A stretch of 64,000 bases of DNA from a phage. Where the stretch lies: the sequence record PZ445444.1; one strand, given 5' to 3'. Within the stretch, counting starts at the first letter, position 1; the number at the start of each line of letters is the position of its first letter. Below the pieces are notes generated by a model, which did not search any database, had not been told where the DNA came from, and saw only the letters and a program-made list of their open reading frames with translations. Positions 1 to 64,000 of the stretch are shown here, piece after piece. Both the position numbers and the translations under genes were made by a program.

Positions 1-14
1 TTCTGAGGTCAGTT

Positions 15-593
15 ATGAAATGCAAACGTTGTGGAGAGGACAAGGAGGCCTCCGACTTCTACACCAGTAACAAATCAACGTGCAAAGAGTGTTGCAAGAA
101 GGCCAGCAGGGAGGCTGACCAATTTGCTAGAGACTCTTCAGAAAAAGGTGTAATACGTGTGTTGTACAAGGCTCAAAAGTGCAACAGCAAGCAAAGAGGT
201 CACCCTCCTCCGACTTACACCAAAAAAGAGTTTAAGGAGTGGCTATACCTTAACGGTTACAAAGAGTTGTATGATCAGTGGGTAGCCAGCGGATACGACA
301 AAAGGAAAAAGCCTTCTTGTGACAGGATAGATGATTTCAAAGGGTACTCTTTTGATAATATCCGTTTAACGACTTGGGGAGAAAATAAAGACAAGCAGAC
401 AGAGGATATTCTGTTACATAGAAGCACCAGCGGTAGACGGTGCAAAAATGTAAGGAGGTTGGACATGAATGGTAACGTTCTTAAAGAATGGGTATCTCAC
501 AACTCTTGTAGCAGAGAAACCGGAATATATATTGGTTACTACATTCATGAAAAAATTCCAGCTCCAGATGGATACTTATACGAATACTTTTAA
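15..593 (+). CDS. putative HNH-type homing endonuclease with N-terminal CxxC zinc finger
   Basis: 192-aa ORF with GAGG RBS; N-terminal CxxC...CxxC resembling the zinc finger of ORF 63303-63893; nuclease-like core (CDRIDDF...DNIRL). Family assignment by eye only. Confidence 0.45.
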   Translation: MKCKRCGEDKEASDFYTSNKSTCKECCKKASREADQFARDSSEKGVIRVLYKAQKCNSKQRGHPPPTYTKKEFKEWLYLNGYKELYDQWVASGYDKRKKPSCDRIDDFKGYSFDNIRLTTWGENKDKQTEDILLHRSTSGRRCKNVRRLDMNGNVLKEWVSHNSCSRETGIYIGYYIHEKIPAPDGYLYEYF

Positions 594-655
594 CACATAA
601 CTAACATAGCCCTGCCCGAAAGGGTGGGGCATTTTTGTATAAGGAGATCTGAAAA

Positions 656-1072
656 ATGACATTAGAAGATATCATTGTTAAACCTGAGAACTATGACCAA
701 TACAACCTGTCAACTCAATCTGTAGACCTTGGATGCGCCACGGTCAGTGCGTGGCTGGTTAACGGAAAAGAGCTGGATAAATGCTTAGAAGCTCACATGT
801 CTATTAACAAGTTTCTGGATGAAAATACTCACTGGCTTGAGGGTGCAGGCGTATATGCTTCATGGTTGGAGAGTATGGGATTCGACTACCAATCTGAAGA
901 GGGGTGGTGGAGCTATTTAGCTATCTGTCCAGAGACGCTACAATGCTTCATGAAATATTCTGAAGATTTGGAGTACCGGGCGGTGGTTGATAGTGCTATT
1001 GCCCGTTATAGCCGTAAACCTTTTTCCCACGACATTAAAACTGTGGAAGAATTTGTTGAAGTTTTCTGTTGA
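656..1072 (+). CDS. hypothetical protein
   Basis: 138-aa ORF, AAGGAG RBS 8 nt upstream of ATG. Confidence 0.6.
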   Translation: MTLEDIIVKPENYDQYNLSTQSVDLGCATVSAWLVNGKELDKCLEAHMSINKFLDENTHWLEGAGVYASWLESMGFDYQSEEGWWSYLAICPETLQCFMKYSEDLEYRAVVDSAIARYSRKPFSHDIKTVEEFVEVFC

Positions 1073-1168
1073 CACAGATTGAAAGGTGTGCAATTATAAC
1101 TTCATAGAACGGGAGGACGTGATGAACGAAGAAAACTGGGATGTATAACTAACAGGAGGCCACTGCCC

Positions 1169-1366
1169 ATGATTTATCGAATCCGTGTAAGAGAAGATGC
1201 ACCAGGCTGTTACTTTGACTGGCGTGGGTGGTGGTTTATCCACCCAATGGATGGACTCACAGATAGAATGCTGGATGCTGCCCTTTATACAGATACCGAC
1301 ATAGAATATAATCTCTATCTGAAGGACGGTATAGATAACGGCCTGTTTGAAGCAATTCCTGTGTAA
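1169..1366 (+). CDS. hypothetical protein
   Basis: 65-aa ORF, AGGAGG RBS. Confidence 0.5.
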   Translation: MIYRIRVREDAPGCYFDWRGWWFIHPMDGLTDRMLDAALYTDTDIEYNLYLKDGIDNGLFEAIPV

Positions 1367-1434
1367 GAGACTGTGATAGCTATGTTTTATGATCTTCCTG
1401 TAGCACCACCACCTGTTGAACCCGGAGAACTAAG

Positions 1435-1860
1435 ATGATCTATGAAATGCCAAAACTGATTCGTGACGATGCCCAAAACGCCCACACCTTTATCATGGGC
1501 AAGCGCATGGATATTATTTGTCATAAAGATTTCTGGGAAGGTAGTTACTTCACAGAATATTTTGGTAAACTGGATAATGGTCTGCTGATCCAGTTCTACA
1601 CCGATGCGGAAAACAATATCTGCTGGGAGTTCGAAACTGAAGATATCCATAAACTTTTCACCTTCCTAGGTATTAAGGTTGAGGCCAAGTTTGAAGAAGG
1701 CGAGTGCGACGATTGTGGATTCTACGAGGTAACAGATTTCTATCTCCCAAGTGGTGAGAACCTTTACTATGAAAGCCACTTCGGCAACTCAAATATGCCA
1801 CAAGGTTGGGATGAGTTTTTTGAAATTGCGGAAGAGGAGCTGACATACCGTGATTATTGA
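1435..1860 (+). CDS. hypothetical protein
   Basis: 141-aa ORF, GGAG RBS; stop overlaps next start. Confidence 0.6.
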   Translation: MIYEMPKLIRDDAQNAHTFIMGKRMDIICHKDFWEGSYFTEYFGKLDNGLLIQFYTDAENNICWEFETEDIHKLFTFLGIKVEAKFEEGECDDCGFYEVTDFYLPSGENLYYESHFGNSNMPQGWDEFFEIAEEELTYRDY

Positions 1861-2308
1861 TACTGTAGCGGGAGATTTAATCTCCCTTTTTAAGAGCGGT
1901 GCTGGTCACCTGATCCACGGTTGTAACTGCTTTCATACAATGGGTGCAGGCATAGCGAAAGATATTGCCCGTGAGTTCCCTCAAGCACTGGCAGCCGACA
2001 AAGAGACTGCCTATGGTAATCTGGACAAGCTGGGTATGTTTTCTTGTTGGGAGCATTTTGCCAAGAACAGGGTCGTATATGGAATCAACCTGTATACCCA
2101 GTTCTACCCAGGGCCCAATGCTGAATACTTCTCAATAATGAAAGGTTTTGAGCGAGTCAACGAGGTATTCAAAGGTGTGTCATTGCCGTTCTACATTCCT
2201 AAAATTGGATGCGGTATTGGCGGTCTAAAGTGGGAACATGTAGAAGATGTAATTAATCTTGCAACCACAGATATTGATGTGGTTGTAGTAGAGTACAAAA
2301 AGTGTTGA
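1850..2308 (+). CDS. macrodomain protein, TARG1/OARD1/DarG-like ADP-ribosyl hydrolase
   Basis: 152-aa ORF (GTG start overlapping upstream stop); motifs GDL...HGCNCFHTMGAGIA...FP and IPKIGCGIGGLKWEHV match my recollection of human TARG1 (GDLF...HCISEDCRMGAGIA, PRIGCGLDRLQWENV) and the same length. Confidence 0.7.
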   Translation: MIIDTVAGDLISLFKSGAGHLIHGCNCFHTMGAGIAKDIAREFPQALAADKETAYGNLDKLGMFSCWEHFAKNRVVYGINLYTQFYPGPNAEYFSIMKGFERVNEVFKGVSLPFYIPKIGCGIGGLKWEHVEDVINLATTDIDVVVVEYKKC

Positions 2309-2559
2309 CGACCATCTTCTGAGGTGATATAGTTTCCACAACAACTAAGAGAGGAGAGCACTGTGGAGACTAAAATCTTAATTCTTGCTGTGGTAGATAC
2401 AACCGAAGGAGCTATATTCGAATCTGCAGGGGGGTATTTCTACCTACCATACGGAAAAAGAACTTCCGAGCCAAGTAAAGATTCAATCCTCAAGGTGTTC
2501 CCGTGTGCTTTCTGGCTGGAGATTTTGGTATAAGATTGCAGAGGATTTGGGAGAGAATT

Positions 2560-2754
2560 ATGAGAAACAAGAAAGAGCTTTACTCTGGTGAGTGGATCAA
2601 CGATCAACAGGTGGGAGAGGTAACCTGCTTCCGATGTTTTACCAGGTACAATCTTAAAACTGCACCAAAAAGTGTTCCAAAGACTGATGGTTATTACATA
2701 AAAGAACCTCATTGCCCAAAATGTAAATGCCGATTATACTGGAGTAACCTGTAA
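2560..2754 (+). CDS. small zinc-ribbon protein
   Basis: 64-aa ORF from internal ATG with GGGAGAG RBS; CxxC...CxxC pairs. Confidence 0.45.
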   Translation: MRNKKELYSGEWINDQQVGEVTCFRCFTRYNLKTAPKSVPKTDGYYIKEPHCPKCKCRLYWSNL

Positions 2755-2817
2755 AAGATTGACATCTGAAAACTGCAGTGTATAATATATGCATAAACTA
2801 ACAGAGAGTGATGTATT

Positions 2818-3009
2818 ATGGTAATTTTTAACCGGGATGGTATCATAGTTAGACAGCACCCCTTCCTTGAATACTATCAAATTGAGCAATGGTGCTACGG
2901 GGATTGCAGTCACTCCTATGGGCAAAGTTGGGGATATCGTACAGTTTTTGAATCCACAGACCTTGACAAAGTAAGACAGAAAGTTTTAGAACTTATTAAC
3001 AACAAGTGA
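2818..3009 (+). CDS. hypothetical protein
   Basis: 63-aa ORF. Confidence 0.4.
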   Translation: MVIFNRDGIIVRQHPFLEYYQIEQWCYGDCSHSYGQSWGYRTVFESTDLDKVRQKVLELINNK

Positions 3010-3019
3010 GCATCGTGCC

Positions 3020-3352
3020 ATGGTAACATTGGAAAGACGTAAAGCTATCGCCGCCACACTGGCAGACATCTTTTGGGATTGCAACTTAAAAGATACCCGA
3101 AATTGTGGCGCATCTGTAGATGTATTATTCCCACGGCCCACCATTGTTGCAATGGGCAACCTGCTCGATGTGGTATATGGAGCATGGGACAAGGAAGGTG
3201 GATTCTATATCTGGCAACCTGACTACGGGACCTGGAAAGAGGTTAGTGGTTCTGCGGACTTCACTCCTGCAGAGGCTAAAATGGATGGCTGGAAAATCTA
3301 TGTCGGTAACGACATGAAGCTGAAAGGCGAGATTGTTTACTGGTTACCTTAA
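3020..3352 (+). CDS. hypothetical protein
   Basis: 110-aa ORF. Confidence 0.5.
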   Translation: MVTLERRKAIAATLADIFWDCNLKDTRNCGASVDVLFPRPTIVAMGNLLDVVYGAWDKEGGFYIWQPDYGTWKEVSGSADFTPAEAKMDGWKIYVGNDMKLKGEIVYWLP

Positions 3353-3372
3353 GAGAATGCAGGAGATAAGGT

Positions 3373-3618
3373 ATGAACAAAGGGTGGACATTTGTAGACG
3401 GCGTTAAAAACATGCCTCTAGGAAAGTATATTGTAGCCATGGCAGATGAGAATGGCAAGGTGGATTTCGGAGTTTGCGAGGTTGTTCTTGCAGGATCTGG
3501 TGACTATGCTCACAAAACTGGGATAATTAACGGTCATTTCTACTTTGATTACAACCCTGTTGTGGCGTATATGGCTATGCCAGAGTTAGAGCTCCCAAAG
3601 GAGGGTGCAGATGTTTAA
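3373..3618 (+). CDS. hypothetical protein
   Basis: 81-aa ORF, AGGAG RBS. Confidence 0.55.
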   Translation: MNKGWTFVDGVKNMPLGKYIVAMADENGKVDFGVCEVVLAGSGDYAHKTGIINGHFYFDYNPVVAYMAMPELELPKEGADV

Positions 3619-3808
3619 GCTTAAATCTGCATGGAACATCGCTGTGGGGGACGAGATCCGTATCCCAGGTGGAAAGACCATTATGAAGATATCTCGTATC
3701 GAGTACGAAGGTGATCGTGTATTTCATATCTTTGCAGAGGATGGTCGAGAAATTTATATACAGGCAGGCTCTCACATCTATATTCGTAAGAAAGGGGACG
3801 ACAAATGA
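3605..3808 (+). CDS. hypothetical protein
   Basis: 67-aa ORF, AAGGAGG RBS, overlaps upstream stop. Confidence 0.5.
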   Translation: MQMFKLKSAWNIAVGDEIRIPGGKTIMKISRIEYEGDRVFHIFAEDGREIYIQAGSHIYIRKKGDDK

Positions 3809-4134
3809 CAGAGATCATCATTTCAACTGCAGGGTATGTGTTCCTGACAATCATTGCACTGACCATTCTGGTTGTGGTATATGGAATTGTTATTCTCCCT
3901 ATTCTTGAGACAATTAGTTTGTGTCGGTGTTGGAGAAAGGCTTACGGTCCACAGCCGTGGAAGGACTGGCCCCACCTTGTGCACATAGCGTTCTCTTATG
4001 CTTATGATCACGCCAGCAGTGCATGCATAACCGGGTATCACGCCCACAACTGGAGCTGGGAAGGGTTGAGGAAATGGAATGTTACAAAGACCATACCTCT
4101 GCGCATGTACAAACCTAAAAACAAAGACAGCTGA
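3805..4134 (+). CDS. hypothetical membrane protein
   Basis: 109-aa ORF, AGGGG RBS; hydrophobic segment VFLTIIALTILVVVYGIVILPIL. Confidence 0.5.
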   Translation: MTEIIISTAGYVFLTIIALTILVVVYGIVILPILETISLCRCWRKAYGPQPWKDWPHLVHIAFSYAYDHASSACITGYHAHNWSWEGLRKWNVTKTIPLRMYKPKNKDS

Positions 4135-4445
4135 TACTTGAAAATTTCTGGCATATCAAGTGTAAGGAGGATTTCTAAAATGGATTTCCTCCTTTTGATA
4201 TTTCACCGGGCTAGATATTTTAAAATTCTTAGAAAATCAGAAAATGGATCGAAAACTAAAATGGATTTTTCAGAGCAGGCACGACGAGATGAACCACTCA
4301 TCCTATCGTCTGCACCATATTCCAGACCACCATTACAGATTTCCCGCACATGCTCACATCCTTCTACTAGAACTTCCCCCACTTACCCTTGACCTTTTAT
4401 AGTAATAATCCAACCACTACCTTGAAGTTGTGGCGCAGCTTTCCA

Positions 4446-4640
4446 AGTACTCGATCTGTTTTTCGTTTCAAAGATTGAATTTTCTGAAAATTTTTCTCGA
4501 TAAATTTCTCAGTACTCGATCTGTTTTTCGTTTTCTGAATCGGATTTTCTGGAAATCGTTCCGGCTCTCGACCTGAAATTTTTGGGGACGAAATCGATTT
4601 TTCGTTTTCAGAAATGGATTTTTAAAATTTCTATATGGGA
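4446..4640. repeat. degenerate tandem direct repeats (about 65-bp unit, roughly 3 copies)
   Basis: CAGTACTCGATCTGTTTTTCGTTT occurs at 4446 and 4511; recurring TTTTCGTTTTC and GATTTTCTGGAAA-like motifs. Confidence 0.6.
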
Positions 4641-4736
4641 ATATTTTAGTGGATACTATTTTATAGGAAATTGTTACGGAGGGTAATTAGCGTGCTAATT
4701 AAATTTATTAAATGCGAGGAGTTCTCATTTAGAATT

Positions 4737-4950
4737 TTGAATGATAATCATTCTCGTTTGCAGAATAACGGGCAGGCCCGGTGATTGTCTCCCGGCCCCT
4801 ACTGCCCCGGCTTGTTATTATAGTAACACACAGGACAAAGAAAGCAAGAAGTTTTTGCATAAATTTTTAGACGATAATGATAATCGTTCTCATTTCATGC
4901 AGCGCCCATCCCCGGTGGTTGTCTCCCCCGTCACCGGTGCCTGCCGTCCT
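4737..4950. repeat. two diverged ~75-bp direct repeats, each starting with a Fur-box-like sequence and ending in a GC-rich hairpin
   Basis: aATGATAATCATTcTC near 4740 and GATAATGATAATCgTTcTC at 4873-4891 (17/19 to GATAATGATAATCATTATC), each followed by CCGGTG(A/G)TTGTCTCCC. Confidence 0.5.
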
Positions 4951-5157
4951 TTCGATAGGTATATTTTGCCACCTAGCGGGGCCGCTGTCAACACTTTTCA
5001 AAAAAAAAAAAAAATTTCTAACCTGATGCGCTGACCGCTGCAACCTGGCGGGGCCAGCCTGGCAGGGCCTAACTGACCAGGTAGGAGAGAATGAAGGCTT
5101 GCAAACCTGGTGGGCCTATGCTATAGGATAGATAACAATTGAAGAGGAGGTACAAAA

Positions 5158-5334
5158 ATGGAAGGTAATATGATCCCCCTGGAAAATGTAGCTATTAATG
5201 ACGCTGAGGCTATCGCCCTGGTTGAAAAGGCTATGGCGGGAGCGTTGGAACATAAAGAAGAGTACGAAAAAATGATGGTTAACCTGGCAGGGGCGGCGGC
5301 TGGAGAATTCTACCCAAAAAATAATTTTAACTAA
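5158..5334 (+). CDS. hypothetical small protein
   Basis: 58-aa ORF below the ORF-track cut-off; strong GAGGAGG RBS. Confidence 0.4.
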   Translation: MEGNMIPLENVAINDAEAIALVEKAMAGALEHKEEYEKMMVNLAGAAAGEFYPKNNFN

Positions 5335-5419
5335 TGGTTGACAGCTCGGACAGTTCTTGTTATTCTTATCCTCGCAAGGTGAACAACACCACACCAATTA
5401 ACAGAGAGGATAAAAAATC

Positions 5420-5617
5420 ATGAACGCCTACGGAATTAAAGTACGTCGCAACACTCGCCAGGTGGTCACCAATCAAGTGATTTGCCGGGTGGATGTAACC
5501 ATCAACAACGGGCAAGGCCTTTATAAATTTCGTCGCGGTCATAGCTATACCCTGCAACAGCTTAATCGTTGCGCCCTGACAAAAGGTCAGATCAACCACT
5601 GGTTTAATAAAAAATAA
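5420..5617 (+). CDS. hypothetical protein
   Basis: 65-aa ORF, GAGGA RBS. Confidence 0.5.
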   Translation: MNAYGIKVRRNTRQVVTNQVICRVDVTINNGQGLYKFRRGHSYTLQQLNRCALTKGQINHWFNKK

Positions 5618-5681
5618 GTATTGACATATAGTCCGACACCAAATACACTAAAAGCACAAAAGACACTAAGAGGATAAAATC

Positions 5682-6080
5682 ATGAAAACCACTACCTTTA
5701 ATTTTGATAATGCAGACTTTTCTTTTTCTGATGTCAAGAACTGCCGCCGTGATCGTGGATTTTACAAGGCTTATAATCTGGTGGGCCTGGACGATGACAA
5801 TAATTTGCACGAAGTAGCTGAGATCCGGTATTATGCCGCCGCCAGTGGTAACACTCACTACTGCGTGTTTTGGATTCACGACAACAAGAACAATAAGTAC
5901 GGTTATACTGGCGGCAAGGCGAGCGGTCACGGTTACGATAAAGCTAACGCAGCACTTGAGAGCGCATTAAATGCTATGGGGATCACTGCCGACGGCTGGA
6001 TCTACGAAGAAGAGTTTTTGTCGGCACTTGCTGACCACCTGGGCTATAAAAAGCACATTGTGACATGCGCCCACGAATAA
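5682..6080 (+). CDS. hypothetical protein
   Basis: 132-aa ORF, GAGGA RBS, promoter-like TTGACA upstream. Confidence 0.6.
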   Translation: MKTTTFNFDNADFSFSDVKNCRRDRGFYKAYNLVGLDDDNNLHEVAEIRYYAAASGNTHYCVFWIHDNKNNKYGYTGGKASGHGYDKANAALESALNAMGITADGWIYEEEFLSALADHLGYKKHIVTCAHE

Positions 6081-6163
6081 AAATCATTGACACGCTGCAA
6101 AATTTAAGTAAACTAGACACAAAAGGCGGGAATGTTTCCCGCCAGCACAAAGGAAAAAAGATC

Positions 6164-6559
6164 ATGAATAAGAACGTACGCCGCATCATGAACGAACTGG
6201 CAAACGATGAAAAAATTATTGACATGCATTTAGTCAACATTTGCCGCCGTTGTGTAACATATAACAACCGCGCCGCAAAAGCGCGTGAGATGAACGCAAA
6301 AGGCACCTTAAAGCCCTTTCAGGTGGTTGTAAAATCTATAACCAGTGCAGCAGGCCAGGCGCATGACCACAACAACGGGAGCACTAATATTGATCCGTCT
6401 TACGTAATGAAACGGATCCGGACTTGCAAGAATAAAGAGCAGGTGTATAATGTCATAGACTGGTTGGACTCTATGGGCGATGTGGTTTACAATAGGTTTT
6501 CTGCAGCTATCGAGATCCAGCTTGACAGGTTGGACGGTAAAGTACTGAAAACTTACTAA
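6164..6559 (+). CDS. hypothetical protein
   Basis: in-frame ATG with AAAGGA RBS chosen over the track start at 6065; preceded by promoter-like sequence and leader hairpin 6125-6143. Confidence 0.55.
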   Translation: MNKNVRRIMNELANDEKIIDMHLVNICRRCVTYNNRAAKAREMNAKGTLKPFQVVVKSITSAAGQAHDHNNGSTNIDPSYVMKRIRTCKNKEQVYNVIDWLDSMGDVVYNRFSAAIEIQLDRLDGKVLKTY

Positions 6560-6565
6560 GATTAT

Positions 6566-6606
6566 TTTTAGATGGCCTTGACTTCAGGGCCATCAATAAA
6601 GTAAAC
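6566..6606 (+). repeat. conserved intergenic hairpin/promoter-like element, copy 1
   Basis: TTTTTAGATGGCCTTGACTTCAGGGCCATCAATAAAGTAAAC; 7-bp stem GATGGCC/GGCCATC with TTGAC in the loop. Confidence 0.6.
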
Positions 6607-6759
6607 TAATCCCAGTTAAGCGAAAAAGGAGGCTTGAAGATGAGCACTACACGCCAACACACAAAGGTAACGATTATCGTTTGCATCATTGGTTACATCC
6701 TGGCGCAAATGTTGATGGGTAGCGCCAATGATTTCGCAAAATTTTTCTTAGACTTTTAA

Positions 6760-6787
6760 TTGACAAGCTAACTTAAATCAGTATAAT
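6760..6787 (+). promoter_or_regulatory. sigma70-like promoter
   Basis: TTGACA, 16-nt spacer, TATAAT upstream of ORF 6840. Confidence 0.5.
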
Positions 6788-6839
6788 ACTAAGCACATAA
6801 ACGGGAAAACTTCCCAGAACACCAAAAGGAGAAAACATT

Positions 6840-7190
6840 ATGAATACTTCCATCACTATGACCGCCGAAGAAAAAGCCCTGCAGATCGCCGCTCTGAAAA
6901 AACAGATTGCAGAACTTGAAGACAAGATCGACAATTTTGAAATCGACGAAGACAAGTACGACGATAAATATGATGAATGGTTAGACGAGATCTACGGCGA
7001 AATCATGATCGGAAACATTTCTTTTCTTCCGTCGCGTATCCTCAAGGAGCTAGATCCTATCGCTTACCGCTGCGGATTTAGCGACTACATCGACAGCCTG
7101 GATATTGAGGACGATGAAGAATACCAGGAATTACAGACAGAGCTCGAAGAAGTGAAAGAAGAGCTTGCAGAACTGGAAGAAAACGAGTAA
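6840..7190 (+). CDS. hypothetical acidic coiled-coil protein
   Basis: 116-aa ORF, AGGAGA RBS; D/E-rich. Confidence 0.6.
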   Translation: MNTSITMTAEEKALQIAALKKQIAELEDKIDNFEIDEDKYDDKYDEWLDEIYGEIMIGNISFLPSRILKELDPIAYRCGFSDYIDSLDIEDDEEYQELQTELEEVKEELAELEENE

Positions 7191-7195
7191 ATTTA

Positions 7196-7237
7196 TTTTT
7201 AGATGGCCTTGACCCCAGGGCCATCAATAAAGTAAAC
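7196..7237 (+). repeat. conserved intergenic hairpin/promoter-like element, copy 2
   Basis: near-identical to 6566-6606 (one or two substitutions in the loop). Confidence 0.6.
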
Positions 7238-7279
7238 TTTAGACTGTTAACACTTAACCAATACAGAGGAGTTAAAACC

Positions 7280-7525
7280 ATGGCAGCACTAATCACCAAA
7301 TATTATGCCCCTACCAACACCAAAAGCGCCCGTATCATGGTAAAAGGCTTCGGACGTAAAAAGGTGTACACCTGGGATTATGCCTTAGACACGGAAGACA
7401 ACTACACCAACGCAATGACCGATTTTATTAATGAACTAAATAAGCAGATCTTGACAAGTTATAAAGTGACCGATATTGCTTATATAGGTGAAGGCGGGAT
7501 CTGTTTTGTAGGCATTGTGAAATAG
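7280..7525 (+). CDS. hypothetical protein
   Basis: 81-aa ORF, GAGGAG RBS. Confidence 0.55.
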   Translation: MAALITKYYAPTNTKSARIMVKGFGRKKVYTWDYALDTEDNYTNAMTDFINELNKQILTSYKVTDIAYIGEGGICFVGIVK

Positions 7526-7575
7526 TTATTTTTTCGGTGGTCCTGGTTGCAGGGCCATCTATAAAGATAATTTAT
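7525..7575 (+). repeat. diverged variant of the intergenic hairpin element
   Basis: TTATTTTTTCGGTGGTCCTGGTTGCAGGGCCATCTATAAAG, same arrangement with a substituted stem. Confidence 0.4.
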
Positions 7576-7599
7576 TAACACCATGAAAGGAGAAAGTAC

Positions 7600-7953
7600 A
7601 TGATCAGCGGGGCAAGTTTTATTATTGGCGCTATTGCTACGGCTTTAATTGTAAATAAGATCCAGGATAAAAAGGAAAGAGGAAGTACCGCCCTTGCAGA
7701 ATATCCATTTTGGGCATTCAACGATAACGAAGATTATATTATAAAGTATAAAAATAAAGAAGGTGACCAAGTAACACCGCGACCGATCCCGGCTTACAAA
7801 ATGCAGGAAACACTATACCGCCTGGAGGCGGGAGGCGCAAAAATTGTAGACTTTTGGGGATACGACCACACAGATCAGGAAGTTATAAAGCGCCGTATCC
7901 GGGCTATTCAGGCCAATATTGAAGTTAGCAAGGGGGGAATATATGAAGATTAA
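7600..7953 (+). CDS. hypothetical protein with N-terminal membrane anchor
   Basis: 117-aa ORF, AGGAGA RBS; N-terminal hydrophobic helix. Confidence 0.6.
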   Translation: MISGASFIIGAIATALIVNKIQDKKERGSTALAEYPFWAFNDNEDYIIKYKNKEGDQVTPRPIPAYKMQETLYRLEAGGAKIVDFWGYDHTDQEVIKRRIRAIQANIEVSKGGIYED

Positions 7954-8140
7954 TTTTGAGAAGATTGTAAAGCGATCTCATGATTCCGAAGAGCTGCCGG
8001 AACGACGCCAGCGTAACAATAAACTGAATAAGCCAAAAAGATTTGGAAAGATCTGGCGAAATCATTATGATCGTAAATTGCCTGGCCTACTTTTGGAACG
8101 TGAACGACAGGCAGAACGATACCGCCATAAAGACAAATAA
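7943..8140 (+). CDS. hypothetical basic protein
   Basis: 65-aa ORF from ATG with GGGGGGA RBS, overlapping the upstream gene end. Confidence 0.45.
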   Translation: MKINFEKIVKRSHDSEELPERRQRNNKLNKPKRFGKIWRNHYDRKLPGLLLERERQAERYRHKDK

Positions 8141-8146
8141 CAACCA

Positions 8147-8176
8147 ACGCCCCGCCATTGTGCGGGGCTTTTTATT
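8147..8176 (+). terminator. rho-independent terminator
   Basis: GCCCCGC-cattg-GCGGGGC hairpin followed by TTTTTATTT. Confidence 0.7.
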
Positions 8177-8321
8177 TCTATCCTACAAATAGCGCCCCTG
8201 GTTGGCCCTGTAAGCGCCAAAAAGGCCCCACCTATGCAATCGCCCCCCTTTAACCTGAAAACATCGCTTAGGGCCGTTTTATGGCGTTAAAAATATCATT
8301 GACAGTGATTTTATTTAAAGC

Positions 8322-8349
8322 TTGACATCTTAAACAGGTTAGCTATACT
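8322..8349 (+). promoter_or_regulatory. sigma70-like promoter
   Basis: TTGACA, 16 nt, TATACT. Confidence 0.5.
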
Positions 8350-8381
8350 AACCACATCAAAGAGAGAAAGGAGTAAACGCC

Positions 8382-8642
8382 ATGCGTAAATTAAAAAATT
8401 TTGATAAAGTTGATGTTGTCCTGAATAATTTTTACTACTGCAACAACAAGGCCATTTGGTGGCGTGATAGTTCCACCGATAAAGTTAAAGCTCGCTTTCT
8501 CCAAGGGCACTGGCAAGGCCGTCCAGTGATTAAAATACTGGGGCAACTGGTAGCGTTTAAAAATTGCCGCCGTGTTGATGACGTTGAAGAGATCTTGAAC
8601 ATTTTACGCCACAATAATTTAAAAAATAGTGTTGACAAGTAA
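8382..8642 (+). CDS. hypothetical protein
   Basis: 86-aa ORF, AAGGAG RBS. Confidence 0.55.
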   Translation: MRKLKNFDKVDVVLNNFYYCNNKAIWWRDSSTDKVKARFLQGHWQGRPVIKILGQLVAFKNCRRVDDVEEILNILRHNNLKNSVDK

Positions 8643-8659
8643 ATCTCGATAAGTATACT
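8632..8659 (+). promoter_or_regulatory. sigma70-like promoter
   Basis: TTGACA, 16 nt, TATACT; followed by leader hairpin GGCGGGAAAACTTCCCGCC (8670-8688). Confidence 0.5.
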
Positions 8660-8716
8660 TAAACACACAGGCGGGAAAACTTCCCGCCACTAACAAAGAA
8701 AATAGGAGAAAATATC

Positions 8717-9340
8717 ATGACCACCGTTAACATTACCACAGGTTACAATTTATCTTTCGACGTGCTGACCGACGAACAAAAAGAAAAAGCTATTGAAATG
8801 GTCCGCGAAAGAGAAGAACACAGCGGGGATAATTTTTTTGCAGAAAGTGTAATTGAACACTATAAAGAATATGTCTTTCCAGAGTACGGCCTTGAAGATA
8901 CCGAAGTACGTTGGTCCGGCTTTTGGTGTCAAGGCGATGGCGCGTCAATCAGTGCTGAAAACGTGGATTTAGAAAAATTCTTGCGTAAAGTAAAGGCCCT
9001 GACCAAGTTCCGATCAATTCGTCACTTGTTCGGCACAATGCACGATGGCGAGTTATCAGCCAGTGTTGAACGTATCCCGTTTAGCCATTATCATCACGAA
9101 AACACAATAGGAGGGTGCATCGATACTAATTGGCTAGACCTGACCACCAAGCAAGAGGACAAAGTTGAAGAGCTGGAAGAGCTGATCACCGAGACGGTAC
9201 GGGAGCTATCCCGCAAGGTTTACGTAGACCTGGAGGAGGCCTATCTTGAACAGTTTACTACCGAAAACCTGATCGGCCTTATTGAAGCCAATGATTGGCG
9301 GTTTGATGTGGATGAATATGGGGAGATGAGTTTTTCATAA
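8717..9340 (+). CDS. hypothetical acidic protein
   Basis: 207-aa ORF, AGGAGA RBS. Confidence 0.65.
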   Translation: MTTVNITTGYNLSFDVLTDEQKEKAIEMVREREEHSGDNFFAESVIEHYKEYVFPEYGLEDTEVRWSGFWCQGDGASISAENVDLEKFLRKVKALTKFRSIRHLFGTMHDGELSASVERIPFSHYHHENTIGGCIDTNWLDLTTKQEDKVEELEELITETVRELSRKVYVDLEEAYLEQFTTENLIGLIEANDWRFDVDEYGEMSFS

Positions 9341-9429
9341 ATAAAGTGTTGCAATAATCTAAAAACCTGCTATATTAAAAACTCAAGGGGCGAGATGACT
9401 TGCCCCCACAAAACAAAGAGGAAAACATC

Positions 9430-9810
9430 ATGAAAAACACTACTAAAGCTATTGACACCGTTATGTTTAACCTGGTTACATTCCGTGAAGATATGAAAGA
9501 TCTTCCACGTGAAACAGTGTGCGACCATATCGAAAACTATCGCAAACTAATCAAAGAGTTGCCTTTAAAACGTGACCAGTACGCGGCTAACGCTATGCTT
9601 AACGCCATGATCAAAAAGATGATCCAGTGTGATTTAACTCTGGCCTATGATTATGCAGGCGGTCGTTTTGCAGTATACAATCAGCCCGTGCCCGGTATGA
9701 GCACCACCGAAGAATTGCACGCGTTAAATCTGAAACAAGATGTATGGGATAACATGCCCCGCGTGGTGGTGTGGGCAGAAAGCGGAAAGATTTACGGCGA
9801 TAATTTTTAA
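9430..9810 (+). CDS. hypothetical protein
   Basis: 126 aa from ATG with AGAGGAAAACATC leader, preferred over track start 9400. Confidence 0.6.
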   Translation: MKNTTKAIDTVMFNLVTFREDMKDLPRETVCDHIENYRKLIKELPLKRDQYAANAMLNAMIKKMIQCDLTLAYDYAGGRFAVYNQPVPGMSTTEELHALNLKQDVWDNMPRVVVWAESGKIYGDNF

Positions 9811-9874
9811 TCAGGTAACAGGCGGCATATTTGCCGCCTTATTGTTAAACAGAACTGCAAAAGAGGTACATAGA

Positions 9875-10246
9875 ATGGAATTTATTATTTTGGCTGTAGT
9901 AGTTGCCTTGTTCAACGCCTGGATCGCTGGCAAGATGGGTAGATCCGCTTTTTTATGGTTTATTATATCTATTTTCCTGGGGGTGGTTGCAACTATTGTA
10001 CTTGTTATCCTTGCAATTGTTGACAAGGGGAATAATAGAAAGGGTAAAGTATTTTCAGACCTGTACGACGCTCAAACATTTGTCAACGCCTACTACAGCG
10101 ATCTTCCAGTCTCCCTACGTTGCAGCCTTGCACAACAGGTTTTCGATGAAGCTAAAACCAGAGATCACGCCCATGAGATTTGTTTAACTGAGGCGGATCG
10201 CCTATTTGAGAGGAATAGAAAATATGTGGACCAGCCGTTTAAATAA
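9875..10246 (+). CDS. hypothetical membrane protein
   Basis: 123 aa from ATG with AGAGG RBS; two or three predicted TM helices at the N-terminus. Confidence 0.55.
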   Translation: MEFIILAVVVALFNAWIAGKMGRSAFLWFIISIFLGVVATIVLVILAIVDKGNNRKGKVFSDLYDAQTFVNAYYSDLPVSLRCSLAQQVFDEAKTRDHAHEICLTEADRLFERNRKYVDQPFK

Positions 10247-10465
10247 TGCCACGTTAATTAACCCCTTTAGTGAAGATTTGAAGCCAGCCGCCTGGCGGGA
10301 TGGATTCAATAACGAAAGCTTTATTTTCAGGCCTGATCTTAAGGAATTTTATAACAATGGATCGAACAACGACAGAGATAATTTTTCTTGTAATGTGCGT
10401 GGTGATAATACTCCTGGGGGCCATTGCAAACCACGTCACTGCTAACAGGAGGAAAGGGGGAGACG

Positions 10466-10585
10466 ATGACACCTAAGGATAAGCCCCGCACCGATAAGGC
10501 GCGCCGTGTTATGGTATGGCTTGAGATCATCGCCCTTGAAATATTGTTAGGCGTAGGGATGTATTTTATCGCTGTAAGTAATTGA
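10466..10585 (+). CDS. small membrane peptide
   Basis: 39-aa ORF with strong AGGAGGAAAGGGGGAG RBS; C-terminal hydrophobic helix. Confidence 0.35.
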   Translation: MTPKDKPRTDKARRVMVWLEIIALEILLGVGMYFIAVSN

Positions 10586-10588
10586 TAA

Positions 10589-10630
10589 CGGCCCCGATCC
10601 CTGGGGCCTAACTTTTCAAATTTTTTTCTC
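10589..10630 (+). terminator. rho-independent terminator
   Basis: GGCCCCGATCCCTGGGGCC hairpin followed by a T-rich tract. Confidence 0.55.
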
Positions 10631-10725
10631 CCTGAGTGTTGCAATCCGATCCAGAATATGGATAATAACAATCAACGGGGAGACACTCCCCACCGCATAG
10701 ACAAAGTTCCAAAAGGAGAAACAAA

Positions 10726-10927
10726 ATGAGCAACAATATCCGCGTTATTAACTTCAAAAAAGAAGAAAAAAATTGCCGTGCTGATTGACGGTCAAGAAAT
10801 CTTTAAAGGTGATTATGAAGATCATCAAACGGCGATTAGTATCACTCGCGTGATTGGTTACCATAATTTTTACCCTCAAGGCGCTGAGGCAGCAGTAAAA
10901 CGAATTAAAGAGATTGTAGGCCTGTAA
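10726..10927 (+). pseudogene. small ORF interrupted by a +1 frame break at an A7 tract (possible slippage site or homopolymer error)
   Basis: ATG with AAGGAGA RBS; frame 0 stops after 20 codons; removing one A from GAAAAAAATTG gives a continuous 65-codon ORF ending at 10927. Confidence 0.4.
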
Positions 10928-10934
10928 AATTTAT

Positions 10935-10975
10935 TTTTAGATGGCCTTGACTCCAGGGCCATCAATAAAGTAAAT
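10935..10975 (+). repeat. conserved intergenic hairpin/promoter-like element, copy 3
   Basis: TTTTTAGATGGCCTTGACTCCAGGGCCATCAATAAAGTAAA. Confidence 0.6.
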
Positions 10976-11018
10976 TTAAACCCTGTTAAAATAATCAGTG
11001 CAAAAAGGAGTAATGATC

Positions 11019-11318
11019 ATGTTTATCCAGGCTAATAATCTTTATTTCTTTGATGGTCAGATCGTAGACGGCGTGGAGGTGGAAATCACCGGGTGCCCTG
11101 GCGGTCAGGTTATGACTTTTCGGAATAATGCCTTTGATGATTCTCATATCGTTATGAGAATGGAAGTTAGTAAGCTGGATGACAAGAAAACACTCATTGA
11201 TTATTCCGTGAAAGATCATCCAGACTACCACATGATCTATGGTGATTTGTGCATTGTTGACCGTGACAAGGTGGGCGGCATTGTGATCGCTATTGTGAAC
11301 GATGTTTTCTCAAACTAA
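11019..11318 (+). CDS. hypothetical protein
   Basis: 99 aa from ATG 8 nt after AAGGAG. Confidence 0.55.
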   Translation: MFIQANNLYFFDGQIVDGVEVEITGCPGGQVMTFRNNAFDDSHIVMRMEVSKLDDKKTLIDYSVKDHPDYHMIYGDLCIVDRDKVGGIVIAIVNDVFSN

Positions 11319-11335
11319 TTTCAGCAGGTGATTTT

Positions 11336-11686
11336 ATGAAAGTAAAACTATATTACCTTAATGAGCTTAACCCCCTTGCCCAGGTCCGCGCCCTGGCTAA
11401 TACCTTGATTTGTGAGAAATCTGTATATTGTGTTGAGCTTAACTCCATGCGTGAACGTCTCAAAGGTGGTTACTTTGACATCCATGCTGCAATCAACGGC
11501 CTGAATATGGAATTTATCCGCTTACGTAACAGCCGCCAGAATCTGGCAAGAATGGAACAAGATCCGGCCCACCTTCGTAAGCTGGTTATTGAAAATCATC
11601 TAATGTTTAATGCCGATGGTGATTATTACCATTTTCACCGTAAACGCTGGTACCGTAGCGGCAATATAGGAAAGAATGCAAAATAA
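11336..11686 (+). CDS. hypothetical protein
   Basis: 116-aa ORF. Confidence 0.6.
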   Translation: MKVKLYYLNELNPLAQVRALANTLICEKSVYCVELNSMRERLKGGYFDIHAAINGLNMEFIRLRNSRQNLARMEQDPAHLRKLVIENHLMFNADGDYYHFHRKRWYRSGNIGKNAK

Positions 11687-11720
11687 GGCCCCTGGCAGGG
11701 CCTGCAGCGATATAATCACA

Positions 11721-11756
11721 TAAAGGCTATGCGGTTGCATAGCCTTTATTATTTTG
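11721..11756 (+). terminator. rho-independent terminator
   Basis: AAGGCTATGC-ggtt-GCATAGCCTT hairpin followed by TATTATTTT. Confidence 0.65.
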
Positions 11757-11891
11757 GCGTTACAGCGGCCCCCAAGGCGCTTAAAAAAATTTTTAAAGAA
11801 GTACTTGCATCAAGTCCTACAATATGGATAATAAAGGGTGTCGGGGGGGTGAGGCCTCCAATCATTAACCGGATAGATAGGAGTTAAAACC

Positions 11892-12176
11892 ATGGCTATT
11901 GTTACCGTTGGCGATGTAGTAGAAATGGAAGCCAAATACTTAAAAGCTGGTATGCATATCATACGGAATGATCAAGAATTGTTATTAACCATGGTTGAAT
12001 ATAATCCCGGTCAGGATTATCCAAGCACTGACTACTTTTTCCAGTATGTTGATGAAGAATTAAAAGAGGATGAGGCTTATCAGGGTGAATTTTGTAATTT
12101 CTTTTGCCCTGATGAGGTTGTAAAAGTTATCTATCAACCTGGCGTACCTTTCCCGCTGCACGCTATCAACAAATAA
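11892..12176 (+). CDS. hypothetical protein
   Basis: 94-aa ORF, AGGAG RBS. Confidence 0.6.
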   Translation: MAIVTVGDVVEMEAKYLKAGMHIIRNDQELLLTMVEYNPGQDYPSTDYFFQYVDEELKEDEAYQGEFCNFFCPDEVVKVIYQPGVPFPLHAINK

Positions 12177-12231
12177 ACCTGGCGGGGCCGAAAAGGCCCC
12201 CAATTATGAAAATAAAGAGAGGCAAATCATC

Positions 12232-12465
12232 ATGATGGAACAAATTAAACGCGCCGAGGCTATTAATGGCAACGTGATCTATTTTGTCAGCAAAAACGAA
12301 AAAGGCGTACCCTATGCGGCGGTAATAGTACAGCCTGACGGCGATTATTGGTGTACTGTGTACGGCGCTTATTCTTTTGGGCGTCCAGTGCATGATAAAA
12401 TTTTGAAAGTAGCGAACCCTACCGGGAAAAATATCACAGCAGAAAAATTTTTTGAAAATAGTTGA
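12232..12465 (+). CDS. hypothetical protein
   Basis: 77-aa ORF, AGAGAGG RBS. Confidence 0.55.
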   Translation: MMEQIKRAEAINGNVIYFVSKNEKGVPYAAVIVQPDGDYWCTVYGAYSFGRPVHDKILKVANPTGKNITAEKFFENS

Positions 12466-12489
12466 CATGACCATATAAGACTGTAGTAT
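12462..12489 (+). promoter_or_regulatory. sigma70-like promoter
   Basis: TTGACA, 16 nt, TAGTAT; then leader hairpin GGGGCAAGCCCC. Confidence 0.45.
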
Positions 12490-12536
12490 ATAAATCAAAG
12501 GGGCAAGCCCCACCAACCACAAAGAGGATAAAAATC

Positions 12537-12716
12537 ATGGCTATTATTGCAAAGACTGAGATCGTAGGCTTGGATTCTATTCTCCTCGCATATGAGGAAG
12601 CTATAGAAATGTATGTGGTTTCCTATGGTGAGTATATCCGTGAATATAAATCTATTGATCTGGCTTTTGAATGTTATATTCGCCAGGTTAATAAAGCGTA
12701 CGATGATTATCGTTAA
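12537..12716 (+). CDS. hypothetical small protein
   Basis: 59-aa ORF below track cut-off, AGAGGA RBS. Confidence 0.45.
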   Translation: MAIIAKTEIVGLDSILLAYEEAIEMYVVSYGEYIREYKSIDLAFECYIRQVNKAYDDYR

Positions 12717-12806
12717 AATAGTTTGAAAACAAACAACCATCTTACAAAGCATAATACATAAGGCGGTGGAATGGTCCGCCACCTGGAACAAGAAGAGGAA
12801 AACAAA

Positions 12807-12911
12807 ATGAAACAGAAATTAATTGATGCGGTGATCCTGGTTATTGCCCTGGGTATTGGCCTGATTGCAACCATGGCTAATGTGATCTTGTCTTCCAACG
12901 GTATCGGGTGA
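12807..12911 (+). CDS. small membrane peptide
   Basis: 34-aa ORF, AGAGGAAAAC leader; hydrophobic core. Confidence 0.35.
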   Translation: MKQKLIDAVILVIALGIGLIATMANVILSSNGIG

Positions 12912-12920
12912 GGTTGGCAA

Positions 12921-13136
12921 ATGATCACTAACAAAACAGGCAAAACGGAATTTTTACGCAACTTACAGATCGGCAAGCCTGAGATCTGGTATTGCACTAA
13001 AACACCACGTGACGAAATGAAAGACTTCACCGCCACGCTGCAACGGGTAAAGATATCCATCACGCAGAAAAAGGCCTTGATAGTGGTGGAAGGTGAGATC
13101 CCTCAAACCGTTGTTATAGTTGAGCGTACAGCATAG
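12921..13136 (+). CDS. hypothetical protein
   Basis: 71-aa ORF. Confidence 0.5.
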   Translation: MITNKTGKTEFLRNLQIGKPEIWYCTKTPRDEMKDFTATLQRVKISITQKKALIVVEGEIPQTVVIVERTA

Positions 13137-13227
13137 TTTAATTTATACCGATACCCGAAAATTAACCAACAAAGCATAAACAGGCGGTTACCGCCGCCTT
13201 AAACGTAGCAGAAAGAGGATAGACACA

Positions 13228-13512
13228 ATGAAAAAGATGATCGCAGTGGTTGCCCTGGTTGTTGGACTTAATGCGCCTGTAATGGCTAAAGAGCTGGCAA
13301 AAGAGGTTAATCTAACGGATATTCATGCCGTCAATCGAATCGGGGTTACTTATCGCTTATGCCTTGCCGCTAAAACTTTTAAGGACGGCACGACAGAGTA
13401 CTACGGATTCGAAGGTGTCCGGTGCGGTGAACTTGCTCGCGACCTTAAGGAAGATCCAGACCTGGAGGATCTGCCCATCACCGTAAACGGGAAAACTTAC
13501 GTAAACCGTTAA
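13228..13512 (+). CDS. hypothetical secreted/periplasmic protein
   Basis: 94-aa ORF, AGAGGA RBS; N-terminal signal-peptide-like MKKMIAVVALVVGLNAPVMA. Confidence 0.6.
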   Translation: MKKMIAVVALVVGLNAPVMAKELAKEVNLTDIHAVNRIGVTYRLCLAAKTFKDGTTEYYGFEGVRCGELARDLKEDPDLEDLPITVNGKTYVNR

Positions 13513-13514
13513 CC

Positions 13515-13649
13515 ATGATAAAGATAATCATCACCTTGGGGATTGTGGCGGGATCGCTGGCGCTCTTTCTCCTTATGGTTAGGTATGTGCTGATCGGTAT
13601 TGTCCTGGTAGTCAGTGATCTATTGGAAACGGTTGGCACCTTGTTTTAA
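13515..13649 (+). CDS. small membrane peptide
   Basis: 44-aa hydrophobic ORF starting 3 nt after the upstream stop. Confidence 0.3.
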   Translation: MIKIIITLGIVAGSLALFLLMVRYVLIGIVLVVSDLLETVGTLF

Positions 13650-13661
13650 AGAGCGGTAAAA

Positions 13662-13853
13662 ATGAATATCGAACAAGTTAGAAAGGTATTGGCGGTACTG
13701 CGTTATCATAATCATAGAAAGGTCATAGACGATCCTGATTATGTCGATTCAAGCCTGGAAGGGGATACACTACAAGCCATAAGTAACATGCAAGAATTGC
13801 TAAAGCGCATGACAGAGAAAAACCGACCGGACTACATAGGCGAAAAAATATAA
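13662..13853 (+). CDS. hypothetical protein
   Basis: 63-aa ORF. Confidence 0.5.
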   Translation: MNIEQVRKVLAVLRYHNHRKVIDDPDYVDSSLEGDTLQAISNMQELLKRMTEKNRPDYIGEKI

Positions 13854-14065
13854 TCCTTATAAACTACAAAACAGGGCTTGCAATGGTCCTGTTTTTTGTT
13901 ATACTTGTTTCACGGCAGGCACCTGGTGACGGGGGGAGACAATCACCGGGTGTGCCTGCTATATAAAAACTATAAAAACCGTTGACATCTGCCAGGTGGT
14001 GGGGTAGCATTTATCTCGAAGGGGGCAAAAGCGCCCACACAACAACCGGAAGAGAGGAAAACGCC

Positions 14066-14338
14066 ATGTTAAGCTGGATTAACCAAGAAGTTGAATCACG
14101 TTTCAATGCTATTTGGGATCTCATCGAAAAAGAGGACGGAACATCAAGCCCTTATCTCAATAATCTTGAATTCCATTTCGTGGAAGCGATGAACGCAGAA
14201 CATGATCACGAAGGTGGTGCGGATGAATTCGCTAAAGGATATGGCTTCAACAATGCCAACGAAATGATCGAGGCGGTTGTACTCCAGGCTGAGGAAGATT
14301 ATCAATTAAAAACGCTTGAATTCTGCCGCCGTAAGTAA
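14066..14338 (+). CDS. hypothetical acidic protein
   Basis: 90 aa from ATG with AGAGGAAAAC leader, preferred over track start 13982. Confidence 0.55.
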   Translation: MLSWINQEVESRFNAIWDLIEKEDGTSSPYLNNLEFHFVEAMNAEHDHEGGADEFAKGYGFNNANEMIEAVVLQAEEDYQLKTLEFCRRK

Positions 14339-14400
14339 TAAGATAATGACACAGGCCAAAAGGCCCACTAAACAAAAACCACATAAAGAGGAAAAACATC

Positions 14401-14664
14401 ATGAAACGCCTTGATCAGCTCAAATTAGTTCAATATATGGCTTATCGTGTTCTTGAAGTCCAGAAAGGTAGCAAAAAAGAGGTTTGCGAGAAAGCTTATA
14501 AGATCTTCACTCGCAAAAAAGATGATTGGATGTTACGCCAGACCAAAAAAGCCGATATCTTGGGGTACCTGGAAGAAGAGATCCGGCTTGAAGAGCAAGA
14601 AGAGATCCGCCGCAGTGAGGCAGATTATCAGGCAGCTTGGGAAAACTGGATGAATAACAAATAA
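14401..14664 (+). CDS. hypothetical protein
   Basis: 87-aa ORF, AGAGGAAAAACATC leader. Confidence 0.55.
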   Translation: MKRLDQLKLVQYMAYRVLEVQKGSKKEVCEKAYKIFTRKKDDWMLRQTKKADILGYLEEEIRLEEQEEIRRSEADYQAAWENWMNNK

Positions 14665-14730
14665 TACAACAAGTTACATGGTCAGGGGCAATAAAGCCCC
14701 TTGATCACATAAAAATTATGCCATCCTTGG

Positions 14731-14759
14731 TTGACAGGGATCGGCAGTTTTGCTATATT
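14731..14759 (+). promoter_or_regulatory. sigma70-like promoter
   Basis: TTGACA, 17 nt, TATATT upstream of ORF 14809. Confidence 0.5.
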
Positions 14760-14808
14760 CTTTTTTGAAGGGAAGTTGTAAGAAAATTAACTAAGAGGTA
14801 AAAACACC

Positions 14809-15228
14809 ATGAACATTAAATCTAATAATCCGGCATATAGCTTTGATAACGCTTTTTGTCACGGTCCGGCGGCGAAAGGATTCGAAATCGATGGTAAACT
14901 AGTTATTGTCAATGTTGACGGGGAAGAGGTTGCAGTATATCCGGTGGCAGACGTTAAAAGCCGTCTACAATGCCGCATCGATGTTACCGCCTACCAGCTT
15001 GATCCGGTCCGGGTAGTTGCCCTGGTCCTGGAAGAAGAAATTAAAGCAATGCACCACAGCAACAAGTTTATTGGTGACGCTCAAGATAATATGAAGGTGT
15101 GCCGCCATAAAGTTAATGAAGTGCTTAAAGAATATGGCTTTAAAGATCTGATGATCAAACGTGAGGAAAAATTCCGCTACCGTAACGACCTGGCAAATCG
15201 GATTTTTGAAATATACGAATCATTATAA
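14809..15228 (+). CDS. hypothetical protein
   Basis: 139-aa ORF, GAGG RBS; last gene of the rightward block. Confidence 0.6.
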   Translation: MNIKSNNPAYSFDNAFCHGPAAKGFEIDGKLVIVNVDGEEVAVYPVADVKSRLQCRIDVTAYQLDPVRVVALVLEEEIKAMHHSNKFIGDAQDNMKVCRHKVNEVLKEYGFKDLMIKREEKFRYRNDLANRIFEIYESL

Positions 15229-15246
15229 TTTCTTAACTGAATTATC

Positions 15247-15275
15247 AAGGGGCTTAAAGGCCCCTTTCTTTTTGT
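15247..15275 (+). terminator. rho-independent terminator
   Basis: AAGGGGC-ttaaa-GGCCCCTT hairpin followed by TCTTTTTG. Confidence 0.65.
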
Positions 15276-15879
15276 CTGCTCTTCTCCTACCATAAACGGC
15301 CCTACCTGGCAAGTGGAATAATTGACTAGCCATCAATCCCACATACTGTACAAATATACATTGAAAATAACTATTGCATAATTTTTCATTGTGTGGTAGC
15401 AGGGCCATTTTTACCCGTTTTCTCTCCCAAAAGTGCACGTAATGCCGCTATTGCACAAATTTTAACCTGATGCACATCTCCAATATCTTGTCAACAACTA
15501 AAAATCTTTATAAGTCATACACTTACACAGCATCGAAAGCGTGTTCTACGCGAAAAATAGAGTATAACTATAGCCGCCAGATCTCAGAATTCACGTACGC
15601 ACGCCATTCTATAGCCTGCAAAGTATTTATTCCAACCACAGAATAAAGGAATAGTCAATACCTGCATAAAATAATTATTCGTGTAAACTGCATAACATAA
15701 ATCAGCTCAGGTGTCAACATTTTTCGTAAACAGCCCGAAATTATCACGATGAGTTATCATAAACAGAGAAATCTTTAGTCGTCTAATGTTTACTGTACAT
15801 TACTATACTGACTGGAATCATTAGATGACTAAGAGAAAGATAAGAAATAATTAATAATGTAATTGTTTTACCTGTAACA

Positions 15880-16145
15880 ATAAGGCAACTATGCAAACGA
15901 ATGGCATGGCGCGACGGAGTCGCGACATAATATAAAAGCAGTAACCATCACCCCCGTGATAGTTTGTCTGCAAACTATTAATCAGATCATAGTTGCCTTG
16001 TATTTAGTTAATCATGACATAACAAGCAAGGCAACTATAGATCTTATAATAGTTGCCCTGCTTTTATATTATGTCATGCTAATTATAATCAGTGCGATTA
16101 TTGTCATGTATAATTATTGTCATGCAAACGAATGGCATGGCTGAT
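15880..16145. repeat. cluster of direct and inverted repeats
   Basis: GCAAACGAATGGCATGGC at about 15893 and 16125; CAAGGCAACTAT with inverted ATAGTTGCCTTG copies; ATTGTCATG repeated. Confidence 0.55.
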
Positions 16146-16153
16146 TATCGGTG

Positions 16154-16239
16154 TGTAAACAGTCAATCATGTAAATGGTTAGCATGTGAACAATCAGGAA
16201 TGTAAACAATCCAGTGTGTAAACTAATAGGTGTGTAAAA
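16154..16239 (+). repeat. iteron array: six TGT(A/G)AA(C/T/A) heptamers at a regular 15-16 bp spacing
   Basis: heptamers start at 16154, 16170, 16185, 16201, 16217, 16233. Confidence 0.65.
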
Positions 16240-17693
16240 GTGTCATGTTGTGTCAGTTAGGTCACATTATGTCAGACAAGTTTTTCTCCTCTTTGTCAAG
16301 TGCTGCATGAAAAATTTACAATCTTGTATGGTAGCATTTTTGCGGCCCTGTTTACATTCAGGAGTGTATGTATAATCCTTGGTGTGTGGGCGTTTAGACG
16401 TCTAGACGGTCAGAAGTCTGCAGGTCAATATCTAATCTATTGGCTGCTAACTATATCCCCCACAAATAATAAGAAATATAATTGTTATGTGCGTAAACAG
16501 TAACCCATGTTATCAATCCCTGTATGTATCGCCAGTGGTGCGCATAATGGGTATTATGTTAAATTGCCCGTAATGATAACTATTCTCACAATGATAGGTA
16601 TTCTCATTCACTCCCACAAGATAGGTTGCAAATGTTGTGCCATTGTGTGAACGGCCTCACCTATTAATTTGCCTCACTGCCTCGATATTTGAGAATTGTT
16701 ATAAGAATGAGAATGATTCCCATTTCGTCCGCCTAGCAGCACTCCTGTAGGACAAGCACAAAATCGTGGCATAGCTGGACCTGTTCAGATATTTCTGGCT
16801 GGCTCTTCAGGTCTGTGTGGGAAAAGCCAACCCCCTCCGGCGGCGGGGAGGGTGTCAATTAAAAAATTTACGGGGTATATGAAGCGCTCTTCAGGTAAGG
16901 CATGTACTATGGGATGAAACCCTCTTCGGGCAATGATATTTGTGGGTGTGATATTTGCTGGAAAGCCAGATATGACGGGACTCCCGGCGGGGCAGGGGTA
17001 GTACAGACAGGGAAAATATGGGGATGTAGTTGGGTGAATTGATCGGGCAGGTAGAGTATGGAATATGTTACAAGTATGTTAAATATGGAGGGTGAATATC
17101 TGCAGGATTTGTGTGTAAAATCAAAGACTTAAGTAGTGTTGTGGTATTTTCTATAAATAATTCAAGTTTAATAGGTAATATTTGTCTCTATCCACTTTGT
17201 GTGGTAAACAAATTCAAATGAGATTGGTTTACAAGTGTATACATAATATACAAATTAAAGATACAAGAAACCCCCCTCCCCCTTCGGCTACCATTCACCT
17301 TTTCCTCTGACTGGTACTTAAACACTTATTCAGACTCTTCAGGTTATCACCCATATACCATATGGCAGTGACTGGTGTCCTCCGGCCCCTCTTTCGTCAC
17401 CCGTCCGCTTCGCCATGCTAATGCCATAGCCAAATGTTCGGTTGTTCACCCTGTTCACTCAGGTGTATCTCCATACCCCTTCAAACCGAAGAGAACAGAA
17501 AACCCGAATTACTCGGTAAAAGAAAAGAGAAGAACTTAATTTTATCAGGATAGGCAAGAATGTCAAGGCATGACTGCTCACTAAACAAGCAAACAGTCAT
17601 GTGTGGGAGGTAAGTGATTGTGGTGGTAGGAAATTTAGTTGAAAGATGTGTTATAGGTGCTTCCAGCACTTTAGCCTGGCAGCTAATTGTGTG

Positions 17694-17909
17694 TCAGTCC
17701 AGCGGTTCATCCTCTACTTCACTGAAATCAATGTTCATGGTCTCTTCCCAACCATCGATCTCAGCACAAGAGTGGAGTTCTTTAGGGTTTACTCCCAAAG
17801 CCTCAGCAACAGAGTCTATATTTAACACCTCTGGCAGGTATGATTCATCGAATTCAAGGTAAATCAGGCCACGAGTGTTGTCAACTCCACCAAATATTTC
17901 TATCTTCAT
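17694..17909 (-). CDS. hypothetical acidic protein
   Basis: 71-aa ORF. Confidence 0.5.
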   Translation of the reverse strand: MKIEIFGGVDNTRGLIYLEFDESYLPEVLNIDSVAEALGVNPKELHSCAEIDGWEETMNIDFSEVEDEPLD

Positions 17910-18029
17910 GAAATCTCCTCTGGAAATGAGAGTGTGAACGGGTTTTATACGTCACAATGCACAGGAATTATGCACGTTTGCCTCTTCAGGCCATGCTTTA
18001 GCATGAGGAACCTGTGTGGGCTCGGTGCT

Positions 18030-18242
18030 TCATAGTCTACCACCCCTGAACTCTTCGTGCTCAGGCATAATAGAGAACCAGATATCTACGATGTCCTCCC
18101 ACGTCAGGTCATCAGCCTCAGGATCTGTCTGGGACGAAGATGAAGAGTCCTCAGAATCTAAGTTTTCCTCTTTAACTGGCTCATCCAAGGGACATATGGT
18201 CACTCCTTCGGATGTCTCTTCAGATGCATGTGTGTTGATCAT
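18030..18242 (-). CDS. hypothetical acidic protein
   Basis: 70-aa ORF; start overlaps stop of the upstream small ORF (ATGA). Confidence 0.45.
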   Translation of the reverse strand: MINTHASEETSEGVTICPLDEPVKEENLDSEDSSSSSQTDPEADDLTWEDIVDIWFSIMPEHEEFRGGRL

Positions 18243-18340
18243 GTTCCACCCGTGAGTATTCCGGCAACAGCCGCTATGGAAGTAATGATCATCAGGATCA
18301 CCACTAAAACTTCAGACAATGTTCTCATTGTGTATTCCAT
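18239..18340 (-). CDS. small membrane peptide
   Basis: 33-aa hydrophobic ORF (MEYTMRTLSEVLVVILMIITSIAAVAGILTGGT). Confidence 0.3.
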   Translation of the reverse strand: MEYTMRTLSEVLVVILMIITSIAAVAGILTGGT

Positions 18341-18545
18341 ATTCTCCAAACTGTGTGTGGATACTATCACGGGAGCGGTAATGTGTCAACAGCAACGCCG
18401 CGAGGGTTTGGTTAAAATCCGAGCGTATGGTGATTTGGGTCAAAACGGACGTGCGTTCTCGCTACGCTCGAAATATGGAGTTGTTTGTAGGGAGCTCTTA
18501 AACGCTCTGTAATGAGATTAACTACCCAAGGTATGCAATCGTGCA

Positions 18546-18579
18546 CCAGATAAAGAAAAGGACGCCACAGAGCGTCCTA
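18546..18579 (-). terminator. rho-independent terminator (leftward)
   Basis: on the minus strand AGGACGC-tctgtg-GCGTCCT hairpin followed by TTTTCTTTATCT. Confidence 0.55.
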
Positions 18580-18602
18580 GGTGTCTTAAATTTGATATTT
18601 TG

Positions 18603-18914
18603 CTATACCCACGAGGGCTTATCAAGGTTGGAGTAGCTGAAAGGTGTCAAAAGGTGACTGTCAAAATCTCTCAAACTATCCAAATCTTTTTCCTCGTCCT
18701 GACACCATCTGTGCCTACATTTGTTGTTGTAGTGCATGGAATGCATAGCGTTCTGCAACTTAACAGGCACAAGTGATTCAGGAGTAGATAGTATTGTTGG
18801 GTATGCCAGAACCACCTCAAACAGTGGAAACACATCGAAACTAAAGTCTACCTCTGCAGAGGTTGATGGCATATAGGAGTATTTAGCCGCCTTTGTAGAC
18901 ATAATCCACCTCAC
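18603..18914 (-). CDS. hypothetical protein
   Basis: 103-aa ORF. Confidence 0.55.
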   Translation of the reverse strand: MRWIMSTKAAKYSYMPSTSAEVDFSFDVFPLFEVVLAYPTILSTPESLVPVKLQNAMHSMHYNNKCRHRWCQDEEKDLDSLRDFDSHLLTPFSYSNLDKPSWV

Positions 18915-19288
18915 ACAGGTTTGATAATACCTTCACCGAATAACTCTTCATATCTAATCTTATCCGGATCCCACTCCTGGATAATTTCGAAGACAATATC
19001 CAACCCAGGAATAATCACTTCTCCAGTGTCAAGTTTGGCAAGAACAAAACCAGAAGGCTGAATGGTTTCCCAGTTGCGACGATTGGAATAGAAGACCTCG
19101 AAAATATCACCGACCTTGATCTGTTGATCAAGATGTTCAAGATTCTCTTTCATATAGACGCAGCGGATTTTTCGTGCAGGCCATAGACCACCTGCATCAC
19201 GTTCATTTAGCTCTTTCACAGTGATTGGCATTCTCATAGCTGGTTCCTTTTGCAAATAGTGAAAGAGGGGCCGTAGCCCCTCTGCCAT
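18911..19288 (-). CDS. hypothetical protein
   Basis: 125-aa ORF, overlapping stop/start. Confidence 0.6.
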   Translation of the reverse strand: MAEGLRPLFHYLQKEPAMRMPITVKELNERDAGGLWPARKIRCVYMKENLEHLDQQIKVGDIFEVFYSNRRNWETIQPSGFVLAKLDTGEVIIPGLDIVFEIIQEWDPDKIRYEELFGEGIIKPV

Positions 19289-19289
19289 A

Positions 19290-19595
19290 TTATTCTACAG
19301 AGCGTTTGAACAGAATGTCTGCCTCAGACATGTGCTCAACCTCTTCTTCAATCTTAGCGCGACGTTTTTCAGCTTCGTAGCGGATATCAAACTCTGTAGC
19401 CACCAAAGATTTGATGAATTTAGGAGAATACAGATGATCCTGCTTCTCAACAAGAATGATATCCTTGATGGCATCTTTCAAATCTTTAATCTGAAGCTGG
19501 AGTTCCACCAGTTCTTCAATTGTTTTGCGAAGGCGATCACGTTCTGCAGTGTCAGAAGGAAGAGAGGTGAACAGTTCAACTTTAGATTTAGCCAT
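19290..19595 (-). CDS. hypothetical coiled-coil protein
   Basis: 101-aa ORF. Confidence 0.6.
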   Translation of the reverse strand: MAKSKVELFTSLPSDTAERDRLRKTIEELVELQLQIKDLKDAIKDIILVEKQDHLYSPKFIKSLVATEFDIRYEAEKRRAKIEEEVEHMSEADILFKRSVE

Positions 19596-19623
19596 AGTAA
19601 GAGTCTCCTTATGTTGTTTTAAA

Positions 19624-19941
19624 TTAACGTTCTACAAAAATACCGTTCAGTTCAATAACCAGGAATTTCTGGTCTTCACTATCGTCACGAGCCAGCACCT
19701 CACAGACGTAACGGTCATCTCCGTCATCATCACAGTCAAATACAAGACTGAGGACTTTATCATGATAAACCTTCGCCACTACCGCCTCGTAAGTATTGCC
19801 GATTGTGAATCCAAGATAATCTCCAATGCATTTGACAACAACATGATCACCAGCATTCAAGTCAATCTTCGTCATTACTGCGCTCCTTGGGTAATAATAC
19901 TGTATGTAAAACTTTAACCAGAGATGTGAATAACGCCCCAA
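19624..19941 (-). CDS. hypothetical protein
   Basis: 105-aa ORF. Confidence 0.6.
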   Translation of the reverse strand: MGRYSHLWLKFYIQYYYPRSAVMTKIDLNAGDHVVVKCIGDYLGFTIGNTYEAVVAKVYHDKVLSLVFDCDDDGDDRYVCEVLARDDSEDQKFLVIELNGIFVER

Positions 19942-20030
19942 AACACACCGATAGCGCTAAAACAGACAAGGCCATCATTAAAGCTTCAGTAAAATCAGTC
20001 ACCCCTCACCTCTTGTTAGTCACTATACTG

Positions 20031-20294
20031 TCATTTATCCTTGCCGTCAAGAACTTTTTTAAATCTTTCAGGGATATCGCCTGTTCTTAGATAGCTCATG
20101 ACCTCACAAGGTTCCCACTTAAATTTCTTACAGAGCAGGGCGGCTGAGATTGTTTCATTGCGAAAAGAAAGGATATTAATATCCCACTCTGAGAACCCCA
20201 ACTTCCGAAGGGTAGCTACAGAAATCCTCACCGCAACCCAGCAGCAAAAACATGCAACAAACGCCACTGCTACAACCCACATCAGGATGTTCAT
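20031..20294 (-). CDS. hypothetical membrane protein
   Basis: 87-aa ORF; N-terminal TM helix with Cys cluster. Confidence 0.5.
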   Translation of the reverse strand: MNILMWVVAVAFVACFCCWVAVRISVATLRKLGFSEWDINILSFRNETISAALLCKKFKWEPCEVMSYLRTGDIPERFKKVLDGKDK

Positions 20295-20303
20295 ATAAGC
20301 ACC

Positions 20304-20387
20304 TTACTGAAATACAAGACACAGTGTTAAGGTTACTGACCAGCAAATAATTAACAGTGCCGTTGCAACCTTGGCAAGATTTATCAT
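20304..20387 (-). CDS. small membrane peptide
   Basis: 27-aa hydrophobic ORF; start overlaps upstream stop (ATGA). Confidence 0.3.
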   Translation of the reverse strand: MINLAKVATALLIICWSVTLTLCLVFQ

Positions 20388-20671
20388 AGTGCCTCTAAGA
20401 TTTCATATCCTTCGGGTCGGAATACAAGCCACTCCGTGGCTCCGTTTGGTCGATACGCTTTATACAGAACAACCTGATCTCGGCACATGCACATAGCTAC
20501 ATAGTTTTCATCCACACCTGCAGCCTGCATTGCAGCTTCTTCTCCGGCAACTGCTTTGCTTACAACTTCCTTGGTAGGCAGGTGTGCGATCAGCTCGTCA
20601 CCATCATTAATTCCAAAATGGCTGAGTTCGCCGTTGGTATCTTTAATCTTAATCTTAACCAGATCTTTCAT
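20384..20671 (-). CDS. hypothetical protein
   Basis: 95-aa ORF. Confidence 0.6.
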   Translation of the reverse strand: MKDLVKIKIKDTNGELSHFGINDGDELIAHLPTKEVVSKAVAGEEAAMQAAGVDENYVAMCMCRDQVVLYKAYRPNGATEWLVFRPEGYEILEAL

Positions 20672-21000
20672 TAGTCTTCCTCCAGGTTCAAAGGTCCTAA
20701 GATTTCATATGCCAGATTAGAAGTTACAAGAGGGTCTTCTGCGTCTTTAGTATTATACCACCCGTGAATAACCAGAGTCCCACTTTGTTTCATGTCCAAC
20801 TGGAACTCTTCTGCCGTTACCTCATCCAGCTCCAAGATTTCCATAAGGTATTTGATGTTAGGGAGGTATGCAGCTGTTACAGTCCCCTCTACCAGACCTT
20901 CAGGCCAACCTACATCTGGATGACAAGTAGGAACCAGGTTGGTCAGCTTAATGGTGTACGCTTTTTCTGCACGAGCCTTCAGTAACGGGTCAATCTTCAT
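20671..21000 (-). CDS. hypothetical acidic protein
   Basis: 109-aa ORF. Confidence 0.6.
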   Translation of the reverse strand: MKIDPLLKARAEKAYTIKLTNLVPTCHPDVGWPEGLVEGTVTAAYLPNIKYLMEILELDEVTAEEFQLDMKQSGTLVIHGWYNTKDAEDPLVTSNLAYEILGPLNLEED

Positions 21001-21350
21001 TATTCGTCCTCCTCTTCGGTACCTGCTTCCAGTAATAAGTTAAGAATATCTTCTGCACAAGGTTCATAGAACTCTTGGCCTTCATTATCGATGATTTTGT
21101 AGTCATCTCCACGAATAATCAGGGGATCACTATCAAAATTATCGAGACCTTTAACAACGACAACACGATCGATTGCCATCATTGTAAGAACTTTATCGAC
21201 ATCTTCCTCTGCTACACCATACTGCAGCAGAATGTCTTTGGTAGGAGGAACAGCATCCACCACAACGCCGTTACCAAAACCTTCTGGAAGTTTAGCTAAA
21301 ATATCTTCCGGAACCACATTCACATCAAAACCGGTAATTTCTACTTTCAT
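21000..21350 (-). CDS. hypothetical acidic protein
   Basis: 116-aa ORF. Confidence 0.6.
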   Translation of the reverse strand: MKVEITGFDVNVVPEDILAKLPEGFGNGVVVDAVPPTKDILLQYGVAEEDVDKVLTMMAIDRVVVVKGLDNFDSDPLIIRGDDYKIIDNEGQEFYEPCAEDILNLLLEAGTEEEDE

Positions 21351-21611
21351 TTACAGCACCTCTTCGTCAACTACTTCATAAAAATGGCCTGGGATTGCAA
21401 TAGCGTTATCACCTTCACCTACAAACACAGTTCCGTCAAGAATCAACATCATAAGAATTTCTGTAATATCCTCTTCCGGAACGTTGCCAAAACCTTTAAT
21501 CAGCTCGTAGGTTGGAATATTTACCTCTAAGATGTCACCATCTTTAGAACGGAAATCAACACCGTCCTGAATCTCTGCCGTTTCAAGGTTTTTCAATTTA
21601 ATCTTCATCAA
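21351..21611 (-). CDS. hypothetical acidic protein
   Basis: 86-aa ORF. Confidence 0.6.
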   Translation of the reverse strand: MMKIKLKNLETAEIQDGVDFRSKDGDILEVNIPTYELIKGFGNVPEEDITEILMMLILDGTVFVGEGDNAIAIPGHFYEVVDEEVL

Positions 21612-21687
21612 TCGGTCCCCTGTCTTGTTAAGATGAAGGTATTATTTCACACAGGGTTGGCGTTGTCAACACCTGTGTGCAAGAAAA

Positions 21688-22083
21688 TTACTGAAACAGT
21701 GCGGATAAATTACCTTCTGGTGGGAACTTATCTGCCAAAAACGGTGTTAGCACAGTAGCCTTCTGAAGATCTGGGGTCCACTCGTTGTTCAGAACATCCC
21801 AGTAGTACGCAATGTTGCTGTGTGGGTGCCGCATTACGAACTTTTTCCCTTCGTAGTCGTCTGAAACCTCTACAGAAGAAATAACAACAGAATCTTCAAG
21901 GGTTTCCTCGTAGAAAGATCCACCTTCAAATTTCCAACGAGATGCAAGAGCTCCTGCCTTGAACGCTGCAGATAACGGACTGTCGGCAAGAACATACATT
22001 TCTTGCACTCTGTCGCTGCGATCTTTGCTTCTTACATTGTATACAGTATCTGAGCTATACTCAACACGGTATAGGCTTACCAT
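21688..22083 (-). CDS. hypothetical protein, paralogue of 23890-24288
   Basis: 131 aa; shares a conserved ...HP.S....YW......WTP....AT.L... pattern with the 132-aa ORF at 23890. Confidence 0.6.
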   Translation of the reverse strand: MVSLYRVEYSSDTVYNVRSKDRSDRVQEMYVLADSPLSAAFKAGALASRWKFEGGSFYEETLEDSVVISSVEVSDDYEGKKFVMRHPHSNIAYYWDVLNNEWTPDLQKATVLTPFLADKFPPEGNLSALFQ

Positions 22084-22442
22084 TACCGCACCTCCTCAAT
22101 AACTTCCACATCTGAACCTACCACAAATGCAAAAGGACAGGTTTCATGAAAGATATCCGGATCGCCGCCAAGCTTGCTAACAATTTCTCCACCACTAATA
22201 AACACAAGCTCACCGATATTCATCAGATTGCTGAAATAGTACCCATAATGATTAAAGAATGCAGCAGGGTCAGGTAGACTAGTAGCCTCAAGCACTACAT
22301 CAGTTGAGGTTACTTTCTTATCATAACCTCTCGCCTTTTGAGATGCAAGATCTGCAGAATCCTCAGGCGACCGGAGATGCACAGGAATTGTTTCACCAAT
22401 AAAGCGTACTTTCATATTATCACCCAACAACCATAGCTTCAA
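22083..22442 (-). CDS. hypothetical protein, distant member of the MKVK small-protein family
   Basis: 119 aa; internal MKVRFIGE... and C-terminal VGSDVEVIEE resemble ORFs 24301, 24545, 28186. Confidence 0.55.
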   Translation of the reverse strand: MKLWLLGDNMKVRFIGETIPVHLRSPEDSADLASQKARGYDKKVTSTDVVLEATSLPDPAAFFNHYGYYFSNLMNIGELVFISGGEIVSKLGGDPDIFHETCPFAFVVGSDVEVIEEVR

Positions 22443-22683
22443 AAGGGGTCATGAACGAATAAACGGCATCATCATCTGCTTCAGGGAATGCTCCCAAAGA
22501 CTTCATGTCTGAGCCCTTGACAAATACAAGGTTTTGATCAAAAGCTTCTTGAGGATCAATCCGATACATATTTCGTAGAATATCGCCTACCTCCTCATCA
22601 AGAGGTGAGTATGCTGTGCACGTTTTTCCGATCAAGCTTTGAGAATCAGGGTATCCACCTGAAGTTTTAAAATAAACAATCAT
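22420..22683 (-). CDS. hypothetical protein
   Basis: 87-aa ORF. Confidence 0.55.
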   Translation of the reverse strand: MIVYFKTSGGYPDSQSLIGKTCTAYSPLDEEVGDILRNMYRIDPQEAFDQNLVFVKGSDMKSLGAFPEADDDAVYSFMTPFEAMVVG

Positions 22684-22774
22684 ATAGTATCACCTCTGGT
22701 AAGAGATTGGGATTCCTTTCCCACAAATAATTACAAACCTTCCTTATCGAGGAAGTATGCTAATCCAAGCAGGA

Positions 22775-23044
22775 TTATTCCTCTACAATCTCATACACAT
22801 CCGGAGTTACAATCAACTCTTCTCCGTTACCCGGTGCAACAAACACCACCATGCCTTCAGGTGTGTGCTTTTTAGCCATCTCGATAACATCTTCTCGCAG
22901 AGCTGGCTCCATCAGATCAAAACCTTCACCCAGGGCATCACGAACCACCTTCATATAGTCAACTGGTTGTGCTTCGACAATCATACCTTCAACCAGTCCA
23001 CAGTTTTTGTCTGCCAGCTCAGTTTTGAATAATTTAATTTTCAT
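22775..23044 (-). CDS. hypothetical acidic protein
   Basis: 89-aa ORF. Confidence 0.6.
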   Translation of the reverse strand: MKIKLFKTELADKNCGLVEGMIVEAQPVDYMKVVRDALGEGFDLMEPALREDVIEMAKKHTPEGMVVFVAPGNGEELIVTPDVYEIVEE

Positions 23045-23070
23045 TTAGAGGTCTCCTCAATTATTTGATA

Positions 23071-23172
23071 TTAATAGCCGTAACCTAACACATTAACTAC
23101 AACTGCGATTGCAAACATAATTTCAAAGCATGCAATCTCTACATTTGGGACTAATTTCTTGATCACACCCAT
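23071..23172 (-). CDS. small membrane peptide
   Basis: 33-aa ORF with GAGGTG RBS; hydrophobic. Confidence 0.35.
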   Translation of the reverse strand: MGVIKKLVPNVEIACFEIMFAIAVVVNVLGYGY

Positions 23173-23181
23173 TGTAGCACC

Positions 23182-23499
23182 TCATTCTCTAAAGTCAATC
23201 TTTACTTTGCCTTTCCCCTTACCTTTCTTTCCACCGCATTTAGCCAGTTGACGTGCTGCAACATCTACCATACGGTCAGTTGCCTCGTAAGCATCACTGC
23301 CTTTAGCTTTGGCAATAACTTCTTTTCCAGAATTGTCAAAAATGAACGCCATAACTTCCTGGTGATCATTTTCAACTTTTACACTCACACGTGCATAGTT
23401 GGCAGAGGGATGCAAACGCTCCAGCTTAGACATTTTGTGGGAAATGAAAGACACCATACCTTCAGTGATTTCTACGTTGCCAGTGATTTCAATTTGCAT
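23182..23499 (-). CDS. hpf: ribosome hibernation-promoting factor / RaiA-family homologue
   Basis: 105 aa; N-terminus MQIEITGNVEITEGM...KLE...VSVKVE...AKAKGSDAYEATD...ARQLAK aligns along its length with my recollection of E. coli HPF (MQLNITGNNVEITEAL...KLEQY...VVLKVE...ASAEGQDMYAAIDGLIDKLARQLTK); lysine/glycine-rich tail. Confidence 0.75.
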   Translation of the reverse strand: MQIEITGNVEITEGMVSFISHKMSKLERLHPSANYARVSVKVENDHQEVMAFIFDNSGKEVIAKAKGSDAYEATDRMVDVAARQLAKCGGKKGKGKGKVKIDFRE

Positions 23500-23581
23500 A
23501 ACGTGTTCCTTTTAAAGAAGAGGGAACCAAACCCTCTTTGAAAACAATGATACTAAATCTGAAGCGTTGTGTCAACAGTTT

Positions 23582-23872
23582 TTACAGATTGTTGTCGATA
23601 GTTTTTAAAATATCCACAGCAAGATCTGCCATTTTTCGAACATACTCTGCAAACTCAACAGGATCCTTGATCAAAGAATTCACAGGGTCGTACCCTAGAG
23701 CGTTCAAAATGGCTGCAGCATCTACAACCTTCTCATCATTTGCGAAGATCTCTCCATCAAACTTGTAGGTCCATTTTGAGTCAATCTTGGCAGGGAATGA
23801 TTGGTCAACGCTTGTTACACCATCCTTTTTAAACGCTCCGGTGTTATCAGTGTCTAGAACTAAATCCATCAT
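23582..23872 (-). CDS. hypothetical protein
   Basis: 96-aa ORF. Confidence 0.55.
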   Translation of the reverse strand: MMDLVLDTDNTGAFKKDGVTSVDQSFPAKIDSKWTYKFDGEIFANDEKVVDAAAILNALGYDPVNSLIKDPVEFAEYVRKMADLAVDILKTIDNNL

Positions 23873-23889
23873 GTTAGTACCTCACCGTT

Positions 23890-24288
23890 TCAGTTTAGCT
23901 TTTCTTCAACAACCCCATAGCTCGGGACAGAGTCAAGAGCTTTCTGGTTTAAAAGTGGTGTAGCAGAATCTGCAAACGGTGTCCAAGTTTTTGTTCTGGC
24001 GTTCCAGTAATGCTTCACTCTGGAATCTGGATGCACTATAACAAAAACTTTTTCACTTGTCAACACATTAATTTCTTCCACACCCCTGCTGATAATTTCT
24101 CCGTCATATCCCCCGGTCTGGTATCCTTCGTACCAGGTTCTTGCATAGGCATAGCCAGCCTGCCAGCATGCAGCCTCCTCCGAGGTGGAGACTACGTAGA
24201 AGTCTTTCTCAAATTCTGGGATACGCCCTTGCTTTACGCTCCAAGCTCCGCGAATTTTCATTGTAACTTTGAATAGTTTATTTTTCAC
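23890..24288 (-). CDS. hypothetical protein, paralogue of 21688-22083
   Basis: 132-aa ORF. Confidence 0.6.
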   Translation of the reverse strand: MKNKLFKVTMKIRGAWSVKQGRIPEFEKDFYVVSTSEEAACWQAGYAYARTWYEGYQTGGYDGEIISRGVEEINVLTSEKVFVIVHPDSRVKHYWNARTKTWTPFADSATPLLNQKALDSVPSYGVVEEKLN

Positions 24289-24300
24289 AACGGTTACCCA

Positions 24301-24555
24301 TCACAGTTCTACAATATCTGCATCTGACCCTGCCCCAAAGGCATAATAGGACTCTTCCCCGAAATAATATTCCGGTGCACCAGCAGCGATCAGGTCTGAT
24401 CCCAAAATGAATACCACGTTGTGGCCTACATAGCTGTGATTTTGCCGCACAGGATCATCCCACGGCAACCCTTCGAAGTATACCGCAGGGACGACCTTTC
24501 CTTTCAGGAAGGATTGCCCCAAGTAGACGTTAGAATCAAGAATTTTAACCTTCAT
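24301..24555 (-). CDS. hypothetical protein, MKVK small-protein family
   Basis: 84 aa, MKVKILDSNVYLGQ...GKVV...DLIAAGA. Confidence 0.6.
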   Translation of the reverse strand: MKVKILDSNVYLGQSFLKGKVVPAVYFEGLPWDDPVRQNHSYVGHNVVFILGSDLIAAGAPEYYFGEESYYAFGAGSDADIVEL

Positions 24556-24772
24556 GATCGTCCTCCACTATCTCTACATCCTCACCTAGGGCAAAGTTGT
24601 AGGTCCACTGACTGTCAAAGCATTCCTGAGATGCACCAGCGGCAATAAGATCTGCCCCTTTTATTTTTAAAAGGTCAGGGTAATCTTCGTTAGGGACAGC
24701 AGTAAACACTTTCCCTACTAAAGGCTCCTGACCAATATAGAAGCTTGAATCTAAAACTTTAACTTTCATCAA
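24545..24772 (-). CDS. hypothetical protein, MKVK small-protein family
   Basis: 75 aa, MMKVKVLDSSFYIGQ...GKVF...DLIAAGA. Confidence 0.6.
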   Translation of the reverse strand: MMKVKVLDSSFYIGQEPLVGKVFTAVPNEDYPDLLKIKGADLIAAGASQECFDSQWTYNFALGEDVEIVEDDHEG

Positions 24773-25056
24773 CGGTCTCCATCAGGTGGTTGTGGGACGT
24801 AAACACTGTTACGAATATCGTCCGCAGTATAGTAATAAGTGTCTCCAACCCTATCTCTGGCTGCAATGTACTCTGCTATACCAATAAGTGCCATTGATTT
24901 GGTGGCGTATCTTCCCCACTCGTTAGCTCCCCAGTAGAATTTAGACCAGTAGGGAATAATACCGAACAAATATACCTTTTGACGAACTTCCCAGTAAGTG
25001 CCTTTTCCGACAAGTTTAAACTCTACTTCACTACTGTTAATCTTTTTCATTATCAA
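24769..25056 (-). CDS. hypothetical protein
   Basis: 95-aa ORF. Confidence 0.6.
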   Translation of the reverse strand: MIMKKINSSEVEFKLVGKGTYWEVRQKVYLFGIIPYWSKFYWGANEWGRYATKSMALIGIAEYIAARDRVGDTYYYTADDIRNSVYVPQPPDGDR

Positions 25057-25349
25057 TCTCCCTCTACCGTGGTCGGATTGTCAGTAAGAAATTGAGCATT
25101 GGCTGGAGGCACGCCTGACATTTTCCACACAACCATAAGTTTGTAACCAGGAACTCTATTAAGTGCAGATCGAGTAGAGTTTGTGCACGTATACTTTCGC
25201 TTTCCAAACCCGTTCTCCATCATAATCCAGTACCCAGTATCTTTGTCACCAGGTATCGGTAGACCACCTTCATCAACCCACTGAATGGACCACGGCACGA
25301 TGGCTACAGCTTTATATTTAAACTTTTTAAACCACTCAAAAAGTTTCAT
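25053..25349 (-). CDS. hypothetical protein
   Basis: 98-aa ORF. Confidence 0.6.
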   Translation of the reverse strand: MKLFEWFKKFKYKAVAIVPWSIQWVDEGGLPIPGDKDTGYWIMMENGFGKRKYTCTNSTRSALNRVPGYKLMVVWKMSGVPPANAQFLTDNPTTVEGD

Positions 25350-25352
25350 AAT

Positions 25353-25442
25353 TCAGCCTCGCATAGACATAATCACTATAAACAGGCAAACAATGAATCC
25401 GAATGCCACGCCACCCATAAACGTTAATATTGATGCAATCAT
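25353..25442 (-). CDS. small membrane peptide
   Basis: 29-aa hydrophobic ORF, GAGG RBS, ATGA overlap with upstream stop. Confidence 0.3.
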   Translation of the reverse strand: MIASILTFMGGVAFGFIVCLFIVIMSMRG

Positions 25443-25444
25443 AG

Positions 25445-25642
25445 TCAATCAGCCTCGCTTGGCAACTCTTCTACCTTAACATGCCGAAAAGTGTTACCGT
25501 AATGGTTGATCCATGACATCAGCTCGCTTTCTTGCTCTTCCTCTGGGATGAACTCTCGAATGCTGACAAGTTTTAAGAAAACCCAATCACAATCTGCACC
25601 CATTCTACCAGACAGGCAATAGTGCTTCATAAAACCCCCCAC
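25445..25642 (-). CDS. hypothetical protein
   Basis: 65-aa ORF. Confidence 0.5.
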   Translation of the reverse strand: MGGFMKHYCLSGRMGADCDWVFLKLVSIREFIPEEEQESELMSWINHYGNTFRHVKVEELPSEAD

Positions 25643-25647
25643 CTGGT

Positions 25648-25842
25648 TTAGAATATTGCTTCTTCCATTGCACCTGAGAGCAACAAAGAGGTGATCTGGC
25701 TAACATTCATCTCAGACTCTACTTCCTCCCCTTTGAAAGGTTCGCGGCAGAATAGGACTGTTTCAGGACTTTTACTTCGAACAATATAATACAAATCATT
25801 CAATGTGTTGTAGTAATAAGTGTTAAAACGTAAGTTTTTCAT
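25648..25842 (-). CDS. hypothetical protein
   Basis: 64-aa ORF. Confidence 0.5.
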   Translation of the reverse strand: MKNLRFNTYYYNTLNDLYYIVRSKSPETVLFCREPFKGEEVESEMNVSQITSLLLSGAMEEAIF

Positions 25843-26126
25843 TTTCTAGTCCCCTTCTTAGATTTTTGTGTAGAAACGCTTTCTGCAATACGAGACAAAC
25901 GTTCTTCTGAAGCCTTGCCTATTCCAGGTTTTTTGAGTGGGTTATCTTTATGACCACAATCCAATTGGATATTGGATACCTCTCCAACCTTGTAAGTCAA
26001 TTCTAGCAAAAGGTTGTCGTCCTTGTCAAATGTTCTTACGATAAATTTTTTATCGTTCTCCTGAACTTCGTATCGGGTACCCGCAGTATACAGCATGGTG
26101 CCATCCGCATAGGATATCCAGATCAT
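25839..26126 (-). CDS. hypothetical protein
   Basis: 95-aa ORF. Confidence 0.55.
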   Translation of the reverse strand: MIWISYADGTMLYTAGTRYEVQENDKKFIVRTFDKDDNLLLELTYKVGEVSNIQLDCGHKDNPLKKPGIGKASEERLSRIAESVSTQKSKKGTRK

Positions 26127-26470
26127 TGAACCTCCTTCTGCTGCAACAGCATTAACTCTTTGTTGGAGATTTTTACTGCTGTTTTTATTGTTCCATCTTC
26201 ACGAAACCACGACCAGAACTCTACAGTGTCCCCACTGTCAAGCAAAGCATACCCGTGGTAGAAGTCTTTGTCCTTAGACAGTTTCTCATCTATGTCTGCA
26301 TCGACACATTCGTGATCCATAGCATTTTGCCTGAATGCATCGGTTATACCAATGCACGCCTTGCTCTCAAGACTGGTATATCCGATATCTTTTAATTCAG
26401 TTTCCCAAGTCCAGTACCCTATAAAAGCTAAAACAGCTACCCACATTAATAACGTTTTAATCTTTGGCAT
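26123..26470 (-). CDS. hypothetical protein with N-terminal signal/anchor
   Basis: 115 aa; N-terminal hydrophobic segment LLMWVAVLAFIGYWTW. Confidence 0.55.
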   Translation of the reverse strand: MPKIKTLLMWVAVLAFIGYWTWETELKDIGYTSLESKACIGITDAFRQNAMDHECVDADIDEKLSKDKDFYHGYALLDSGDTVEFWSWFREDGTIKTAVKISNKELMLLQQKEVQ

Positions 26471-26532
26471 TCTCTCTACCTCTTTCTTAGTTTATTTCAC
26501 TATGGCACATCCTTTGTGCCATATCTCAACCA

Positions 26533-26940
26533 CTACTTAAATAGTAGTCCAAAATAGTGCAAAATTAACAGAAGTTGAACTACACCTAGTGCAACGGCGA
26601 GTATGTTAATCTTAGAATCGAAAAACTTCTTAACTTTTACTCTAAAAGGTTCCTTAATGTCCTTTACGATCCTATTTATAGATGATTTCATATCCCTGAT
26701 TACCATCCTAAACATTAGAGACGGATCTTCCTTCTCTGTAATAGAATCGAAAACATACTCTCTTCGGTCATAAGGACCTCCAGATCTGCGTATTAACCTC
26801 TCCACAGAGACCTCGTACGACACACCTGTAACGTAATCATCTATGATAAGTAGTGACGGGTCTTTATCGTCCAAGGGTATTAAAGTTATCTTTCCAGATT
26901 TTGTTAAAATTTCTCCTTTTTCAAGCAAGGTGTACCCCAA
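26533..26940 (-). CDS. hypothetical protein with C-terminal TM helix
   Basis: 135 aa; C-terminal ILAVALGVVQLLLILHYFGLLF. Confidence 0.55.
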   Translation of the reverse strand: MGYTLLEKGEILTKSGKITLIPLDDKDPSLLIIDDYVTGVSYEVSVERLIRRSGGPYDRREYVFDSITEKEDPSLMFRMVIRDMKSSINRIVKDIKEPFRVKVKKFFDSKINILAVALGVVQLLLILHYFGLLFK

Positions 26941-26992
26941 TGCTCTCTACCAAGATTGTTGAGGCACGTTTTTACATATTTAACAAACATCG

Positions 26993-27178
26993 TCACCCCT
27001 CATCGCACGTCTGATATAACCACTCTATGAAATCTTGATACCATTCGCCCTCTGAGCGCTCCGTAGGCCAATAATCTTCACCCTCTCGTGCATTAAAATC
27101 TGAGTATTCAACTTTCCACTCCTTTACCAGCTCGTGGAGAAGGTTTTCAGCCTGCTCTAAAGATTTATTTTTTGCCAT
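26993..27178 (-). CDS. hypothetical acidic protein
   Basis: 61 aa from internal ATG with AAGGAGA RBS (track start at 27196 is TTG). Confidence 0.5.
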   Translation of the reverse strand: MAKNKSLEQAENLLHELVKEWKVEYSDFNAREGEDYWPTERSEGEWYQDFIEWLYQTCDEG

Positions 27179-27272
27179 TGCTGTCTCCTTTTTCAAGATA
27201 GTTATACATCAGAACTGCACCACCTAAGATGGCTACCAGTAACAATATCCCAGATAGCATCTCAATAAACAT
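27165..27272 (-). CDS. small membrane peptide
   Basis: 35-aa ORF MFIEMLSGILLLVAILGGAVLMYNYLEKGDSNGKK. Confidence 0.3.
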   Translation of the reverse strand: MFIEMLSGILLLVAILGGAVLMYNYLEKGDSNGKK

Positions 27273-27414
27273 GGCTTGAAACACTGTAAGGTCTCCCTAA
27301 ATTAACGCACCATTTTAAATACATGCTCTTTTCCCATAAAGGTGCCTGGCTAAGATCTGCGTAGAACGCAATCTCTTTAAGAACAGTATAGATAGTTTTA
27401 GGTGCGGTCTCCAT
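27262..27414 (-). CDS. hypothetical small protein
   Basis: 50 aa from internal ATG with GAAGGAGAG RBS. Confidence 0.3.
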   Translation of the reverse strand: METAPKTIYTVLKEIAFYADLSQAPLWEKSMYLKWCVNLGRPYSVSSHVY

Positions 27415-27625
27415 CCCTACTCTCCTTCCTGATATTCTTGTAGTAATCAACTAGGCACATTATTACGATGAAGATAACAACAGGCCAAAAAGGTGCAGCA
27501 GTGATGATGGTGATAAAATCATCAAACTTCACCCTTCGTCTGGACACGATGCATACACCTGTCAAGAATACCGCTGTTATAACGGACATTACCAGGTAAC
27601 CTATTAGCACAACATTTATACTCAT
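27398..27625 (-). CDS. hypothetical membrane protein
   Basis: 75 aa, two predicted TM helices. Confidence 0.5.
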   Translation of the reverse strand: MSINVVLIGYLVMSVITAVFLTGVCIVSRRRVKFDDFITIITAAPFWPVVIFIVIMCLVDYYKNIRKESRDGDRT

Positions 27626-27655
27626 TGGTCCTCCCTTTGTAGGTTAAATTGTATA

Positions 27656-28189
27656 CTACAAATGGTCGCTGAGGGTGTCAAGAAAATTATCCCGTTCTTT
27701 CTCAGAGTTTTCATGTGTGTAGCTGAAAAACATATCGAGAATAACCTTATTGATATATTCCAGCTCCTCTGTGTTCAGATGCTTAGCAGGATCTACAATG
27801 ACATCCCAAATATCATACAGACCACACTCATGATACCCATAACGCCACTCAATTGTCAAGCTGAGCGGCAAATCTTTACCTTCACAAACAACCTTCCATC
27901 TACATATGTTGGTATCTGGTCGTACCTGTGCACGGTAAACCTGCACAAAATCCAATTTGAATTTGAGGTACTCGTCATACAATTTAAGCACAAAGCTCTC
28001 GATTTGTGGAGACACTTTTGCAGCAAACTGTGCGTATTTGTACTTGCACTGGATGATCTTTCTACGTTTTGCAGTTAAATTTTTTGCCGCCAGTTGTTCT
28101 TCAGTGTATCTCCACCTACGATCAACAAACGCAACAGGGTCTTTGTCCCCATAGAGGTCTTCCCAGTTAATCAGAAGCATACCTGTCAC
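27656..28189 (-). CDS. hypothetical protein
   Basis: 177-aa ORF. Confidence 0.6.
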   Translation of the reverse strand: MTGMLLINWEDLYGDKDPVAFVDRRWRYTEEQLAAKNLTAKRRKIIQCKYKYAQFAAKVSPQIESFVLKLYDEYLKFKLDFVQVYRAQVRPDTNICRWKVVCEGKDLPLSLTIEWRYGYHECGLYDIWDVIVDPAKHLNTEELEYINKVILDMFFSYTHENSEKERDNFLDTLSDHL

Positions 28190-28419
28190 TCCTCCACAAC
28201 TTCAAGGCCTTTACCGCCTCGCTCTGGCAGATTACTTAAAGATAGGTAATACATATAATCAGGAGAGATCCTGCCAGACTCTGCACCTGCAGCTAGTAAA
28301 TCCTTCCCTTTAACCAGGACAACATTCTCGTTTGCAGATAGCCGTTTTGCTTCCACAATTTTACCAACACAGTCAACCAAGGAAGGGTACCCTAAATCTG
28401 TAAGAAATTTAACTTTCAT
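28186..28419 (-). CDS. hypothetical protein, MKVK small-protein family
   Basis: 77 aa, MKVKFLTDLGY...GKIV...DLLAAGA. Confidence 0.6.
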   Translation of the reverse strand: MKVKFLTDLGYPSLVDCVGKIVEAKRLSANENVVLVKGKDLLAAGAESGRISPDYMYYLSLSNLPERGGKGLEVVEE

Positions 28420-28456
28420 GCTACCTCCTACCTACCGTCCCTGGTAAGATAAATTA

Positions 28457-28855
28457 TTACTGAACAGAGCGCGGTGCTGGGAAGGATAACTCTTCTAAAG
28501 AGAAGATTTCATTTCCTACCACCCAAGTTGCTGGGTCATCTGGATCAATAGGTTGGATAATCATTACCTCATCCGCCTCGCACACACGTTTCCCACCCAT
28601 AGTAGCGTCAGCCACTAACATACGCGGCTCTTCAGAAATGCACAGGTAGCCACCTCGGCCCACTGTTCCTTCCACGGGATCCTGCCCTTTGACCACAATG
28701 AATACCTTCTCTCCTGTGGCGATATTACTTTTCACACTAACAGTTTGACCAACTTTAGATGTACCGACCTTGGTGGCTTCAAACATTAAATCCCGAATTA
28801 CTGTTGCATAGTTGCCGGACACTTTCTTACCTTCTTTAGTAATCTCAATCTTCAT
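28457..28855 (-). CDS. hypothetical protein
   Basis: 132-aa ORF. Confidence 0.6.
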   Translation of the reverse strand: MKIEITKEGKKVSGNYATVIRDLMFEATKVGTSKVGQTVSVKSNIATGEKVFIVVKGQDPVEGTVGRGGYLCISEEPRMLVADATMGGKRVCEADEVMIIQPIDPDDPATWVVGNEIFSLEELSFPAPRSVQ

Positions 28856-29124
28856 AATCTAGGCTCCTTAAATGAATCTATGTAATCAATTAAATCCCAA
28901 GCATCCCTATGACCTGTCAGAGGGTATACTTCTCCAAGAGGGATCATAGCAATAAGTCTATCAAAAACCCAATCTGGACGCAACATTTTATGGTGATACT
29001 CCCACTCACCTTCTACAGACTTTTTCTGAGTGATCAGGATCTCTGTGTAGTGTTTCGCCTGTCTTGAGTAGATTGAGAATGACTTGTACATAAATGGCCC
29101 CCTCTTGTTGAAAACAAAATACAC
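28852..29124 (-). CDS. hypothetical protein
   Basis: 90-aa ORF. Confidence 0.55.
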   Translation of the reverse strand: MYFVFNKRGPFMYKSFSIYSRQAKHYTEILITQKKSVEGEWEYHHKMLRPDWVFDRLIAMIPLGEVYPLTGHRDAWDLIDYIDSFKEPRL

Positions 29125-29126
29125 TA

Positions 29127-29411
29127 CTACCAGGTCACTGTCAAGTAGGCAACTGTGTTATTTTTCTCCGGAGAGATGCCAACAACATCCACCTGCAGAC
29201 CTCCTGCCCTCAAATCCCCAACAATGTGTGGGAAGTAGTCTGAGAGGTGTGATGGGAGATTTATCGAAAATCCACATCCCAGAAAGCCTGCTAACGCTTT
29301 ATTTTGTATCTCCCCAACAATCGCATCATAAATAGAGTTAAGCTCGTCAGGAAGCGTTACAGGACGTTTTAGCGCTAACTGGTGCAACTTGTCCTTAGCA
29401 CTCATTTTCAT
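29127..29411 (-). CDS. hypothetical protein
   Basis: 94 aa from ATG overlapping the methyltransferase stop (ATGA); the longer track ORF would overlap the upstream gene by 73 nt. Confidence 0.45.
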   Translation of the reverse strand: MKMSAKDKLHQLALKRPVTLPDELNSIYDAIVGEIQNKALAGFLGCGFSINLPSHLSDYFPHIVGDLRAGGLQVDVVGISPEKNNTVAYLTVTW

Positions 29412-29941
29412 TTCAAGTCTGCCTCTGGTGGTGCCAACCACATAAATGGCGGCAAGTCTAGACGGTTTTTCTTGTCCCATACAAAATATGCATATGCCTG
29501 CCCATCCGTTCTACCATTAGATTGGAATGACGGACGCTTAGATATTGTGATCACAGTGGTAGGTGCATTATCAAGCCACCATTCAAATCTGGCCTTGCTT
29601 TCCAGAAAATTAAGACGCAAAAGCATAATAACTACGTCGGCATCTTTCAACGCCTTGTCCACAAACTCACGAGCCAGGCTGTACGGCGGGTTGGTGATAA
29701 TACAGTCAACATGGTTGTATTCTGTATTCAGATAGTCAACACCTTCTTGGATTTCTCCCCATGCAGATCCTAACGGCATACGGGAGTAGAACACACCTGA
29801 GGCACTATTCCTGCAAGGCTCTAAGTAGGTCCAGTCTTCTGGGAACGGAATAAGGTCATACAGTCCTTCTGCACACCACTCCGGTGTCACATACTCATCG
29901 TAGGCGTTACGTTGTTCATCAGGTTTTCTAGCACAAGTCAT
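29408..29941 (-). CDS. small DNA methyltransferase-like protein (NPPY motif)
   Basis: 177 aa; catalytic-type motif IITNPPY. Confidence 0.55.
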   Translation of the reverse strand: MTCARKPDEQRNAYDEYVTPEWCAEGLYDLIPFPEDWTYLEPCRNSASGVFYSRMPLGSAWGEIQEGVDYLNTEYNHVDCIITNPPYSLAREFVDKALKDADVVIMLLRLNFLESKARFEWWLDNAPTTVITISKRPSFQSNGRTDGQAYAYFVWDKKNRLDLPPFMWLAPPEADLK

Positions 29942-29992
29942 GCAAATCTCCAGATCATAAAAGCCCTCCGAAGAGGGCTTTAGAATTAATGT

Positions 29993-31042
29993 TTAAGCTT
30001 CTTCGACAATTCCTGCACCCAGGATTTTTTCATTGAGCTCTTTTGCTGTTTTAATAATATTGTCCACAAGACGCTTGCGAGTCTTATCTTTCACCTTAAC
30101 CTCTTCACCGCCGTTCAGAGTAGTCTTCAATTGAGACAGAATATCCTGAAGTTCAACGACAGAGAATCTCTGCAGATCTTCTGAAGTAATCTCACCCAGG
30201 GCAATTCGGACGGTCTCGCCACTTTCCATCTGCAGATTCAGGAACACAGTGTGAACATCACCTTTCGAACCACCCGCTTTTGCAGATTCAACAGCATGAA
30301 CTAACTCATCTAAAGATGTGCACTGATGAATCTCCGGAAGACCTGCTTCACCTAACACGCCTTCTTCATCACCTTTTGCCAGAAGCTTTTTCGGTTTTTG
30401 TCCGTTCTGGATGCGTTGTATGTTGCCTTCATCCAGAATAATAGCTCCAGTGCGTGCTGCCAACTCTTCTCCGTCCAACCACACTTCGCCACCAGCTGTG
30501 ATGGATGCGATCTCATCTTCTGTCAGCACCCCACCGTAGTATTTTTCGATCAGGTGTTCAAAATGTTTTTTCCAGTAGCTGACCTGAGTATTCATGTTAA
30601 CACCGTTACCATAAGTGCCACCTTGATAGTAGTGGAACATAAATTCTGTGTCCGGAGCCACAGTACGTTCTTTGCAACCAAGCCATAAGATTGTTCCAGC
30701 AGAGCAGCACATCCCTTCAGCATGTGCAACAACGCTTGCCTGAGACTCGCGGAATGCCTGCAGATAGGCCATTGCAATGTGCACGCAACCACCAGGGCTA
30801 TTGATGATCACACGAATGCTTTCTTCCGGCTGAGCCATACGGATCGTCTGCAGACGAGACATATGATCCTGCAGGTCCTCCAAATCGTCGATATAAAGAA
30901 CGTGGTCAACAACAGGTGTTGGGTAGCTGTATGTTTCCATGATACCGCCCGGCATACCAAACATTTTATTACTCATAGGTTCGAAACCGTTCTGTTTTTC
31001 TTTCATGCCGTGTACCATGGTGCTGCGAGGTGTTAAATTCAT
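29993..31042 (-). CDS. ClpP-like (S14 family) serine protease with C-terminal extension
   Basis: 349 aa; INSPGG oxyanion-hole motif, GMCCSAG serine motif, downstream His; AAGGA RBS. Confidence 0.7.
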   Translation of the reverse strand: MNLTPRSTMVHGMKEKQNGFEPMSNKMFGMPGGIMETYSYPTPVVDHVLYIDDLEDLQDHMSRLQTIRMAQPEESIRVIINSPGGCVHIAMAYLQAFRESQASVVAHAEGMCCSAGTILWLGCKERTVAPDTEFMFHYYQGGTYGNGVNMNTQVSYWKKHFEHLIEKYYGGVLTEDEIASITAGGEVWLDGEELAARTGAIILDEGNIQRIQNGQKPKKLLAKGDEEGVLGEAGLPEIHQCTSLDELVHAVESAKAGGSKGDVHTVFLNLQMESGETVRIALGEITSEDLQRFSVVELQDILSQLKTTLNGGEEVKVKDKTRKRLVDNIIKTAKELNEKILGAGIVEEA

Positions 31043-31102
31043 GAGAAATCCTTAATATTGGAAGTTGAAAGCTATTTATTTAAACCTGATTCACATTTAC
31101 CT

Positions 31103-31414
31103 TTATTTAGCAATCACTATGGAGTACTTACGATTGTCAGAAGCATCACAACTCAATGATTGCCAATCTACCACATACCACGTATCATTGTCAACAATTA
31201 CTTTATCGCCTGTTCTGTAGCAAGTGCTGCTTTCAATAATTCGAGACTCGATAAAGAATCTGTGTCGGCGCTCACGTAGCAACGCTAAGTTGATTATATT
31301 ACCACCGCTGTCCTTGATCCACACATTCTTGGATCCTTTATTTGCCAAAATTGTCTCGCCGTTATAGACAAACAGGCAGTATATTTTATTCAGTCTCTCT
31401 TGTATTGTAGCCAT
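31103..31414 (-). CDS. hypothetical protein
   Basis: 103-aa ORF. Confidence 0.5.
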   Translation of the reverse strand: MATIQERLNKIYCLFVYNGETILANKGSKNVWIKDSGGNIINLALLRERRHRFFIESRIIESSTCYRTGDKVIVDNDTWYVVDWQSLSCDASDNRKYSIVIAK

Positions 31415-31517
31415 ACTATCTCCTTCTCCTTGTCTTGTCCGATAATAATATCTAAAGCTTACCTGTTTGTCAACAACTGTTTTAGATATTTAAGGGTGGA
31501 ATAACCACCCTTCTGTA

Positions 31518-32306
31518 TTACTCGGAAACAGGGGTCCAAATATGATTTGCACGATCCTCAATAAGATTGAGTGCGATTTGACGACCCAACCCGGAACGAA
31601 CGACATCGTCTGGACTATCAAAGCTGATCATTCCAACCTCAGGATCTGGATGACGAGTAAAGAAATCCGTCACCCATGCAAGGCCAGATTTACCAGGGAT
31701 GTCACGTTGGCTATTATCACCCATAATTACAAGGGTGGCTTGATCAGAGATCCTTGTGATAATTGACAACATTTCTTCAGGGTTAGTTTGCTGTGCCTCG
31801 TCAATCAGGACAAAGCATCGCTCATCGAAACTACGACCACGAATGCTTTCAACTTCACAAATCTCGATACGACTGTTCTGACCGTCTCCCAGCATTGCGG
31901 CAAAAGCACCTTTGCCAACACGACGACAAATCGTGTCCATCATGCTTCGAAGATAGGGCCACAGTTTCTGCATTGCATTTCCGGGTTTAAATCCTGAAGT
32001 CTTTCCTGTCTGGACGTAAGGACGTGCAACAATGATCTTATCAATCTCGTTCTTACGCAGAAGATCACCTGCATATGCAGATGCCATAAATGTCTTACCG
32101 GATCCAAACACACCGTTTACAATAATAATCTTACGTGACCCTAGATAATCAAGATACTTTTGCTGCTTCTTATTCATTGGTCGGAGAGCTGGAGCGGTGT
32201 GCTCTCTTTCGTCAGCAAATTTCTCAGCAGCCTTACGCAGGCGATCAGATTTGCGAGCCTCTCTAGCTTCATCACGCATGCGTTTTGTTTCTTTAGCTCG
32301 ACCCAT
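31518..32306 (-). CDS. phoH: PhoH-family ATPase
   Basis: 262 aa; Walker A GVFGSGKTF, PhoH-like layout. Confidence 0.85.
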   Translation of the reverse strand: MGRAKETKRMRDEAREARKSDRLRKAAEKFADEREHTAPALRPMNKKQQKYLDYLGSRKIIIVNGVFGSGKTFMASAYAGDLLRKNEIDKIIVARPYVQTGKTSGFKPGNAMQKLWPYLRSMMDTICRRVGKGAFAAMLGDGQNSRIEICEVESIRGRSFDERCFVLIDEAQQTNPEEMLSIITRISDQATLVIMGDNSQRDIPGKSGLAWVTDFFTRHPDPEVGMISFDSPDDVVRSGLGRQIALNLIEDRANHIWTPVSE

Positions 32307-32344
32307 GTTGGGACTCCTTTCAGATTGAGATGTGCCAAGTACTT

Positions 32345-32695
32345 TTACTGCAACAGTTTTTCAATAGCCGCTTCCATGCTGCTTGCAACAGCCTGAACTC
32401 GGATATTCATCTCTTCTTGGTGGATCAGCTCCTTAAGCTCTTTAATGGTAAATTCTTTAGAGAAACCTTCCACCATAATCTTGTGTAAGTCTTCTTGCGT
32501 ATCTACTTGCAAGAACTTTTCCAGTTTGTTGGCAGAGGCTTCTAAATCAGCTCGAATACGAGGATCATCTGTGCGATTCAGCATTAGGCGTAAGCCATCA
32601 AGATTAGTAGAAATAGCGTCTGCATGTTGAGTAACTAACCGTGGCAAAATGAGATCTACAAACTTATTAGCCAAATCGATACGTTCTTGTGTCAC
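32345..32695 (-). CDS. hypothetical protein
   Basis: 116-aa ORF, GTG start overlapping upstream stop. Confidence 0.5.
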   Translation of the reverse strand: MTQERIDLANKFVDLILPRLVTQHADAISTNLDGLRLMLNRTDDPRIRADLEASANKLEKFLQVDTQEDLHKIMVEGFSKEFTIKELKELIHQEEMNIRVQAVASSMEAAIEKLLQ

Positions 32696-32805
32696 TGTTG
32701 CACCCCCTCTTCATCTTCATGATGTTTCTTTTCACGCTTGTGTTTTTTCTTAAGCTCAAGCGCAATCTCTTTCTTGTACGCCTTCTTCAAGGCTTTTTTA
32801 GCCAT
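32692..32805 (-). CDS. small lysine-rich basic protein
   Basis: 37-aa ORF MAKKALKKAYKKEIALELKKKHKREKKHHEDEEGVQQ with strong GAGGAGGTG RBS. Confidence 0.35.
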   Translation of the reverse strand: MAKKALKKAYKKEIALELKKKHKREKKHHEDEEGVQQ

Positions 32806-32867
32806 TTGGCACCTCCTCTGCTTTCATTACGACAATTATAACCGACTTAACAAAGCTTTGTCAACGA

Positions 32868-33341
32868 TTAGTCAACCTGAACCCAACCATCTGCTACCTT
32901 TTTAAACATTCTTTGGTTATCACTGCCTCTAAAGGGTTTTTTGGTGGGGTTATCTTTTTCGTACTTACCGTCCATAATGTAATCAACACTATCTTTAATG
33001 TAATCGGGGACTTCTTCAAACAAATACCCTGTGTACACCCAGATAGTTTTTGTGTTGCCGAAGCGTTCACGGATAGCGCAAATGATTGAATACATACCAT
33101 CAATATTGTAAGGCGCTAAAGGCTCTCCACCGCATAATGTAACGCCGGTAATATGGTTTGGTTCTATAGAGCTAAGTATGCTCTCGATTGTGTCATTTGT
33201 TAACGGTTCCCCTTTAGCGGGTGACCAAACACTTTTGTTTTGGCAACCAACGCAGTGATGTGGACAACCAGAACAGAACACCGTTGTCCTAATGCCTGGG
33301 CCGTCAACCATACTACACTCTATAATATTAACAACATTCAT
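32868..33341 (-). CDS. nrdG: anaerobic ribonucleotide reductase activating protein (radical SAM)
   Basis: 157 aa; N-terminal Cys cluster CSGCPHHCVGC and GGEP motif. Confidence 0.8.
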   Translation of the reverse strand: MNVVNIIECSMVDGPGIRTTVFCSGCPHHCVGCQNKSVWSPAKGEPLTNDTIESILSSIEPNHITGVTLCGGEPLAPYNIDGMYSIICAIRERFGNTKTIWVYTGYLFEEVPDYIKDSVDYIMDGKYEKDNPTKKPFRGSDNQRMFKKVADGWVQVD

Positions 33342-33573
33342 TCCTTATCCTCTTTGAGGTAGGGATATTCAGGCCACAATAAGCTCGATCTAAGAAAACA
33401 GCTTCTTCCCCTCTGGAATCGGTAGATCTATAATACCCATCACCATGGTAACTAACGAACCAGTAGCACCCATCATCGCTTTCCACTGTTGTGGCTCTGT
33501 CCGAATGAAAGATAATTTCGTAATCCTTACCGAGTGTAAACCATCTGTTAGCTTTTACACAGACACCTATCAT
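33328..33573 (-). CDS. hypothetical protein
   Basis: 81-aa ORF. Confidence 0.45.
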   Translation of the reverse strand: MIGVCVKANRWFTLGKDYEIIFHSDRATTVESDDGCYWFVSYHGDGYYRSTDSRGEEAVFLDRAYCGLNIPTSKRIRNECC

Positions 33574-33724
33574 AAGTAACCTCTCTTCTGTGGTGCGCTT
33601 CTATTCAAGATAGACCTATAAAAGTCCATTTGATGAAGCCGTATAACTTTTTATACTTACACTTCAGTGCTAACAATTTTATCTTGATTTTCTTGATAGA
33701 TTTCCGCATTTCGACCCCTTATGC

Positions 33725-33841
33725 TTATAAGTACTCCGCGTCGCATTCAGGACAATGCCAAATAAAATCGTCCAGTGCCTTGCACCAACGAAGATTGCAA
33801 CGACAACCACACTTGCAAATTTTATAAATGCCTGATGACAT
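33725..33841 (-). CDS. small Cys-rich zinc-ribbon protein
   Basis: 38-aa ORF with AAGGAGGTG RBS; CKCGCRC...CPEC. Confidence 0.4.
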   Translation of the reverse strand: MSSGIYKICKCGCRCNLRWCKALDDFIWHCPECDAEYL

Positions 33842-33889
33842 GCTGCACCTCCTTTAGTTTATACCATGTTTAAAGGTTGATATATGGCT

Positions 33890-34882
33890 CTACAGGCTAT
33901 TACCTGTCCTATGTTTACAACAAATCTCTCTATGCGCTGATTCTACCATACTGAACACTTCAGGTCTGTAGTTAAAGAATTCGGTACTACCATCAAATTT
34001 TACAGGGAAGTTTATTTTATATTTACTGAAGGCTTTGTGCACAGATTTTTCTACAGCCAGCATGTTTTCAGTTGATCCTTCCAACGTTTTCACTATGTGA
34101 AGATCGCGGATACTAGCTCCAGATCTTTGTGCACTTTTAAGTATCTGGTCTCTTCGCTTACTTTCATTATGACTGACCCCTATTTTCATAAATGTAGGCA
34201 CTTCTGGATCATCAACCATAATGTAGAGTTTTCCGTTATCGTGTGATAAAAATCCTGTTTTAGCACATCTAGGGCAAGCATGTCCCTGCTTAAGACTGCT
34301 TGGTACGGTTAACCATGTGTGGCTACAATTTTTACAGCAGCACAGGACTTTCTTATCCCACCTAATAATTTCTTCCAATATCTCAACATAAGGATTTCTA
34401 CTTCTTATGGACTCAACCCACTTTTCGTGTGGTGATGTTTTACTTTGTGAGATTCTTGACCCCTTACAAACTGGACAACCTCTTTTCAAATTTATATGGT
34501 TATCAGGTGTCTGTGTAAAGTGATTTCCACAAGTGTTGCAGATTATTTCTACCCTGTCTTTGCAAGTCTTGTAGTATACGAGAGAGTAGTCATATTTATC
34601 TCCATGGATTTCTTTGGCCCTTTCTACAAATTTAAGACCTTTATTACACTTTGCAGCACGAGAAAGTTTTGCACAAAAAGGACAACCACGACCTTGCAAG
34701 TGTTTACAAGGTGCTTGCATAAAATCCCCATGGATTTGGCAGGTAATGCAAACCTTCGCATAGCAATCCACGTACACTGTTTTCGTGTAATCGTATTTAT
34801 AACCGTGAATGATTTTCGCCTTCTCTATAAACTCTTCTGTTGATAATTTAGCCATTTCTTGTTTCCTAACTTCTCTAAACAT
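33890..34882 (-). CDS. T5orf172-domain (GIY-YIG-like) protein with tandem N-terminal zinc-ribbon repeats; putative homing endonuclease
   Basis: 330 aa; two repeats of HG-KYDYS...C..C...GCP.C; C-terminal GKLYIMVDDPEVPTFMKIGVSHN...R matches my recollection of the T5orf172 domain. Confidence 0.6.
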   Translation of the reverse strand: MFREVRKQEMAKLSTEEFIEKAKIIHGYKYDYTKTVYVDCYAKVCITCQIHGDFMQAPCKHLQGRGCPFCAKLSRAAKCNKGLKFVERAKEIHGDKYDYSLVYYKTCKDRVEIICNTCGNHFTQTPDNHINLKRGCPVCKGSRISQSKTSPHEKWVESIRSRNPYVEILEEIIRWDKKVLCCCKNCSHTWLTVPSSLKQGHACPRCAKTGFLSHDNGKLYIMVDDPEVPTFMKIGVSHNESKRRDQILKSAQRSGASIRDLHIVKTLEGSTENMLAVEKSVHKAFSKYKINFPVKFDGSTEFFNYRPEVFSMVESAHREICCKHRTGNSL

Positions 34883-34919
34883 CTGTATAGTGCCACATCC
34901 TTGTGGCTTTTGTCAAGTA

Positions 34920-36164
34920 TCAGCAACTACAACTTCCATAGTGCTTAACTCGCTCGATAACTTCCGCTTGCTTACCTTTATTGTAAGGACGGGAGTTAGG
35001 ACTGGAAAGGTATCCAGACACACGTCGAATTACACTGATCGTTCCCTCTTCATGGTTTCCACACTCTGGGCATACAAAGCCTTTAGCTGTTGCACTGAAC
35101 TCACCAGAGAAACCACACTTGAGACATTTATCCACAGGTTGGTTAATACCAAAATACATAATGTGTTTATACCCGAAGTCAACAAGAGCCTCTAAAGCAT
35201 CCAGGTTGTTTTTCAGGTTGGGTGTTTCTACGTATCCGATGTTGCCACCAGAGGAGATCATAGCAAAACCTTCCTCATACTCCCACTTATCAAAAGGAGA
35301 GCTATTTATCCATACTGGCTGATGGAAACTGTTGGTGAGATATTCATGCTCGTGCTTCAACACTTCCGGATATTCACGATCCAGACAGGTTGCAGCTTTA
35401 TAGCATAGACTCTCAGAAGGAGTGCCGTACAAGCTAAATGCTAGTCTACTTTCCTTCTTGTATCGCTCACAAGCATCTCTCATGTGCTGAAGGATTCCAA
35501 GAGCTAAAGCCTTGTCACCCTCTCTGCCCAAAATCTGACAGGTTTCATACACACCGATATACCCAATACTGATGGAAGCGTACCCGTCATAGAAGAGTTT
35601 ATCAATACTCTCTTCAGGATCCAGGCGAGCAAGAGCGCCTTCACACCACATGATGGGGTTCTGCCCTGCCTTTGTTCCTTTTAGACGATTAACCCTTACA
35701 AGGTGAGCCTCGTATGCAAGATCCAAGTATTCGTCAAGAACTGCAAAGAAATCAACACCTTCAGTCTTGGCTTTTGCCGCAATCATTGGCAGGTTAAGGC
35801 TAACAACGCCTAAGTTAAATCTGCCAAGGTATTTCTCCTCGCCTGTTTCCAAGTCATTGTATTTGCTAAGAAAACTCCTGCAACCCATGCTAGTTACTTT
35901 GCCATCTGTCGAGCCTGTCACTTTTCTATTTAGTGGTACAGATACGAAGTCAGGATAGATACGTTCTGCACAGCATTCCAGAGCTAATCGTTTCAAATCA
36001 TAGTTAGGATCCCCAGGGTTCATGTTGACACCCTCTTCCAGGAAGAACAGCACTTTAGGGAACACAGGTGTGATACGTTCTTCACCAAGACCCATTTTGT
36101 GGACTTTCAGGTAGTTTTTGGTAATCATTCTACCAAAGACCGAGGTATCCAGTCCTAAACTCAA
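34920..36164 (-). CDS. nrdD: anaerobic ribonucleoside-triphosphate reductase, C-terminal part
   Basis: 414 aa; NLGVVSLNLP motif, C-terminal zinc site CLKCG...CPECG and glycyl-radical motif RRVSGYL. Confidence 0.8.
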   Translation of the reverse strand: MSLGLDTSVFGRMITKNYLKVHKMGLGEERITPVFPKVLFFLEEGVNMNPGDPNYDLKRLALECCAERIYPDFVSVPLNRKVTGSTDGKVTSMGCRSFLSKYNDLETGEEKYLGRFNLGVVSLNLPMIAAKAKTEGVDFFAVLDEYLDLAYEAHLVRVNRLKGTKAGQNPIMWCEGALARLDPEESIDKLFYDGYASISIGYIGVYETCQILGREGDKALALGILQHMRDACERYKKESRLAFSLYGTPSESLCYKAATCLDREYPEVLKHEHEYLTNSFHQPVWINSSPFDKWEYEEGFAMISSGGNIGYVETPNLKNNLDALEALVDFGYKHIMYFGINQPVDKCLKCGFSGEFSATAKGFVCPECGNHEEGTISVIRRVSGYLSSPNSRPYNKGKQAEVIERVKHYGSCSC

Positions 36165-36976
36165 TGTGATGAATGGAGTCTGCTGTCTCCTCCCTGTGTT
36201 TCCACAGGGCCAGACTATCTCTTACTCTACTTCAATAAGATAATAACCCTTTATTGTGAGATGCTTACCTTCGGCATTTCCTTCGATAGCCCTATGAACG
36301 TTACCTACGTTCAAATTTAAGGCTTTTGCACAGGCATAGAGTGAAGGATATTCACCCACCAAGGTTTTCCCTTTGTATGCCTGCACTTTCCTATAGCACT
36401 TACCTGGACAAAGTCCTGTTCGGAAAGCATGTCTCTTATTATCTTCCGGCAAAACCCACTCTAGGTTAGACGGATGATCATTCAATGTATTGCCATCTTT
36501 ATGATTCACTTCCCAGTTTTCAGGGTCTTCTGGGACATCCGGCAAACAATACAAGGCAACAATCCTTGAGGTTTGGATTCGAATCTTTTTACCTTTGTGG
36601 TTGAAAGAGTACATATAACGGCGTTTAACATGCTTGTTACCTTTTCCATAACCTCCCCACAATATTGGGTGTAGCATTCCACGTTTTCCGTATACGTTTC
36701 CAACCTCATCAATCACATAGTTTGATTCTTCACCATTAAGAATGATCTTTTTCATAGAGCCTCTCCATTTCGAAGTTAGTATTTCAACTAACCCCTACAC
36801 TACTTGGTTCAGAAATGTTTGTCAAGCATCTCTGCCTTTCGTTAGTCGTTACAACCGTTCCAACTCCTGTAAGAACTAGTCACGGGATTGGCATAGCTTT
36901 CGCCTTAGCGTTCCCCGTTAGCCGGATTTACCGACCCCTCTTATGAGGTTAGGAGAGTTTTACAACGGCCAGTTTG
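36165..36976 (-). mobile_element. insertion splitting nrdD: probable group I intron carrying an HNH homing-endonuclease ORF
   Basis: about 810 bp between the two nrdD ORFs; flanks are non-AT-rich and non-coding. Confidence 0.5.
36222..36755 (-). CDS. HNH homing endonuclease
   Basis: 177 aa; HNH motif region NHKDGNTLNDHPSNLEW. Confidence 0.75.
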   Translation of the reverse strand: MKKIILNGEESNYVIDEVGNVYGKRGMLHPILWGGYGKGNKHVKRRYMYSFNHKGKKIRIQTSRIVALYCLPDVPEDPENWEVNHKDGNTLNDHPSNLEWVLPEDNKRHAFRTGLCPGKCYRKVQAYKGKTLVGEYPSLYACAKALNLNVGNVHRAIEGNAEGKHLTIKGYYLIEVE

Positions 36977-37840
36977 TTAACCGTTGACAGAAGTTAACGT
37001 ATTGATTTGATAGAGCAAAGTCTGCATGCTGTCAAATACGTCTTTATCTGTCATTTGCATTGCAACAGTCTCAGCATCTGGCAACCAATGTTCCTGGCAA
37101 AATTTAAGGTTCTTCTCATAGGTCGCTTCAGCATACTGTGCCAGATAATGATCAATATGGCTCATAGTCTGACCCCCATATTGAGCACTAGCTACTGCAC
37201 TAGAGATTTGGCTAAGGATTGTTGTTGCAACCCCTATTGACTTAGGCTTACTGACATGGGCGTTACCAATGTTGAATCCGTTTTCCAACATATCTGGATA
37301 ATTTACCAAACAACAGTTTGTTAACGGACTGATCAAGTAGTCAAGATCATGCACATGGATGAAGCCTCTATTGTGCTCTTCTGAGACACGGTCTGGCAGG
37401 ATCTGTGTTGATGCAAGGTGTTTGCTAAGAATGCCTGCAAGCAGGTCACGATGAGTGTGTACATGATTGGTAGGCTTATTTGCGTTTTCTTTTGTAAATT
37501 CATCACAAGTGCGATCCAAGAAGCCACTAATATCTGCAAGCAGTTTTCCACCTGCCTCTCTGTTATTATCTCTTGTCTGCCTATACTGGATGTATTCTCT
37601 GGCTGCACATTTTAAACCCATATCCATAAGAGCGTCTTCAACAAGGATATGGATATTTTTTACAGAGATCGTGCACTGGTCGGTTGGTAGATTGTTAGCA
37701 ACAACTTCATTAACCGCGCAGGCGATCCGGTAAGCTTCTTCTTCAGTATGTCCAGACTCAAGTAAGGCGGACTCTGCCGCCTTGATCACCTTAATTCCGT
37801 TATAGACCTCTTCTCTACCGTCCCGTTTTACAACTTTCAC
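36977..37840 (-). CDS. nrdD: anaerobic ribonucleoside-triphosphate reductase, N-terminal part (ATP-cone)
   Basis: 287 aa; N-terminal ATP-cone-like VVKRDGREEVYNGIKVIKA. Confidence 0.75.
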   Translation of the reverse strand: MKVVKRDGREEVYNGIKVIKAAESALLESGHTEEEAYRIACAVNEVVANNLPTDQCTISVKNIHILVEDALMDMGLKCAAREYIQYRQTRDNNREAGGKLLADISGFLDRTCDEFTKENANKPTNHVHTHRDLLAGILSKHLASTQILPDRVSEEHNRGFIHVHDLDYLISPLTNCCLVNYPDMLENGFNIGNAHVSKPKSIGVATTILSQISSAVASAQYGGQTMSHIDHYLAQYAEATYEKNLKFCQEHWLPDAETVAMQMTDKDVFDSMQTLLYQINTLTSVNG

Positions 37841-38115
37841 TTTTTCTCTCCAAAACCATTCTTAACAAAAGAGATGAAATCGTCGGCACCGCCTATATGG
37901 ACACTTTCAAGATTACTTTCTAAGAAGATCTGCGGCAACGTTCTGGGTACGATTGGACTGCACTTCTCAATAAGCTCTTCTTTTGTGTAACCCTCGCCAA
38001 GTGTCTTATATACAAAAGGCAGACCCTTACTGACTGCAAATTCTTTTGCTCTTACACAATGTGGGCAGTTATCTTTACCGTAAATAATAAAGAAAAAAGA
38101 TTTTTCACAGCTCAT
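37837..38115 (-). CDS. glutaredoxin-like protein
   Basis: 92 aa; CPHC active-site motif near N-terminus. Confidence 0.7.
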   Translation of the reverse strand: MSCEKSFFFIIYGKDNCPHCVRAKEFAVSKGLPFVYKTLGEGYTKEELIEKCSPIVPRTLPQIFLESNLESVHIGGADDFISFVKNGFGEKK

Positions 38116-38118
38116 GTA

Positions 38119-39207
38119 TTAAAACTCCCAAATTTCTTCTTCAGCGTCGTTAACAGTTGTGTTGACGCGGTAGTCAGTGTTCGACATTTCTTGGTTCGCC
38201 GTCTGTTGCAATGAAGGTTTCATCCACACCTGCATAAACGGTAGCGGGTCCTTTGTTGGCGGCACAAAGTCTTTGTCGATATCGTAGTAATCATAAATCG
38301 GTGAGCAGTTATAGTCAACCCATTCTTTAAGCAACGGTGAGTTAAGGCCTATAATCGCTCTTCCTTCGCTGAAAATATAGTCGCTCCAACCGTACTCCTT
38401 GGTTCGTACTTCATCAAGAATCTCTTTTAACTCCCCTTTTATCTCCAGGAAGCTTTTCTCCCATGCTGGATCGTTAAGCAGGATATCAATGATGGCAAAA
38501 TCACCTTTCGAATGTAGCATTTCGTCAAGCATGATTTTTTGAACAAGCTGTGCCACCTGAACAAAAATACCCTGTTCAGCTACTGCGAAAGTGCATGCAA
38601 AACTTGCAATAAACTCAATACTTTCCAGAGCTAAAAGTGCAAAAAGCGCTCTAAGAATGCATTTCCGCACAACATCTTCTTCAACACTAGAAGGATCCAG
38701 TCGGTATTTTGCACCAATAACCTCAAGCTCTTGCATGTATTTGACAATAACGCCGGATCTGCTCAGAACGTTTTGGTTTTCCTGAATCTCTTCTATAATC
38801 TCACGGGCATTGGGGAGGCATTGTCTAACAATCTCTGAGTAAGTTAGTGCGTGAAGAACTTCAATCTCTGACTGTTTCATCAATAGAGTGAAAAGCTCAC
38901 TATTGGTGATAAATGGTGAAAACAGACAAATGATAGATCTTGCCGCAACGCTATCAGCCTCCCATTGCCACATCAAGGTCTGCACCATCACGTCATAAGT
39001 TGACTTTGAGCATGTTACAAAATCTGAAATAGATTGCGACAAATCCACTTCATCCTCTGCCCAGTCTTGTTCTTTTTGTTTTTTGTATAGTTCAAACAGT
39101 TGTGGATATTTTTTGTTGATAGAGTCGTACATACCCATTTGCTGTCCTAGAAACAGCGGATAGTCACCAGTTTTATGAGCGGTGTTCTCAGCATTAAATA
39201 CAGCCAT
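38119..39207 (-). CDS. nrdB: ribonucleotide reductase class I beta subunit
   Basis: 362 aa; adjacent to nrdA; NrdB-like sequence, size and position. Confidence 0.9.
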   Translation of the reverse strand: MAVFNAENTAHKTGDYPLFLGQQMGMYDSINKKYPQLFELYKKQKEQDWAEDEVDLSQSISDFVTCSKSTYDVMVQTLMWQWEADSVAARSIICLFSPFITNSELFTLLMKQSEIEVLHALTYSEIVRQCLPNAREIIEEIQENQNVLSRSGVIVKYMQELEVIGAKYRLDPSSVEEDVVRKCILRALFALLALESIEFIASFACTFAVAEQGIFVQVAQLVQKIMLDEMLHSKGDFAIIDILLNDPAWEKSFLEIKGELKEILDEVRTKEYGWSDYIFSEGRAIIGLNSPLLKEWVDYNCSPIYDYYDIDKDFVPPTKDPLPFMQVWMKPSLQQTANQEMSNTDYRVNTTVNDAEEEIWEF

Positions 39208-39246
39208 TATTCTAACCTCTAAAATGGGGCCGAAGCCCCTTTAAAA

Positions 39247-41562
39247 TTATAGTGCACAACTTTCACAATACTGATCTTCAACTGAACTATCTGCATTCAA
39301 AGGATAGTTCTTTCTGGTTTCATCTTCAGCCTGTTTCTTGGCATGAAGTTCCTCTGCCAAGGAGTCGCCAGCACCAACCCTAGAGTTTAAATAATACCAT
39401 GTCTTCATTCCGAATTTAGTGGCACGGATAAGGTACCCTAGCTGCTCCTTCATTGAAATTTTACCATCTTTCAACTTGGTGTAGTCTATGTACAAATCCG
39501 CGCTGATTGCCTGACCTGTGAATTTTTGAATCACAGCATACATATCGATCATGTCGTTAGTATCAACGTCCCAAGCCGAAGTGTAATACTCTTTCAACTC
39601 ATCATAGTCAGGAACGATAAACAGCACCTGCCCTTGTGGCGACTTTTTAAAGATAATGTGCTCACGGACAGGATAGACCCCGTTAGTGGTGTTTGTTGCC
39701 AGCGAAGAGCTTTCATTAGGCATATATGCTTCAAGAACGCTATTACGTAGCCCACCATTTTCAATGATTTCTTTACGTAACCCTTCCCAATCCTGTTTAA
39801 GAGAAGGATCTTTCACCACGCTATCGACCTCTTTGTTATAGGTGTCGATTGGTAACCAACCTTCTGGATATTTTGTCTTATGCATCCACTCGCAGACACC
39901 ACGCTCTTTTGCCAACCGTAAACTTGCCTTATGCAAGCTGTAGCTGTGAAGTTCTGCAAGATCGTGAACAAGCTGTTTACTTTCAGGAGATCCGTAAGTA
40001 ACCTTGTGGCTGGCAATAAAATGTGCAACATTGGTAAGGCCAACCCCGATGGATCTGCGTTTTTTAACAGTACTCTCCATATTTTCATACGGATATGTCA
40101 TGATTTCCATAACATTGTCAATCATAAGCACCGTGTAGTATGCAACATCCTCATACTCCTCTGGGGTAACCCTTCCAGCTACAAGGGATGACAGGAAGCA
40201 CAATGCAACCTCACCATCATCAACATCGTACTTGAAGATATTACGCATATCTGAATAGCCTTTTGTCGGGAGAGCTATTTCTGCACACAGGTTACTTGAA
40301 TAGATCACATCTTTAAAAGGTGTATGTCTATTCATCTCATCTGTCCAGTATACGTACAGTCTTCCCACCTCGGTACGCTGCGTGATCAGCTCAACAGCAA
40401 GATCTCTAGCTCGGATCCATGTTTTAGGAATACTGTCATCTTTAGCGATACGATCAACCTCTGCATCAAACTCCTCCATAGACATGGTGAAGATACCTTC
40501 ATGCAGTTGAGGCGCGTGCTTATAAGAAACAAGCATCCAATCTAAATTCTTAGCCACACGGTTGATAAACGACCTATTAATACCTATGGAGTAGTCCATG
40601 GTGTTGATTCTTTTTGAAGCAACAGTCATAGGGTTTCTCAAACGGATTAGCTCATCAATCTGCGGGTCTAGTGCAAGGAATGATACTGTTGCAGAACCGC
40701 CACGTGATTGTTGTCTGTTCTCCTTAACCCCAGCATCAATACCTCGATAATATGGAATCTTACCCATATGTTTAATAGTGTTACCACGAACACCATCGCC
40801 TGCAGATCTTGAGGATAAGTAGTAGCCGATACCTGCTTGGTTAACCGTCATTGTGTACGCAACTTCACGTGCCACACCAATCGATTTTGCTGTATCATCA
40901 GCTTTTATTACACAACAAGATGCATACCCTGTCTTACCTGTGCGCAGCCCGTTTAAGTATGGTGTCGGGGCATTGATCTTTAAGTCGGACAGATAAGTGT
41001 ATAATTTTACAACATCGTTGATACGACGTTCTTTCGGCATATTCTTCATGACAGCCATTGCTATCCCCATAAACATCATCTGGGGAGATTCAAACAGGGT
41101 GTCTTTAAGAGTATCCTTGATCCCGTATTTGTCGCGAAACTGTTTAAGGACTGCATAGCCATAACCGAGATCTTTACTGTGGTCAATAACAGCGTCTAAA
41201 GTGTTTAGCTCGGTAAAGCTATAACCCATATCCTCCCAATAACCTTTCTCAACCATGGTATTGTAAAAGGATGGTAAGGAAGGGATCTTTGTAAACCCTC
41301 CAAAAGCCTCTTTATAAATCTGACCAATAAGAACACGACCAGCCATACGGGAATGTGCTTCGTCTTTACGGCTAACACAGGAGTCTATGATAGCTTGGTT
41401 AACTTCTTTGGTTGTACATCTATCATACAGTCGTTTGTATGCATCCAGTGCAATGTGTGACCAATTGCCGTTACCGTCGTCACCGAAAATAGCTGCCTTA
41501 TTTAAACGTTCTGGATCGAATGCCACTTCACATCCGTTGCTTTTAATTACCTTGGTGATCAA
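39247..41562 (-). CDS. nrdA: ribonucleotide reductase class I alpha subunit
   Basis: 771 aa; N-terminal ATP cone, active-site NLCAEI motif; TTG start with GGAGG RBS. Confidence 0.9.
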   Translation of the reverse strand: MITKVIKSNGCEVAFDPERLNKAAIFGDDGNGNWSHIALDAYKRLYDRCTTKEVNQAIIDSCVSRKDEAHSRMAGRVLIGQIYKEAFGGFTKIPSLPSFYNTMVEKGYWEDMGYSFTELNTLDAVIDHSKDLGYGYAVLKQFRDKYGIKDTLKDTLFESPQMMFMGIAMAVMKNMPKERRINDVVKLYTYLSDLKINAPTPYLNGLRTGKTGYASCCVIKADDTAKSIGVAREVAYTMTVNQAGIGYYLSSRSAGDGVRGNTIKHMGKIPYYRGIDAGVKENRQQSRGGSATVSFLALDPQIDELIRLRNPMTVASKRINTMDYSIGINRSFINRVAKNLDWMLVSYKHAPQLHEGIFTMSMEEFDAEVDRIAKDDSIPKTWIRARDLAVELITQRTEVGRLYVYWTDEMNRHTPFKDVIYSSNLCAEIALPTKGYSDMRNIFKYDVDDGEVALCFLSSLVAGRVTPEEYEDVAYYTVLMIDNVMEIMTYPYENMESTVKKRRSIGVGLTNVAHFIASHKVTYGSPESKQLVHDLAELHSYSLHKASLRLAKERGVCEWMHKTKYPEGWLPIDTYNKEVDSVVKDPSLKQDWEGLRKEIIENGGLRNSVLEAYMPNESSSLATNTTNGVYPVREHIIFKKSPQGQVLFIVPDYDELKEYYTSAWDVDTNDMIDMYAVIQKFTGQAISADLYIDYTKLKDGKISMKEQLGYLIRATKFGMKTWYYLNSRVGAGDSLAEELHAKKQAEDETRKNYPLNADSSVEDQYCESCAL

Positions 41563-41810
41563 TTTGCTTCCTCCACTTCATTAACGTATTTATCAAGGCA
41601 GGTATCAGTATCTTGCTGGACAAAGGTATCCTCTTCTACAGAGATATTTATAATTTTACCTGTATACTCGTCATAATAAACATCATCATACATTTTAATA
41701 TCGTTTGTCAGGCCGTTGAACCAAAGCCAGCCAACATATTCTGCCCGACTTGCAAAACCAAGATCCTTCCACTTGGAGTTATGACTCATCTTCACCACCT
41801 TAGCTTTCAA
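41559..41810 (-). CDS. hypothetical protein
   Basis: 83-aa ORF. Confidence 0.5.
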   Translation of the reverse strand: MKAKVVKMSHNSKWKDLGFASRAEYVGWLWFNGLTNDIKMYDDVYYDEYTGKIINISVEEDTFVQQDTDTCLDKYVNEVEEAN

Positions 41811-42300
41811 TACCGAATAATTTTTCTAGGCGATGCAGATCTTCAAAATTGAAAGGTTCATCAACAATATGAATATCTTCAGCCTTTTCAGATTGTTTTG
41901 TATACTTTCTTACATTAACACGATCCTCTACAGGGATATCATACGGAAGATCTTGAACAAGCATTGCCTCACCAGGTGCTTTATCTACATCTAAAATATC
42001 TACACCGTTATACATTTGTGGGTATCTAAAGTCTGCACGCATGACACCAGCAAATACATCTGCCTTTCGATAATGGGTTGGCTTATTTTTGCATCTAACG
42101 TTTTTTCCACGAAGAACATCAATATTTTTTAAATCAAACCCTACGGCGAAGAGTGCAGCTCGGAGACCGTTTCGTGTGCGAACGTTAAACCCAGGGACGG
42201 TAGCTAGGAAATCTAAAGTAACTGAAATAAATGTCTTTTTAGGAATCATAACATTACTCATATCTGTCTCCATTTCTGGCTCACCAACAAAGTGAGCCAT
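41800..42300 (-). CDS. hypothetical protein, possibly dUTPase/dCTP-deaminase-like
   Basis: 166 aa; weak motif resemblance (AVGFDL, RTRNG, GVMRADFRY); sits in the nucleotide-metabolism cluster. Confidence 0.3.
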   Translation of the reverse strand: MAHFVGEPEMETDMSNVMIPKKTFISVTLDFLATVPGFNVRTRNGLRAALFAVGFDLKNIDVLRGKNVRCKNKPTHYRKADVFAGVMRADFRYPQMYNGVDILDVDKAPGEAMLVQDLPYDIPVEDRVNVRKYTKQSEKAEDIHIVDEPFNFEDLHRLEKLFGIES

Positions 42301-42359
42301 TATTATAGATTATCTGATACTATTAGTCAACACAAAAGTTACCTATCGCTGTGATAGGA

Positions 42360-43343
42360 TTAACCTTTCACGAAGTGGTTATTAAGCAGTTGTCTGTGCT
42401 GAACCCACCCACAAAAGTTGGCAGACCAGAATTTACCATCACGGTCTTGATGGGTTACACCTTCCTGCCAAGTACTAATGTCTTGTGTGATTTCACATGA
42501 AGACAGGTAGTAGTTTAAACGTTCCATTGCGTTATCATGATCCATAGGTGTTGCCTGGTGTTCGTAAGGGCTTGCATGAATACGATCCCCACCAATCAAT
42601 TTTTTAGCCACACTGTCTGCCTTTTCAAACGTACTGTCAATATTTCGATAAGATACTTGTGCACAGCAACTAGCACTAATAGACAGAGCTTCTTTAGTAT
42701 CAAGAATGCAGAGCTTTCCTTCTGTGTCACGTACAGCGTAGTTAAACTCTCCGTCCAAATAAACGTGCTCTACATATGGAGTGTGCCATTGACCAGGTTT
42801 AAGGATTTCAGGAGTGCTATTAGTCATAGCCTCCCACATACAATTAGCCAACATATGAATCGTAGGATCTGCATCGTGCCAGCAACGGAGGTGGAAAAAA
42901 TTATTCCACTCGGTGCTTGTTACAACTGTTTTCATGCGCTGAAACGGCTCTACTAAGCGGTTACACACCTGCTTATGGTATCCAGCAAGAGCAAACTTCT
43001 CAGCGTGCCAGGCTGCATTTTTGGCAGCTTCTTTCCAGAACTCTTCAGGAGAGAACTCAAGATCAGTATACTCTACACGGATCTTCTGATCGTGATCGCC
43101 ACCATCCTCCATACCTCGCTGGTTTACACCAAAACGAACTGGCATTGCAGGATTTTCCATAACCTGCTGCAGCATTTTGTTAACAGGTACTGCACGAGAG
43201 GACATGGCGTTTCTGCTGAAAACTCGGTGTGTCATGAGTTCAGAGTGAATGATTCTAGGATACTCTAGCTCAAAAGTGGTTATACGCTTACCTTTCTCGG
43301 AAATGCTGTCAGCAATAATCTTTGCAGTGCACAGTTTTAGCAT
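42360..43343 (-). CDS. thyX: flavin-dependent thymidylate synthase ThyX-like
   Basis: 327 aa; THR-x7-S-x-R signature (ThyX RHR-x7-S with first Arg replaced by Thr). Confidence 0.6.
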   Translation of the reverse strand: MLKLCTAKIIADSISEKGKRITTFELEYPRIIHSELMTHRVFSRNAMSSRAVPVNKMLQQVMENPAMPVRFGVNQRGMEDGGDHDQKIRVEYTDLEFSPEEFWKEAAKNAAWHAEKFALAGYHKQVCNRLVEPFQRMKTVVTSTEWNNFFHLRCWHDADPTIHMLANCMWEAMTNSTPEILKPGQWHTPYVEHVYLDGEFNYAVRDTEGKLCILDTKEALSISASCCAQVSYRNIDSTFEKADSVAKKLIGGDRIHASPYEHQATPMDHDNAMERLNYYLSSCEITQDISTWQEGVTHQDRDGKFWSANFCGWVQHRQLLNNHFVKG

Positions 43344-43543
43344 TATTTAGCTCTCCTTGTTTTAATTTTGGAAATTTCGTCTGGGTTTATGTTGGCCTTA
43401 AATGCAAGGTACCTGTTAAACATGTCAGAGCACATATCCTGGGTGATCCTGGAAGCATACACTAGCTTTCCCTCCAGATTATATACCTCTAGCCAGTCTC
43501 CGTATCTGACTACAGGATCGCCACCTTTAGAACATCTGCCCAT
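43343..43543 (-). CDS. hypothetical protein
   Basis: 66-aa ORF. Confidence 0.45.
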   Translation of the reverse strand: MGRCSKGGDPVVRYGDWLEVYNLEGKLVYASRITQDMCSDMFNRYLAFKANINPDEISKIKTRRAK

Positions 43544-43544
43544 T

Positions 43545-44138
43545 TCAAATACCTTCTAAAAACTTTCCTATTTTATACCAGCTATTAGCGGTATAGTCAA
43601 TACTGACCTTTAACTCCTCGAATTGCTCATAAGGCGTATCTTTTAGGATTTTAATAACTTCAGGTCGTGAAGCGAATTGGTTCAGGTATTCATGCCTGTC
43701 GTCAATTATAACATCTACAGCCACATTTCCTTTGAAATGTGTGGCGTAGAAGCCGTGGCCCTGGGTGTGATCGTCCAGATCCATAAAATCACTGGTCCAA
43801 CGCTTTAAGAACCTTGATTTAGATGCAAGGTGGCCTTTCTTGCATACCGAGATAAATGCAAGCTTGTGACCACGAGCCACCAAATCTTTCATAACCTCAA
43901 TAGCCCCCTCTTCAGGCTTAAGGAAGTCGTAGAGGAACGGGTCACTCCAGAAATCAAAAGGCCCTATGATGTTTTCTTTGGGGCGATCAGGCCAATACTT
44001 CGACAGATCGTAATACATTAGCCCATTAGAAGGTTTAGCGACTGTCTTACTGGCTGGACCATACAAACGCTCCAACCACTCCCACCATGCTGTTCCTGAA
44101 TCTACCAGTGTCAAATCTACATCAATTCCGATTAACAT
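43545..44138 (-). CDS. HAD-family 5'(3')-deoxyribonucleotidase-like hydrolase
   Basis: 197 aa; N-terminal DxDxT motif (GIDVDLTL) and VIIDDR motif. Confidence 0.65.
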   Translation of the reverse strand: MLIGIDVDLTLVDSGTAWWEWLERLYGPASKTVAKPSNGLMYYDLSKYWPDRPKENIIGPFDFWSDPFLYDFLKPEEGAIEVMKDLVARGHKLAFISVCKKGHLASKSRFLKRWTSDFMDLDDHTQGHGFYATHFKGNVAVDVIIDDRHEYLNQFASRPEVIKILKDTPYEQFEELKVSIDYTANSWYKIGKFLEGI

Positions 44139-44746
44139 TCTTCTTGGGCCTCTTTAGCATCAATATACTTGCACACAATCTCCGATGCACACTCCCAAGG
44201 TGCACCTTCAGGGTTTACAACATCAAACTCAACCCCTTTTATTCCGTTCTTTTCCAGACTTAGATAGGTTCTGGAATCATTTCCCCAGCCATATCCTACA
44301 CGGTGAATACGGAACAACAACAGATCTCCACCTGTGCTGTATGCGTACTCGCTAAGGCATGCCAGCTCCTCTTTGAATCCACCATCGGAGTAAACAATAA
44401 CCCCTTTACTTTCAGGAAAATCTTTCTTCAAAGATGCGACTGCGGCTTTACCGAAAGCATCTTCACCAAAGATAGGTTTAATCAGATTTTCACTACAATG
44501 GATCATCCATTCTCGCGGAGAAACATGCTTGCCGTCTATCATTAAGAAAGGGCAAGGCCCTTCTTTGTAGTGGCGGTCATAAAGTGCATTCCAGAGTTGA
44601 GGAGTTACACCAGCTGCCTTAATTGCCACACTGAAGAGCATTTCCTTAACCTCACGGTGGTGTGAGTTAGGAATAGCTTCCAACAAGAGATCTGCAATGT
44701 GATCCTTACCACTGCTGGGTGGGGCGTTAAGAACAATAATATCCAT
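44132..44746 (-). CDS. P-loop nucleotide kinase, dNMP-kinase-like
   Basis: 204 aa; N-terminal P-loop-like PPSSGKD resembling the SGKD signature I recall for T4 gp1. Confidence 0.5.
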   Translation of the reverse strand: MDIIVLNAPPSSGKDHIADLLLEAIPNSHHREVKEMLFSVAIKAAGVTPQLWNALYDRHYKEGPCPFLMIDGKHVSPREWMIHCSENLIKPIFGEDAFGKAAVASLKKDFPESKGVIVYSDGGFKEELACLSEYAYSTGGDLLLFRIHRVGYGWGNDSRTYLSLEKNGIKGVEFDVVNPEGAPWECASEIVCKYIDAKEAQEEC

Positions 44747-44949
44747 TAAAAACCTCCGTGGTATTCTTCAACTGCATCAATAATACTTTTACACTTATCT
44801 ACCAGCTCGTTAGCCACTACAGCATCGTCTTCCCAAACAGCCTCCTCAATCTGATCAAGCAATGATCGCATCTTACTCATCATTTCTGGGATAAAGTTTT
44901 CTGAAAAGCTGTCTGGAATTGTTAACTCTAGTGTCATTTCGGTCTCCAA
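44746..44949 (-). CDS. hypothetical acidic protein
   Basis: 67-aa ORF. Confidence 0.45.
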   Translation of the reverse strand: METEMTLELTIPDSFSENFIPEMMSKMRSLLDQIEEAVWEDDAVVANELVDKCKSIIDAVEEYHGGF

Positions 44950-44964
44950 TCATACTATGCGTTA

Positions 44965-45423
44965 TTAGAAGTTTGTTTTTACACGTCCCTTCTCATCAAC
45001 CTCGTTGTTAGCTAAAAGCGTTACAAAGTCTGTGAAACGAACATGAAGAACCCTTTTCTTATCAAGGTATCCTAAAGCCACCCCTGAGAAATTTAGCATC
45101 AAAGGGGCTAAAGAAGCTCTGGCACTGAAATGCTGTTGTTCTACCCTTCCAACACCCTTAGTGTAGGATGGGTTAAGATTGTAAGTTCTGAATCCCAGTT
45201 TTGTTGGAGCTTTAGAATTAAAAACGACTTTATAGCGTTTCTTACTCAACTTATGCTCCAGGATAAGCATTCCCTTATCACCTTTGATAAGTTGAAAATC
45301 TGTAAAGTGCTCTTTTAAGACGAAAGGTAGTGCCAGTCCCATCGCCTGTCCTCTTTGTACCGCTGTCTCACCAAAAGCTTTTGCATCAGTAAGTTCTTTG
45401 GTCAAGTCTATGCTTTTGATCAT
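44965..45423 (-). CDS. hypothetical protein
   Basis: 152-aa ORF. Confidence 0.5.
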   Translation of the reverse strand: MIKSIDLTKELTDAKAFGETAVQRGQAMGLALPFVLKEHFTDFQLIKGDKGMLILEHKLSKKRYKVVFNSKAPTKLGFRTYNLNPSYTKGVGRVEQQHFSARASLAPLMLNFSGVALGYLDKKRVLHVRFTDFVTLLANNEVDEKGRVKTNF

Positions 45424-46234
45424 ACCTGGTCTCCAAAATGTATTGTAGTTCTTTCTTACCTATACTCTTCATTCCAGCAGTCTTACCTGCTTCTTCTTGA
45501 AAAGAAGAATAGCATTCAGCAAACACTCTGTCAACACCGTCAACTAAAGATTTTATGAAATATGTTGATTCTTCAGATTTTGGGTCATCATCCCCCAATA
45601 CTTTTCCAGCATTATACCCAACACGTCTTACACAGAAGTCGTAGTCATCTGGTGTGCTAAAAGAAAATAACTTATTCTCTCCAATCTCTACAGGATCCCT
45701 ATTGCACACCTTTTTCTCCCAAATTTGGAAAACACATGGCACGTCATAAGGTTTGCCATTAAGTAAAAACGAATTCTTAGGGCACCTTTCGCTGTAGACA
45801 AGGTGCATCGACATGTCCAGTTTGTTTGCAAAAAATATTTTTTCAAATGTCCGTGGCAAGATGAAGGCTATAGCCCCTCCAAGCTCTAGCAATGATGCAC
45901 AATGGTTAAAGAATTTGCAAGCTAAGGATGAATTCTTGCCAAATGGTGGGTTACCTATGAAGACATCTGCCTTGGGATGCACCTCCAAGAAGTTTGCCTG
46001 AATGCACGGTGTTGGTCCTTCAAATTCAGGATCTGGTACTAAATCGTACGACAGTATCTCTGAAAATAGTTTTGAAAAAGAACCCCTTCCAGCAGAAGGC
46101 TCAACGTATGCACAATTCCCATACTTATCTTTTACTTTACCAACAAGATATTCTGCATACTCAGGGTTTGTGTAGTATTTGTCGTTGGACTCTTTCTTGC
46201 TCAAAGTGCCTCCAAAAGGAAAAGGGAGGCGCAA
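45386..46234 (-). CDS. DNA N6-adenine methyltransferase-like
   Basis: 282 aa; AdoMet-binding-like EPSAGRGSF then catalytic GNPPF. Confidence 0.7.
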   Translation of the reverse strand: MRLPFPFGGTLSKKESNDKYYTNPEYAEYLVGKVKDKYGNCAYVEPSAGRGSFSKLFSEILSYDLVPDPEFEGPTPCIQANFLEVHPKADVFIGNPPFGKNSSLACKFFNHCASLLELGGAIAFILPRTFEKIFFANKLDMSMHLVYSERCPKNSFLLNGKPYDVPCVFQIWEKKVCNRDPVEIGENKLFSFSTPDDYDFCVRRVGYNAGKVLGDDDPKSEESTYFIKSLVDGVDRVFAECYSSFQEEAGKTAGMKSIGKKELQYILETRYDQKHRLDQRTY

Positions 46235-46249
46235 GCCTCCCTATAATTG

Positions 46250-47233
46250 TTAGATTATCTGAATCAGGGTATTTTTCATTTCTTCTCTGGTGCGGATGTT
46301 GTTACGGTCACGAACAACAGATCCACAACCTTCGCAGCGGTATGTTTTAAATGCACTCAGTTGAGTATACGCCAAAGCTTCTTCCTCGTGAAGGTGTTCT
46401 CCACCACAGCGTGGGCAACGAACTTTTGGCTCCTCATCCTGGTAGTACAATGACATGTTGGGGTGCTGCTTAGCAAACGGGCGAGCCAGCAAATACAGGC
46501 CTTCCAGAGATAGGATATCGCCAACATTGTACTCCCGCATCTGTTTAAACGCCTCAAGATCACCGTGAACACACTTGATCCACATTTCAAATGTGTGGTC
46601 AATCAGTTTCTGTCGGGCAAGTTGGAAGTATTTGCATGCATACTCCAAAGTGTTTGCATTCAAACGGAATGCCTTCTTGATCATTTTAAGGGTGTCAACC
46701 TCTTTGTAGGGGCTTGTTGGAGGCAATCCGTGAAATGCAAATCGTTGGTTGGCCCACCCACAGTCAAAACCTGAATTGTGGGCTACTGCGACATCACATT
46801 TATCCAGATAATACCACAAATCCTGAATCAATTCGAGATCATTGTGAATATCCTCATCCCACATTTTGTAATCAGGAAGAGCGCAGTCAACCACACTAGG
46901 ACTGTCTAACCACTTACCTGCGAAAGTTAGCATGTAGGGCATAATTTCAATACCGCAGGTTTGAATGTTGGTCTTATAGTGCCCAAAGAACCAGCCGTTT
47001 GTTGGAGATGTCTCTGTATCATACACCCAAACTTTAGCACCTTTGTGCTCTTCAAGGAAGCGCTCCGTTGCTTCTCCTACAATCTCTGACATATTCTCTT
47101 GTGCACGTTTAAGCTGTAGTCGGATCCAGCTCTCACGTGACTCACGGCCTAAAAATTCACGAGCAATTTGTCTATTAGTGTATCCCTGTTGCTTTAGTGT
47201 TAAAATTTGCTCAAGAGTTAACTTTGTCATCAT
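46250..47233 (-). CDS. DEDD-family 3'-5' exonuclease with N-terminal HTH-like region and C-terminal zinc ribbon
   Basis: 327 aa; Exo I VYDTET, Exo II HNSGFD, C-terminal CPRCGG...CEGCG. Confidence 0.65.
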   Translation of the reverse strand: MMTKLTLEQILTLKQQGYTNRQIAREFLGRESRESWIRLQLKRAQENMSEIVGEATERFLEEHKGAKVWVYDTETSPTNGWFFGHYKTNIQTCGIEIMPYMLTFAGKWLDSPSVVDCALPDYKMWDEDIHNDLELIQDLWYYLDKCDVAVAHNSGFDCGWANQRFAFHGLPPTSPYKEVDTLKMIKKAFRLNANTLEYACKYFQLARQKLIDHTFEMWIKCVHGDLEAFKQMREYNVGDILSLEGLYLLARPFAKQHPNMSLYYQDEEPKVRCPRCGGEHLHEEEALAYTQLSAFKTYRCEGCGSVVRDRNNIRTREEMKNTLIQII

Positions 47234-47245
47234 CGTTAAGATTCC

Positions 47246-47467
47246 TTAGTAAAACTGAAGAATGTCTTTTAAAGCGAAGTCACGATATTCGCCCTTGTCT
47301 ACATCGAAGGCACGCATCAACCACTGCTCTTCTTTATGATACTCTGTAGAGCCAAACCATAAATTAGGCTCAGTAACGCAGCGATCTGCAACAACACCTT
47401 TCCAGTTACGGTATTTCATCCTGATCAGAACTGAATCGCAAGGATTGAATACCTTTTTCATCCCCAT
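47246..47467 (-). CDS. hypothetical protein
   Basis: 73-aa ORF. Confidence 0.45.
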   Translation of the reverse strand: MGMKKVFNPCDSVLIRMKYRNWKGVVADRCVTEPNLWFGSTEYHKEEQWLMRAFDVDKGEYRDFALKDILQFY

Positions 47468-48011
47468 AGAAATCTCTCTCCTCAGTTTTCTTTATAAACT
47501 CCTGCATGTAGAACTCAATAGCCTCATGCTTGGTGCACTCCGGATTAATGACAAGATTGAGATCTGATTCTGCTCGTGCAATGATCGTAGCTTTAGAGCA
47601 TCTCCTCAAGAACTTTGTCATATCATCTCTGTAGTTTTTGTGGAGCGGGAAGTCGCTGTAGTCTTTCTCCAAATAGTCAGCCATCCGGCGCAACGCCTCT
47701 GATAAACTGCAATCTGTATACTCGTTACAGTATTTCATCCAGTATTTAAGCACATACCCCTCAAAGGTATTAGTGCATTGGGACAAAACACCCCTGCAAC
47801 GACCAGTCAGATGGTCATGATCCAAACAAGGCTTACGAAGTGGCTCGCACAAGATAGGATCAAGACCATCCTGCTCCTCTGACAATTCTTTTCGAAAGTT
47901 GGCTATGTCCTTAGAATCTTTTAACCACCCGTTATGAACGGGGGCTTTGACAGCTTTCTTTCTTATTTTACGCTTTGCGATAATCCCTCCAGATGCGCCC
48001 TGCCTATCCAA
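47406..48011 (-). CDS. recombination endonuclease VII-like nuclease
   Basis: 201 aa; Endo VII signature CLDHDHLTGRCRGVLSQCTN. Confidence 0.7.
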   Translation of the reverse strand: MDRQGASGGIIAKRKIRKKAVKAPVHNGWLKDSKDIANFRKELSEEQDGLDPILCEPLRKPCLDHDHLTGRCRGVLSQCTNTFEGYVLKYWMKYCNEYTDCSLSEALRRMADYLEKDYSDFPLHKNYRDDMTKFLRRCSKATIIARAESDLNLVINPECTKHEAIEFYMQEFIKKTEERDFYGDEKGIQSLRFSSDQDEIP

Positions 48012-48592
48012 TAAGCATCTGCGAGATCGGCCTTACCTTGTACCAAATTGATCCCATCTAGGAACCCAGGTTCAGATACTTCGCAGGCCTTAACCATCAA
48101 CTTTTTATCCATCGTAACAGGTTTCTTCACAGTATGCTCTTTACCTGTCTTTTTGTCAAGCTTTTTCTTCTCCTCGAAAGCAAGTTCCTCAGGAAGATGA
48201 CCACGAGCAAACTTTTTGGCAGTTGTTGGTGTCACTGTGTGGACCTTAAACAGGCCGTCATTTTCACAATCAGCTAAGGCATCCCAAAGCATAACTTCAA
48301 GACCGTAAAACAACCCAGCCAGTTCACGTGTGGCATCCCCGCGTGATCCAAAGGAAAGCCCTTCCATAACTACAGTGTCAACGCCGTGCGTGTGGATATA
48401 ATATCTGACCTGTTTGCAGATCCAGTCAATACGCTCAGCAGCTGTTGCAAAAGAAACCGTCCCTGGTTTCTTCTCTTTTGCAGATGAGCTTTGAGTTCGT
48501 AACACAACCTTATGAACAGGCTTTCCATCGTCCCATACAACGCAAGCTGTGTGTGTCAACGACTGGTCTATGGATAATAGACGCTCTCTCAT
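47963..48592 (-). CDS. RuvC-like Holliday junction resolvase
   Basis: 209 aa; N-terminal LSIDQSLTHTAC and C-terminal DAYWIGRAH patterns typical of RuvC-fold resolvases. Confidence 0.55.
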   Translation of the reverse strand: MRERLLSIDQSLTHTACVVWDDGKPVHKVVLRTQSSSAKEKKPGTVSFATAAERIDWICKQVRYYIHTHGVDTVVMEGLSFGSRGDATRELAGLFYGLEVMLWDALADCENDGLFKVHTVTPTTAKKFARGHLPEELAFEEKKKLDKKTGKEHTVKKPVTMDKKLMVKACEVSEPGFLDGINLVQGKADLADAYWIGRAHLEGLSQSVK

Positions 48593-48924
48593 GCTTCCTC
48601 ATCCTCCTCTCCTTCATCAGGAGCATAAGCCTTATCTTTGAACAATACGAGAGAGCAAAGCTTAACATCTGTTTCCACACTGGTGAACATGCATAACCGC
48701 TCGCCCTCAATCAGCTCACAATCCTCTTTTAAAACAGCAGACCATACACGGTCATCTGCGTAATCATCCGTGTACAGGATGTATGAAATGGTGTCATCTT
48801 CATACAACCGCCACATACCTGTGGCAACAACGAATGTATTTTTTGTTTTAAGTGTCCCTGTTGTGTGATCATCCTCAAAAACAGCTTCCATAATTGCGTT
48901 ATCTACAGAATTTTTAGTCATCAA
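48589..48924 (-). CDS. hypothetical protein
   Basis: 111-aa ORF. Confidence 0.5.
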   Translation of the reverse strand: MMTKNSVDNAIMEAVFEDDHTTGTLKTKNTFVVATGMWRLYEDDTISYILYTDDYADDRVWSAVLKEDCELIEGERLCMFTSVETDVKLCSLVLFKDKAYAPDEGEEDEEA

Positions 48925-50060
48925 ATTGCTCCAACATTTCTAAGAACGTTAACAAGTTTTGTTTGATCATTGAATGTTCGCTTCATATACAAACAGTCAA
49001 AAATTATACTCATCCATTGACCTACGGAGATTCTACGATCAATACCATTGAAGTCAGTATACTTAACAACACCTTTCGGGAACCACTTCTTGTACTGATC
49101 AATAATAGCCACCCACATCTCCTTTGGAGTGCTGCACTGAGACAGTAGGTAGAATGCTGAGGCATCTCCGAACTTACCCTTACCGATAAGTCCTTGATAC
49201 GGCTTGATGTTGTCAGCAGAGTCACCACACAGCATTTGGTATCCGAAGAACAGCATTCCGTAACCACCAACCTCTCCATTAGGCTTCATGAAGATGTTCC
49301 CCATACCGTTATCGATCAGCATAGGGGTTTCCCTTACAAAATCTCCCTTATCGTTTCGCATGGGATCGAACACAAGCCCCGGTAGTGTTCTTTGGTCCTT
49401 ATCAATAGAGATAATAAACTTGTTGAACTTACCTGTTTTTTGGTAGTGGTTCCAACCTTCAAATTGCTGGATAGCTAACCAGTCATCAGCCTCGATACCG
49501 TTGATCACTTGAGCATTATACTGCTTTTGGAGATACTGTCTTGCATCTCCAAGCAGCAGTGGTCGAAGAGTATTGTTACGGTTGGCTTTGTATCTTTCCG
49601 GCATTGGAAGATCTAGTCTGAAGTTACCTGTGCCTCCCAACACCCCGACACATCGCTCTTCCGGAATACCAAGATAGTTAAGAACTGCATTTGCCTTACA
49701 TTTTATTGTGTGCAAGCAGTTCTCTACAGGGTCAGGTGTTTGGATATCCAAGACATCAAAATCTTCACGTGTCCACGGAATAAACTCCTTACCAGACTTT
49801 TTACATGCGGCTTCACGGTTGGTATTCTCAGCTTTTAGCCAACCACCAACGGTGTTCTTCTGCCGCCCCCAGAACTCTGTTCGTGTTTTAAACATCTTCT
49901 TACGTCCGGAGGCTTTGTGTGTTACCTCAATTGTCCTTTTTTCACAACTTGCTGCAGCTTGATATGCAACCTGATCGAAGTCATAATAAACTATAGCGTC
50001 AGGTTCAAGAAGATCAGCCAGACAATCTATGGACTCAATAAGTGGATATTCTCTACTCAA
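48921..50060 (-). CDS. 5'-3' exonuclease / flap endonuclease (RNase H-like)
   Basis: 379 aa; GIEADDWLA motif and H3TH-like GDSADNIKPYQG. Confidence 0.75.
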   Translation of the reverse strand: MSREYPLIESIDCLADLLEPDAIVYYDFDQVAYQAAASCEKRTIEVTHKASGRKKMFKTRTEFWGRQKNTVGGWLKAENTNREAACKKSGKEFIPWTREDFDVLDIQTPDPVENCLHTIKCKANAVLNYLGIPEERCVGVLGGTGNFRLDLPMPERYKANRNNTLRPLLLGDARQYLQKQYNAQVINGIEADDWLAIQQFEGWNHYQKTGKFNKFIISIDKDQRTLPGLVFDPMRNDKGDFVRETPMLIDNGMGNIFMKPNGEVGGYGMLFFGYQMLCGDSADNIKPYQGLIGKGKFGDASAFYLLSQCSTPKEMWVAIIDQYKKWFPKGVVKYTDFNGIDRRISVGQWMSIIFDCLYMKRTFNDQTKLVNVLRNVGAI

Positions 50061-50361
50061 AGACCCTCCTGTTAGTTATTCTGCAAGATGGTTGGATGCT
50101 GTAATGGAATGCATCATCACTCTCTGCAATAAGTGACTCAACATCCCAATACTTTTCAAAAAGGAACGGATTAGACCCCCAGTGGTGGGTTATTTTCATC
50201 AAGGAGTCTGGTATCATATAACCACAGATCTTAATTACATCGCCAGGTTGAATTGTGTTTTCATGAAGGTTGCTTGCCTTCTTCAGAATCATACCTTTAT
50301 GATTCTCGTTTGCATACAACTGGACAATATCTTTATCTTCAACAATAAAAATTTTAAGCAT
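50053..50361 (-). CDS. hypothetical protein
   Basis: 102-aa ORF. Confidence 0.5.
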   Translation of the reverse strand: MLKIFIVEDKDIVQLYANENHKGMILKKASNLHENTIQPGDVIKICGYMIPDSLMKITHHWGSNPFLFEKYWDVESLIAESDDAFHYSIQPSCRITNRRVFE

Positions 50362-50420
50362 ACCTAGTTCTCCTAGTTTATAGATATCTGACCGATAATA
50401 TCAGATTAATAACACTTTTG

Positions 50421-50714
50421 TCAAGACTTTTTAGTCTTTCTTGGAGAGCTTTTTGTTGATCTTTTCCTTTTGTGGTAGATTCCAAGTGCAGCGTTTTCTT
50501 GGGCGCACGTTTTAACAGTTCTCAGACAAGAGCTTTCAGCTTTAGGCAGGTTTAACTCCCACCAACCAAGCCAGTAAAGTTCTGATTCAGACAACTGCTC
50601 AGATTCAGCCTTCCGATACAAGGCTTGCATACCCCTGATGATATCGTCCAGAGGTGTATCGAATACAAAAGCTGTCTTATCGAATTTCTCTTTTACAGAT
50701 CTCTTAGCCATCAA
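50421..50714 (-). CDS. hypothetical protein with basic C-terminus
   Basis: 97-aa ORF. Confidence 0.45.
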   Translation of the reverse strand: MMAKRSVKEKFDKTAFVFDTPLDDIIRGMQALYRKAESEQLSESELYWLGWWELNLPKAESSCLRTVKTCAQENAALGIYHKRKRSTKSSPRKTKKS

Positions 50715-51168
50715 GGTAACCCTCTATCCACGAAAAGTCAGTCTTCCATTCTGGAACTTTACTAAGCTCGCGCCACTCTGCAAAGCAGTCTCGGTAATAC
50801 GCCTCTGCCATACCTCTGGTGATCTTATTCACCTTAGCCAACTGATTAACTGCCTGAGCATACTTTCCACGGATATTTGCTAATCCAGGATGTACCGATG
50901 TGTGACAATCTGGGCACAACGCTATCAGTCCGACAAGCCGGATCACTCCCTCTTCGAAAGTGTAAAGTTCATGACACTCCACTGGATGTTTGCTGCCTTT
51001 ACCGCCGCACACCTCGCAAGTGTAGTTTGCCTCTCTGTAGCACTTCTTACGGATCTTATCCCACTCACTCTTCTTCACAGCGTTTCGGAGGTTATTATAC
51101 CAAGCTGTTTCTGGGATCAGTTGCACAATAAGCCTGCGTTCAGACCTCATTAAACGTCCGTCTTCCAC
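50704..51168 (-). CDS. putative HNH endonuclease
   Basis: 154 aa; Cys/His pattern CEVCGG...HPVECHE...CPDCH. Confidence 0.5.
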   Translation of the reverse strand: MEDGRLMRSERRLIVQLIPETAWYNNLRNAVKKSEWDKIRKKCYREANYTCEVCGGKGSKHPVECHELYTFEEGVIRLVGLIALCPDCHTSVHPGLANIRGKYAQAVNQLAKVNKITRGMAEAYYRDCFAEWRELSKVPEWKTDFSWIEGYLDG

Positions 51169-51177
51169 GTATCCCCC

Positions 51178-51384
51178 TTATTCAAAGAAATGGGTGCGAG
51201 GGCAGGAACCTGCCTCGCCTTGTTTCACAAGCTCGTAGAGCTCACCTTGGCTTGTCTCATAAAGGCAAATACGTTTACCATTGTCCCGATATACATCGAC
51301 AAGATACGCTGTTTCACCTGCAAACACTACACCACAGGCCAGACATGCCGCCATGAACAAAATTGCCAACAGAAAATCTTTCAT
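51178..51384 (-). CDS. small putative lipoprotein
   Basis: 68 aa; signal peptide with lipobox-like ...FMAACLAC; two further Cys in the mature part. Confidence 0.5.
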   Translation of the reverse strand: MKDFLLAILFMAACLACGVVFAGETAYLVDVYRDNGKRICLYETSQGELYELVKQGEAGSCPRTHFFE

Positions 51385-51447
51385 GGTTAAACCCTCTCAA
51401 ACATTTTATGAGGTGACAATACCACGTCCGTGTGGTTATGTCAATGA

Positions 51448-51918
51448 TCAATCCAGGGCAACACCGCCTGCCTTTTTAAACACCTCGATCAACTTCTCGA
51501 TCTTCTGTTCATGCTGACCATATCCAGCGCCGGGTAACGAAGCCCAGCGGGAACGGCATTTGCGGATAGCTTCGTGGATACGCCCTTCGTCAATGTCGGC
51601 GAGAGCCTTGCACTCACGGATCAGTTGCAACGCAATCTTGTCCTGACTGGCAGGGCCAAAATCTGGTAATCCTAACTGTTTCATGTAGTGTTTAGCAAAC
51701 TTCTCCAAAACCTGGTAACGACCAGCAGCGGAGGAGGTAAGTTTAGCATTTAGCTTAACGTAAACACCTGGATGCTTGCTGTAATCGCTGAACAGCTTGC
51801 CGCCGACTATGACATCGTACCCCCGATCCTTGGTAGGTTGTCTACCATTATCTGTTCCTTCCGAATATGCGATCATATCCAAGAAAGCTTTTCGTTGAAC
51901 ATTTTTATCAAGTTTCAT
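51448..51918 (-). CDS. lysozyme (lambda R-type lytic transglycosylase endolysin)
   Basis: 156 aa; QRKAFLDMIAYSEGTDNGRQ...GYDVIVGG...RWASLPGAGYGQHE closely parallels my recollection of lambda R. Confidence 0.85.
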   Translation of the reverse strand: MKLDKNVQRKAFLDMIAYSEGTDNGRQPTKDRGYDVIVGGKLFSDYSKHPGVYVKLNAKLTSSAAGRYQVLEKFAKHYMKQLGLPDFGPASQDKIALQLIRECKALADIDEGRIHEAIRKCRSRWASLPGAGYGQHEQKIEKLIEVFKKAGGVALD

Positions 51919-52042
51919 TTTTCATACTCTCCAGTTTGCTCATAACTAACCCGATCAACAACACTGCATAGTGTGGTTATGTAGGTGCCAATTGAAAAAC
52001 CATCATTCAATTGGCTACCGTTACCTACTAAACCATCCTACA

Positions 52043-53326
52043 TCATTCCAGAACCTCCCAAGTGTCTGGGTTAACATTTCGGACGCAGATACCGACAGGG
52101 AATTGGTAGTTGTTGTCTTCTGTCCTTGCTTGATATTTGAAGGTGACAAACTTGCCGATCATTTCCTGCATCCTGTCATAGCTACGCTCCTCGTGCGTGC
52201 CTTTCATCTTCATTTTAACAACAACACCTTCCTTGTCAACACAGATAAGAACACCTTCATCATTCTTATCTTTCTCAACGTCAATAACTTTCACCTCTGC
52301 GTCGTTGAACTTTTTCCATTTCAATGCTTCAGATGTTCGCTGACCATACTCATATTTACCGCAGAAGTTACGCATAATGGTACCTTCATATCCTTCAGAC
52401 ATAAATATACCAACAGACTCTTCGCACCGATCAACCGTATATGCAAGCTCTGCATCAACAACCTTAATATGATCAAGCATCAAAGAAGTAATAGCACCGT
52501 TTGCCTCCATAAGATCCTTACAGCGACCAGACTCTGTTTCAGGATCCCACCACACCTTATCGCTAGGGATATCGAAAATATGATACTCTAGGTCGTAGCT
52601 GCAGTACCCTCCGTAACGCAAATCATCACGAACAGGATCAACATCAACAGGAATATCCATCTTGTTGAAGTTTTTGTATGTTGCTAAACCTGCCTTAATC
52701 GCAGCCTGACGGCGTTTTTTATCTGCCTCGTAGTCTTTATCGATCTCGGCCTGAATTTCTTCCTGTGTGCGCCACCGTTTAGCAAGAGACACTATTTTCT
52801 GCAGAGGCAGACCATGAATATAGAGCTCTCCGTCGAGCTGTTTAATCCCGGTGGTTAGGTGGAAAGAGCGAAGTTGCTCCAGAAGCTTTCCTTGAATAGG
52901 GTAGGATTTATTACCACGGGAAATAAATTTAGGCTCACCATTCTGGAAAACAACAAGTAGACGAAGGCCATCTAACTTACGCAAGATCCAGCAAGGTAAT
53001 TTAAGTGCCTTGCCACGCTTCAGGTAGTCATGCACTAACATTGGTAAAAGATCAACACCTTGCTCACAATCTTCCATACTCTCCACGTACCCTAGTCGGA
53101 CCTGTTTTTCCCACTTACTGATCGCTTCCAGCTCGGCCTGTTGCTCAGCTGTAGTCTCATTGGCGCGACCCACGTTCTTAGGTGTGCAGATCGTCTCTTT
53201 GTATTGCAGTTTACCATCAAGCTTGCCAAACTCTACGATAACCTTATCACCATCCGTGAATACTTTCCACTGTTGGTAGCTGCCATCTTTGTTCAGTGCG
53301 TACAGTGTTGTTTTGATTTGATGCAT
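52043..53326 (-). CDS. ATP-dependent DNA ligase
   Basis: 427 aa; motif I KLDGLR, LDGELYIHG (cf. T7 ligase LDGELMVKG as I recall it), EGYEGTIMR, LKWKKF. Confidence 0.75.
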   Translation of the reverse strand: MHQIKTTLYALNKDGSYQQWKVFTDGDKVIVEFGKLDGKLQYKETICTPKNVGRANETTAEQQAELEAISKWEKQVRLGYVESMEDCEQGVDLLPMLVHDYLKRGKALKLPCWILRKLDGLRLLVVFQNGEPKFISRGNKSYPIQGKLLEQLRSFHLTTGIKQLDGELYIHGLPLQKIVSLAKRWRTQEEIQAEIDKDYEADKKRRQAAIKAGLATYKNFNKMDIPVDVDPVRDDLRYGGYCSYDLEYHIFDIPSDKVWWDPETESGRCKDLMEANGAITSLMLDHIKVVDAELAYTVDRCEESVGIFMSEGYEGTIMRNFCGKYEYGQRTSEALKWKKFNDAEVKVIDVEKDKNDEGVLICVDKEGVVVKMKMKGTHEERSYDRMQEMIGKFVTFKYQARTEDNNYQFPVGICVRNVNPDTWEVLE

Positions 53327-53595
53327 TACTCTACCTCTTCCTTAAAAATTTTAAACATCTCTTCTTTACTCATTACCAACCAGTCCCCCATAAAATCAAC
53401 AAGCCAATCACCCTGGTGCAAGACTAGGTTACCAAACGGCTCTACAAGCTCACACATACGACGAAGATCTCTGGTCCGAACAGGTGACGATGTAAACACA
53501 CCTGTATCAATCCACCGTTGCAGATCAGATACTGATGAAGAGCTTCCGTCAAACTGGTGTGCTTCTACAGGTTTAGCAAGATTAAATAACGGCAT
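53326..53595 (-). CDS. hypothetical protein
   Basis: 89-aa ORF. Confidence 0.5.
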   Translation of the reverse strand: MPLFNLAKPVEAHQFDGSSSSVSDLQRWIDTGVFTSSPVRTRDLRRMCELVEPFGNLVLHQGDWLVDFMGDWLVMSKEEMFKIFKEEVE

Positions 53596-53920
53596 TGCAG
53601 TCCTCCTTATCTAATAGGTCTTTTATCGGGTAAACAAGCAGATGTGGATCGTAATAATTTATAGTTTTATTCTGCCACACTATGAACTTAATTACAACTA
53701 AATTTACCACATCTTTATCTCCATGTAGTCCAACACACAGATTTGTCCATATTTTGTGGTTGAATACTTTGCTGTCGATGTAGATCTTAGTGTCAAACTT
53801 ATCCTCTATCCTGCCTATGAGTTTAACCAACTCTTTCATCTGATCCCCAAACACAGCATCGTTTTCAAGATCTCTAGAGTGCTTGTACATAACTATCTGC
53901 CTCACTTGCATACTTTCCAC
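53582..53920 (-). CDS. hypothetical protein
   Basis: 112-aa ORF. Confidence 0.5.
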   Translation of the reverse strand: MESMQVRQIVMYKHSRDLENDAVFGDQMKELVKLIGRIEDKFDTKIYIDSKVFNHKIWTNLCVGLHGDKDVVNLVVIKFIVWQNKTINYYDPHLLVYPIKDLLDKEDCNAVI

Positions 53921-53953
53921 AACAAGTAAAGCCGGGTAATCCCGGCTATGTTG

Positions 53954-54667
53954 TTAAATATACTCTGTTACATCCTTGAAGCTCGAAGGCTTCATGATCT
54001 TACCTTTACTGTCAAGGAATATGATAACTTTATTACCGTTGTAGAATTCTTCCTTAGCAACAAAACCTTCATATCGACCATCAAAGCGTCGCTCAAGATC
54101 TTTAATCTCCAACTCGATGAGTTGTTCAGCAGGCATATCTGCACTGGCACCGTGTGAATACCGTAGATGGTTGACCCGTGCAAACTTGCTGTCATTCGAT
54201 TTGAGAACCTTACGCATCATCCCGCACACATCGCCGCGAAGCTGGAACAGCAAAGCTGTTGACAACTCTGCTAAGCGGTAAGCGGATGCTCTTTGCCTAG
54301 AGGTGTTTTTCGCAGCGATCAGTGTATCATAGAACTCACCGATCTTGAACTTAAGACCTCGTGGATTATCAAACAGGTTTGACCACTTTTCGTGATTGTC
54401 ATTAACAAGATAAGCGGCATAACTTGTGACAACGTGAAGATCGCAGGCCTCTTTTAGCAGGTGATCTCCACCATCCCCTTTTTCCAGCTCTTCCAAAACT
54501 TCATTGAACTCTTCCTCAATGAAGCTAAGCTGTAATTCGAACGGTGTGTATGATTTTTTCACTTTAGCTGCCACACGGTTCCAGTTTTCCACCCAGTTGG
54601 CAGACCAAAGGTAGTTTTCAGGTTGGGACAGTTTTTCCAGGTTGTCAATTAATTTAGTATTCAGCAT
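53954..54667 (-). CDS. hypothetical protein, possibly MazG-like NTP pyrophosphohydrolase domain
   Basis: 237 aa; E-rich helix IEEEFNEVLEELEKGD...LLKEACDLHVV; weak. Confidence 0.3.
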   Translation of the reverse strand: MLNTKLIDNLEKLSQPENYLWSANWVENWNRVAAKVKKSYTPFELQLSFIEEEFNEVLEELEKGDGGDHLLKEACDLHVVTSYAAYLVNDNHEKWSNLFDNPRGLKFKIGEFYDTLIAAKNTSRQRASAYRLAELSTALLFQLRGDVCGMMRKVLKSNDSKFARVNHLRYSHGASADMPAEQLIELEIKDLERRFDGRYEGFVAKEEFYNGNKVIIFLDSKGKIMKPSSFKDVTEYI

Positions 54668-54680
54668 TAAAGGTCTCCTT

Positions 54681-55442
54681 TTAAAGTTCCATAAAGTTTT
54701 CTACGGTCTCAATGAATGTTTTATCAGAGAAGGCATCAACCGCACCGTTAAACCAAACTGGGATGCCGCGATCCTCATACTGGTAAATATCACTACGTGA
54801 AATGCCATTCTCCTCTAGATGCTGTGAGTCGTATTTATTAACGATCAGTAGTTTGGTTCCCTTATTGCAGGCAGGGAATAGCTCCCAGTTAAAATTGATA
54901 ACTGTGTTGGAACACCCTACAAGGATAACCATATCATTGCTTGTAAGAGAAGTCAACAGGTCATACATGTCTGTATACTTCGGAGCTACTTCTCCGAAGA
55001 ACACCACATTAGGTTTAACCCAGGTATACTTTCCTGCATCTACCTCAGAGTATCCAATGTCCTTAATGACGTCACTTCCTTCATCGTCCTCATAGACTAT
55101 TTCTGGCAAATACCCGTGAACATGTAAAATATCTTCATGTTTTACACCCGCACGCTCCAGCAAATCATCTACATTGGTGGTAAGGTTGATCACACGACCA
55201 GACCAGCGGGAATACCACTCAGCGATCCGAAGATGTGCAAGGTTAGGCTCAACACCGCCTAGAGCTACACGACGTGCATTGTAAAAGTCATGCACCTTGT
55301 AGTAGTTCTTGGCAAAGGTGTGGATGTTGCACACCTCATCGATGCTGAAATTCTCCCACATTGCAGTGCTACCAGATCGGAAAGTGGGAATACCAGATTC
55401 AGCGCTCAAACCAGCACCGGAGATAATAATCAGTCGTCGCAT
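54681..55442 (-). CDS. Sir2-family NAD-dependent deacylase / ADP-ribosyltransferase-like
   Basis: 253 aa; GAGLSAESGIPTFR NAD-binding motif, catalytic HG. Confidence 0.8.
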   Translation of the reverse strand: MRRLIIISGAGLSAESGIPTFRSGSTAMWENFSIDEVCNIHTFAKNYYKVHDFYNARRVALGGVEPNLAHLRIAEWYSRWSGRVINLTTNVDDLLERAGVKHEDILHVHGYLPEIVYEDDEGSDVIKDIGYSEVDAGKYTWVKPNVVFFGEVAPKYTDMYDLLTSLTSNDMVILVGCSNTVINFNWELFPACNKGTKLLIVNKYDSQHLEENGISRSDIYQYEDRGIPVWFNGAVDAFSDKTFIETVENFMEL

Positions 55443-55450
55443 AAGTGTCC

Positions 55451-55801
55451 TCAGTAGATGTTTTGTTTAATCTCTATTCCAAACTTTTTAAACGAGTCAG
55501 CTGCAAGCATGAATTTACGAGCCGCTGATGGGTTAGAAGTATGCACGAAAATCTTCACGTTGTCAACTACAGGGGGCTTACCAAATACAAATTTTTCCTC
55601 CAACATAGATAGGCAATCGTACCCTTCGAACACCTCTCCAAGGTCGTTGTCCATGTGCCACTCAGAAACGCGTCTGTAGAGCTTTCCCCTATCGTTAATA
55701 AAATCTATAAACTCGGAGGAATTCTTTAGCCAAATAGCGTCTGGGAGCCCATAATTTGACGGATCTCTCAAGTCATCCAGCCACACAATCAACTTCTTCA
55801 T
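55451..55801 (-). CDS. hypothetical protein
   Basis: 116-aa ORF between Sir2 and RNA ligase. Confidence 0.5.
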   Translation of the reverse strand: MKKLIVWLDDLRDPSNYGLPDAIWLKNSSEFIDFINDRGKLYRRVSEWHMDNDLGEVFEGYDCLSMLEEKFVFGKPPVVDNVKIFVHTSNPSAARKFMLAADSFKKFGIEIKQNIY

Positions 55802-56712
55802 TGCATATAGTTCTCGTTGTGGAAATAGTAATCAAGTATCTCACGGCGTTCCTGCTCCAGGAGGCAGTTCCACACATCTTCTGTGTAATTGTTACTAATG
55901 AAGTTTACCATGCCGTAAAACTCTTCGTCAACACGTTTAAAGATATCATCATCCCAAATCTTCCAAGCTTTACCCCTCATTACGGCCTTCCGTGCCAGGT
56001 AGTATGGAGACTTGATCTTCAGCTGCAGGTCATAAGGGTAGTAAGGCTTACGGATCATATACCCTTCGCCCCTTGTTTCTGCGGCTAATTCTTTTGCATA
56101 GCTGAACGGGATTTCACGCACAGTGTGAGGACGTTTTGCACCAAGGTATTTGGCAATCCCATCTAAAGCTGCTTCTGGTAGCATTATTCCAGAATCATTA
56201 TATCTGCAACCTATCAAATATGCGCCATGGTCTTCTTGAACAATATGCGGATCTGAAGGGTGACAAATTTCAAACATGAATGTCATGTTTTCATTGCCCA
56301 TAACCTTCTTGATAAGATCTAAATTACCACATTGCTCTTGGATGGTTTCCTTTGCAAGGTTACAATATGGAGAATCAAGAGACCCGGTTGTTGAGAACAA
56401 TAGGTCACCTTTATGAGATGATACCACACCAAGGAATCCGTTCTTTTTCTCTACCGCAGTCACAAGCTTATTGTCAGGCAGGTTGGTGGAGTTTTCTCCC
56501 AAGTTAAACACTTTTGTGAAGGGCCATGCCACAACATTTCCTTCATTACCTACAACAATGCCTCGGCACTCCAGTAAACGAGGGGACAAATGCCATAAAT
56601 TGTTGTAAAATACTTTTCTAGCATATTTATAGATCTTTAACCCGAGATCTGGGTAATACCTACTGGTTACAAGACCTTTGTCAACTAGGTCGTCTGCATT
56701 AAAATACTTCAT
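55798..56712 (-). CDS. RNA ligase-like nucleotidyltransferase
   Basis: about 304 aa from ATG with GAGG RBS (track start 56733 also possible); motif I-like KKNGF, motif IV EGYMIRK, motif V LKIKSP. Confidence 0.65.
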   Translation of the reverse strand: MKYFNADDLVDKGLVTSRYYPDLGLKIYKYARKVFYNNLWHLSPRLLECRGIVVGNEGNVVAWPFTKVFNLGENSTNLPDNKLVTAVEKKNGFLGVVSSHKGDLLFSTTGSLDSPYCNLAKETIQEQCGNLDLIKKVMGNENMTFMFEICHPSDPHIVQEDHGAYLIGCRYNDSGIMLPEAALDGIAKYLGAKRPHTVREIPFSYAKELAAETRGEGYMIRKPYYPYDLQLKIKSPYYLARKAVMRGKAWKIWDDDIFKRVDEEFYGMVNFISNNYTEDVWNCLLEQERREILDYYFHNENYMQ

Positions 56713-56776
56713 TATATGTTCCTCATTTATCATTTTGTCAGTCTATCCTGCCACACAAATAACCTAGTGTCAACAC

Positions 56777-56805
56777 TTGAAATTAACAAAACAGTTAGGT
56801 ATACT
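56777..56805 (+). promoter_or_regulatory. sigma70-like promoter in divergent intergenic region
   Basis: TTGAAA, 17 nt, TATACT upstream of the kinase gene. Confidence 0.45.
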
Positions 56806-56833
56806 ACCGTTGAAATTAAAACGGAGGGTCACT

Positions 56834-57244
56834 ATGTCTAAAATGCTATATATCGTGCGTGGTCTACCAGGGTCTGGCAAATCAACACTGGCAAATGCGC
56901 TATCTTTAGAGGGTCTGTATCCACATTTTGAGAACGACATGTTCTGGTATGACGATGACGGCAATTACAACTGGGATGCAAGTAAAGTAACACTCGCAGC
57001 AAAATGGTGCAAAGATAACGTAGAAGATATGATGCGTATGGGATACGACCGTATCGTGGTAAGTAATACGTTTACAAAAGAAAAACATGTGCAGGAATAT
57101 GTTGACATGGCAATCAGTCATGGGTATAGTTATACCGTGATCGTGGTTGAAAACCGCCACGGTAATAAAAGCATTCATGATGTTCCAGACAAGGTTGTGG
57201 ATCGTATGGAACGCCAGCTTAAAAACTGCATTAAACTTAAATGA
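56834..57244 (+). CDS. P-loop kinase (polynucleotide-kinase-like)
   Basis: 136 aa from ATG with GGAGGG RBS; Walker A GLPGSGKST near N-terminus. Confidence 0.65.
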   Translation: MSKMLYIVRGLPGSGKSTLANALSLEGLYPHFENDMFWYDDDGNYNWDASKVTLAAKWCKDNVEDMMRMGYDRIVVSNTFTKEKHVQEYVDMAISHGYSYTVIVVENRHGNKSIHDVPDKVVDRMERQLKNCIKLK

Positions 57245-57251
57245 GGAATGT

Positions 57252-57806
57252 ATGAAATACTTTGTAACAAGCGACACACACTTTCTCCACCAGCGGGTCA
57301 TGGAGTTTGATTCATGTCAAAAACACAGATCTCAGTATGATCACAATCTTGACAGTATGAATGCGGGAATCATCGCCGAGTGGAACTCTGTTGTGTCACC
57401 TGCAGACACTGTGTTCCACTTGGGAGATATTGCGTGCACTAATGATAAGAATATCAACAACTTACTTCCAGATATTCTAAATATGTTGAACGGACATATT
57501 ATTCTTGTTCGTGGCAACCATGACACAAGGACGACTGTCAGAATTATGAAAGAGTTCGGTCATGAGGTTGTAGATTATTACGAGCTTCGCCACAACAAGA
57601 ATTTGATCTGTATGAGCCATTACCAGTTTGCAAAGTGGAACAGAAAGCCTCACGGATCAGTCCAACTGTTCGGTCATGCTCACGGAACCACACAACAGTT
57701 GTTTGGCAGGCAGCTTGATGTCGGTTGGGATGTGTGGGGGAGACTCTTACCATTAGAAGAGGCATACCGTATTGCAATGAGTTTTGATATTGACAGCAGG
57801 GAGTAA
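57252..57806 (+). CDS. calcineurin-like metallophosphoesterase
   Basis: 184 aa from ATG with GAGGAA RBS; motifs SDTHF, GDIA, GNHD. Confidence 0.75.
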   Translation: MKYFVTSDTHFLHQRVMEFDSCQKHRSQYDHNLDSMNAGIIAEWNSVVSPADTVFHLGDIACTNDKNINNLLPDILNMLNGHIILVRGNHDTRTTVRIMKEFGHEVVDYYELRHNKNLICMSHYQFAKWNRKPHGSVQLFGHAHGTTQQLFGRQLDVGWDVWGRLLPLEEAYRIAMSFDIDSRE

Positions 57807-57853
57807 TCCCTGCTATTTTAAAGAAAATTGCCACACAAGGAGAATCAGGAGAT

Positions 57854-58204
57854 ATGAAAGATGGGGATAAGCTGCTATATCTTAAAGTCCCCCTTGAAAT
57901 ACTATCTATGTCAAAAGTTTTGAATGACACAACTGGGGAGGTTGTTGTTCTTGACTTGTATGACAAGATCGTATACTGCTACCTGCACAACTGGTATAAG
58001 CTTGGAGGAAATTCACGCTTCACACCAAGCACAAGGAAAATTGCAGCAGATGTTGGGATAAAGAAAACAAAAGCAGCAGCGTGCGTTAAAACTTTAGAAT
58101 GTGCAGGAGTGGTTGAAACATCCACACAAGGGAGAGGTAAAAGATGCACATTTTCCAAAGTTTTGCCACCAGAAGAAGTTATTCGGATGTCAACAACTGG
58201 TTAG
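57854..58204 (+). CDS. hypothetical protein, possible HTH DNA-binding
   Basis: 116 aa; helix-turn-helix-like segment STRKIAADVGIKKTKAAACVKTLECAGVV. Confidence 0.5.
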   Translation: MKDGDKLLYLKVPLEILSMSKVLNDTTGEVVVLDLYDKIVYCYLHNWYKLGGNSRFTPSTRKIAADVGIKKTKAAACVKTLECAGVVETSTQGRGKRCTFSKVLPPEEVIRMSTTG

Positions 58205-58278
58205 ACCAGTAAAAACTTAAATATCTGTACTATAAGGATTCGTATGTTTTATGTTCGTCATGGAACGGATACTATTAA

Positions 58279-58361
58279 CTGTCCGTGATACGGACACTAC
58301 TGTCCGTCACGCGGACACATCTGCCCGTAATACGGACACTAACTGTCCGTGATACGGACAC
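58279..58361 (+). repeat. four tandem ~21-bp repeats, each an inverted repeat TGTCCGT-nnn-ACGGACA
   Basis: CTGTCCGTGATACGGACACT / ACTGTCCGTCACGCGGACACAT / CTGCCCGTAATACGGACACT / CTGTCCGTGATACGGACAC. Confidence 0.7.
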
Positions 58362-58494
58362 ATAAAGAATATAACTAAAATAACTAAATAATAAAAAATA
58401 AAAGATCTAGTACTTATGGTACTAAGTACATATACTTAACTTATGTAGAATATACTAGATCCTAAGTACCATGTTTTAAATTTATTACTTACTA

Positions 58495-58745
58495 TGGGCA
58501 GTGTCGGCCCTTCATTGGCACTCGCCTACGAGGGGCGAGATGCCGGGCCTCCTTGGTGCACACAATAACAGAAGTTCATACATGCAGGTCTGTTAACATG
58601 TGTGGGAGCGAAGCGATAGCGCAGGCCAAAGGCCGAGCACTGATGTGGACCACCGACGAAAGCTTGCCAGCGCCGTAAGGAGTCGGTTGAGAGTCTCCCG
58701 CGCGAGCTTGGATGAAGTTTATGTGTGGAAACTGACAAGAAGGCC
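58495..58745 (+). ncRNA. GC-rich structured non-coding island (unassigned candidate RNA)
   Basis: local GC well above the window average; nested complementary stems such as GGCACTCGCC/GGCGAGATGCC; the only ORF here (minus, 70 aa) has a non-protein-like translation. Confidence 0.3.
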
Positions 58746-58864
58746 CCTAAATCGCTCCACAGCTATATAAACTATACCAGGTAATGCAATCGCACCAGTT
58801 TGATAGAAAAGCTCGTTACAAAGCGATACAGTGAGTTTTTCTATAACTTGAAGAGGAGGCAGCT

Positions 58865-59443
58865 ATGGGTTCACGCAAAGATGACCGTGAAAAGATTGCA
58901 AAACGTTATCAGAATGAAGAACAGATGGAGAAAACTTTCAAGTGGAAGCCCGGTTTCCAGCGTAATCATTCTAACGCTCGTGATCGTAAGCATCCGGATA
59001 AGTGGCTAACACCGCCAAATGATGGCATGCAGGTTGGGGATGAGAAGGAGATGTCGCCTGGAAAAGATGGCAACTACATTCGCACTAAGGACGCTGGTCC
59101 AAAGGATGACAGCTATCTTGTAGATAAGGTTCTTGATGGTATCAATGTAGATGTTGACACTGCACGAAACCTTTTTCTTGGGTGGTATCGCACAGGTTTT
59201 TTCGACATCAAGGCTATTCGTCGTGTTTGTGATATTAAAAAGTCTGCCTATGATGATGACTCTCTACATCGCACTCTGAGACAATACTCAGAGAGATACG
59301 GTCATCCAGTTATCACTCTTGACGATATTAACGAAGTGATGTATCATGCAGAGGTTGTTGCAGGTAGATTCGGTGATGCATATCTCGGTATTCTTTCTGC
59401 AAAAGATGAGGTAATGTTAAATAAAGTTTACTATGAACGCTGA
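58865..59443 (+). CDS. hypothetical protein
   Basis: 192-aa ORF, GAGGAGG RBS. Confidence 0.6.
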   Translation: MGSRKDDREKIAKRYQNEEQMEKTFKWKPGFQRNHSNARDRKHPDKWLTPPNDGMQVGDEKEMSPGKDGNYIRTKDAGPKDDSYLVDKVLDGINVDVDTARNLFLGWYRTGFFDIKAIRRVCDIKKSAYDDDSLHRTLRQYSERYGHPVITLDDINEVMYHAEVVAGRFGDAYLGILSAKDEVMLNKVYYER

Positions 59444-59453
59444 GGAGCGCTTA

Positions 59454-59642
59454 ATGAACAACCCGGTAGCAAAGAACTGTAATAAGTTCAACAAGTCTGC
59501 AATTCACACTGACAGGAAAAAGAGCTGGTCTCCTGACATTGACGAGGAGCTTGAGAGTTACTTTGAAGACCTGGTCACTAATGCAGATGAGGTTGCGATT
59601 AAAGAATACGCAGACAGGAAGGATAAGGCCGGAATCTGTTGA
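59454..59642 (+). CDS. hypothetical protein
   Basis: 62 aa from ATG with GAGGAG RBS. Confidence 0.45.
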   Translation: MNNPVAKNCNKFNKSAIHTDRKKSWSPDIDEELESYFEDLVTNADEVAIKEYADRKDKAGIC

Positions 59643-59718
59643 CAAAAATAGTGTTACCTGATAAGATCTGCAATATGATGTGATGCAATTTTAACTTACG
59701 AGGTCTACAGGTAATGCC

Positions 59719-59961
59719 ATGTTTAAGGTCAAGCTCGTTTTTCGTTCCATGAATGAGGATTATTTAGAAGATGAAGGTGAATTTCGTGCACTGGATGATG
59801 CAATAGATTTTGCCAACGACTTAGCTTGTATGAATACAGGTTATGGGCTATGTTGTTGGGATGGTGGTGTTCAGATCGGTGATAGCAAGATCTTCTACTT
59901 CTACCCTGAGCCTGATAACAAACAAATTAAGTATGTTTTATTTATTTGTGCTTTACAATGA
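59719..59961 (+). CDS. hypothetical protein
   Basis: 80-aa ORF. Confidence 0.45.
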   Translation: MFKVKLVFRSMNEDYLEDEGEFRALDDAIDFANDLACMNTGYGLCCWDGGVQIGDSKIFYFYPEPDNKQIKYVLFICALQ

Positions 59962-60019
59962 GGTTGTTTTCGTGTATCATGATGAATATCCAATTTAAAG
60001 ATGAATTTGATGGCTTTAT

Positions 60020-60250
60020 CTCTGGATGCTTTGAAACAGGGTTCGGAGAAGACTGAGTTCCCCTTAGAGGGCTTGATAGTGCACCACACTTAAAATGGTA
60101 GGGGCAGCCAGCACATGACGATGTGACCCCAGCCAACCTGTAACAAGGTCGAGCCGAAGCGCGGGTAATAGGCCTCTGGTAACCCACTTGTTGGGTCTTG
60201 CTGGTCCAGGACGCTGGACAAGTCGCAGGGAACACCACCCTGCGGCGAAC
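60020..60250 (+). ncRNA. GC-rich structured non-coding island (unassigned candidate RNA)
   Basis: GC-rich non-coding stretch upstream of promoter 60251-60279; overlapping minus ORF translation is low-complexity. Confidence 0.3.
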
Positions 60251-60279
60251 TTGACAATCAGTATTTGCTATGATAAAAT
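60251..60279 (+). promoter_or_regulatory. sigma70-like promoter
   Basis: TTGACA, 17 nt, TAAAAT upstream of ORF 60308. Confidence 0.5.
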
Positions 60280-60307
60280 CCACCTATCACGTGATAATGG
60301 AGGAAAC

Positions 60308-60646
60308 ATGGCGGATACAACTAAAAAGCGTCGCCGTAGAGGCAGACCTCTGAAAGAGGAGTCCAACGCCATTCAGCTAGAGAAGAACATCCTTGATATG
60401 AAGGAATCTTTTATAGCGATGGTTCCAGAAGCTCACAAAGTTTTAAGAGAGCTGATGTTGGACCCGAAAACCAAACAAAATATTCGTCAAAGCATTGCAG
60501 AGTATGTTCTTGATAAGGCAGACCGAATGCAGGAAGAATATGATGAGATGTTTGGTGAAGAGGAAGAGGTGGTAGTAGAAGAGGCTGAAAAACCAGCACC
60601 TTTTATGCCATTCACCACAGAAATACAGCCTGTTGGCAATAGTTAA
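60308..60646 (+). CDS. hypothetical protein with basic N-terminus and acidic C-terminus
   Basis: 112 aa from ATG with GGAGG RBS; N-terminal KKRRRRGRPLK. Confidence 0.55.
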   Translation: MADTTKKRRRRGRPLKEESNAIQLEKNILDMKESFIAMVPEAHKVLRELMLDPKTKQNIRQSIAEYVLDKADRMQEEYDEMFGEEEEVVVEEAEKPAPFMPFTTEIQPVGNS

Positions 60647-60742
60647 AATATTTTCTTGACAAACTTTGCTTAACAGTGTAATATTGTAAACATGGTCTCC
60701 CACCTTTTCTGGCGGCTAAGGTGTAAAAGAAAGCCACCCAGT

Positions 60743-60817
60743 GCCCTGTTAGCTTAGTGGATAAAGCAGCGGCCTTCTAAGCCGTTGACACTGGTTCGAG
60801 TCCAGTACGGGGTGCCA
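60743..60817 (+). tRNA. tRNA-Arg (anticodon TCT)
   Basis: hand-folded cloverleaf: 7-bp acceptor GCCCTGT/ACGGGGT, D stem GCTT/AAGC, anticodon loop CTTCTAA, T loop TTCGAGT, encoded CCA. Confidence 0.75.
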
Positions 60818-60821
60818 AATT

Positions 60822-60908
60822 GGGGAGTTATCCCGTAGAGGTAGCGGTGTAGACTGTAAATCTATTGTCATTGCGACTCGGGTGGTTCGACTCCACCACT
60901 CCCCACCA
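60822..60908 (+). tRNA. tRNA-Tyr (anticodon GTA), long variable arm
   Basis: acceptor GGGGAGT/ACTCCCC, anticodon stem-loop GTAGA-CTGTAAA-TCTAT, T arm GGTGG-TTCGACT-CCACC, CCA. Confidence 0.7.
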
Positions 60909-61022
60909 AATTTATATTTTTAGATGCATAAATAATACAGATAATGGCATTGATATTTATCGTCGTTTATACTAGTCACTAACTGCTCGAAAATCAGTGT
61001 CATTATCAGTATAATTTATAAA

Positions 61023-61113
61023 GGAGGGTAGGGAGCAATGGTGCTCAAGCGGTCTTGAAAACCGTCCCGTTGAGGATGACTCGATGATGGTTCGATTCCA
61101 TTACTCTCCGCCA
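61023..61113 (+). tRNA. tRNA-Ser (anticodon TGA), type II
   Basis: acceptor GGAGGGT/ACTCTCC, anticodon loop CTTGAAA, long variable arm, T loop TTCGATT, CCA. Confidence 0.6.
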
Positions 61114-61211
61114 CATTGTTGACCTTGTAATTAAGCGAAAGCCGGAAGCAGAACCGGATTATCAAATGTTACAGTCGTCATCGCCGACTAGCAACATGGT
61201 CAACATACTGA

Positions 61212-61310
61212 GCTAGGTAAGCCCTTTGGCAAGGGCGAGGATTTTTAATCCTGAAAATAGACGAGGTAGTCGTTGAATACATAGGTGGTTCGATTCCATC
61301 ACCTAGCACC
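61212..61310 (+). tRNA. tRNA-like gene, atypical (99 nt; anticodon loop TTTTTAA suggests TTT/Lys; ~28-nt variable region)
   Basis: acceptor GCTAGGT/ACCTAGC, D arm GCCC-TTTGGCAA-GGGC, 4-bp anticodon stem AGGA/TCCT, T arm GGTGG-TTCGATT-CCATC; CCA not fully encoded. Confidence 0.4.
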
Positions 61311-61315
61311 TTTTT

Positions 61316-61391
61316 GCTGATGTAGCACAATCGGTAGTGCAATTGATTTGTAATCAATAGGTTGTAGGTTCAAGTCCTGCCATCAGCACCA
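61316..61391 (+). tRNA. tRNA-Thr (anticodon TGT)
   Basis: acceptor GCTGATG/CATCAGC, D stem GCAC/GTGC, anticodon arm ATTGA-TTTGTAA-TCAAT, T loop TTCAAGT, CCA. Confidence 0.8.
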
Positions 61392-61392
61392 A

Positions 61393-61467
61393 GGCCCTGT
61401 AGCTGGAAGGTTCAAGCAAGCGACTCATAATCGCCAGACGGTGGTTCAATTCCACCCAGGGCCACCA
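61393..61467 (+). tRNA. tRNA-Met (anticodon CAT; initiator, elongator or Ile-lysidine type not resolved)
   Basis: acceptor GGCCCTG/CAGGGCC, anticodon loop CTCATAA, T arm GGTGG-TTCAATT-CCACC, CCA. Confidence 0.75.
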
Positions 61468-61478
61468 AATAATAAATA

Positions 61479-61555
61479 CTCCGCGTAGCTCAGCTTGGTA
61501 GAGCGCCTGATTTGGGATCAGGAGGTCGAGTGTTCGAATCACTCCGTGGAGACCA
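61479..61555 (+). tRNA. tRNA-Pro (anticodon TGG)
   Basis: acceptor CTCCGCG/CGTGGAG, D arm TAGCTCAGCTTGGTAGAGC, anticodon arm CCTGA-TTTGGGA-TCAGG, T arm GAGTG-TTCGAAT-CACTC, CCA. Confidence 0.8.
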
Positions 61556-61601
61556 CTTTCAGTTATACTTTAAACATATACAAACAAAAGGAACCTTTAA
61601 A

Positions 61602-61871
61602 ATGTATACACTTAAAATTGTAGAGCGTGTAAATACAACCTATACCGTAGATTTTCGTGACGATTTCAATCCTCTGGCTGTAAATCTTCGAGAGTCATAT
61701 CATGAACTCAGCTGCGATGCAGTGGTGGTCTTTTTTGAAGACAACTCTGAAGGGGCAGTAGCTTGTGTTGTTGATAGTGAGCAGAAGTTTTATATTTACA
61801 GAGATGTAGATGCATACTTGATGAATGAAAATGCAGTTACTGTTAGAATCATCCACCGAGTGCCTCGATAA
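61602..61871 (+). CDS. hypothetical protein
   Basis: 89 aa from ATG downstream of tRNA-Pro (the track start at 61512 lies inside the tRNA). Confidence 0.5.
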   Translation: MYTLKIVERVNTTYTVDFRDDFNPLAVNLRESYHELSCDAVVVFFEDNSEGAVACVVDSEQKFYIYRDVDAYLMNENAVTVRIIHRVPR

Positions 61872-61976
61872 GTATTAGTCTCCTTTTAGTTAGTTTCGAT
61901 CTATTTAGGTTACTCAATTTTAACCCGCCCCGTTAGCTGTATAGCTGCGGGGTTTTTTCGTTTCTGGAGCCTTAAA

Positions 61977-62375
61977 ATGATTTCAGGTTTAACATGGCTG
62001 AGTAGGTATAGAGGGATCATAAAAGGTTTAGTTTTTGCAGCGGCTATAGGTACAGCTTATCTTGGGGCCGTGTATTGGTTTAACTCTAAGCTTAATGAAG
62101 CCTACCAAAAAGGTGTGTTAGCAACAGAGTTGAAGTGGGAACGGATCCTTGATCAGCAACAAAAGCAGGCCGACAAAATTAAAATGGGCCACGCGGAGGA
62201 GGTTAAAAACCTTGAAAAATCCCTTTCTGATCTACAGGATAAATTAAATATAGCTGAGAGGGCAGGTAGAGAAAAGCAGATTATCTACCTCCAATCACCT
62301 GAAGGTAAGAAGTCAACACTTCCTGATCAGCTTATAGATATTTATAATGAGAGTATCAATCAGGAGGATCGATGA
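61977..62375 (+). CDS. putative i-spanin (Rz-like)
   Basis: 132 aa; N-terminal TM helix then charged coiled-coil region; immediately followed by a lipoprotein ORF. Confidence 0.55.
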   Translation: MISGLTWLSRYRGIIKGLVFAAAIGTAYLGAVYWFNSKLNEAYQKGVLATELKWERILDQQQKQADKIKMGHAEEVKNLEKSLSDLQDKLNIAERAGREKQIIYLQSPEGKKSTLPDQLIDIYNESINQEDR

Positions 62376-62659
62376 GAGTTGCCACACTGTTTATTGCGTG
62401 CTTGTTATTATGTGGGTGTGCAACCAGCGTTGAGAGAGAATACAAGATTGACCCTCCGGATGTAGGAAGGTTGATTGTTAAACCCCCAGAAGGTGCCATG
62501 AAACCACCTGCTAAAGCTATGCCTTTGAAGAAAGGTGCGCCAGATGCAGTGAATTCTGGCATTATGAGGGATAATAATCTGTCTTGTAGCAATGATAGAG
62601 CTAAATTGATCATTTTGCAAGACTATATTAGAACACTGTTTCCAAAGGAGAGAGGTTAA
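62372..62659 (+). CDS. putative o-spanin (Rz1-like lipoprotein)
   Basis: 95 aa; signal peptide with Cys-containing lipobox-like LLLCGC; proline-rich mature region; overlaps upstream stop by 4 nt. Confidence 0.55.
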   Translation: MRVATLFIACLLLCGCATSVEREYKIDPPDVGRLIVKPPEGAMKPPAKAMPLKKGAPDAVNSGIMRDNNLSCSNDRAKLIILQDYIRTLFPKERG

Positions 62660-63087
62660 TGTCTAAGATTTACGGACCGTGTTCTGAAAAGCAGAAGATG
62701 ATCCTCGAAAACGATGCAGATATCTTGGTAATCGGCGGTGCCGCAGGGTCTGGCAAGTCGTTCCTCTTGCAGTTGATGCCACTTAAAATTATTGATGACC
62801 CCCACAGCTCTGTGGTTATGTTCCGAAGAACAACCCCACAGTTGGAAGGTGAGGGTGGATTATGGCCTAAAGCAGTAGCTATTTATAGTGATCTGCCTGA
62901 AAACATTAAGCCAAAGTTTAGAGAGAAGGATCATAAGTTCATTTTTCCACGGTTTGATCCGAACACTGGCAAGTGGGATAGAAGCAAAAAGGGAGCTGTT
63001 GTAAAATACTGCCACATGGAGTATGTACAAGATAAGCTTAACCATCAGGGGCTTGAGTACACCATGGTTTGCTTCGATGAGGGTTAA
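62659..63087 (+). CDS. terminase large subunit, N-terminal ATPase part (exon 1 or split-gene fragment)
   Basis: 142 aa; Walker A VIGGAAGSGKSF, ORF ends right after Walker-B-like MVCFDEG. Confidence 0.65.
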   Translation: MSKIYGPCSEKQKMILENDADILVIGGAAGSGKSFLLQLMPLKIIDDPHSSVVMFRRTTPQLEGEGGLWPKAVAIYSDLPENIKPKFREKDHKFIFPRFDPNTGKWDRSKKGAVVKYCHMEYVQDKLNHQGLEYTMVCFDEG

Positions 63088-64000
63088 TTTGTAGCTCTCG
63101 TAAAACCTCCCTAATTGCGGGGAAATCTTTATTATTGACACCACCAACCTGTCATGGTAACATGACAGAGGCTTCGAAGAGAGATCGAAGGTATGGTAAC
63201 AGTGTGTTAATTTAGATAATCCGCAGCGAAGCATCCGAGAGGATGAACGTTCAACGACTAGTCGAAAGACGTAGAATCAAGCGATTCGAAACGGGAGGGT
63301 GAATGTGTAATACTAAAAAATGTATGGATTGCCAAAGAGTTCTACCTATTGATGATTTCTTTTTATCATCTAAGAGCAAGGATGGATACTCAGGTACATG
63401 CAAGGAATGCTATATGTACTACAGGAAGGGTGGATCTCGTAAAAACAAAAATATGGTTAAGAGAGATGATGCAGCATTGTTTATTCAAGACTTGCTGAAG
63501 AAAGGTGAACTTTTTGAATGCAAATCTTGTCATGAAAGTATGCTCGCTGATAGTTTTTACACAAAACGTGACTATGGTAAAGTATATCTGGTTACGAACA
63601 GGTGTAAGATGTGTGAAAAGTTTTATCAGATTGAGAAGAAATTTCACATAACAAAAGATGAATACTATCGTCTACTCTCAGATCAAGATCATAAGTGTGC
63701 CATTTGTAGAATATCCCTTGATGAGTATAGGACGCAAGGGTATAGAGATTTCTTTTGTGTTGATCATGACCATAAAACTGGTGCTGTAAGAGGGTTGCTT
63801 TGTGATAAATGCAACAGAGCTTTAGGTTTCTTCCAAGAGGATGAGGAAACTATTCTTAGAGCGGCAGAGTATTTACACATTCATAAGATATAGTCTGGTC
63901 TGCATGGAGACATGCAGCTGCCTGAAAATGGCGGGGCAAGACTAGCGACCTTGCCCGAACATAAACGACACAATTCGAATGGGAGCAGATAGACTACCTG
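63088..64000 (+). mobile_element. probable group I intron (partial, continues past window) with an Endo VII-type nuclease ORF
   Basis: 215-nt non-coding stretch after the truncated terminase ORF, then the nuclease ORF, then further non-coding sequence to the window end. Confidence 0.45.
63303..63893 (+). CDS. Endo VII-type (HNH-like) homing endonuclease with N-terminal zinc fingers
   Basis: 196 aa, GGGAGGG RBS; CMDCQ...CKEC and CKSC zinc-finger motifs; Endo VII signature VDHDHKTGAVRGLLCDKCN. Confidence 0.7.
   Translation: MCNTKKCMDCQRVLPIDDFFLSSKSKDGYSGTCKECYMYYRKGGSRKNKNMVKRDDAALFIQDLLKKGELFECKSCHESMLADSFYTKRDYGKVYLVTNRCKMCEKFYQIEKKFHITKDEYYRLLSDQDHKCAICRISLDEYRTQGYRDFFCVDHDHKTGAVRGLLCDKCNRALGFFQEDEETILRAAEYLHIHKI

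Follow-up and report, generated by a model that had tools for sequence, protein, structure and literature searches.

The window analysed here, a 64-kb stretch of DNA (record PZ445444.1), comes from an rV5-like Vequintavirus (coliphage); rV5-like phages are widely used in phage therapy collections. Upstream of its tRNA cluster lie two GC-rich blocks, termed islands 1 and 2, with the following features in and around them:

57854-58204, + strand: replication-initiator gene of the winged-helix type, 5' of island 1 (E 5e-80 to PHROG 12838, "replication initiation protein")
58276-58361, no strand assigned: four palindromic iteron- or operator-like repeats of 21-22 bp, TAACTGTCCGTGATACGGACAC (repeat search family D1, spacing 21/21/22 bp)
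58362-58502, no strand assigned: AT-rich stretch with inverted-repeat sequence (by eye)
58503-58864, + strand: island 1, a non-coding structured block reaching the ORF192 start codon (from conservation)
58506-58549, + strand: hairpin H1, GGCCC..GGCAcUCGCC-loop-GGCGAgaUGCC..GGGCC
58559-58604, + strand: variable central hairpin H2
58640-58707, + strand: core block common to satellite-like plasmids, with helix 58652-58657/58682-58687 and C(GNRA)G hairpin 58673-58680
58803-58844, + strand: near-invariant leader hairpin directly 5' of the ORF192 ribosome-binding site (inverted repeat I1, 12 nt, 92% complementary)
59952-59980, + strand: promoter-like site before island 2, TTTACA-17-TATCAT (10/12 matches, a consensus match only)
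59987-60250, + strand: island 2, putatively a small RNA unit, of which 60063-60250 is still conserved in the relative L026
60101-60130, + strand: hairpin P1, directly 5' of the junction
60132-60173, + strand: three-way-junction core (P2, 60132-60135 with 60169 and 60171-60173; P3, 60136-60149; P4, 60153-60162)
60182-60244, + strand: three 3' hairpins predicted by RNAalifold from five relatives (60182-60196, 60204-60219, 60224-60244)
60251-60279, + strand: strong promoter TTGACA-17-TAAAAT with upstream TG (11/12 matches), serving a conserved 112-aa gene at 60308-60646
60743-61555, + strand: tRNA cluster of seven genes (Arg, Tyr, Ser, an odd long tRNA-like gene, Thr, Met, Pro; ARAGORN and Rfam)

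A sequence-only reading had picked out two regions as much richer in GC than the surrounding phage DNA. Against a mean GC content of 0.424 for the window (SD of 200-nt windows, 0.039), these regions reach 0.570 (58495-58745) and 0.563 (60020-60250), and they hold the top two GC peaks of the 64 kb (58505-58704, 0.595; 60051-60250, 0.575), with fewer than 0.1% of the 200-nt windows being as GC-rich. The limits used here, 58503-58864 for island 1 and ~59987/60063-60250 for island 2, are based on conservation. A location beside the tRNA cluster describes island 2, which lies 0.5 kb upstream of it, whereas it holds just loosely for island 1, because 2 kb and three ORFs intervene. Treating the two islands as a pair was not borne out: they are mutually unrelated elements, and island 1 goes with a putative replication origin. 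An origin as paralogues was rejected, as there is no similarity between them and the junction model described below finds one copy only.

That both islands are non-coding, as had been read from their implausible translations, agrees with codon-position counts and frame-breaking indels, which rule out protein-coding islands. Short hypothetical ORFs are annotated at the islands in some database records. For the one at 58600-58770, substitutions in 10 rV5-like genomes are distributed 12/19/14 over codon positions 1/2/3, and a long minus-strand ORF over island 1 is broken by a +1 indel in the relative L079. In island 2 of L026, two 1-nt indels and a 14-nt deletion are a further non-coding sign. 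Single-sequence folding is modestly better than that of shuffled sequences (z = -2.1 and -1.3 for the two islands); the stems owe their real support to comparison between relatives and not to single-sequence energies. Both islands are kept in relatives, and the multiple complementary stems seen in them are maintained by compensatory changes, the very check that had been suggested. As judged from these alignments, both are genuine conserved non-coding elements, two unrelated ones, and the function of each would require its + strand to fold, most probably as RNA.

In line with the remark that no known RNA family could be assigned by eye, only tRNAs pass the gathering threshold of Rfam 15 in the whole window, and at E<=10 the region 58200-60750 gives chance-level matches, none of which covers the junction or the core of island 1. 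The families without a match include riboswitches, ribozymes, tmRNA, RNase P, 6S, Y RNA, GOLLD/ROOL and group I introns; ARAGORN likewise found no tmRNA in the window. A literature search by sequence string and keyword, outside the >10,000 viral RNA candidates catalogued in 2023, gave no description of the junction or the islands.

To the left of island 1, an initiator gene, four spaced repeats and an AT-rich stretch (GC of 58300-58499, 0.325) form a lambda-type origin layout, and we regard this locus as a putative lambda-type replication origin. It is with this putative origin that island 1 belongs, not with the tRNA cluster. The initiator protein scores slightly under the Pfam cut-offs for HTH_36 and DUF6945, and the window's minimum of cumulative GC skew falls near 56 kb, ~2 kb left of the AT-rich stretch. 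In the latter, a chance match to the Rfam family mir-154, of the weak hairpin type, mirrors the inverted repeat there. A promoter scan found no good sigma-70 promoter before island 1. In L079, the initiator is only 28% identical and the downstream repeats differ, that is, the two co-vary, yet island 1 is retained.

Island 1 was found in 118 phage records. Its conservation in L079 is strong from GTCGGCCC on, the sequence upstream of that being unalignable, and its RNAalifold energy is -100.3 on the + strand versus -89.6 on the - strand. Hairpin H1 recurs in a satellite plasmid (L074) as GUCAcUCUCC/GGAGAgaUGAC, corresponding to two compensatory pairs as read from the alignment. The central hairpin H2 is 18-21 nt shorter in rV5 and Murica, gives way to other hairpins in the satellites and shows G.U re-pairing in L079. 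The core block has a mean column identity of 91% (nine phages and five satellites); its helix is 100% paired, with three compensatory pairs and one G.U (equalled in 0 of 500 shuffles), and the tetraloop of its hairpin is GUAA or GGAA. The compensatory changes in island 1 represent few independent events, because they mostly reflect one split between phages and satellites. The leader hairpin is nearly identical in L079, though the ORF192 protein is only 82% identical.

Homologues of island 1 were also found in five E. coli plasmids of 13-40 kb and on two metagenome contigs. Contig L097, from a metagenome, is a piece of an rV5-like genome, and an IMG/VR scan for island 1 yielded one unrelated GC-rich contig (L077). 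In E. coli genomes, matches are confined to the satellite-like plasmids; the core is ~90% identical at the nucleotide level between the phage and those of 13-15 kb, with compensatory changes in the helix, and one satellite record of 39.6 kb is an exact trimer. The satellite carries capsid, neck, tail-fibre and tape measure genes, the tape measure protein being nearest to rV5-like ones (~25% identity), and it has its own O-like initiator and seven iterons; no ORF of terminase or portal size was found in it. Island 1 is the sole nucleotide-level segment common to the satellite and the rV5-like phages. There it follows the iterons at a distance of a few hundred bp and precedes the operon promoter, outside the operon leader, and no promoter was found before it.

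We propose that island 1, as a multi-hairpin element right after the lambda-type origin layout that runs on into the ORF192 leader, may act in cis as a signal for phage or host machinery on which the satellites depend as well. Candidate roles would be in origin-proximal priming, also as a primer RNA, in packaging or in regulation. The lack of a sigma-70 promoter and the position of the satellite copy upstream of the operon promoter weaken a reading as mRNA leader or small RNA gene and for the same reason leave room for a role as single-stranded DNA. According to this somewhat unlikely alternative, island 1 acts as DNA, either as a single-strand initiation (priming) signal or as another origin-associated structured site: upon unwinding of the AT-rich DNA, the + strand, being the lagging-strand template of a rightward fork, would fold, and its hairpins would recruit primase or the primosome, like G4-type sites near plasmid origins, with the satellite carrying the same signal to be primed by the same enzyme. 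The direct succession of initiator, iterons, AT-rich DNA and island 1, which is found a few hundred bp past the iterons in the satellite as well, would fit such a role, as would the missing promoter in front of it in phage and satellite alike, its place upstream of the satellite operon promoter and the GC-skew switch close by. GAA- and GNRA-type loops are also stable as DNA. G4-type and phiX-type primosome assembly sites are conserved hairpin clusters on one strand, next to an iteron-type origin, and island 1 would be placed like such signals, with hairpins near iterons; island 1 is larger than they are and contiguous with an mRNA leader. Against a DNA role, conservation continues unbroken to the ORF192 ribosome-binding site, as for a 5' leader, C(GNRA)G loops and G.U pairs are features seen more in RNA than in DNA, and a satellite with its own initiator and iterons has no need to borrow replication signals.

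It is quite unlikely, in our view, that island 1 holds the pac recognition site of rV5-like phages, copied by helper-packaged satellites. The satellites would need helper packaging, because they have no ORF large enough for a terminase. Their set of capsid, neck, tail-fibre and tape-measure genes without a large terminase or portal ORF, the exact 39.6-kb trimer and the restriction of nucleotide-level similarity with rV5-like phages to this single segment would all be in keeping with a pac site. However, pac sites are read as duplex DNA, for which hairpin covariation is not required and G.U pairs are not tolerated. They are usually located in or near the small-terminase gene, and no terminase gene was noted among the examined ORFs adjoining island 1; the helper relationship is itself putative. 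The reading that we prefer remains that of a cis-acting signal that most likely folds as RNA.

Island 2 might be a small RNA gene. A sigma-70-like promoter site lies before it in the window, and a differently placed, stronger one (TTGACA-17-TATACT) is found in L026 directly before the conserved part. At the 3' end, the final hairpin is without a U-tract, and a terminator scan of the island was negative. A 33-nt block, GGGCTTGATAGTGCACCACACT.AAAATGGTAGG, is identical in L026 save one insertion, and the flanking proteins are 66-73% identical. Hairpin P1 is swapped in L026 for a different, still self-complementary hairpin, and a hairpin at this position is also present in T4, L004-type contigs, L015 and other lineages; the middle 3' hairpin shows compensatory changes in L079. 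A long-range pairing GGGCUUG/CGAGCC proposed by RNAalifold was discarded, since L079 and JEP1 disrupt it and other lineages do not have it, and P4 better explains the double change in L079. The strong promoter said to follow island 2 could be located directly downstream of it (60251-60279, 11 of 12 matches); homologues of the 112-aa gene sit within the tRNA cluster in other Vequintavirinae genera. No match to island 2 was found in 5,426 E. coli genomes, and with island 1 matching satellite-like plasmids only, islands derived from or mimicking the host were rejected.

The conserved centre of island 2 is the three-way junction. Its P3 hexaloop is GURRNA, and little or no variation occurs in the joining strands CGA and GG(G)UAAU; loops and junction together hold ~25 near-invariant nucleotides across unrelated virulent phages. 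With covariance model R1, the junction scores 59.9 bits (E 9e-16) as a single copy in the window. On an alignment of 31 sequences, 96.5% of the cells are paired and 6 of the 11 pairs show compensatory change, and none of 500 shuffles matched it on any of five measures. P4 has a C-G to G-C swap in L079, and the U.G and G.U pairs in P2 are compatible with the + strand only.

The junction recurs nearly base for base in ~400 T4-like records, in T4 itself between denV and vs.8. In the T4-likes it always directly precedes a uORF and vs.8, regardless of the upstream gene, at 10-60 nt before a start codon, and is followed by a second conserved RNA block kept in differing reading frames. Copies that are nearly identical also lie within a tRNA array in the Pseudomonas phage PsgM04F and, in uncultivated phages (IMG/VR contigs), in leaders running into tRNA genes, located 260-375 nt before same-strand tRNA genes in L004, L006, L007 and L010; these leaders are non-coding and start, by eye, at a TTGACA-type promoter. 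Taken together, the junction is found in or before tRNA arrays in four independent phage lineages, with one copy per genome. An exact-pattern scan of 185,579 bacterial and archaeal genomes returned 23 chance hits, all without the P3 hairpin and in GC-rich sequence, so that the junction is phage-restricted as far as these genomes tell. The T4 copy and the L007 context have no family match in Rfam. The junction was not found near the tRNA clusters of other Vequintavirinae genera examined, and neither island gave more than one 15-nt word near those of Mydovirus, Seunavirus, Henunavirus and Certrevirus.

Several more specific identities for the junction were tried and rejected. The P3 loop (CUGUAA or CUGUGA) might mimic a Tyr/His GUN anticodon arm, but the U-A closing pair changes to A-U in L036; P3 is not an anticodon loop, because this covariation leaves a loop of 6 nt. 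A T-loop reading of GGUCGAGCC failed for its unfit spacing, and a T-loop pattern search in the islands returned only the junction's own GGTCGAGCC. Against a part of a tmRNA, the tag-like ANEE(M/V)YLAVA* frame in the L004, L006 and L007 leaders is a separate module, separable from the junction because L010 has the junction without the frame. The boxA-like UGCUCUUU or UGCUCUUA in L004-type hairpin cassettes is base-paired and varies between copies, and we treat it as a coincidence. Vs.8 was dismissed as protein partner, since its homologues are limited to T4-like genomes (~160-175 kb), with none in the window or at other motif loci.

That the islands are evolutionary debris, i.e. functionless remnants of GC-richer acquired DNA or of decayed genes, is hardly credible. 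A GC content far over the phage background and the hypothetical ORFs annotated in some records would be expected of such remnants; strong conservation where the flanks diverge, the same 42-nt core in unrelated phage families and the absence of a source sequence from E. coli chromosomes and other bacterial genomes would not, and the compensatory substitutions in several helices already contradict this view.

Our best explanation, held with moderate confidence, is that both islands are genuine folded elements, the island 2 junction serving as a docking module and island 1 as a cis signal; what the analysis shows is that they are conserved, non-coding, base-paired and absent from Rfam, and in which genomic contexts they occur, and for both we infer transcription, the partner and every functional step. 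Island 2 would be an untranslated RNA of ~190-260 nt, transcribed a little way before the tRNA region from a promoter that it has to itself, with the 42-nt three-way junction behind a hairpin as its functional heart. The junction might dock to one conserved partner, a single one being implied because its loop nucleotides are near-invariant across unrelated phages; as a guess, we would favour some part of the machinery with which the host transcribes or processes RNA. It could work in cis on long untranslated or early transcripts (tRNA arrays, the T4 vs.8 leader), by protecting them against premature termination or by directing processing. A cis role in tRNA transcription is not required in the rV5-like phages, because two strong promoters lie between island 2 and the tRNAs, and the mRNA-leader context of T4 and the tRNA contexts may not represent one mechanism. 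The main alternative would be a trans-acting, stable decoy or sponge RNA.

It is quite unlikely that the junction belongs to an undescribed class of riboswitches, with an aptamer that senses a ligand, or of small self-cleaving ribozymes. The compact core, in which ~25 near-invariant unpaired nucleotides surround short helices, has the look of one, the T4-like position 10-60 nt before a start codon with a second conserved RNA block would suit a riboswitch, and processing sites would be of use in polycistronic and tRNA transcripts. Yet riboswitch and ribozyme models gave no match, an expression platform (terminator or sequestered ribosome-binding site) was not found, and in the rV5-like phages the island 2 unit holds no regulated downstream ORF, just another promoter; self-cleavage would be a conjecture.

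The stable RNAs of T4 (species 1/2, encoded by rnaC and rnaD) had been named as an analogy. They are encoded beside tRNA genes or transcribed together with them, and their function has been unknown since their discovery. Like the islands, they are phage-encoded, untranslated, structured and tRNA-adjacent, and the analogy is reasonable for island 2, given the junction in or before tRNA arrays in four lineages; homology did not hold up. In blastn-short comparisons of rnaC and rnaD with the islands only words of 7-8 nt with E>1 were obtained, and the T4 tRNA/rnaC/rnaD locus gave no hit with the junction model, T4's own copy being in the denV-vs.8 spacer. The 3' end of rnaC is a tRNA-like T-arm plus acceptor 3' strand and rnaD ends in ...CACCA, whereas the islands have neither; unlike the T4 RNAs, the islands stand apart from the tRNAs, with two promoters and an ORF intervening for island 2 and three ORFs for island 1. 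rnaD-like sequences do occur in junction-bearing arrays (PsgM04F and, by eye, L006 and L007). GOLLD and ROOL, which are several hundred nt long, highly structured, phage-associated, located beside tRNA genes and represented by Rfam models, resemble the islands in being phage-borne, structured, tRNA-adjacent and of unknown function; the conserved unit here is only ~42-75 nt, and their models give no match.

As a working analogy for the junction we would prefer HK022 put and the boxA leaders of rRNA operons, i.e. promoter-proximal structured RNAs that bring about processive antitermination in cis. These precede long or untranslated units, and contact with conserved transcription machinery of the host limits how far their sequence can vary. 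put differs in consisting of two stem-loops, compared with a hairpin and a three-way junction here, and in the rV5-likes more promoters follow the element. A non-coding RNA countering host defence by mimicry is known from an rV5-like Certrevirus, the pseudo-ToxI of phiTE (PMC3475682). Whereas pseudo-ToxI consists of a 36-nt tandem repeat imitating a known antitoxin, the islands are non-repetitive and resemble no host RNA or E. coli chromosomal sequence.

The junction is a covariation-supported RNA motif without an Rfam family in the well-studied T4-likes, in rV5-likes, in a Pseudomonas phage and in uncultivated phages. Going further, one may take it for a new class of phage RNA effectors, present in T4 too, that spread horizontally among virulent phages owing to its binding of a single conserved bacterial target, and island 1 for the satellites' handle on rV5-like phages; we consider this unlikely as it stands. 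If true, the target of the junction could be RNA polymerase or a termination factor, in which case an RNA would antiterminate untranslated tRNA transcripts and early ones; it could also be a signalling molecule or an immune nuclease, with the junction as decoy or sponge. Island 1 would be a cis-acting handle by which an undescribed family of ~13-kb plasmid-borne satellites exploits rV5-like phages. Finding the partner of the junction could reveal how large virulent phages secure the expression of tRNA arrays and early genes or counter host defence. Island 1 provides a concrete sequence link between rV5-like phages and small plasmid-like elements encoding capsid and tail parts, through which the helper-satellite relationship, as well as phage origin and packaging signals, become directly testable.

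As the sequence-only reading had it, both islands are much richer in GC than their surroundings. Their best 200-nt windows (0.595 for island 1, 58503-58864, and 0.575 for island 2, about 59987-60250; mean 0.424, SD 0.039) are the top two GC peaks in all 64 kb. The 2.5 kb around them match over 110 rV5-like phages (genus Vequintavirus) at 98-99.8% identity. Comparison shows that both islands are conserved and non-coding and that they are kept for base pairing on the + strand. An ORF annotated over island 1 in some records shows 12/19/14 substitutions at codon positions 1/2/3, which agrees with the earlier judgement that the translations are implausible. Single-sequence folding energies are only modestly below those of shuffles (z = -2.1 and -1.3), so structure has to be argued from comparison with relatives, where the proposed stems are supported by retained pairing and compensatory changes occur in helices of both islands. 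Rfam 15 recognised nothing except tRNAs, whether gathering thresholds or E<=10 were applied, so that neither island could be assigned to a known family by this means either. The islands are different elements; neither sequence comparison nor the junction model described below revealed kinship between them. The third-highest GC peak (4740-5110; 0.565) falls in a stretch of about 1 kb that lacks convincing ORFs. Two sequences in the peak, GATAATGATAATCGTTCTC and GATAATCATTCTC, resemble Fur boxes; a copy of the GC-rich repeat CCGGTGRTTGTCTCCC comes after each, and a long A run (about 5003-5017) comes last. Here too there may be a non-coding region with a structured or regulatory role.

The islands are embedded in the following order of genes and sites:
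+ strand, left part: P-loop kinase, metallophosphoesterase, 116-aa winged-helix protein, island 1
+ strand, right part: island 1, ORF192, ORF69, ORF80, island 2, conserved 112-aa gene, seven tRNA genes
minus strand, left of the P-loop kinase/initiator/island block: Rnl1-type RNA ligase gene
58276-58361: four palindromic repeats spaced 21-22 bp, after the initiator gene
up to 58502: AT-rich stretch, between the palindromic repeats and island 1

The winged-helix protein, labelled "transcriptional regulator" in most records, matches a replication-initiator PHROG (E 5e-80), and the cumulative GC skew of the window has its minimum, or turn, at about 56 kb. Initiator, repeats, AT-rich stretch and skew turn together give a lambda-type origin layout, and by these sequence criteria 57854-58502 is the probable replication origin of the phage. 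Directly to its left (55798-57806) lies a set of RNA-repair-type genes: the Rnl1-family RNA ligase (minus strand), the P-loop kinase (AAA_33, polynucleotide-kinase-like) and the metallophosphoesterase. On the tRNA side, we noted an unusual tRNA-like gene that carries a long insertion (61212-61310; ARAGORN "tRNA-???", 4-base anticodon; Rfam tRNA 35.5 bits). It has conserved counterparts, not annotated as tRNA, in Klebsiella phage KB57 and Salmonella phage PVP-SE1 (L046 about 2760-2870, L047 about 2170-2290).

Island 1 is origin-proximal and common to satellite-like plasmids. Complete E. coli genomes held no chromosomal match; the homologues reside on circular plasmids of 13.2-13.7 kb and, in three copies, on a 39.6-kb plasmid, which is a trimer (NZ_CP020521.1, NZ_CP043822.1, NZ_CP178698.1, NZ_CP035869.1, CP148565.1). 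Two more contigs of this type came from a metagenome scan (L092, L094), and the elements measure 13.2-15.5 kb and are circular. They encode major head, neck/tail-completion and tail-fibre/baseplate proteins, a weak O-like initiator, and a tape measure protein with its most extensive matches among rV5-like tape measures (about 25% identity); seven 19-bp iterons are spaced at 23 bp. Because they carry structural genes but no terminase- or portal-sized ORF was found in them, they look, from their gene content, like an undescribed family of plasmid-borne phage satellites, for which rV5-like phages are possibly the helpers. No nucleotide-level similarity to phage genomes was found beyond island 1, the core of which (58640-58707) has a mean column identity of 91% over nine phages and five satellites.

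Within this core, all sequences compared keep the helix 58652-58657/58682-58687 paired. Phages and satellites differ by compensatory switches at three of its pairs, and one pair is G.U in the diverged Vequintavirus L079. The helix encloses a C(GNRA)G hairpin in which the GNRA loop is kept as GUAA or GGAA. Hairpin H1 and two smaller hairpins likewise show compensatory differences in satellite L074. Most of these changes trace to the single phage-versus-satellite split and thus represent few independent events. In L079, initiator (only 28% identical) and repeats have changed together; conservation returns abruptly at GTCGGCCC (58503) and runs through to the ORF192 start codon. This continuity with the ORF192 leader, the hairpin covariation and the G.U pairs tilt the interpretation towards island 1 working as a single strand. 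The consensus fold is lower in energy on the + strand (-100.3 vs -89.6 kcal/mol). An RNA leader, a single-strand priming site and a pac site would each fit part of the evidence. Action as DNA is still a live alternative, favoured by the failure to find an acceptable sigma-70 promoter ahead of the island and by its position in the satellite, between iterons and operon promoter and hence outside the operon leader.

Island 2 is organised as follows, all on the + strand:
59952-59980: promoter-like site TTTACA-17-TATCAT, in front of the island
60073-60105: 33-nt block upstream of the junction, identical in the distant relative L026 except for one insertion
60101-60130: hairpin P1, directly 5' of the junction, replaced by another self-complementary sequence in L026
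60132-60173: three-way junction of helices P2, P3 and P4
after the junction: three 3' hairpins, one with compensatory changes in L079

The proteins flanking the island are, unlike the 33-nt block, only 66-73% identical between the window and L026, where a stronger site (TTGACA-17-TATACT) directly precedes the conserved part. The strong promoter reported just after the island is borne out by a match to the consensus at 11/12 positions (TTGACA-17-TAAAAT). A terminator scan found no U-tract terminator after the island. These signals are most simply read as those of a small untranslated transcript, about 190-260 nt long. Immediately 5' of the island, a micro-ORF ending in or containing ...KDEFDGF (59980-60056, 25 aa; L026 about 450-480, 8 aa) is 100% identical over 21 nt and overlaps the predicted -10 box in the window.

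The junction was defined by aligning 31 distinct sequences. P2 is the closing helix; its three inner pairs are never broken, and each occurs in three or four pair types. The hairpin P3 reads ACCU-GURRNA-AGGU, with its U-A pair changed to A-U in L036; P4 is a mini-hairpin, GCC-NNN-GnGC, the middle pair of which is C-G but G-C in L079. CGA and GGUAAU, the strands that join the helices, are all but invariant. Of all cells, 96.5% are paired, with compensatory change at 6/11 pairs; none of 500 shuffles reached any of five measures, and sliding the helix partners lowers pairing to 24-40%. Its U.G and G.U pairs assign the fold to the + strand.

The motif has a wide, phage-only distribution and is recurrently linked to tRNA arrays. 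A sensitive search of phage genomes with island 2 returned 118 rV5-like records, as expected, and, unexpectedly, about 400 genomes of T4-like phages as well as Pseudomonas phage PsgM04F, these latter matches being limited to a 35-48-nt piece (60125-60172). The T4 copy occupies the unannotated denV/vs.8 spacer, and that of PsgM04F stands within a tRNA array, between tRNA-Thr and tRNA-Gly. Further lineages came from two pattern scans of IMG/VR. In four uncultivated-phage contigs (L004, L006, L007, L010), read by eye, a non-coding stretch of about 0.6-0.9 kb comes after a TTGACA-type promoter, and the motif lies inside this leader, 260-375 nt ahead of same-strand tRNA genes. In all T4-like lineages it is immediately 5' of a short upstream ORF and a vs.8 homologue, with varying upstream genes. 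Further downstream in these lineages, the block GYGCCAHGGAAYGGCCC has been kept although it falls in different frames, and it therefore acts at the RNA level too. When 185,579 genomes of bacterial and archaeal species were scanned once with an exact pattern, 23 matches resulted, all without the P3 hairpin and in GC-rich sequence, which points to chance; the motif thus appears phage-restricted. A covariance model built from the 31-sequence alignment found a single copy in the window (59.9 bits) and none near the tRNA clusters of other Vequintavirinae genera, in the satellite plasmid or at the T4 tRNA/rnaC/rnaD locus.

Several observations concern the neighbourhood of the motif. The short T4-like ORF (T4: MDNSCATEWPKLIEKK; L001 2550-2601, equivalents in L003-L045) overlaps the vs.8 start codon (ATGA) and holds the RNA block conserved irrespective of frame; in the record of T4 strain 147, vs.8 itself is unannotated. 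Long hairpin "cassettes" surround the motif in L004, L006, L007, L010, L019 and L002; their basal stems CACAACAGGTAAGAGCA...TGCTCTTTCCGTTGTG are conserved and covarying, and their 60-80-nt inserts are interchangeable, identical ones occurring at differing positions among contigs. Separate from the motif, a tmRNA-like tag frame, ANEE(M/V)YLAVA*, is present in the tRNA-leader RNAs of L004 (oriented 6155), L006 (4975) and L007 (1812-1844); ARAGORN at a relaxed threshold called a permuted tmRNA in L007, with only weak Rfam tmRNA matches. Sequences resembling T4 species 2 RNA, rnaD (GAAAC.GGGTCGCT.CC.GTAAGTCGTC...GGCGCACC) occur at L002 2182-2295 and just before the tRNAs of L006 and L007, the likeness being supported by blastn for PsgM04F (E 0.002) and by eye only for L006 and L007; the window has no counterpart.

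Given the promoter-proximal and tRNA-leader positions and the invariant unpaired nucleotides, we prefer to see the junction as the putative docking point of a conserved macromolecule, from either host or phage. The junction would then act in cis, on early transcripts or on long ones that are not translated, by antitermination or directed processing. Alternatively, island 2 may be a trans-acting stable RNA, a decoy or sponge, or its junction may be a riboswitch or a ribozyme. The likeness to the stable RNAs accompanying T4 tRNA genes holds in so far as the T4 species 1 and 2 RNAs, together with the large ornate phage RNAs adjoining tRNA genes, are among the nearest analogues; it does not extend to homology, which neither group has with the islands. 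An RNA with an anti-defence role has a precedent in this group, the pseudo-ToxI RNA of phiTE, an rV5-like phage; unlike the islands, it is built of tandem repeats and mimics a known antitoxin (PMC3475682). In the literature searched, with one large catalogue of viral candidate RNAs left aside, we found no published description of either element, and we file both islands as new families among phage-encoded structured non-coding elements.

What the first reader, a model, noticed from the sequence alone, without database searches (positions are those of the whole stretch)
61212..61310. Atypical 99-nt tRNA-like gene with a TTT anticodon loop and an oversized variable region
Acceptor, D and T arms fold well, but the anticodon stem has only 4 bp and the variable region is about 28 nt, longer than in normal type II tRNAs, while the anticodon reads as Lys, normally a type I tRNA. 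It may be a degenerate or non-canonical tRNA, or a tRNA-like RNA with another role.
Basis: seen in the sequence. Interest (0 to 1): 0.5.

Follow-up and report, generated by a model that had tools for sequence, protein, structure and literature searches.

The report
Conserved phage tRNA-shaped RNA, non-decoding
The 99-nt element is real: it belongs to an undescribed, strongly conserved family of tRNA-shaped RNAs in the tRNA clusters of rV5-like phages, and its anticodon arm is too short and too variable for it to be a normal lysine tRNA, so it probably works as a tRNA mimic.

Summary
The window is an rV5-like coliphage (100% identical to phage Murica over the tRNA cluster). At 61212-61310, inside the cluster Arg-Tyr-Ser-X-Thr-Met-Pro, lies a genuine tRNA-shaped gene, X. 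I collected 34 distinct homologs from five Vequintavirinae genera, metagenomes and one unrelated N4-like podovirus. Across them, 99% of cloverleaf pair cells stay paired, 13 of 22 pairs show changes on both sides, and the tertiary 19:56 elbow pair covaries (G:C to U:A). X is under strong purifying selection. In the rV5 clade it varies like the real tRNAs and far less than the spacers. In Mydovirus-type phages whose flanks differ by 14-28%, X is identical at 106 of 108 sites. It was inserted as a precise cassette into a podovirus tRNA cluster. It is absent from 185,579 prokaryotic genomes and 5,426 E. coli genomes.

It is not a tRNA-Lys. The anticodon arm is 15-16 nt, not 17. The loop is 5-7 nt and varies in sequence. 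U33 is not kept, and the only free sites are the "33/34" positions. In rV5, "UUU" appears only if the U-A closing pair is opened. The best reading is a tRNA-processed, non-decoding tRNA mimic that works through its acceptor end and loop. The partner and function are inferred, not shown. GenBank labels it as nothing, OTHER, Lys or TERM.

The parts
60656..60684 (+). sigma70-like promoter (TTGACA-17-TAATAT) upstream of the tRNA cluster; likely start of the polycistronic transcript that contains X
   Evidence: the rV5 reference record annotates 'P(tRNA)' at the same place. Consensus match only; no transcription data.
60743..61555 (+). tRNA cluster Arg(UCU)-Tyr(GUA)-Ser(UGA)-X-Thr(UGU)-Met/Ile2(CAU)-Pro(UGG) in which X is embedded
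   Evidence: All six ordinary tRNAs have 7-nt anticodon loops with U33 and A37 and an encoded CCA.
61212..61218 (+). acceptor stem, 5' strand GCUAGGU (pairs with 61301-61307); followed by A8 A9 at 61219-61220
   Evidence: 100% of cells paired, 5 of 7 pairs with changes on both sides. A8 is invariant in 34/34 variants, whereas 90% of 170 ordinary phage tRNAs have U8.
61221..61236 (+). D arm: stem GCCC/GGGC with loop UUUGGCAA (U14 instead of A14; could also form a 6-bp stem with the 4-nt loop UGGC)
   Evidence: 3 of 4 stem pairs change on both sides. The second G of the loop (61229) covaries with C of the T loop (61291): G:C in 22 variants, U:A in 12, no exception.
61237..61237 (+). G26, invariant junction base
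   Evidence: 34/34 variants
61238..61252 (+). 'anticodon' arm, 15 nt: stem AGGAU/AUCCU and loop UUUUA (61243-61247); alternative reading is a 4-bp stem with the loop UUUUUAA
   Evidence: 3 of 5 pairs change on both sides; fifth pair is C-G in 18, U-A in 9 and unpaired in 7 variants; the loop is 5-7 nt and its sequence is not conserved across the family.
61253..61283 (+). expanded variable region, 31 nt: G + AAAAUA (single strand), hairpin GACGA-GGUAG-UCGUU (61260-61274), GAAUACAUA (single strand)
   Evidence: all 24 distinct variable regions have the same layout. The hairpin sequence is lineage-specific, with compensatory changes (for example GACGA/UCGUU to GACGG/CCGUU in Av-05). The flanks G-AAAA and AUACAUA are conserved.
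61284..61300 (+). T arm: stem GGUGG/CCAUC and canonical T loop UUCGAUU
   Evidence: 100% of cells paired; pair 3 is U-A in 26 variants and C-G in 8.
61301..61310 (+). acceptor stem 3' strand ACCUAGC, discriminator A73 (61308), then CC (61309-61310) followed by UUUUU; the terminal A is not encoded
   Evidence: 26 of 34 variants encode U73-CCA; the rV5 clade has A73-CC or A73-CA.

Best explanation
X is a functional, tRNA-shaped non-coding RNA and not a lysine tRNA. Proposed life cycle: it is transcribed within the polycistronic tRNA precursor from the promoter upstream of tRNA-Arg. Host tRNA-processing enzymes cut it out (RNase P at G1, 3' trimming, and in rV5 completion of CC to CCA by the CCA-adding enzyme). 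It folds into a tRNA L-shape with a normal acceptor/T-arm half and a D-loop/T-loop elbow. Its anticodon arm is 1-2 nt too short, it lacks a conserved U33, and it has no conserved anticodon, so it most likely cannot read codons on the ribosome. It therefore acts as a tRNA mimic: it presents an acceptor end and a short loop read by a protein to a tRNA-binding partner. That partner could be an aminoacyl-tRNA synthetase, making X an amino-acid acceptor kept off the ribosome. It could also be a host tRNA-targeting defence nuclease or toxin, making X a decoy or sponge. Shown: the structure, its conservation, purifying selection, mobility as a cassette, phage specificity, and loop behaviour that does not fit decoding. 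Inferred: processing, CCA completion, non-decoding, and above all the identity of the partner.
For: **Structure:** 99.1% of 748 pair cells are paired, against 31-45% when partners are slid; 13 of 22 pairs change on both sides; the tertiary 19:56 pair covaries G:C (22 variants) to U:A (12) (the structure-agnostic MAFFT alignment gives the same result). **Discrete family:** a covariance model scores members at 84-121 bits and ordinary tRNAs at 27 bits or less, with one copy per phage. **Selection:** in the rV5 clade X has 6/99 variable sites, all structure-neutral, against 50/212 in the adjacent spacers (p = 1.1e-4) and 35/481 in the tRNAs. In Mydovirus-type phages whose flanks differ by 14-28%, X is identical at 106/108 sites. 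**Mobility:** X is a precise insertion between tRNA-Ser(UGA) and tRNA-Asn in the podovirus UTK0002, compared with its sister phages FSL SP-076 and MY01. **Phage-specific:** no hits in 185,579 prokaryotic genomes or 5,426 E. coli genomes. **tRNA-operon context:** X lies 2-8 nt after a tRNA in nearly every relative (98 nt after tRNA-Ser in rV5 itself), and a promoter lies upstream. **Not a decoder:** the arm is 15-16 nt; there are about 12 loop sequences of 5-7 nt; the only variable sites among otherwise identical Mydovirus copies are the '33' and '34' positions, while C-C-A is fixed. By contrast 159 of 170 ordinary tRNAs have U33. Phages with X also have a normal tRNA-Lys and tRNA-Gly. **Acceptor end under selection:** C2:G71 in 34/34, G1:C72 in 31/34, encoded U73-CCA in 26/34. 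**Precedents:** host defences cut tRNAs and phage tRNAs counteract them (PMC12409363, PMC10264068). T4 encodes stable tRNA-like RNAs of unknown function in its tRNA cluster (PMC9697503).
Against: There is no expression, processing or aminoacylation data for X in any phage. In the rV5 copy specifically, opening the U-A closing pair gives the loop UUUUUAA, close to the loop CUUUUAA of E. coli tRNA-Lys as I recall it (not checked here). With A73 this matches the LysRS identity set as I recall it, so some decoding or charging as Lys cannot be excluded. Natural deletions of X (V18, O157 typing phage 4) show it is dispensable on at least some hosts. No partner protein was identified, and the neighbouring ORFs have unknown function. 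The loop differs between genera, so the family may not share one partner.
Confidence: 0.55

Rival explanations
1. X in rV5 is a working but non-canonical tRNA-Lys(UUU), with a 4-bp anticodon stem, a 7-nt loop UUUUUAA and a very long extra arm. It would be charged by LysRS and read AAA/AAG, perhaps as a replacement resistant to nucleases that cut host tRNA-Lys (PrrC, PARIS AriB).
For: Rfam aligns it in this way and scores it above the tRNA gathering threshold, and the BASEL records annotate it as tRNA-Lys. The rV5 clade has A73 together with a U-rich loop. rV5 has no other tRNA-Lys. X sits beside tRNA-Thr(UGU), and Lys(UUU) and Thr(UGU) are the main PARIS targets, which T5 counters with variant tRNAs (PMC12409363). 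Phage tRNAs with altered anticodon loops have been proposed to evade nucleases (PMC10264068).
Against: The arm lacks 2 nt compared with every ordinary tRNA in these clusters, which would displace the anticodon by one base pair. Orthologs do not keep UUU: the closest genus, Avunavirus, has UUAUA with U73 or C73, and others have NCCA- or UCAA-type loops. The pair that must be opened is Watson-Crick in 27 of 34 variants. The 31-nt variable region and A8:U14 are unlike any tRNA-Lys.
Confidence: 0.2
2. X has no function in trans. It is a tRNA-like processing or stability element, that is punctuation for RNase P and RNase E, a transcript-end structure, or an attenuator-like hairpin followed by a U-run, kept only to help the neighbouring tRNAs mature.
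For: It always lies within 2-8 nt of a tRNA in a polycistronic cluster. In rV5 its T arm and acceptor strand, followed by UUUUU, match the terminator-like scan.
Against: The flanking tRNAs already provide processing sites. Sister podoviruses have the same two tRNAs 5 nt apart without X. Selection preserves far more than a processing signal would need: the elbow tertiary pair, the loop CCA, single-stranded motifs, the encoded CCA and 106/108 identical sites. The U-run is present only in the rV5 clade.
Confidence: 0.1
3. X is a recoding tRNA: an opal (UGA) suppressor, a Sec-like tRNA, or a frameshift-promoting tRNA with an abnormal loop. This is what the 'tRNA-TERM / tRNA-sup(tca)' annotations imply.
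For: Henunavirus-type variants have the loop (C/A/U)AUCAA(A/G), which contains UCA followed by A37. The best Rfam hit for non-rV5 variants is tRNA-Sec (29-39 bits), with a possible 6-bp D stem, 4-nt D loop and A8. Abnormal loop sizes are classically linked to frameshift suppression (general knowledge).
Against: The scores are below the Sec gathering threshold of 47, and ordinary Tyr and Ser tRNAs score similarly. The acceptor/T arrangement is 7/5 and not 8/5. The discriminator is U73 or A73, not G73. Position 33 is A, not U. UCA is absent from the window's copy and from 25 of 34 variants.
Confidence: 0.07
4. X is a decaying tRNA pseudogene with no function.
For: It has an atypical loop, lacks a complete encoded CCA in rV5, is lost by deletion in V18 and O157 typing phage 4, and is skipped by most annotation.
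Against: The covariation, purifying selection equal to that of the real tRNAs, 106/108 identity against 14-28% flank divergence, and acquisition by horizontal transfer are all incompatible with neutral decay.
Confidence: 0.03

Closest known systems
Type II (long-variable-arm) bacterial and phage tRNAs (Ser, Leu, Tyr)
   Same: 7-bp acceptor stem, 5-bp T arm with a UUCGAUU loop, D arm, 19:56 elbow pair, an extra hairpin between the anticodon and T arms, location in a tRNA operon, encoded CCA in most copies.
   Different: The anticodon arm is 15-16 nt and not 17. There is no conserved anticodon and no conserved U33. It has A8:U14 where these tRNAs have U8:A14. The extra hairpin is offset by conserved single strands of 6-7 and 7-10 nt, giving a variable region of 31-41 nt and a total length of 99-109 nt, against 94 nt or less for the tRNAs.
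Phage T4 stable RNAs rnaC / rnaD (species 1 and 2 RNA)
   Same: Stable-RNA genes embedded in a phage tRNA cluster. rnaC has a tRNA-type T arm closed by a terminal stem. Their function is still unknown (PMC9697503).
   Different: No detectable homology: covariance model R1 does not hit them. rnaC is 139 nt with a long insertion and is not a complete cloverleaf.
tRNA-Sec (Rfam RF01852)
   Same: Long extra arm; a D arm that can form 6 bp with a 4-nt UGGN loop; A8; a UCA-containing loop in the Henunavirus-type copies. It is the best Rfam hit for the non-rV5 variants.
   Different: Scores are below gathering (29-39 against 47). The arrangement is 7/5 and not 8/5. The discriminator is not G73. Position 33 is A. 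There is no UCA in the rV5 copy.
Phage tRNA variants that neutralise tRNA-cleaving defences (T5 tRNA-Lys/Thr/Asn against PARIS; proposed nuclease-insensitive phage tRNAs)
   Same: Encoded in phage tRNA clusters, with altered anticodon stem-loops. X sits next to Thr(UGU) or Asn(GUU), and in rV5 it has a Lys-like U-rich loop (PMC12409363, PMC10264068).
   Different: Those are otherwise canonical, decoding tRNAs with a few substitutions. X has a shortened arm and a variable loop, so it would work as a decoy and not as a replacement. No experiment links X to any defence system.
Non-decoding tRNA mimics (tmRNA tRNA-like domain, bacterial Y-RNA-like YrlA, plant-virus tRNA-like structures, non-proteinogenic tRNA-Gly of Staphylococcus)
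   Same: They use a tRNA shape or acceptor end for a purpose other than ordinary decoding.
   Different: There is no significant Rfam match to tmRNA or YrlA at X. X keeps all four cloverleaf arms and is a free-standing tRNA-sized gene. The comparison with Staphylococcus tRNA-Gly rests on general knowledge only.

Membership tests
Canonical elongator tRNA (Rfam RF00005) | 7-bp acceptor stem, discriminator, 3' CCA | tested here: met
   Acceptor stem 100% paired, 5 of 7 pairs covary. U73-CCA is encoded in 26/34 variants. The window copy has A73-CC, so it needs CCA completion.
Canonical elongator tRNA (Rfam RF00005) | D arm and T arm forming the elbow (G18G19 with the T loop; 19:56 pair) | tested here: met
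   The 19:56 pair is G:C in 22 variants and U:A in 12 with no exception; the T loop is UUCGAUU or UUAGAUU.
Canonical elongator tRNA (Rfam RF00005) | 5-bp anticodon stem with a 7-nt loop, U33 and purine 37 (17-nt arm) | tested here: not met
   The arm is 15 nt in the window and 15-16 nt across the family; loops are 5-7 nt; the '33' position is U, A or C. All six neighbouring tRNAs, and 159/170 cluster tRNAs, meet the rule.
Canonical elongator tRNA (Rfam RF00005) | Anticodon conserved among orthologs | tested here: not met
   About 12 different loop sequences. Copies otherwise identical at 106/108 sites differ only at the '33/34' positions.
Canonical elongator tRNA (Rfam RF00005) | U8:A14 tertiary pair; variable region of 4-5 nt or about 10-24 nt | tested here: not met
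   A8 and U14 in 34/34 variants, against 2/170 ordinary tRNAs with that combination; variable region of 31-41 nt.
Canonical elongator tRNA (Rfam RF00005) | Score at or above the Rfam gathering threshold | tested here: inconclusive
   The window copy scores 35.5 against a threshold of 29. In the other genera the element's best match is the tRNA-Sec model, below its threshold, and no tRNA-model match is listed for it.
Canonical elongator tRNA (Rfam RF00005) | Aminoacylated and used in translation | not testable with these tools
   Needs tRNA-seq, acid gels or in vitro charging and translation.
tRNA-Lys(UUU) | UUU anticodon at positions 34-36 of a 7-nt loop, A73, short variable loop, conserved in orthologs | tested here: not met
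   UUU at 34-36 appears only if the U-A closing pair is opened. A73 is present in the rV5 clade only. The variable region is 31 nt. Orthologs have other loops, and several relatives with X also carry a normal tRNA-Lys(UUU).
tRNA-Sec (RF01852) | Gathering score of 47, 8/5 acceptor/T arrangement, UCA anticodon, G73 | tested here: not met
   29-39 bits, 7/5 arrangement, U73 or A73; UCA in only 9/34 variants and with A33.
Suppressor tRNA ('tRNA-TERM' in some GenBank records) | Anticodon complementary to a stop codon in a canonical loop | tested here: not met
   Not present in the window copy. The Henunavirus-type copies have UCA but in a non-canonical loop.
T4 rnaC/rnaD stable RNAs | Homologous sequence or structure | tested here: not met
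   Covariance model R1 finds no match to rnaC or rnaD in the T4 tRNA region. They are analogous in context only.
tRNA pseudogene | Relaxed constraint and structure-breaking substitutions | tested here: not met
   6/99 variable sites, all structure-neutral, against 50/212 in the spacers (p = 1.1e-4). 106/108 identical sites against 14-28% flank divergence.
Glycine-identity acceptor (E. coli GlyRS set: U73, G1-C72, C2-G71, C35, C36; PMC9976931) | All five determinants present | tested here: inconclusive
   16/34 variants (Seuna/Mydo type) carry U73, G1-C72 (one of the 16 has G1·U72), C2-G71 and a fixed C-C-A in the loop. The window copy has A73 and no CC. The phage tRNA-Cys shares the same acceptor end. 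Charging was not tested.

The most novel reading that the evidence does not exclude
X is a modular tRNA decoy or acceptor scaffold: an ultra-conserved tRNA body that host enzymes mature, carrying a short, exchangeable loop and matching discriminator that copy the protein-recognition determinants of a particular host tRNA but not its decoding function. The Seuna/Mydo copies carry the glycine set (U73, G1-C72, C2-G71, loop N-C-C-A). The rV5 clade carries a lysine-like set (A73, U-rich loop). X would then be charged or bound like that tRNA but kept off the ribosome. It could soak up a tRNA-directed host weapon (anticodon-arm nucleases such as PrrC or PARIS, or acceptor-end toxins such as the GNAT acetyltransferases that recognise U73 and G71), or it could carry an amino acid for a non-ribosomal reaction.
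Probability: 0.25. Interest if true: 0.85.

Novelty: new variant of a known kind. Interest (0 to 1): 0.62.

Why it matters
Phage tRNA clusters are now seen as part of the arms race with defences that cut or modify tRNAs, yet every documented counter-measure is an ordinary decoding tRNA with a few substitutions. X would be a different solution: a conserved, horizontally mobile RNA of tRNA shape that keeps the parts needed for maturation and for protein recognition and gives up the parts needed for decoding. It is present in well over a hundred sequenced therapeutic and biocontrol phages (the rV5, PVP-SE1, Mydovirus and Erwinia phage groups). It is annotated in four contradictory ways or not at all, and ARAGORN finds only 2 of 19 variants. 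A family definition would correct those annotations, and the covariance model built here gives a clean separation. It also offers a tractable system for asking what non-decoding tRNA-like RNAs in phages do, a question left open since the T4 species 1 and 2 RNAs were found: natural deletion variants and easy E. coli genetics are available.

Tried and rejected
1. **Partner protein.** A 203-aa coiled-coil protein (phrog_9325) lies near X in the Seuna, Mydo and Henuna genera and in the podovirus UTK0002. It also occurs in Schitoviridae that lack X, is absent from this window, and has no rV5-like phage among its listed hits. Rejected as a linked gene.
2. **Homology to T4 rnaC/rnaD.** No covariance-model hit. 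They are analogues only.
3. **tRNA-Sec membership.** The alignment is forced and the score is below threshold.
4. **Loop-to-hairpin pseudoknot.** UCCA:UGGA pairing fits the Seunavirus type, L060, L062 and L063 (GCCA:UGGC). It fails for the common GAACUAACAGUA hairpin type and for L051. Rejected as a family feature.
5. **Acceptor end unique to tRNA-Gly.** The phage tRNA-Cys has the same U73, G1:C72 and C2:G71, so the acceptor end alone does not assign an identity.
6. **Chance pattern hits.** L016-L042 (L037-L041 included) and L044-L046 are chance matches, mostly in coding-like sequence, and are not the element.
7. **Parsing errors.** My first two scripts were faulty: a regex that could not enumerate loop lengths and an off-by-two T-loop offset. 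Both were redone.
8. **Neighbouring ORFs.** All belong to families of unknown function.
9. **Literature.** The rV5 genome paper lists six tRNAs and does not mention X. No paper found in the held library describes this family.

Full report
**Source and context.** Over the 901-nt tRNA cluster region queried (60700-61600), the window is 100% identical to Escherichia phage Murica and about 99.6-99.9% identical to rV5, FFH2 and the BASEL Vequintaviruses. The finding lies in a tRNA cluster: Arg(UCU) 60743-60817, Tyr(GUA) 60822-60908, Ser(UGA) 61023-61113, X 61212-61310, Thr(UGU) 61316-61391, Met/Ile2(CAU) 61393-61467 and Pro(UGG) 61479-61555. A sigma70-like promoter (TTGACA-17-TAATAT, 60656-60684) precedes the cluster, where the rV5 reference record annotates 'P(tRNA)'.

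**The observation.** Rfam's tRNA model scores it 35.5 bits, just above the gathering score of 29. The sequence folds better than all 200 shuffles, z = -3.66. Public records disagree on what it is. The rV5 reference and its genome paper list six tRNAs and omit it (PMC3606486). Murica labels it 'tRNA-OTHER (Asp|Gly)', the BASEL phages label it 'tRNA-Lys (AAA)', and others use 'tRNA-TERM' or 'tRNA-???(atcc)'. So the object is real, and its naming is purely mechanical and inconsistent.

**Homologs.** BLAST and motif scans recovered 34 distinct variants. They come from these sources:
- Vequintavirus and Avunavirus (Av-05).
- Seunavirus (PVP-SE1, SSE121, NINP13076 and others).
- Mydovirus (Klebsiella and Raoultella phages) and Henunavirus (Erwinia phages Hena1 and pEp_SNUABM_01).
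- Several metagenomic phages, and one Schitoviridae podovirus (Salmonella phage UTK0002).

The invariant motif ATACATAGGYGGTTMGATTCC has no match in one genome for each of 185,579 bacterial and archaeal species. X has no BLAST match in 5,426 complete E. coli genomes. X is phage-specific. A covariance model built from 19 variants scores family members at 84-121 bits and every ordinary tRNA, including the long-arm Ser, Tyr and Leu, at 27 bits or less. The only intermediate score, 31 bits, is a deletion chimera. There is one copy per phage. ARAGORN detects only 2 of 19 variants, and outside rV5 Rfam's tRNA model does not pick the element up.

**Structure.**
- On a MAFFT alignment made without structural information, 99.0% of cloverleaf pair cells are standard pairs, against 31-45% when partners are slid, and 11 of 22 pairs change on both sides.
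- With all 34 variants the figures are 99.1% and 13 of 22.
- The second G of the D loop and the C of the T loop, which form the G19:C56 elbow pair of tRNA, switch together to U and A in all 12 Mydovirus-type variants, with no exception. This is direct evidence for an L-shaped fold.
The family consensus is therefore a 5-bp stem closing a short loop.
- In rV5 this gives AGGAU-UUUUA-AUCCU. The arm is 15 nt here and 15-16 nt in the family, against 17 nt in every normal tRNA.
- The region between this arm and the T stem is 31 nt in rV5 and 35-41 nt elsewhere. It always consists of G plus an A-rich strand, a hairpin whose sequence is lineage-specific and shows compensatory changes, and the invariant AUACAUA.
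- A8, U14, G26 and C2:G71 are invariant. Only 2 of 170 ordinary tRNAs from the same clusters combine A8 with U14, 159 of 170 have U33, and none is longer than 94 nt.

**Selection.** Across seven rV5-clade haplotypes X has 6 variable sites in 99. All are structure-neutral: unpaired position 9, two hairpin-loop bases, G·U to G-C, U-A to U·G, and the tail. The two adjacent long spacers have 50 variable sites in 212 (Fisher p = 1.1e-4), and the six tRNAs have 35 in 481 (p = 0.83). In four Mydovirus-type phages whose 1.2-kb flanks differ by 14-28% pairwise, X is identical at 106 of 108 positions. The two variable sites are adjacent loop positions: CAUCCA, CCACCA, CCGCCA and CUUCCA. X is clearly not a decaying pseudogene.

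**Mobility.** UTK0002 has X precisely between tRNA-Ser(UGA) and tRNA-Asn, whereas its sister podoviruses FSL SP-076 and MY01 have those two tRNAs 5 nt apart. X is the segment of that locus most similar to the Vequintavirinae, at 88.6% over 114 nt. X therefore travels as a self-contained cassette. A nearby shared protein, phrog_9325, proved unlinked.

**Why it is not a lysine tRNA.**
- 'UUU' occupies positions 34-36 only if the U-A closing pair is opened.
- The loop is not conserved. It is UUAUA in the closest genus (with U73 or C73), AUCAA in the Henunavirus type, and C-N-N-C-C-A in the Seuna/Mydo type.
- Relatives that carry X also encode a normal tRNA-Lys(UUU) and tRNA-Gly(UCC).
- Where constraint can be measured, the free sites are those equivalent to 33 and 34, while C-C-A is fixed. 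A codon reader would show the opposite pattern. The observed pattern is what one expects if a protein reads the loop.
- All six neighbouring tRNAs have textbook loops and an encoded CCA.

**What it probably does.** These steps are inferred. X is co-transcribed with the tRNAs, and the host tRNA-processing machinery excises and finishes it. Twenty-six of 34 variants encode U73-CCA, while rV5 encodes A73-CC followed by UUUUU, so it would need trimming and addition of the terminal A. X then folds as an L. Because the anticodon arm is short and lacks U33 and a stable anticodon, it should not decode. Selection on the acceptor end and on part of the loop points to recognition by a tRNA-binding protein.

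Two observations give this some shape. First, the Seuna/Mydo copies carry the full E. coli glycine identity set: U73, G1-C72, C2-G71, and C-C where C35 and C36 would lie (PMC9976931). However, the phage tRNA-Cys shares that acceptor end. Second, the rV5 clade has A73 with a U-rich loop, which as I recall matches the lysine identity set (from memory, not checked here). Host defences that cut tRNA-Lys, tRNA-Thr and tRNA-Asn, and phage tRNAs that counter them, are documented (PMC12409363; PMC10264068), and X usually sits next to Thr(UGU) or Asn(GUU). I therefore favour a non-decoding tRNA mimic, either a decoy or an amino-acid acceptor kept off the ribosome. I cannot name the partner.

**Rivals.** These are a nuclease-resistant non-canonical tRNA-Lys (0.2), a cis-acting processing element (0.1), a recoding tRNA (0.07) and a pseudogene (0.03).

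**Comparison with known families.**
- X fails defining features of a canonical tRNA: loop size and U33, a conserved anticodon, U8:A14, and the size of the variable region.
- It fails the tests for tRNA-Lys.
- It fails the tests for tRNA-Sec: 29-39 bits against 47, a 7/5 arrangement, and no G73.
- It has no match to tmRNA or YrlA.
- The nearest functional analogues are T4 rnaC and rnaD, stable RNAs in the T4 tRNA cluster whose function is still unknown (PMC9697503). They are not homologs of X.
- A large survey noted that unrecognised tRNA-like structures exist in phages, without describing this one (PMC10690425).

**Verdict.** The Lys reading is an artefact of forcing a 7-nt loop. The element belongs to a previously undescribed, strongly constrained and mobile family of tRNA-shaped RNAs. 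Its function is unknown. The best-supported mechanism is tRNA mimicry without decoding.

Noticed in passing
window 61023-61113: The cluster's tRNA-Ser(UGA) is itself atypical. It fails the Rfam tRNA gathering score, matches the tRNA-Sec model best (41.5 bits against a threshold of 47), and has A8 instead of U8. A8 recurs in tRNA-Ser(UGA) and tRNA-Thr(UGU) of several related phages (11 of 170 tRNAs).
   Followed up: partly
window 61393-61467: The tRNA with anticodon CAU is called tRNA-Met by ARAGORN and in the rV5 record, but tRNA-Ile (AUA) in the BASEL records. It is probably a lysidine-dependent tRNA-Ile2.
   Followed up: no
L007 about 855-945 (phage V18) and L008 about 840-927 (O157 typing phage 4): Natural deletions fuse the 5' part of tRNA-Tyr to the 3' part of X. 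The junction is in the variable arm in V18 and in the T arm in typing phage 4. The deletions remove the Tyr 3' half, tRNA-Ser, the spacer and the X 5' half. X, Tyr and Ser are therefore dispensable for these isolates.
   Followed up: partly
GenBank MG0656xx records (hits H5-H8, H29, H30, H35-H39 and others): Eighteen records named 'Campylobacter phage' are 99.6-100% identical to rV5-like coliphages across the tRNA cluster. They are probably mislabelled or come from contaminating coliphages.
   Followed up: no
L074 7862-7934; L084 2791-2865: Metagenomic relatives that carry X also encode a tRNA with a CUA anticodon (amber-suppressor-like; ARAGORN labels it 'Pyl').
   Followed up: no
L005 1497-1604 (Salmonella phage GE_vB_MG, record marked UNVERIFIED): Compared with PVP-SE1, its X copy lacks one C in the loop (CAUCA against CAUCCA) and one C in the 3' end (UCAA against UCCA). 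These are probably homopolymer sequencing errors and not biology.
   Followed up: no
window 60308-60646 (phrog_3330); L049 3698-4306, L051 606-1217 (phrog_9325): Two protein families of unknown function are repeatedly found in or beside phage tRNA clusters. phrog_3330 lies next to the rV5 cluster and inside Seuna/Mydo clusters. The coiled-coil phrog_9325 is shared by Vequintavirinae and N4-like Schitoviridae.
   Followed up: partly
window 60909-61022 and 61114-61211: Two long spacers (114 and 98 nt) in the cluster have no Rfam match and are 23-25% variable within the rV5 clade. The first holds a promoter-like site (TCGAAA-17-TATAAT, 60987-61015) just upstream of tRNA-Ser. The second folds modestly (z = -2.6).
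   Followed up: partly
window 61282-61315: The T arm and acceptor strand of X, followed by GCACC and UUUUU, match a terminator-like pattern. The U-run is specific to the rV5 clade and lies directly before tRNA-Thr, so it may affect read-through into Thr-Met-Pro.
   Followed up: no

Follow-up and report, generated by a model that had tools for sequence, protein, structure and literature searches.

The end of the 64,000-nt stretch of phage DNA analysed here (the window; record PZ445444.1) raises the question of how the large terminase gene (terL), an essential gene, can consist of an ORF that stops after 142 amino acids. The source is an rV5-like coliphage (Vequintavirus), the window being 99.5% identical to rV5_ev168. 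As the original prediction held, the ATG-initiated ORF (62659-63087; C-terminal end MVCFDEG) is too short for a large terminase: its product matches Terminase_6N (Pfam) and the terminase-large-subunit families PHROG 9526 and 979 over their N-terminal halves only, covering Terminase_6N profile positions 2-104 of 215 at 25.6 bits. Phages with an interrupted terL are nonetheless viable isolates, and the end of this ORF is identical in DrSchubert, V5, nomo, and JohannBauhin. The features predicted to follow it were also found, namely about 215 nt of ORF-free sequence that is not AT-rich (63088-63302; GC content 44.7%, compared with a window mean of 42.4%) and an ORF for a zinc-finger nuclease of the Endo VII type (63303-63893). 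The gap in terL is very probably a group I intron that carries a homing endonuclease gene (Table 1).

Intron-less alleles fix the boundaries of the insert to the base. Phages BP9 and ECP2309 have an uninterrupted terL of 1548 nt that equals exon 1 plus exon 2 (in BP9, ...FDEGTQFEWEQIDYL... across the site), and deletion of 63085-63967 from the window restores exactly the terL of the intron-less sister phages with the frame kept. The insertion point, FDEG|TQF, lies directly past Walker B, in agreement with the predicted insertion at a conserved catalytic motif; the Walker motifs were assigned by Pfam and inspection because a sequence search of the PDB with the spliced TerL gave no match. On unspliced RNA the first three intron bases, UAA (63085-63087), form the in-frame stop of exon 1, and the terminal base, G63967, stands right before exon 2. 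An intein is ruled out by this in-frame stop and by the RNA structure. The remainder of the window had been taken as non-coding and the second exon as lying beyond it. This holds for 63894-63967, the 3' part of the intron, and for most of exon 2, which, judged by near-identical genomes, runs about 1089 nt past the window end; the last 33 nt of the window (63968-64000), however, are the first 11 codons of exon 2. With the sequence past 64000 taken from phage DrSchubert (99.4% identical), the predicted spliced product has 515 aa and includes the downstream nuclease domain: the Terminase_6N match (72 bits) runs through the junction, from residue 25 to 294, and Terminase_6C matches residues 394-489 (27.9 bits). 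This is the T4-type layout, in which one polypeptide joins a Walker A/B ATPase domain to an RNase H-like nuclease domain on its C-terminal side.

A covariance-model scan bore out the suspicion of an intron. RF00028 (Intron_gpI) aligns over its full length (model positions 1-253) with the ORF-bearing intron, for which the score is 48.5 bits (E=4.5e-11); the naturally ORF-less intron that phage V5 has at this site scores 84.9 bits (E=1.7e-21). Both matches are far beyond chance, and the insert has the U.G pair at its 5' splice site and the terminal G. The gathering score of RF00028 is 50 bits, which leaves the ORF-bearing intron 1.5 bits below it. A scan of the whole window at gathering thresholds returned tRNAs only, and the intron surfaced with E-value thresholds only; the default scan misses it because the ORF-laden P8 pushes the score just below the threshold.

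Table 1 Features of the interrupted terL locus in the window
Feature	Position	Strand	Evidence or context
terL (large terminase) exon 1	62659-63084	+	142 codons; ORF translation, Pfam, PHROG
Walker A of terL, G27-S34	62737-62760	+	Pfam and inspection
Walker B of terL, MVCFDE	63064-63081	+	Pfam and inspection
Group I intron	63085-63967	+	883 nt; Rfam RF00028, intron-less alleles
P1, exon/intron strand 63079-63086 with internal guide 63092-63099	63079-63099	+	Rfam alignment, MFE fold
Ribozyme 5' core	63106-63298	+	Unconstrained MFE, Rfam alignment, compensatory pairs
P3	63106-63111/63293-63298	+	5' core
P4	63116-63121/63221-63225	+	5' core
P5	63125-63128/63214-63217	+	P5a-c extension, hairpins 63148-63171 and 63172-63190
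Sigma-70-like promoter match, TTGACA-17-TAACAT with TG	63135-63163	+	Promoter scan; inside intron, upstream of ORF
P6a	63232-63245	+	5' core
P7 5' strand	63256-63260	+	5' core
P7.1	63261-63270	+	5' core
P7.2	63274-63287	+	5' core
P8 hairpin holding the ORF	63301-63882	+	BLAST breakpoints DrSchubert/V5, Rfam alignments of both forms
Putative homing endonuclease ORF, 196 aa, Endo VII motif (DHHRN / His-Me finger)	63303-63893	+	Pfam, PHROG, PDB, motif positions
Ribozyme 3' core	63883-63967	+	Rfam alignment, MFE fold, td identity, compensatory pairs
J8/7 and P7 3' strand, AUAAGAUAUAGUC	63883-63895	+	3' core
P9	63900-63917	+	3' core
P9.1 hairpins	63920-63932, 63934-63956	+	3' core
Intron tail, GAACAUAAACG, last base G63967		+	3' core
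terL exon 2 start, TQFEWEQIDYL...	63968-64000	+	Comparison with near-identical and intron-less genomes

The helices of a group I ribozyme are present on both sides of the ORF. P1 has 8 bp and includes the splice-site wobble U63084.G63094, in which U63084 is the final base of exon 1. Once the ORF is trimmed from the RNA, unconstrained MFE folding yields P1, P3, P4-P5abc, P6a, P7.1, P7.2, P8, P9, and P9.1, while P2 is absent from the intron in both the Rfam alignment and the MFE fold. The P8 stem (63301-63310/63873-63882) can be extended to 63314/63868 with one bulge, and its helix is built of unrelated sequence in the ORF-bearing and ORF-less forms: in V5 and JohannBauhin, an 18-nt mini-hairpin takes the place of the entire 582-nt P8 hairpin (63301-63882). 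Compensatory changes occur in P4, P5, P5b (where a C-G pair in the window is U-A in V5), and P6a, and also in P9 and P9.1 relative to the terL intron of phage LPML1, from which 23 of 92 pairs differ in this manner; the analysis covers four sequences, effectively two lineages. By inspection, P10 amounts to 3-4 bp at most, between the start of exon 2 (ACACAA) and 63089-63092. The intron appears to be of the phage IA type, with IA2-like traits (P7.1 and P7.2 between P7 and P3, and a 3' end 83.5% identical to that of the T4 td intron) but without P2.

The ORF within P8 matches PF02945 (Endonuclease_7) at E=2e-21 and 76.1 bits (cutoff 23.6), PHROG endonuclease VII families, and, in the PDB, Hpy99I (3fc3) and T4 Endo VII (1e7d). 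CxxC motifs at residues 7/33, 73/101, 132, and 167 outline two N-terminal CxxC...CxxC modules and a catalytic module with C132, C135, D154-H155-D156-H157, R163, C167, C170, and N171. The residue set of the DHHRN consensus (CX2C...D-H-x-H...R...CX2C-N; PMC6083498) is complete, zinc-binding residues included. These assignments use the Hpy99I alignment and direct positions; phmmer aligned T4 Endo VII without gaps and with DHDH shifted by 5 residues from its proper place. The motif is C-terminal (residues 132-171 of 196), as in the endonuclease clade and unlike the resolvase clade. The corresponding JES2013 protein, 100% identical to the one encoded here, was assigned to the intron-encoded endonucleases by Fang et al. 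2018 (PMC6083498). As part of the intron reading that we hold with high confidence, the product is a putative member of the Endo VII-motif homing endonuclease family.

The GC content of this ORF is 35%, compared with 42% for the window, in keeping with the intron reading. Its Shine-Dalgarno sequence GGGAGG (63293-63298) is the 3' strand of P3, and its stop codon UAG (63891-63893) falls within the 3' strand of P7. With the ribosome-binding site in P3 and the start codon in P8, translation of the ORF probably competes with folding of the ribozyme. The sigma-70-like match upstream may be the ORF's own promoter, and the record of phage Gotham has a PhagePromoter prediction at the same position. 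The scan for promoters and terminators gave eight promoter-like sites compared with 6.0±2.4 in shuffled sequences, and since this number is not above the shuffles, the intron-internal promoter is a lead only.

We infer from this anatomy that the terL intron splices, that its ORF encodes an active endonuclease, and that the element homes. Transcription of the pre-mRNA would run through the intron, and ribosomes on unspliced RNA would halt at the UAA. The RNA would fold with the U63084.G63094 pair in P1, the P3-P9 core, and P7.1 and P7.2; external guanosine would attack past U63084, G63967 would dock, and ligation of the exons would create GGU|ACA, with the expected junction ...GATGAGGGT|ACACAATTC... 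and a message for complete TerL, ATPase and nuclease domains together. The Endo VII-motif enzyme would be translated off the intron and, in a mixed infection, would cut intron-less terL near the Walker B codons, whereupon recombinational repair would copy the intron and a few flanking exon bases.

The sporadic distribution of the alleles speaks for a mobile intron and, with the polymorphism at its flanks, bears indirectly on homing. In about 121 Vequintavirus records with terL more than 95% identical, roughly 55 contain the intron, about 29 of them with the ORF and about 26 without it, and 66 are intron-less. The ORF-less intron measures 319 nt, as in JohannBauhin, whose terL is 1548+319 nt. 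An apparent duplication and frameshift at the site in phage V18 was put down to faulty sequencing or assembly, and V18 was not counted as a further type of allele. The table of SNPs covered the interval -200 to +250. All intron-bearing alleles have GGT as the -1 codon and all sampled intron-less alleles GGC, with synonymous changes at -1 and +3 (GGC|ACG compared with GGT|ACA; GGC|ACGCAG in BP9 and GAAGGC|ACGCAA in ECP2309). None of the intron-less alleles compared has flanks identical to those of the intron-bearing ones. P10 pairing was rejected as the cause of this polymorphism, as A and G at +3 and +6 would both pair with U.

These observations give some support to the view that the intron, its ORF, or both are decayed remnants that have lost their function as a mobile element, with the ORF a relic and splicing the one activity left to the intron. 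Introns with and without the ORF occur in similar numbers, and the lack of an empty site with intron-bearing flanks suggests that empty sites might be resistant and that homing may have stalled. Set against this are an ORF that is intact, with at least 98% protein identity, in all 29 records that have it, and catalytic and zinc-binding residues that are all present, so that we consider such decay unlikely.

A wider scenario, in which one ancient intron/endonuclease cassette entered the terminase Walker B codons in two phage subfamilies and the intron-less Vequintavirus alleles are cleavage-resistant escape variants instead of naive targets, is put forward tentatively, and we would sooner doubt than accept it. 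The idea of a common cassette draws on the position of the ORF in P8 and the Shine-Dalgarno sequence buried in P3, with insertion sites that differ by 6 nt (DEG|T in Vequintavirus, D|E in Felix O1-like phages). The flank pattern also fits co-conversion of donor flanks combined with a requirement for U at -1, and the two readings are inseparable on it. If the intron-less alleles are escape variants, they would make visible an arms race within an essential catalytic motif.

Several GenBank records, nomo among them, annotate two terminase CDSs, which would suit an unspliced insert and a TerL assembled after translation from two pieces, an N-terminal ATPase fragment of 142 aa and a C-terminal remainder. 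Such an arrangement is very unlikely here. The second CDS of nomo begins about 72 nt into exon 2, and use of this internal start would cost TerL 24 residues, among them YLMSRLRS, a segment that the terminases of CB7 and LPML1 also conserve; the Terminase_6N ATPase domain, moreover, spans the junction. Free-standing endonucleases can split a gene without splicing, as in Aeromonas phage Aeh1, where NrdA is split by mobE. Splits of that type have no ribozyme and give the downstream half its own start, whereas the insert in terL is a complete group I ribozyme and exon 2 has no ATG or GTG with a Shine-Dalgarno sequence where it begins (63968), its first in-frame ATG lying past the window end. Phage CB7 does provide one case of an HNH insertion without splicing (CB7_245; PMC7344957), but the 319-nt ORF-less version would hardly be expected to persist at the same site in terL if the RNA retained it.

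It is scarcely credible that the ORF encodes a phage protein that resolves Holliday junctions or serves the packaging terminase as an HNH cofactor, placed beside terL by chance: the Pfam family is named after the T4 resolvase, and terminase-adjacent HNH proteins assist packaging according to the account of Kala et al. 2014 given in PMC7344957, but the ORF appears dispensable because only 29 of the roughly 121 records with near-identical terL have it, it sits within a ribozyme loop and is lost in one block with P8, its C-terminal motif is that of the endonuclease clade with the JES2013 protein among the intron-encoded members, and its nearest homologue (41% identity) likewise lies within terL, in an intron found in phages of an unrelated subfamily.

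The preferred reading, a group I intron with a homing endonuclease gene, reveals no new kind of element. The intron and its ORF are already known, annotated, and published for close relatives (PMC3606486, PMC6658697, PMC8594841, and PMC6083498), with joined terL CDSs in the GenBank records of V5 and the BASEL phages DrSchubert and JohannBauhin, so that the finding is correct but ordinary. Its value is chiefly practical: gene callers split the essential terL into "terminase" fragments, as in the GenBank records of nomo, Gotham, and HdK5, and the default Rfam scan overlooks the intron as well. The occurrence of alleles with intron and ORF (DrSchubert), with the intron only (JohannBauhin), and with an empty site (AlexBoehm and JeffSchatz) in near-identical and readily obtained BASEL coliphages could also provide a natural system in which to study how enzymes of the little-studied Endo VII-motif family home, how flanks are co-converted, and whether target sites become immune.

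The closest known systems are other Vequintavirus introns. DrSchubert, MaxBurger, and HeinrichReichert of the BASEL collection (Maffei et al. 2021, PMC8594841) and JES2013 have an identical architecture at 98.5-99.4% DNA identity; their terL annotation is a join that encloses a 'putative homing endonuclease'. There is no difference of substance, the window being a further isolate with this allele. The terL introns described for coliphage rV5 (DQ832317, ORF64ABC; Kropinski et al. 2013, PMC3606486) include one with the same gene, site, and intron RNA (5' 216 nt and 3' 85 nt about 98-99% identical), whereas the Endo VII ORF is missing from the V5 copy and P8 is the 18-nt mini-hairpin. About 315 nt further along the coding sequence, in a stretch that lies outside the window, V5 carries another intron, unrelated to this one, whose ORF is of the HNH type.

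More distant terL introns share the gene and the split motif. In Pectobacterium phage CB7 (Certrevirus), of the same subfamily, an intron whose splicing was demonstrated by RT-PCR and sequencing (Buttimer et al. 2020, PMC7344957) also splits Walker B and matches the group I model; it differs in lying 6 nt upstream (VD|EG compared with DEG|T) and in its HNH ORF and intron sequence. Felix O1-like phages also have terL introns (EC6, JH2, and FSL SP-010; PMC6083498). That of the Felix O1-like phage LPML1 encodes the homologous ORF (41% identity over 187 aa) in P8, with the Shine-Dalgarno sequence in the P3 3' strand and the ORF end in the P8 3' strand, and many helices are kept by compensatory changes. 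Unlike the window intron, it belongs to the Ounavirinae, occupies the site WD|EF 6 nt upstream, and contains a P2-like insert but lacks the long P5abc extension.

Outside terL, the ORF product resembles F-CphI of the DHHRN family (PMC6083498) in its C-terminal CX2C...DHDH...R...CX2C-N. F-CphI is free-standing, located beside a psbA intron, and biochemically characterised, whereas the enzyme described here is putative and intron-encoded and carries at its N-terminus two further zinc-ribbon-like modules that resemble Hpy99I. Finally, the intron RNA recalls the T4 td intron with I-TevI (subgroup IA2), which also has P7.1 and P7.2, a stop codon just after the splice-site U, and a homing endonuclease ORF looped out of the core; the 83.5% identity at the 3' end extends over 79 nt (J8/7-P7-P9-3' tail). 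The two differ in P2, not found in the window intron, and in their host gene, which is thymidylate synthase for td. The td ORF is of the GIY-YIG type and is located in P6, not P8.

The large terminase gene (terL) of this rV5-like coliphage is interrupted by a group I intron whose P8 loop is filled by an ORF with an Endo VII motif. The three elements of the original prediction, a truncated terminase, an ORF-free stretch and an Endo VII-type ORF, are all present according to ORF translation, Pfam, and PHROG. The terminase ORF aligns to the N-terminal half of Terminase_6N and to PHROG large-terminase families, includes Walker A (G27-S34) and Walker B (MVCFDE, residues 136-141), and its stop is followed by 215 nt without an ORF (GC 44.7%). 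The region 62300-64000 shares 99.5% identity with Escherichia phage rV5_ev168, and about 29 further Vequintavirus genomes match it at 98-99.4%.

Features of the terL region in PZ445444.1 (paired strands are separated by a slash)
Feature	Position	Strand	Description
tRNA cluster	60743-61555	+	Arg(tct), Tyr(gta), Ser(tga), Thr(tgt), Met(cat), Pro(tgg)
tRNA-like gene	61212-61310	+	99 nt, within the tRNA cluster
i-spanin/o-spanin pair	61977-62659	+	PHROG Rz-like spanins, upstream of terL
o-spanin	62372-62659		Lipobox-like LLLCGC
terL exon 1 ORF	62659-63087	+	142 aa, end MVCFDEG*
RF00028 match	63075-63917		Whole model, 48.5 bits, E=4.5e-11
P1	63079-63086 / 63092-63099		U.G wobble U63084.G63094
Intron	63085-63967		883 nt, last base G
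Candidate promoter	63135-63163	+	TTGACA-17-TAACAT, extended -10 TG
P7	63256-63260 / 63891-63895		GACUA / UAGUC
P8 hairpin	63301-63882		Stem 63301-63310 / 63873-63882
Endonuclease ORF	63303-63893	+	196 aa; PF02945 Endonuclease_7, 76 bits (cutoff 23.6); PHROG endonuclease VII families
terL exon 2	from 63968		First 11 codons (TQFEWEQIDYL) inside the window

The lysis and packaging genes lie directly downstream of the phage tRNA cluster. The terL ATG at 62659 is overlapped by the last o-spanin codons, which makes the lysis genes translationally adjacent to the packaging genes. An odd tRNA-like gene within the cluster is reported by ARAGORN as tRNA-??? with the four-base anticodon 'atcc', scores just 35.5 bits against Rfam tRNA, and has a counterpart in phage nomo annotated as 'tRNA-OTHER'. 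This gene may be a degenerate tRNA or may resemble a frameshift suppressor.

The match to the Rfam group I intron model (RF00028) is 1.5 bits below the gathering score, and the intron is therefore missed by a default Rfam scan. What lowers the score is a 582-nt insertion in the P8 loop. Phage V5 carries the same intron at the identical site, but its P8 is only an 18-nt hairpin, and this copy reaches 84.9 bits (E=1.7e-21). The unconstrained minimum free energy (MFE) fold of the ORF-trimmed RNA contains P1, P3, P4/P5 with a P5a-c extension, P6a, P7.1, P7.2, P8, P9, and P9.1, while P7 and J8/7 (AAGAUA) match the consensus in the Rfam alignment. P2 is absent from both the RF00028 alignment and the MFE fold. 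The last 79 nt of the intron are 83.5% identical to the T4 td intron, which together with the P7.1/P7.2 pair points to a phage IA (td-like) type. The P5 extension also contains a strong sigma-70-like match upstream of the endonuclease ORF, in a promoter scan that is overall not above chance; a PhagePromoter prediction is found at the equivalent position in the Gotham record, and this candidate promoter could provide the ORF with its own transcript.

The U.G wobble in P1 places the end of exon 1 at ...GAG GGT; intron bases 1-3 form the stop codon TAA. Using the predicted spliced protein as a tblastn query, we identified the uninterrupted junction in the sister phages BP9, ECP2309, and "Campylobacter phage D1" (99.7-100% identity); terL is 1548 nt long in BP9 and ECP2309 and 1548+319 nt in JohannBauhin. 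Nucleotide comparison set the intron limits, and since the bases flanking each boundary differ, there is no boundary ambiguity. Exon 2 had been expected to lie beyond the window, which needs a small correction in that its first 11 codons are inside. With the part of exon 2 past 64000 borrowed from DrSchubert, the predicted 515-aa spliced protein has an unbroken Terminase_6N match (residues 25-294, 72 bits) as well as a Terminase_6C match. The proposed intron with an Endo VII-type nuclease is thus supported by the RF00028 match, the intron-less sister terL genes, and the domains of the spliced protein.

The start codon of the endonuclease ORF lies on one strand of the P8 stem and its last codons on the other; its Shine-Dalgarno sequence (GGGAGG) is the P3 3' strand, and the P7 3' strand begins with its stop codon (UAG). 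Given this overlap of translation signals with P8, P3, and P7, ribozyme folding and ORF translation are likely mutually exclusive. The full residue set of the Endo VII / "DHHRN" family, defined on F-CphI (Fang et al. 2018, PMC6083498), is present near the C-terminus (C132, C135, D154-H-D-H157, R163, C167, C170, N171), and the N-terminal part has two CxxC...CxxC modules. The best PDB matches are restriction enzyme Hpy99I and T4 Endo VII. The GC content of the ORF is 35.4% vs 42.4% for the window. A protein of "Escherichia phage 2 JES-2013", listed among the intron-encoded members of the family in the same study, is 100% identical to this ORF.

Among phages in the phage collection with a terL protein at least 95% identical, 29 records have the intron with the ORF and about 55 have it in any form at ≥95% identity, leaving about 26 that are ORF-less; the junction is uninterrupted in 66. 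Between the two intron forms, the whole P8 hairpin is cleanly exchanged for an 18-nt hairpin of unrelated sequence. The intron-bearing flank sequence recurs unchanged in none of the 66 empty alleles, the closest of which have 3 mismatches in 60 nt. In each of the seven empty alleles that were inspected, the differences lie close around the site and are synonymous, with C rather than T at -1 and G rather than A at +3, and in six of them also G rather than A at +6. Intron-bearing nomo and empty BP9 have the upstream exon haplotype in common; positions -1, +3, +6, +30, and +216 are their only differences. As sequence patterns, these flanks would be consistent with homing with short co-conversion tracts and a U needed at -1, and equally consistent with selection of resistant empty sites. 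In phage V18, where terL is annotated as two CDSs, the intron site (L015 41-88) contains a 9-nt duplication (GGTTTGCTT x2) and one missing base (GAGG-CACG), probably a sequencing or assembly error rather than a real allele. Approximately 18-24 records labelled as Campylobacter phages (MG0656xx: A142, D1, C15, etc.) share 98-100% identity with E. coli rV5-like phages in this region, and the classification of 'Listeria phage LPML1' (OK283618) places it in Ounavirinae (Felix O1-like); the host labels of both look doubtful.

This element had been described and annotated before. In DrSchubert, from the BASEL collection, terL is annotated as two joined pieces enclosing a "putative homing endonuclease", in phage V5 (rV5) as a three-piece join ("ORF64ABC"), and in nomo the pieces are separate terminase CDSs. 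"Introns in terminase" of rV5 form a section in Kropinski et al. 2013 (PMC3606486), the LL12 genome announcement noted an intron-disrupted terL (PMC6658697), and Maffei et al. 2021 (PMC8594841) annotated intron boundaries through comparative genomics. We found no splicing or homing tests of the Vequintavirus element itself in the literature. The present analysis adds its base-exact anatomy in window coordinates, the overlap of P3, P8, and P7 by the translation signals of the ORF, a population survey of the three allelic states, the invariant synonymous differences in the flanks, and the 6 nt by which the sites of homologous and analogous terL introns are offset.

Vequintavirinae terL genes contain other introns at other sites. 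A second V5 intron lies about 315 nt downstream of the present site (L002 5419-6400; 982 nt, HNH ORF, Rfam 35 bits), and a stretch of Av-05 (L007 3501-3669) that begins at the end of a 377-codon annotated terL CDS is 74% similar to the 5' half of the present intron. In the T7-like Pectobacterium phage Jarilo (L008 2068-2640), an 'endonuclease VII' ORF splits the DNA polymerase, and the sequence after this ORF resembles the 3' half of the present intron (71% similarity), so that an intron and ORF of this type are paired in a further gene; Rfam gave no match at this locus at E<=0.01. The nearest non-Vequintavirus homologue of the ORF (41% identity), in LPML1, likewise lies in a P8 loop; the group I intron concerned (57 bits) splits terL at WD|EF. 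When the ORF-trimmed cores of the present and the LPML1 intron are aligned, 23 of 92 pairs are compensatory, in P4, P5, P6a, P9, and P9.1. The terL intron of Pectobacterium phage CB7, validated by RT-PCR (PMC7344957), splits the same Walker B motif but 6 nt upstream (VD|EG), and carries a different HNH ORF. terL is repeatedly targeted by introns, above all at its Walker B codons.
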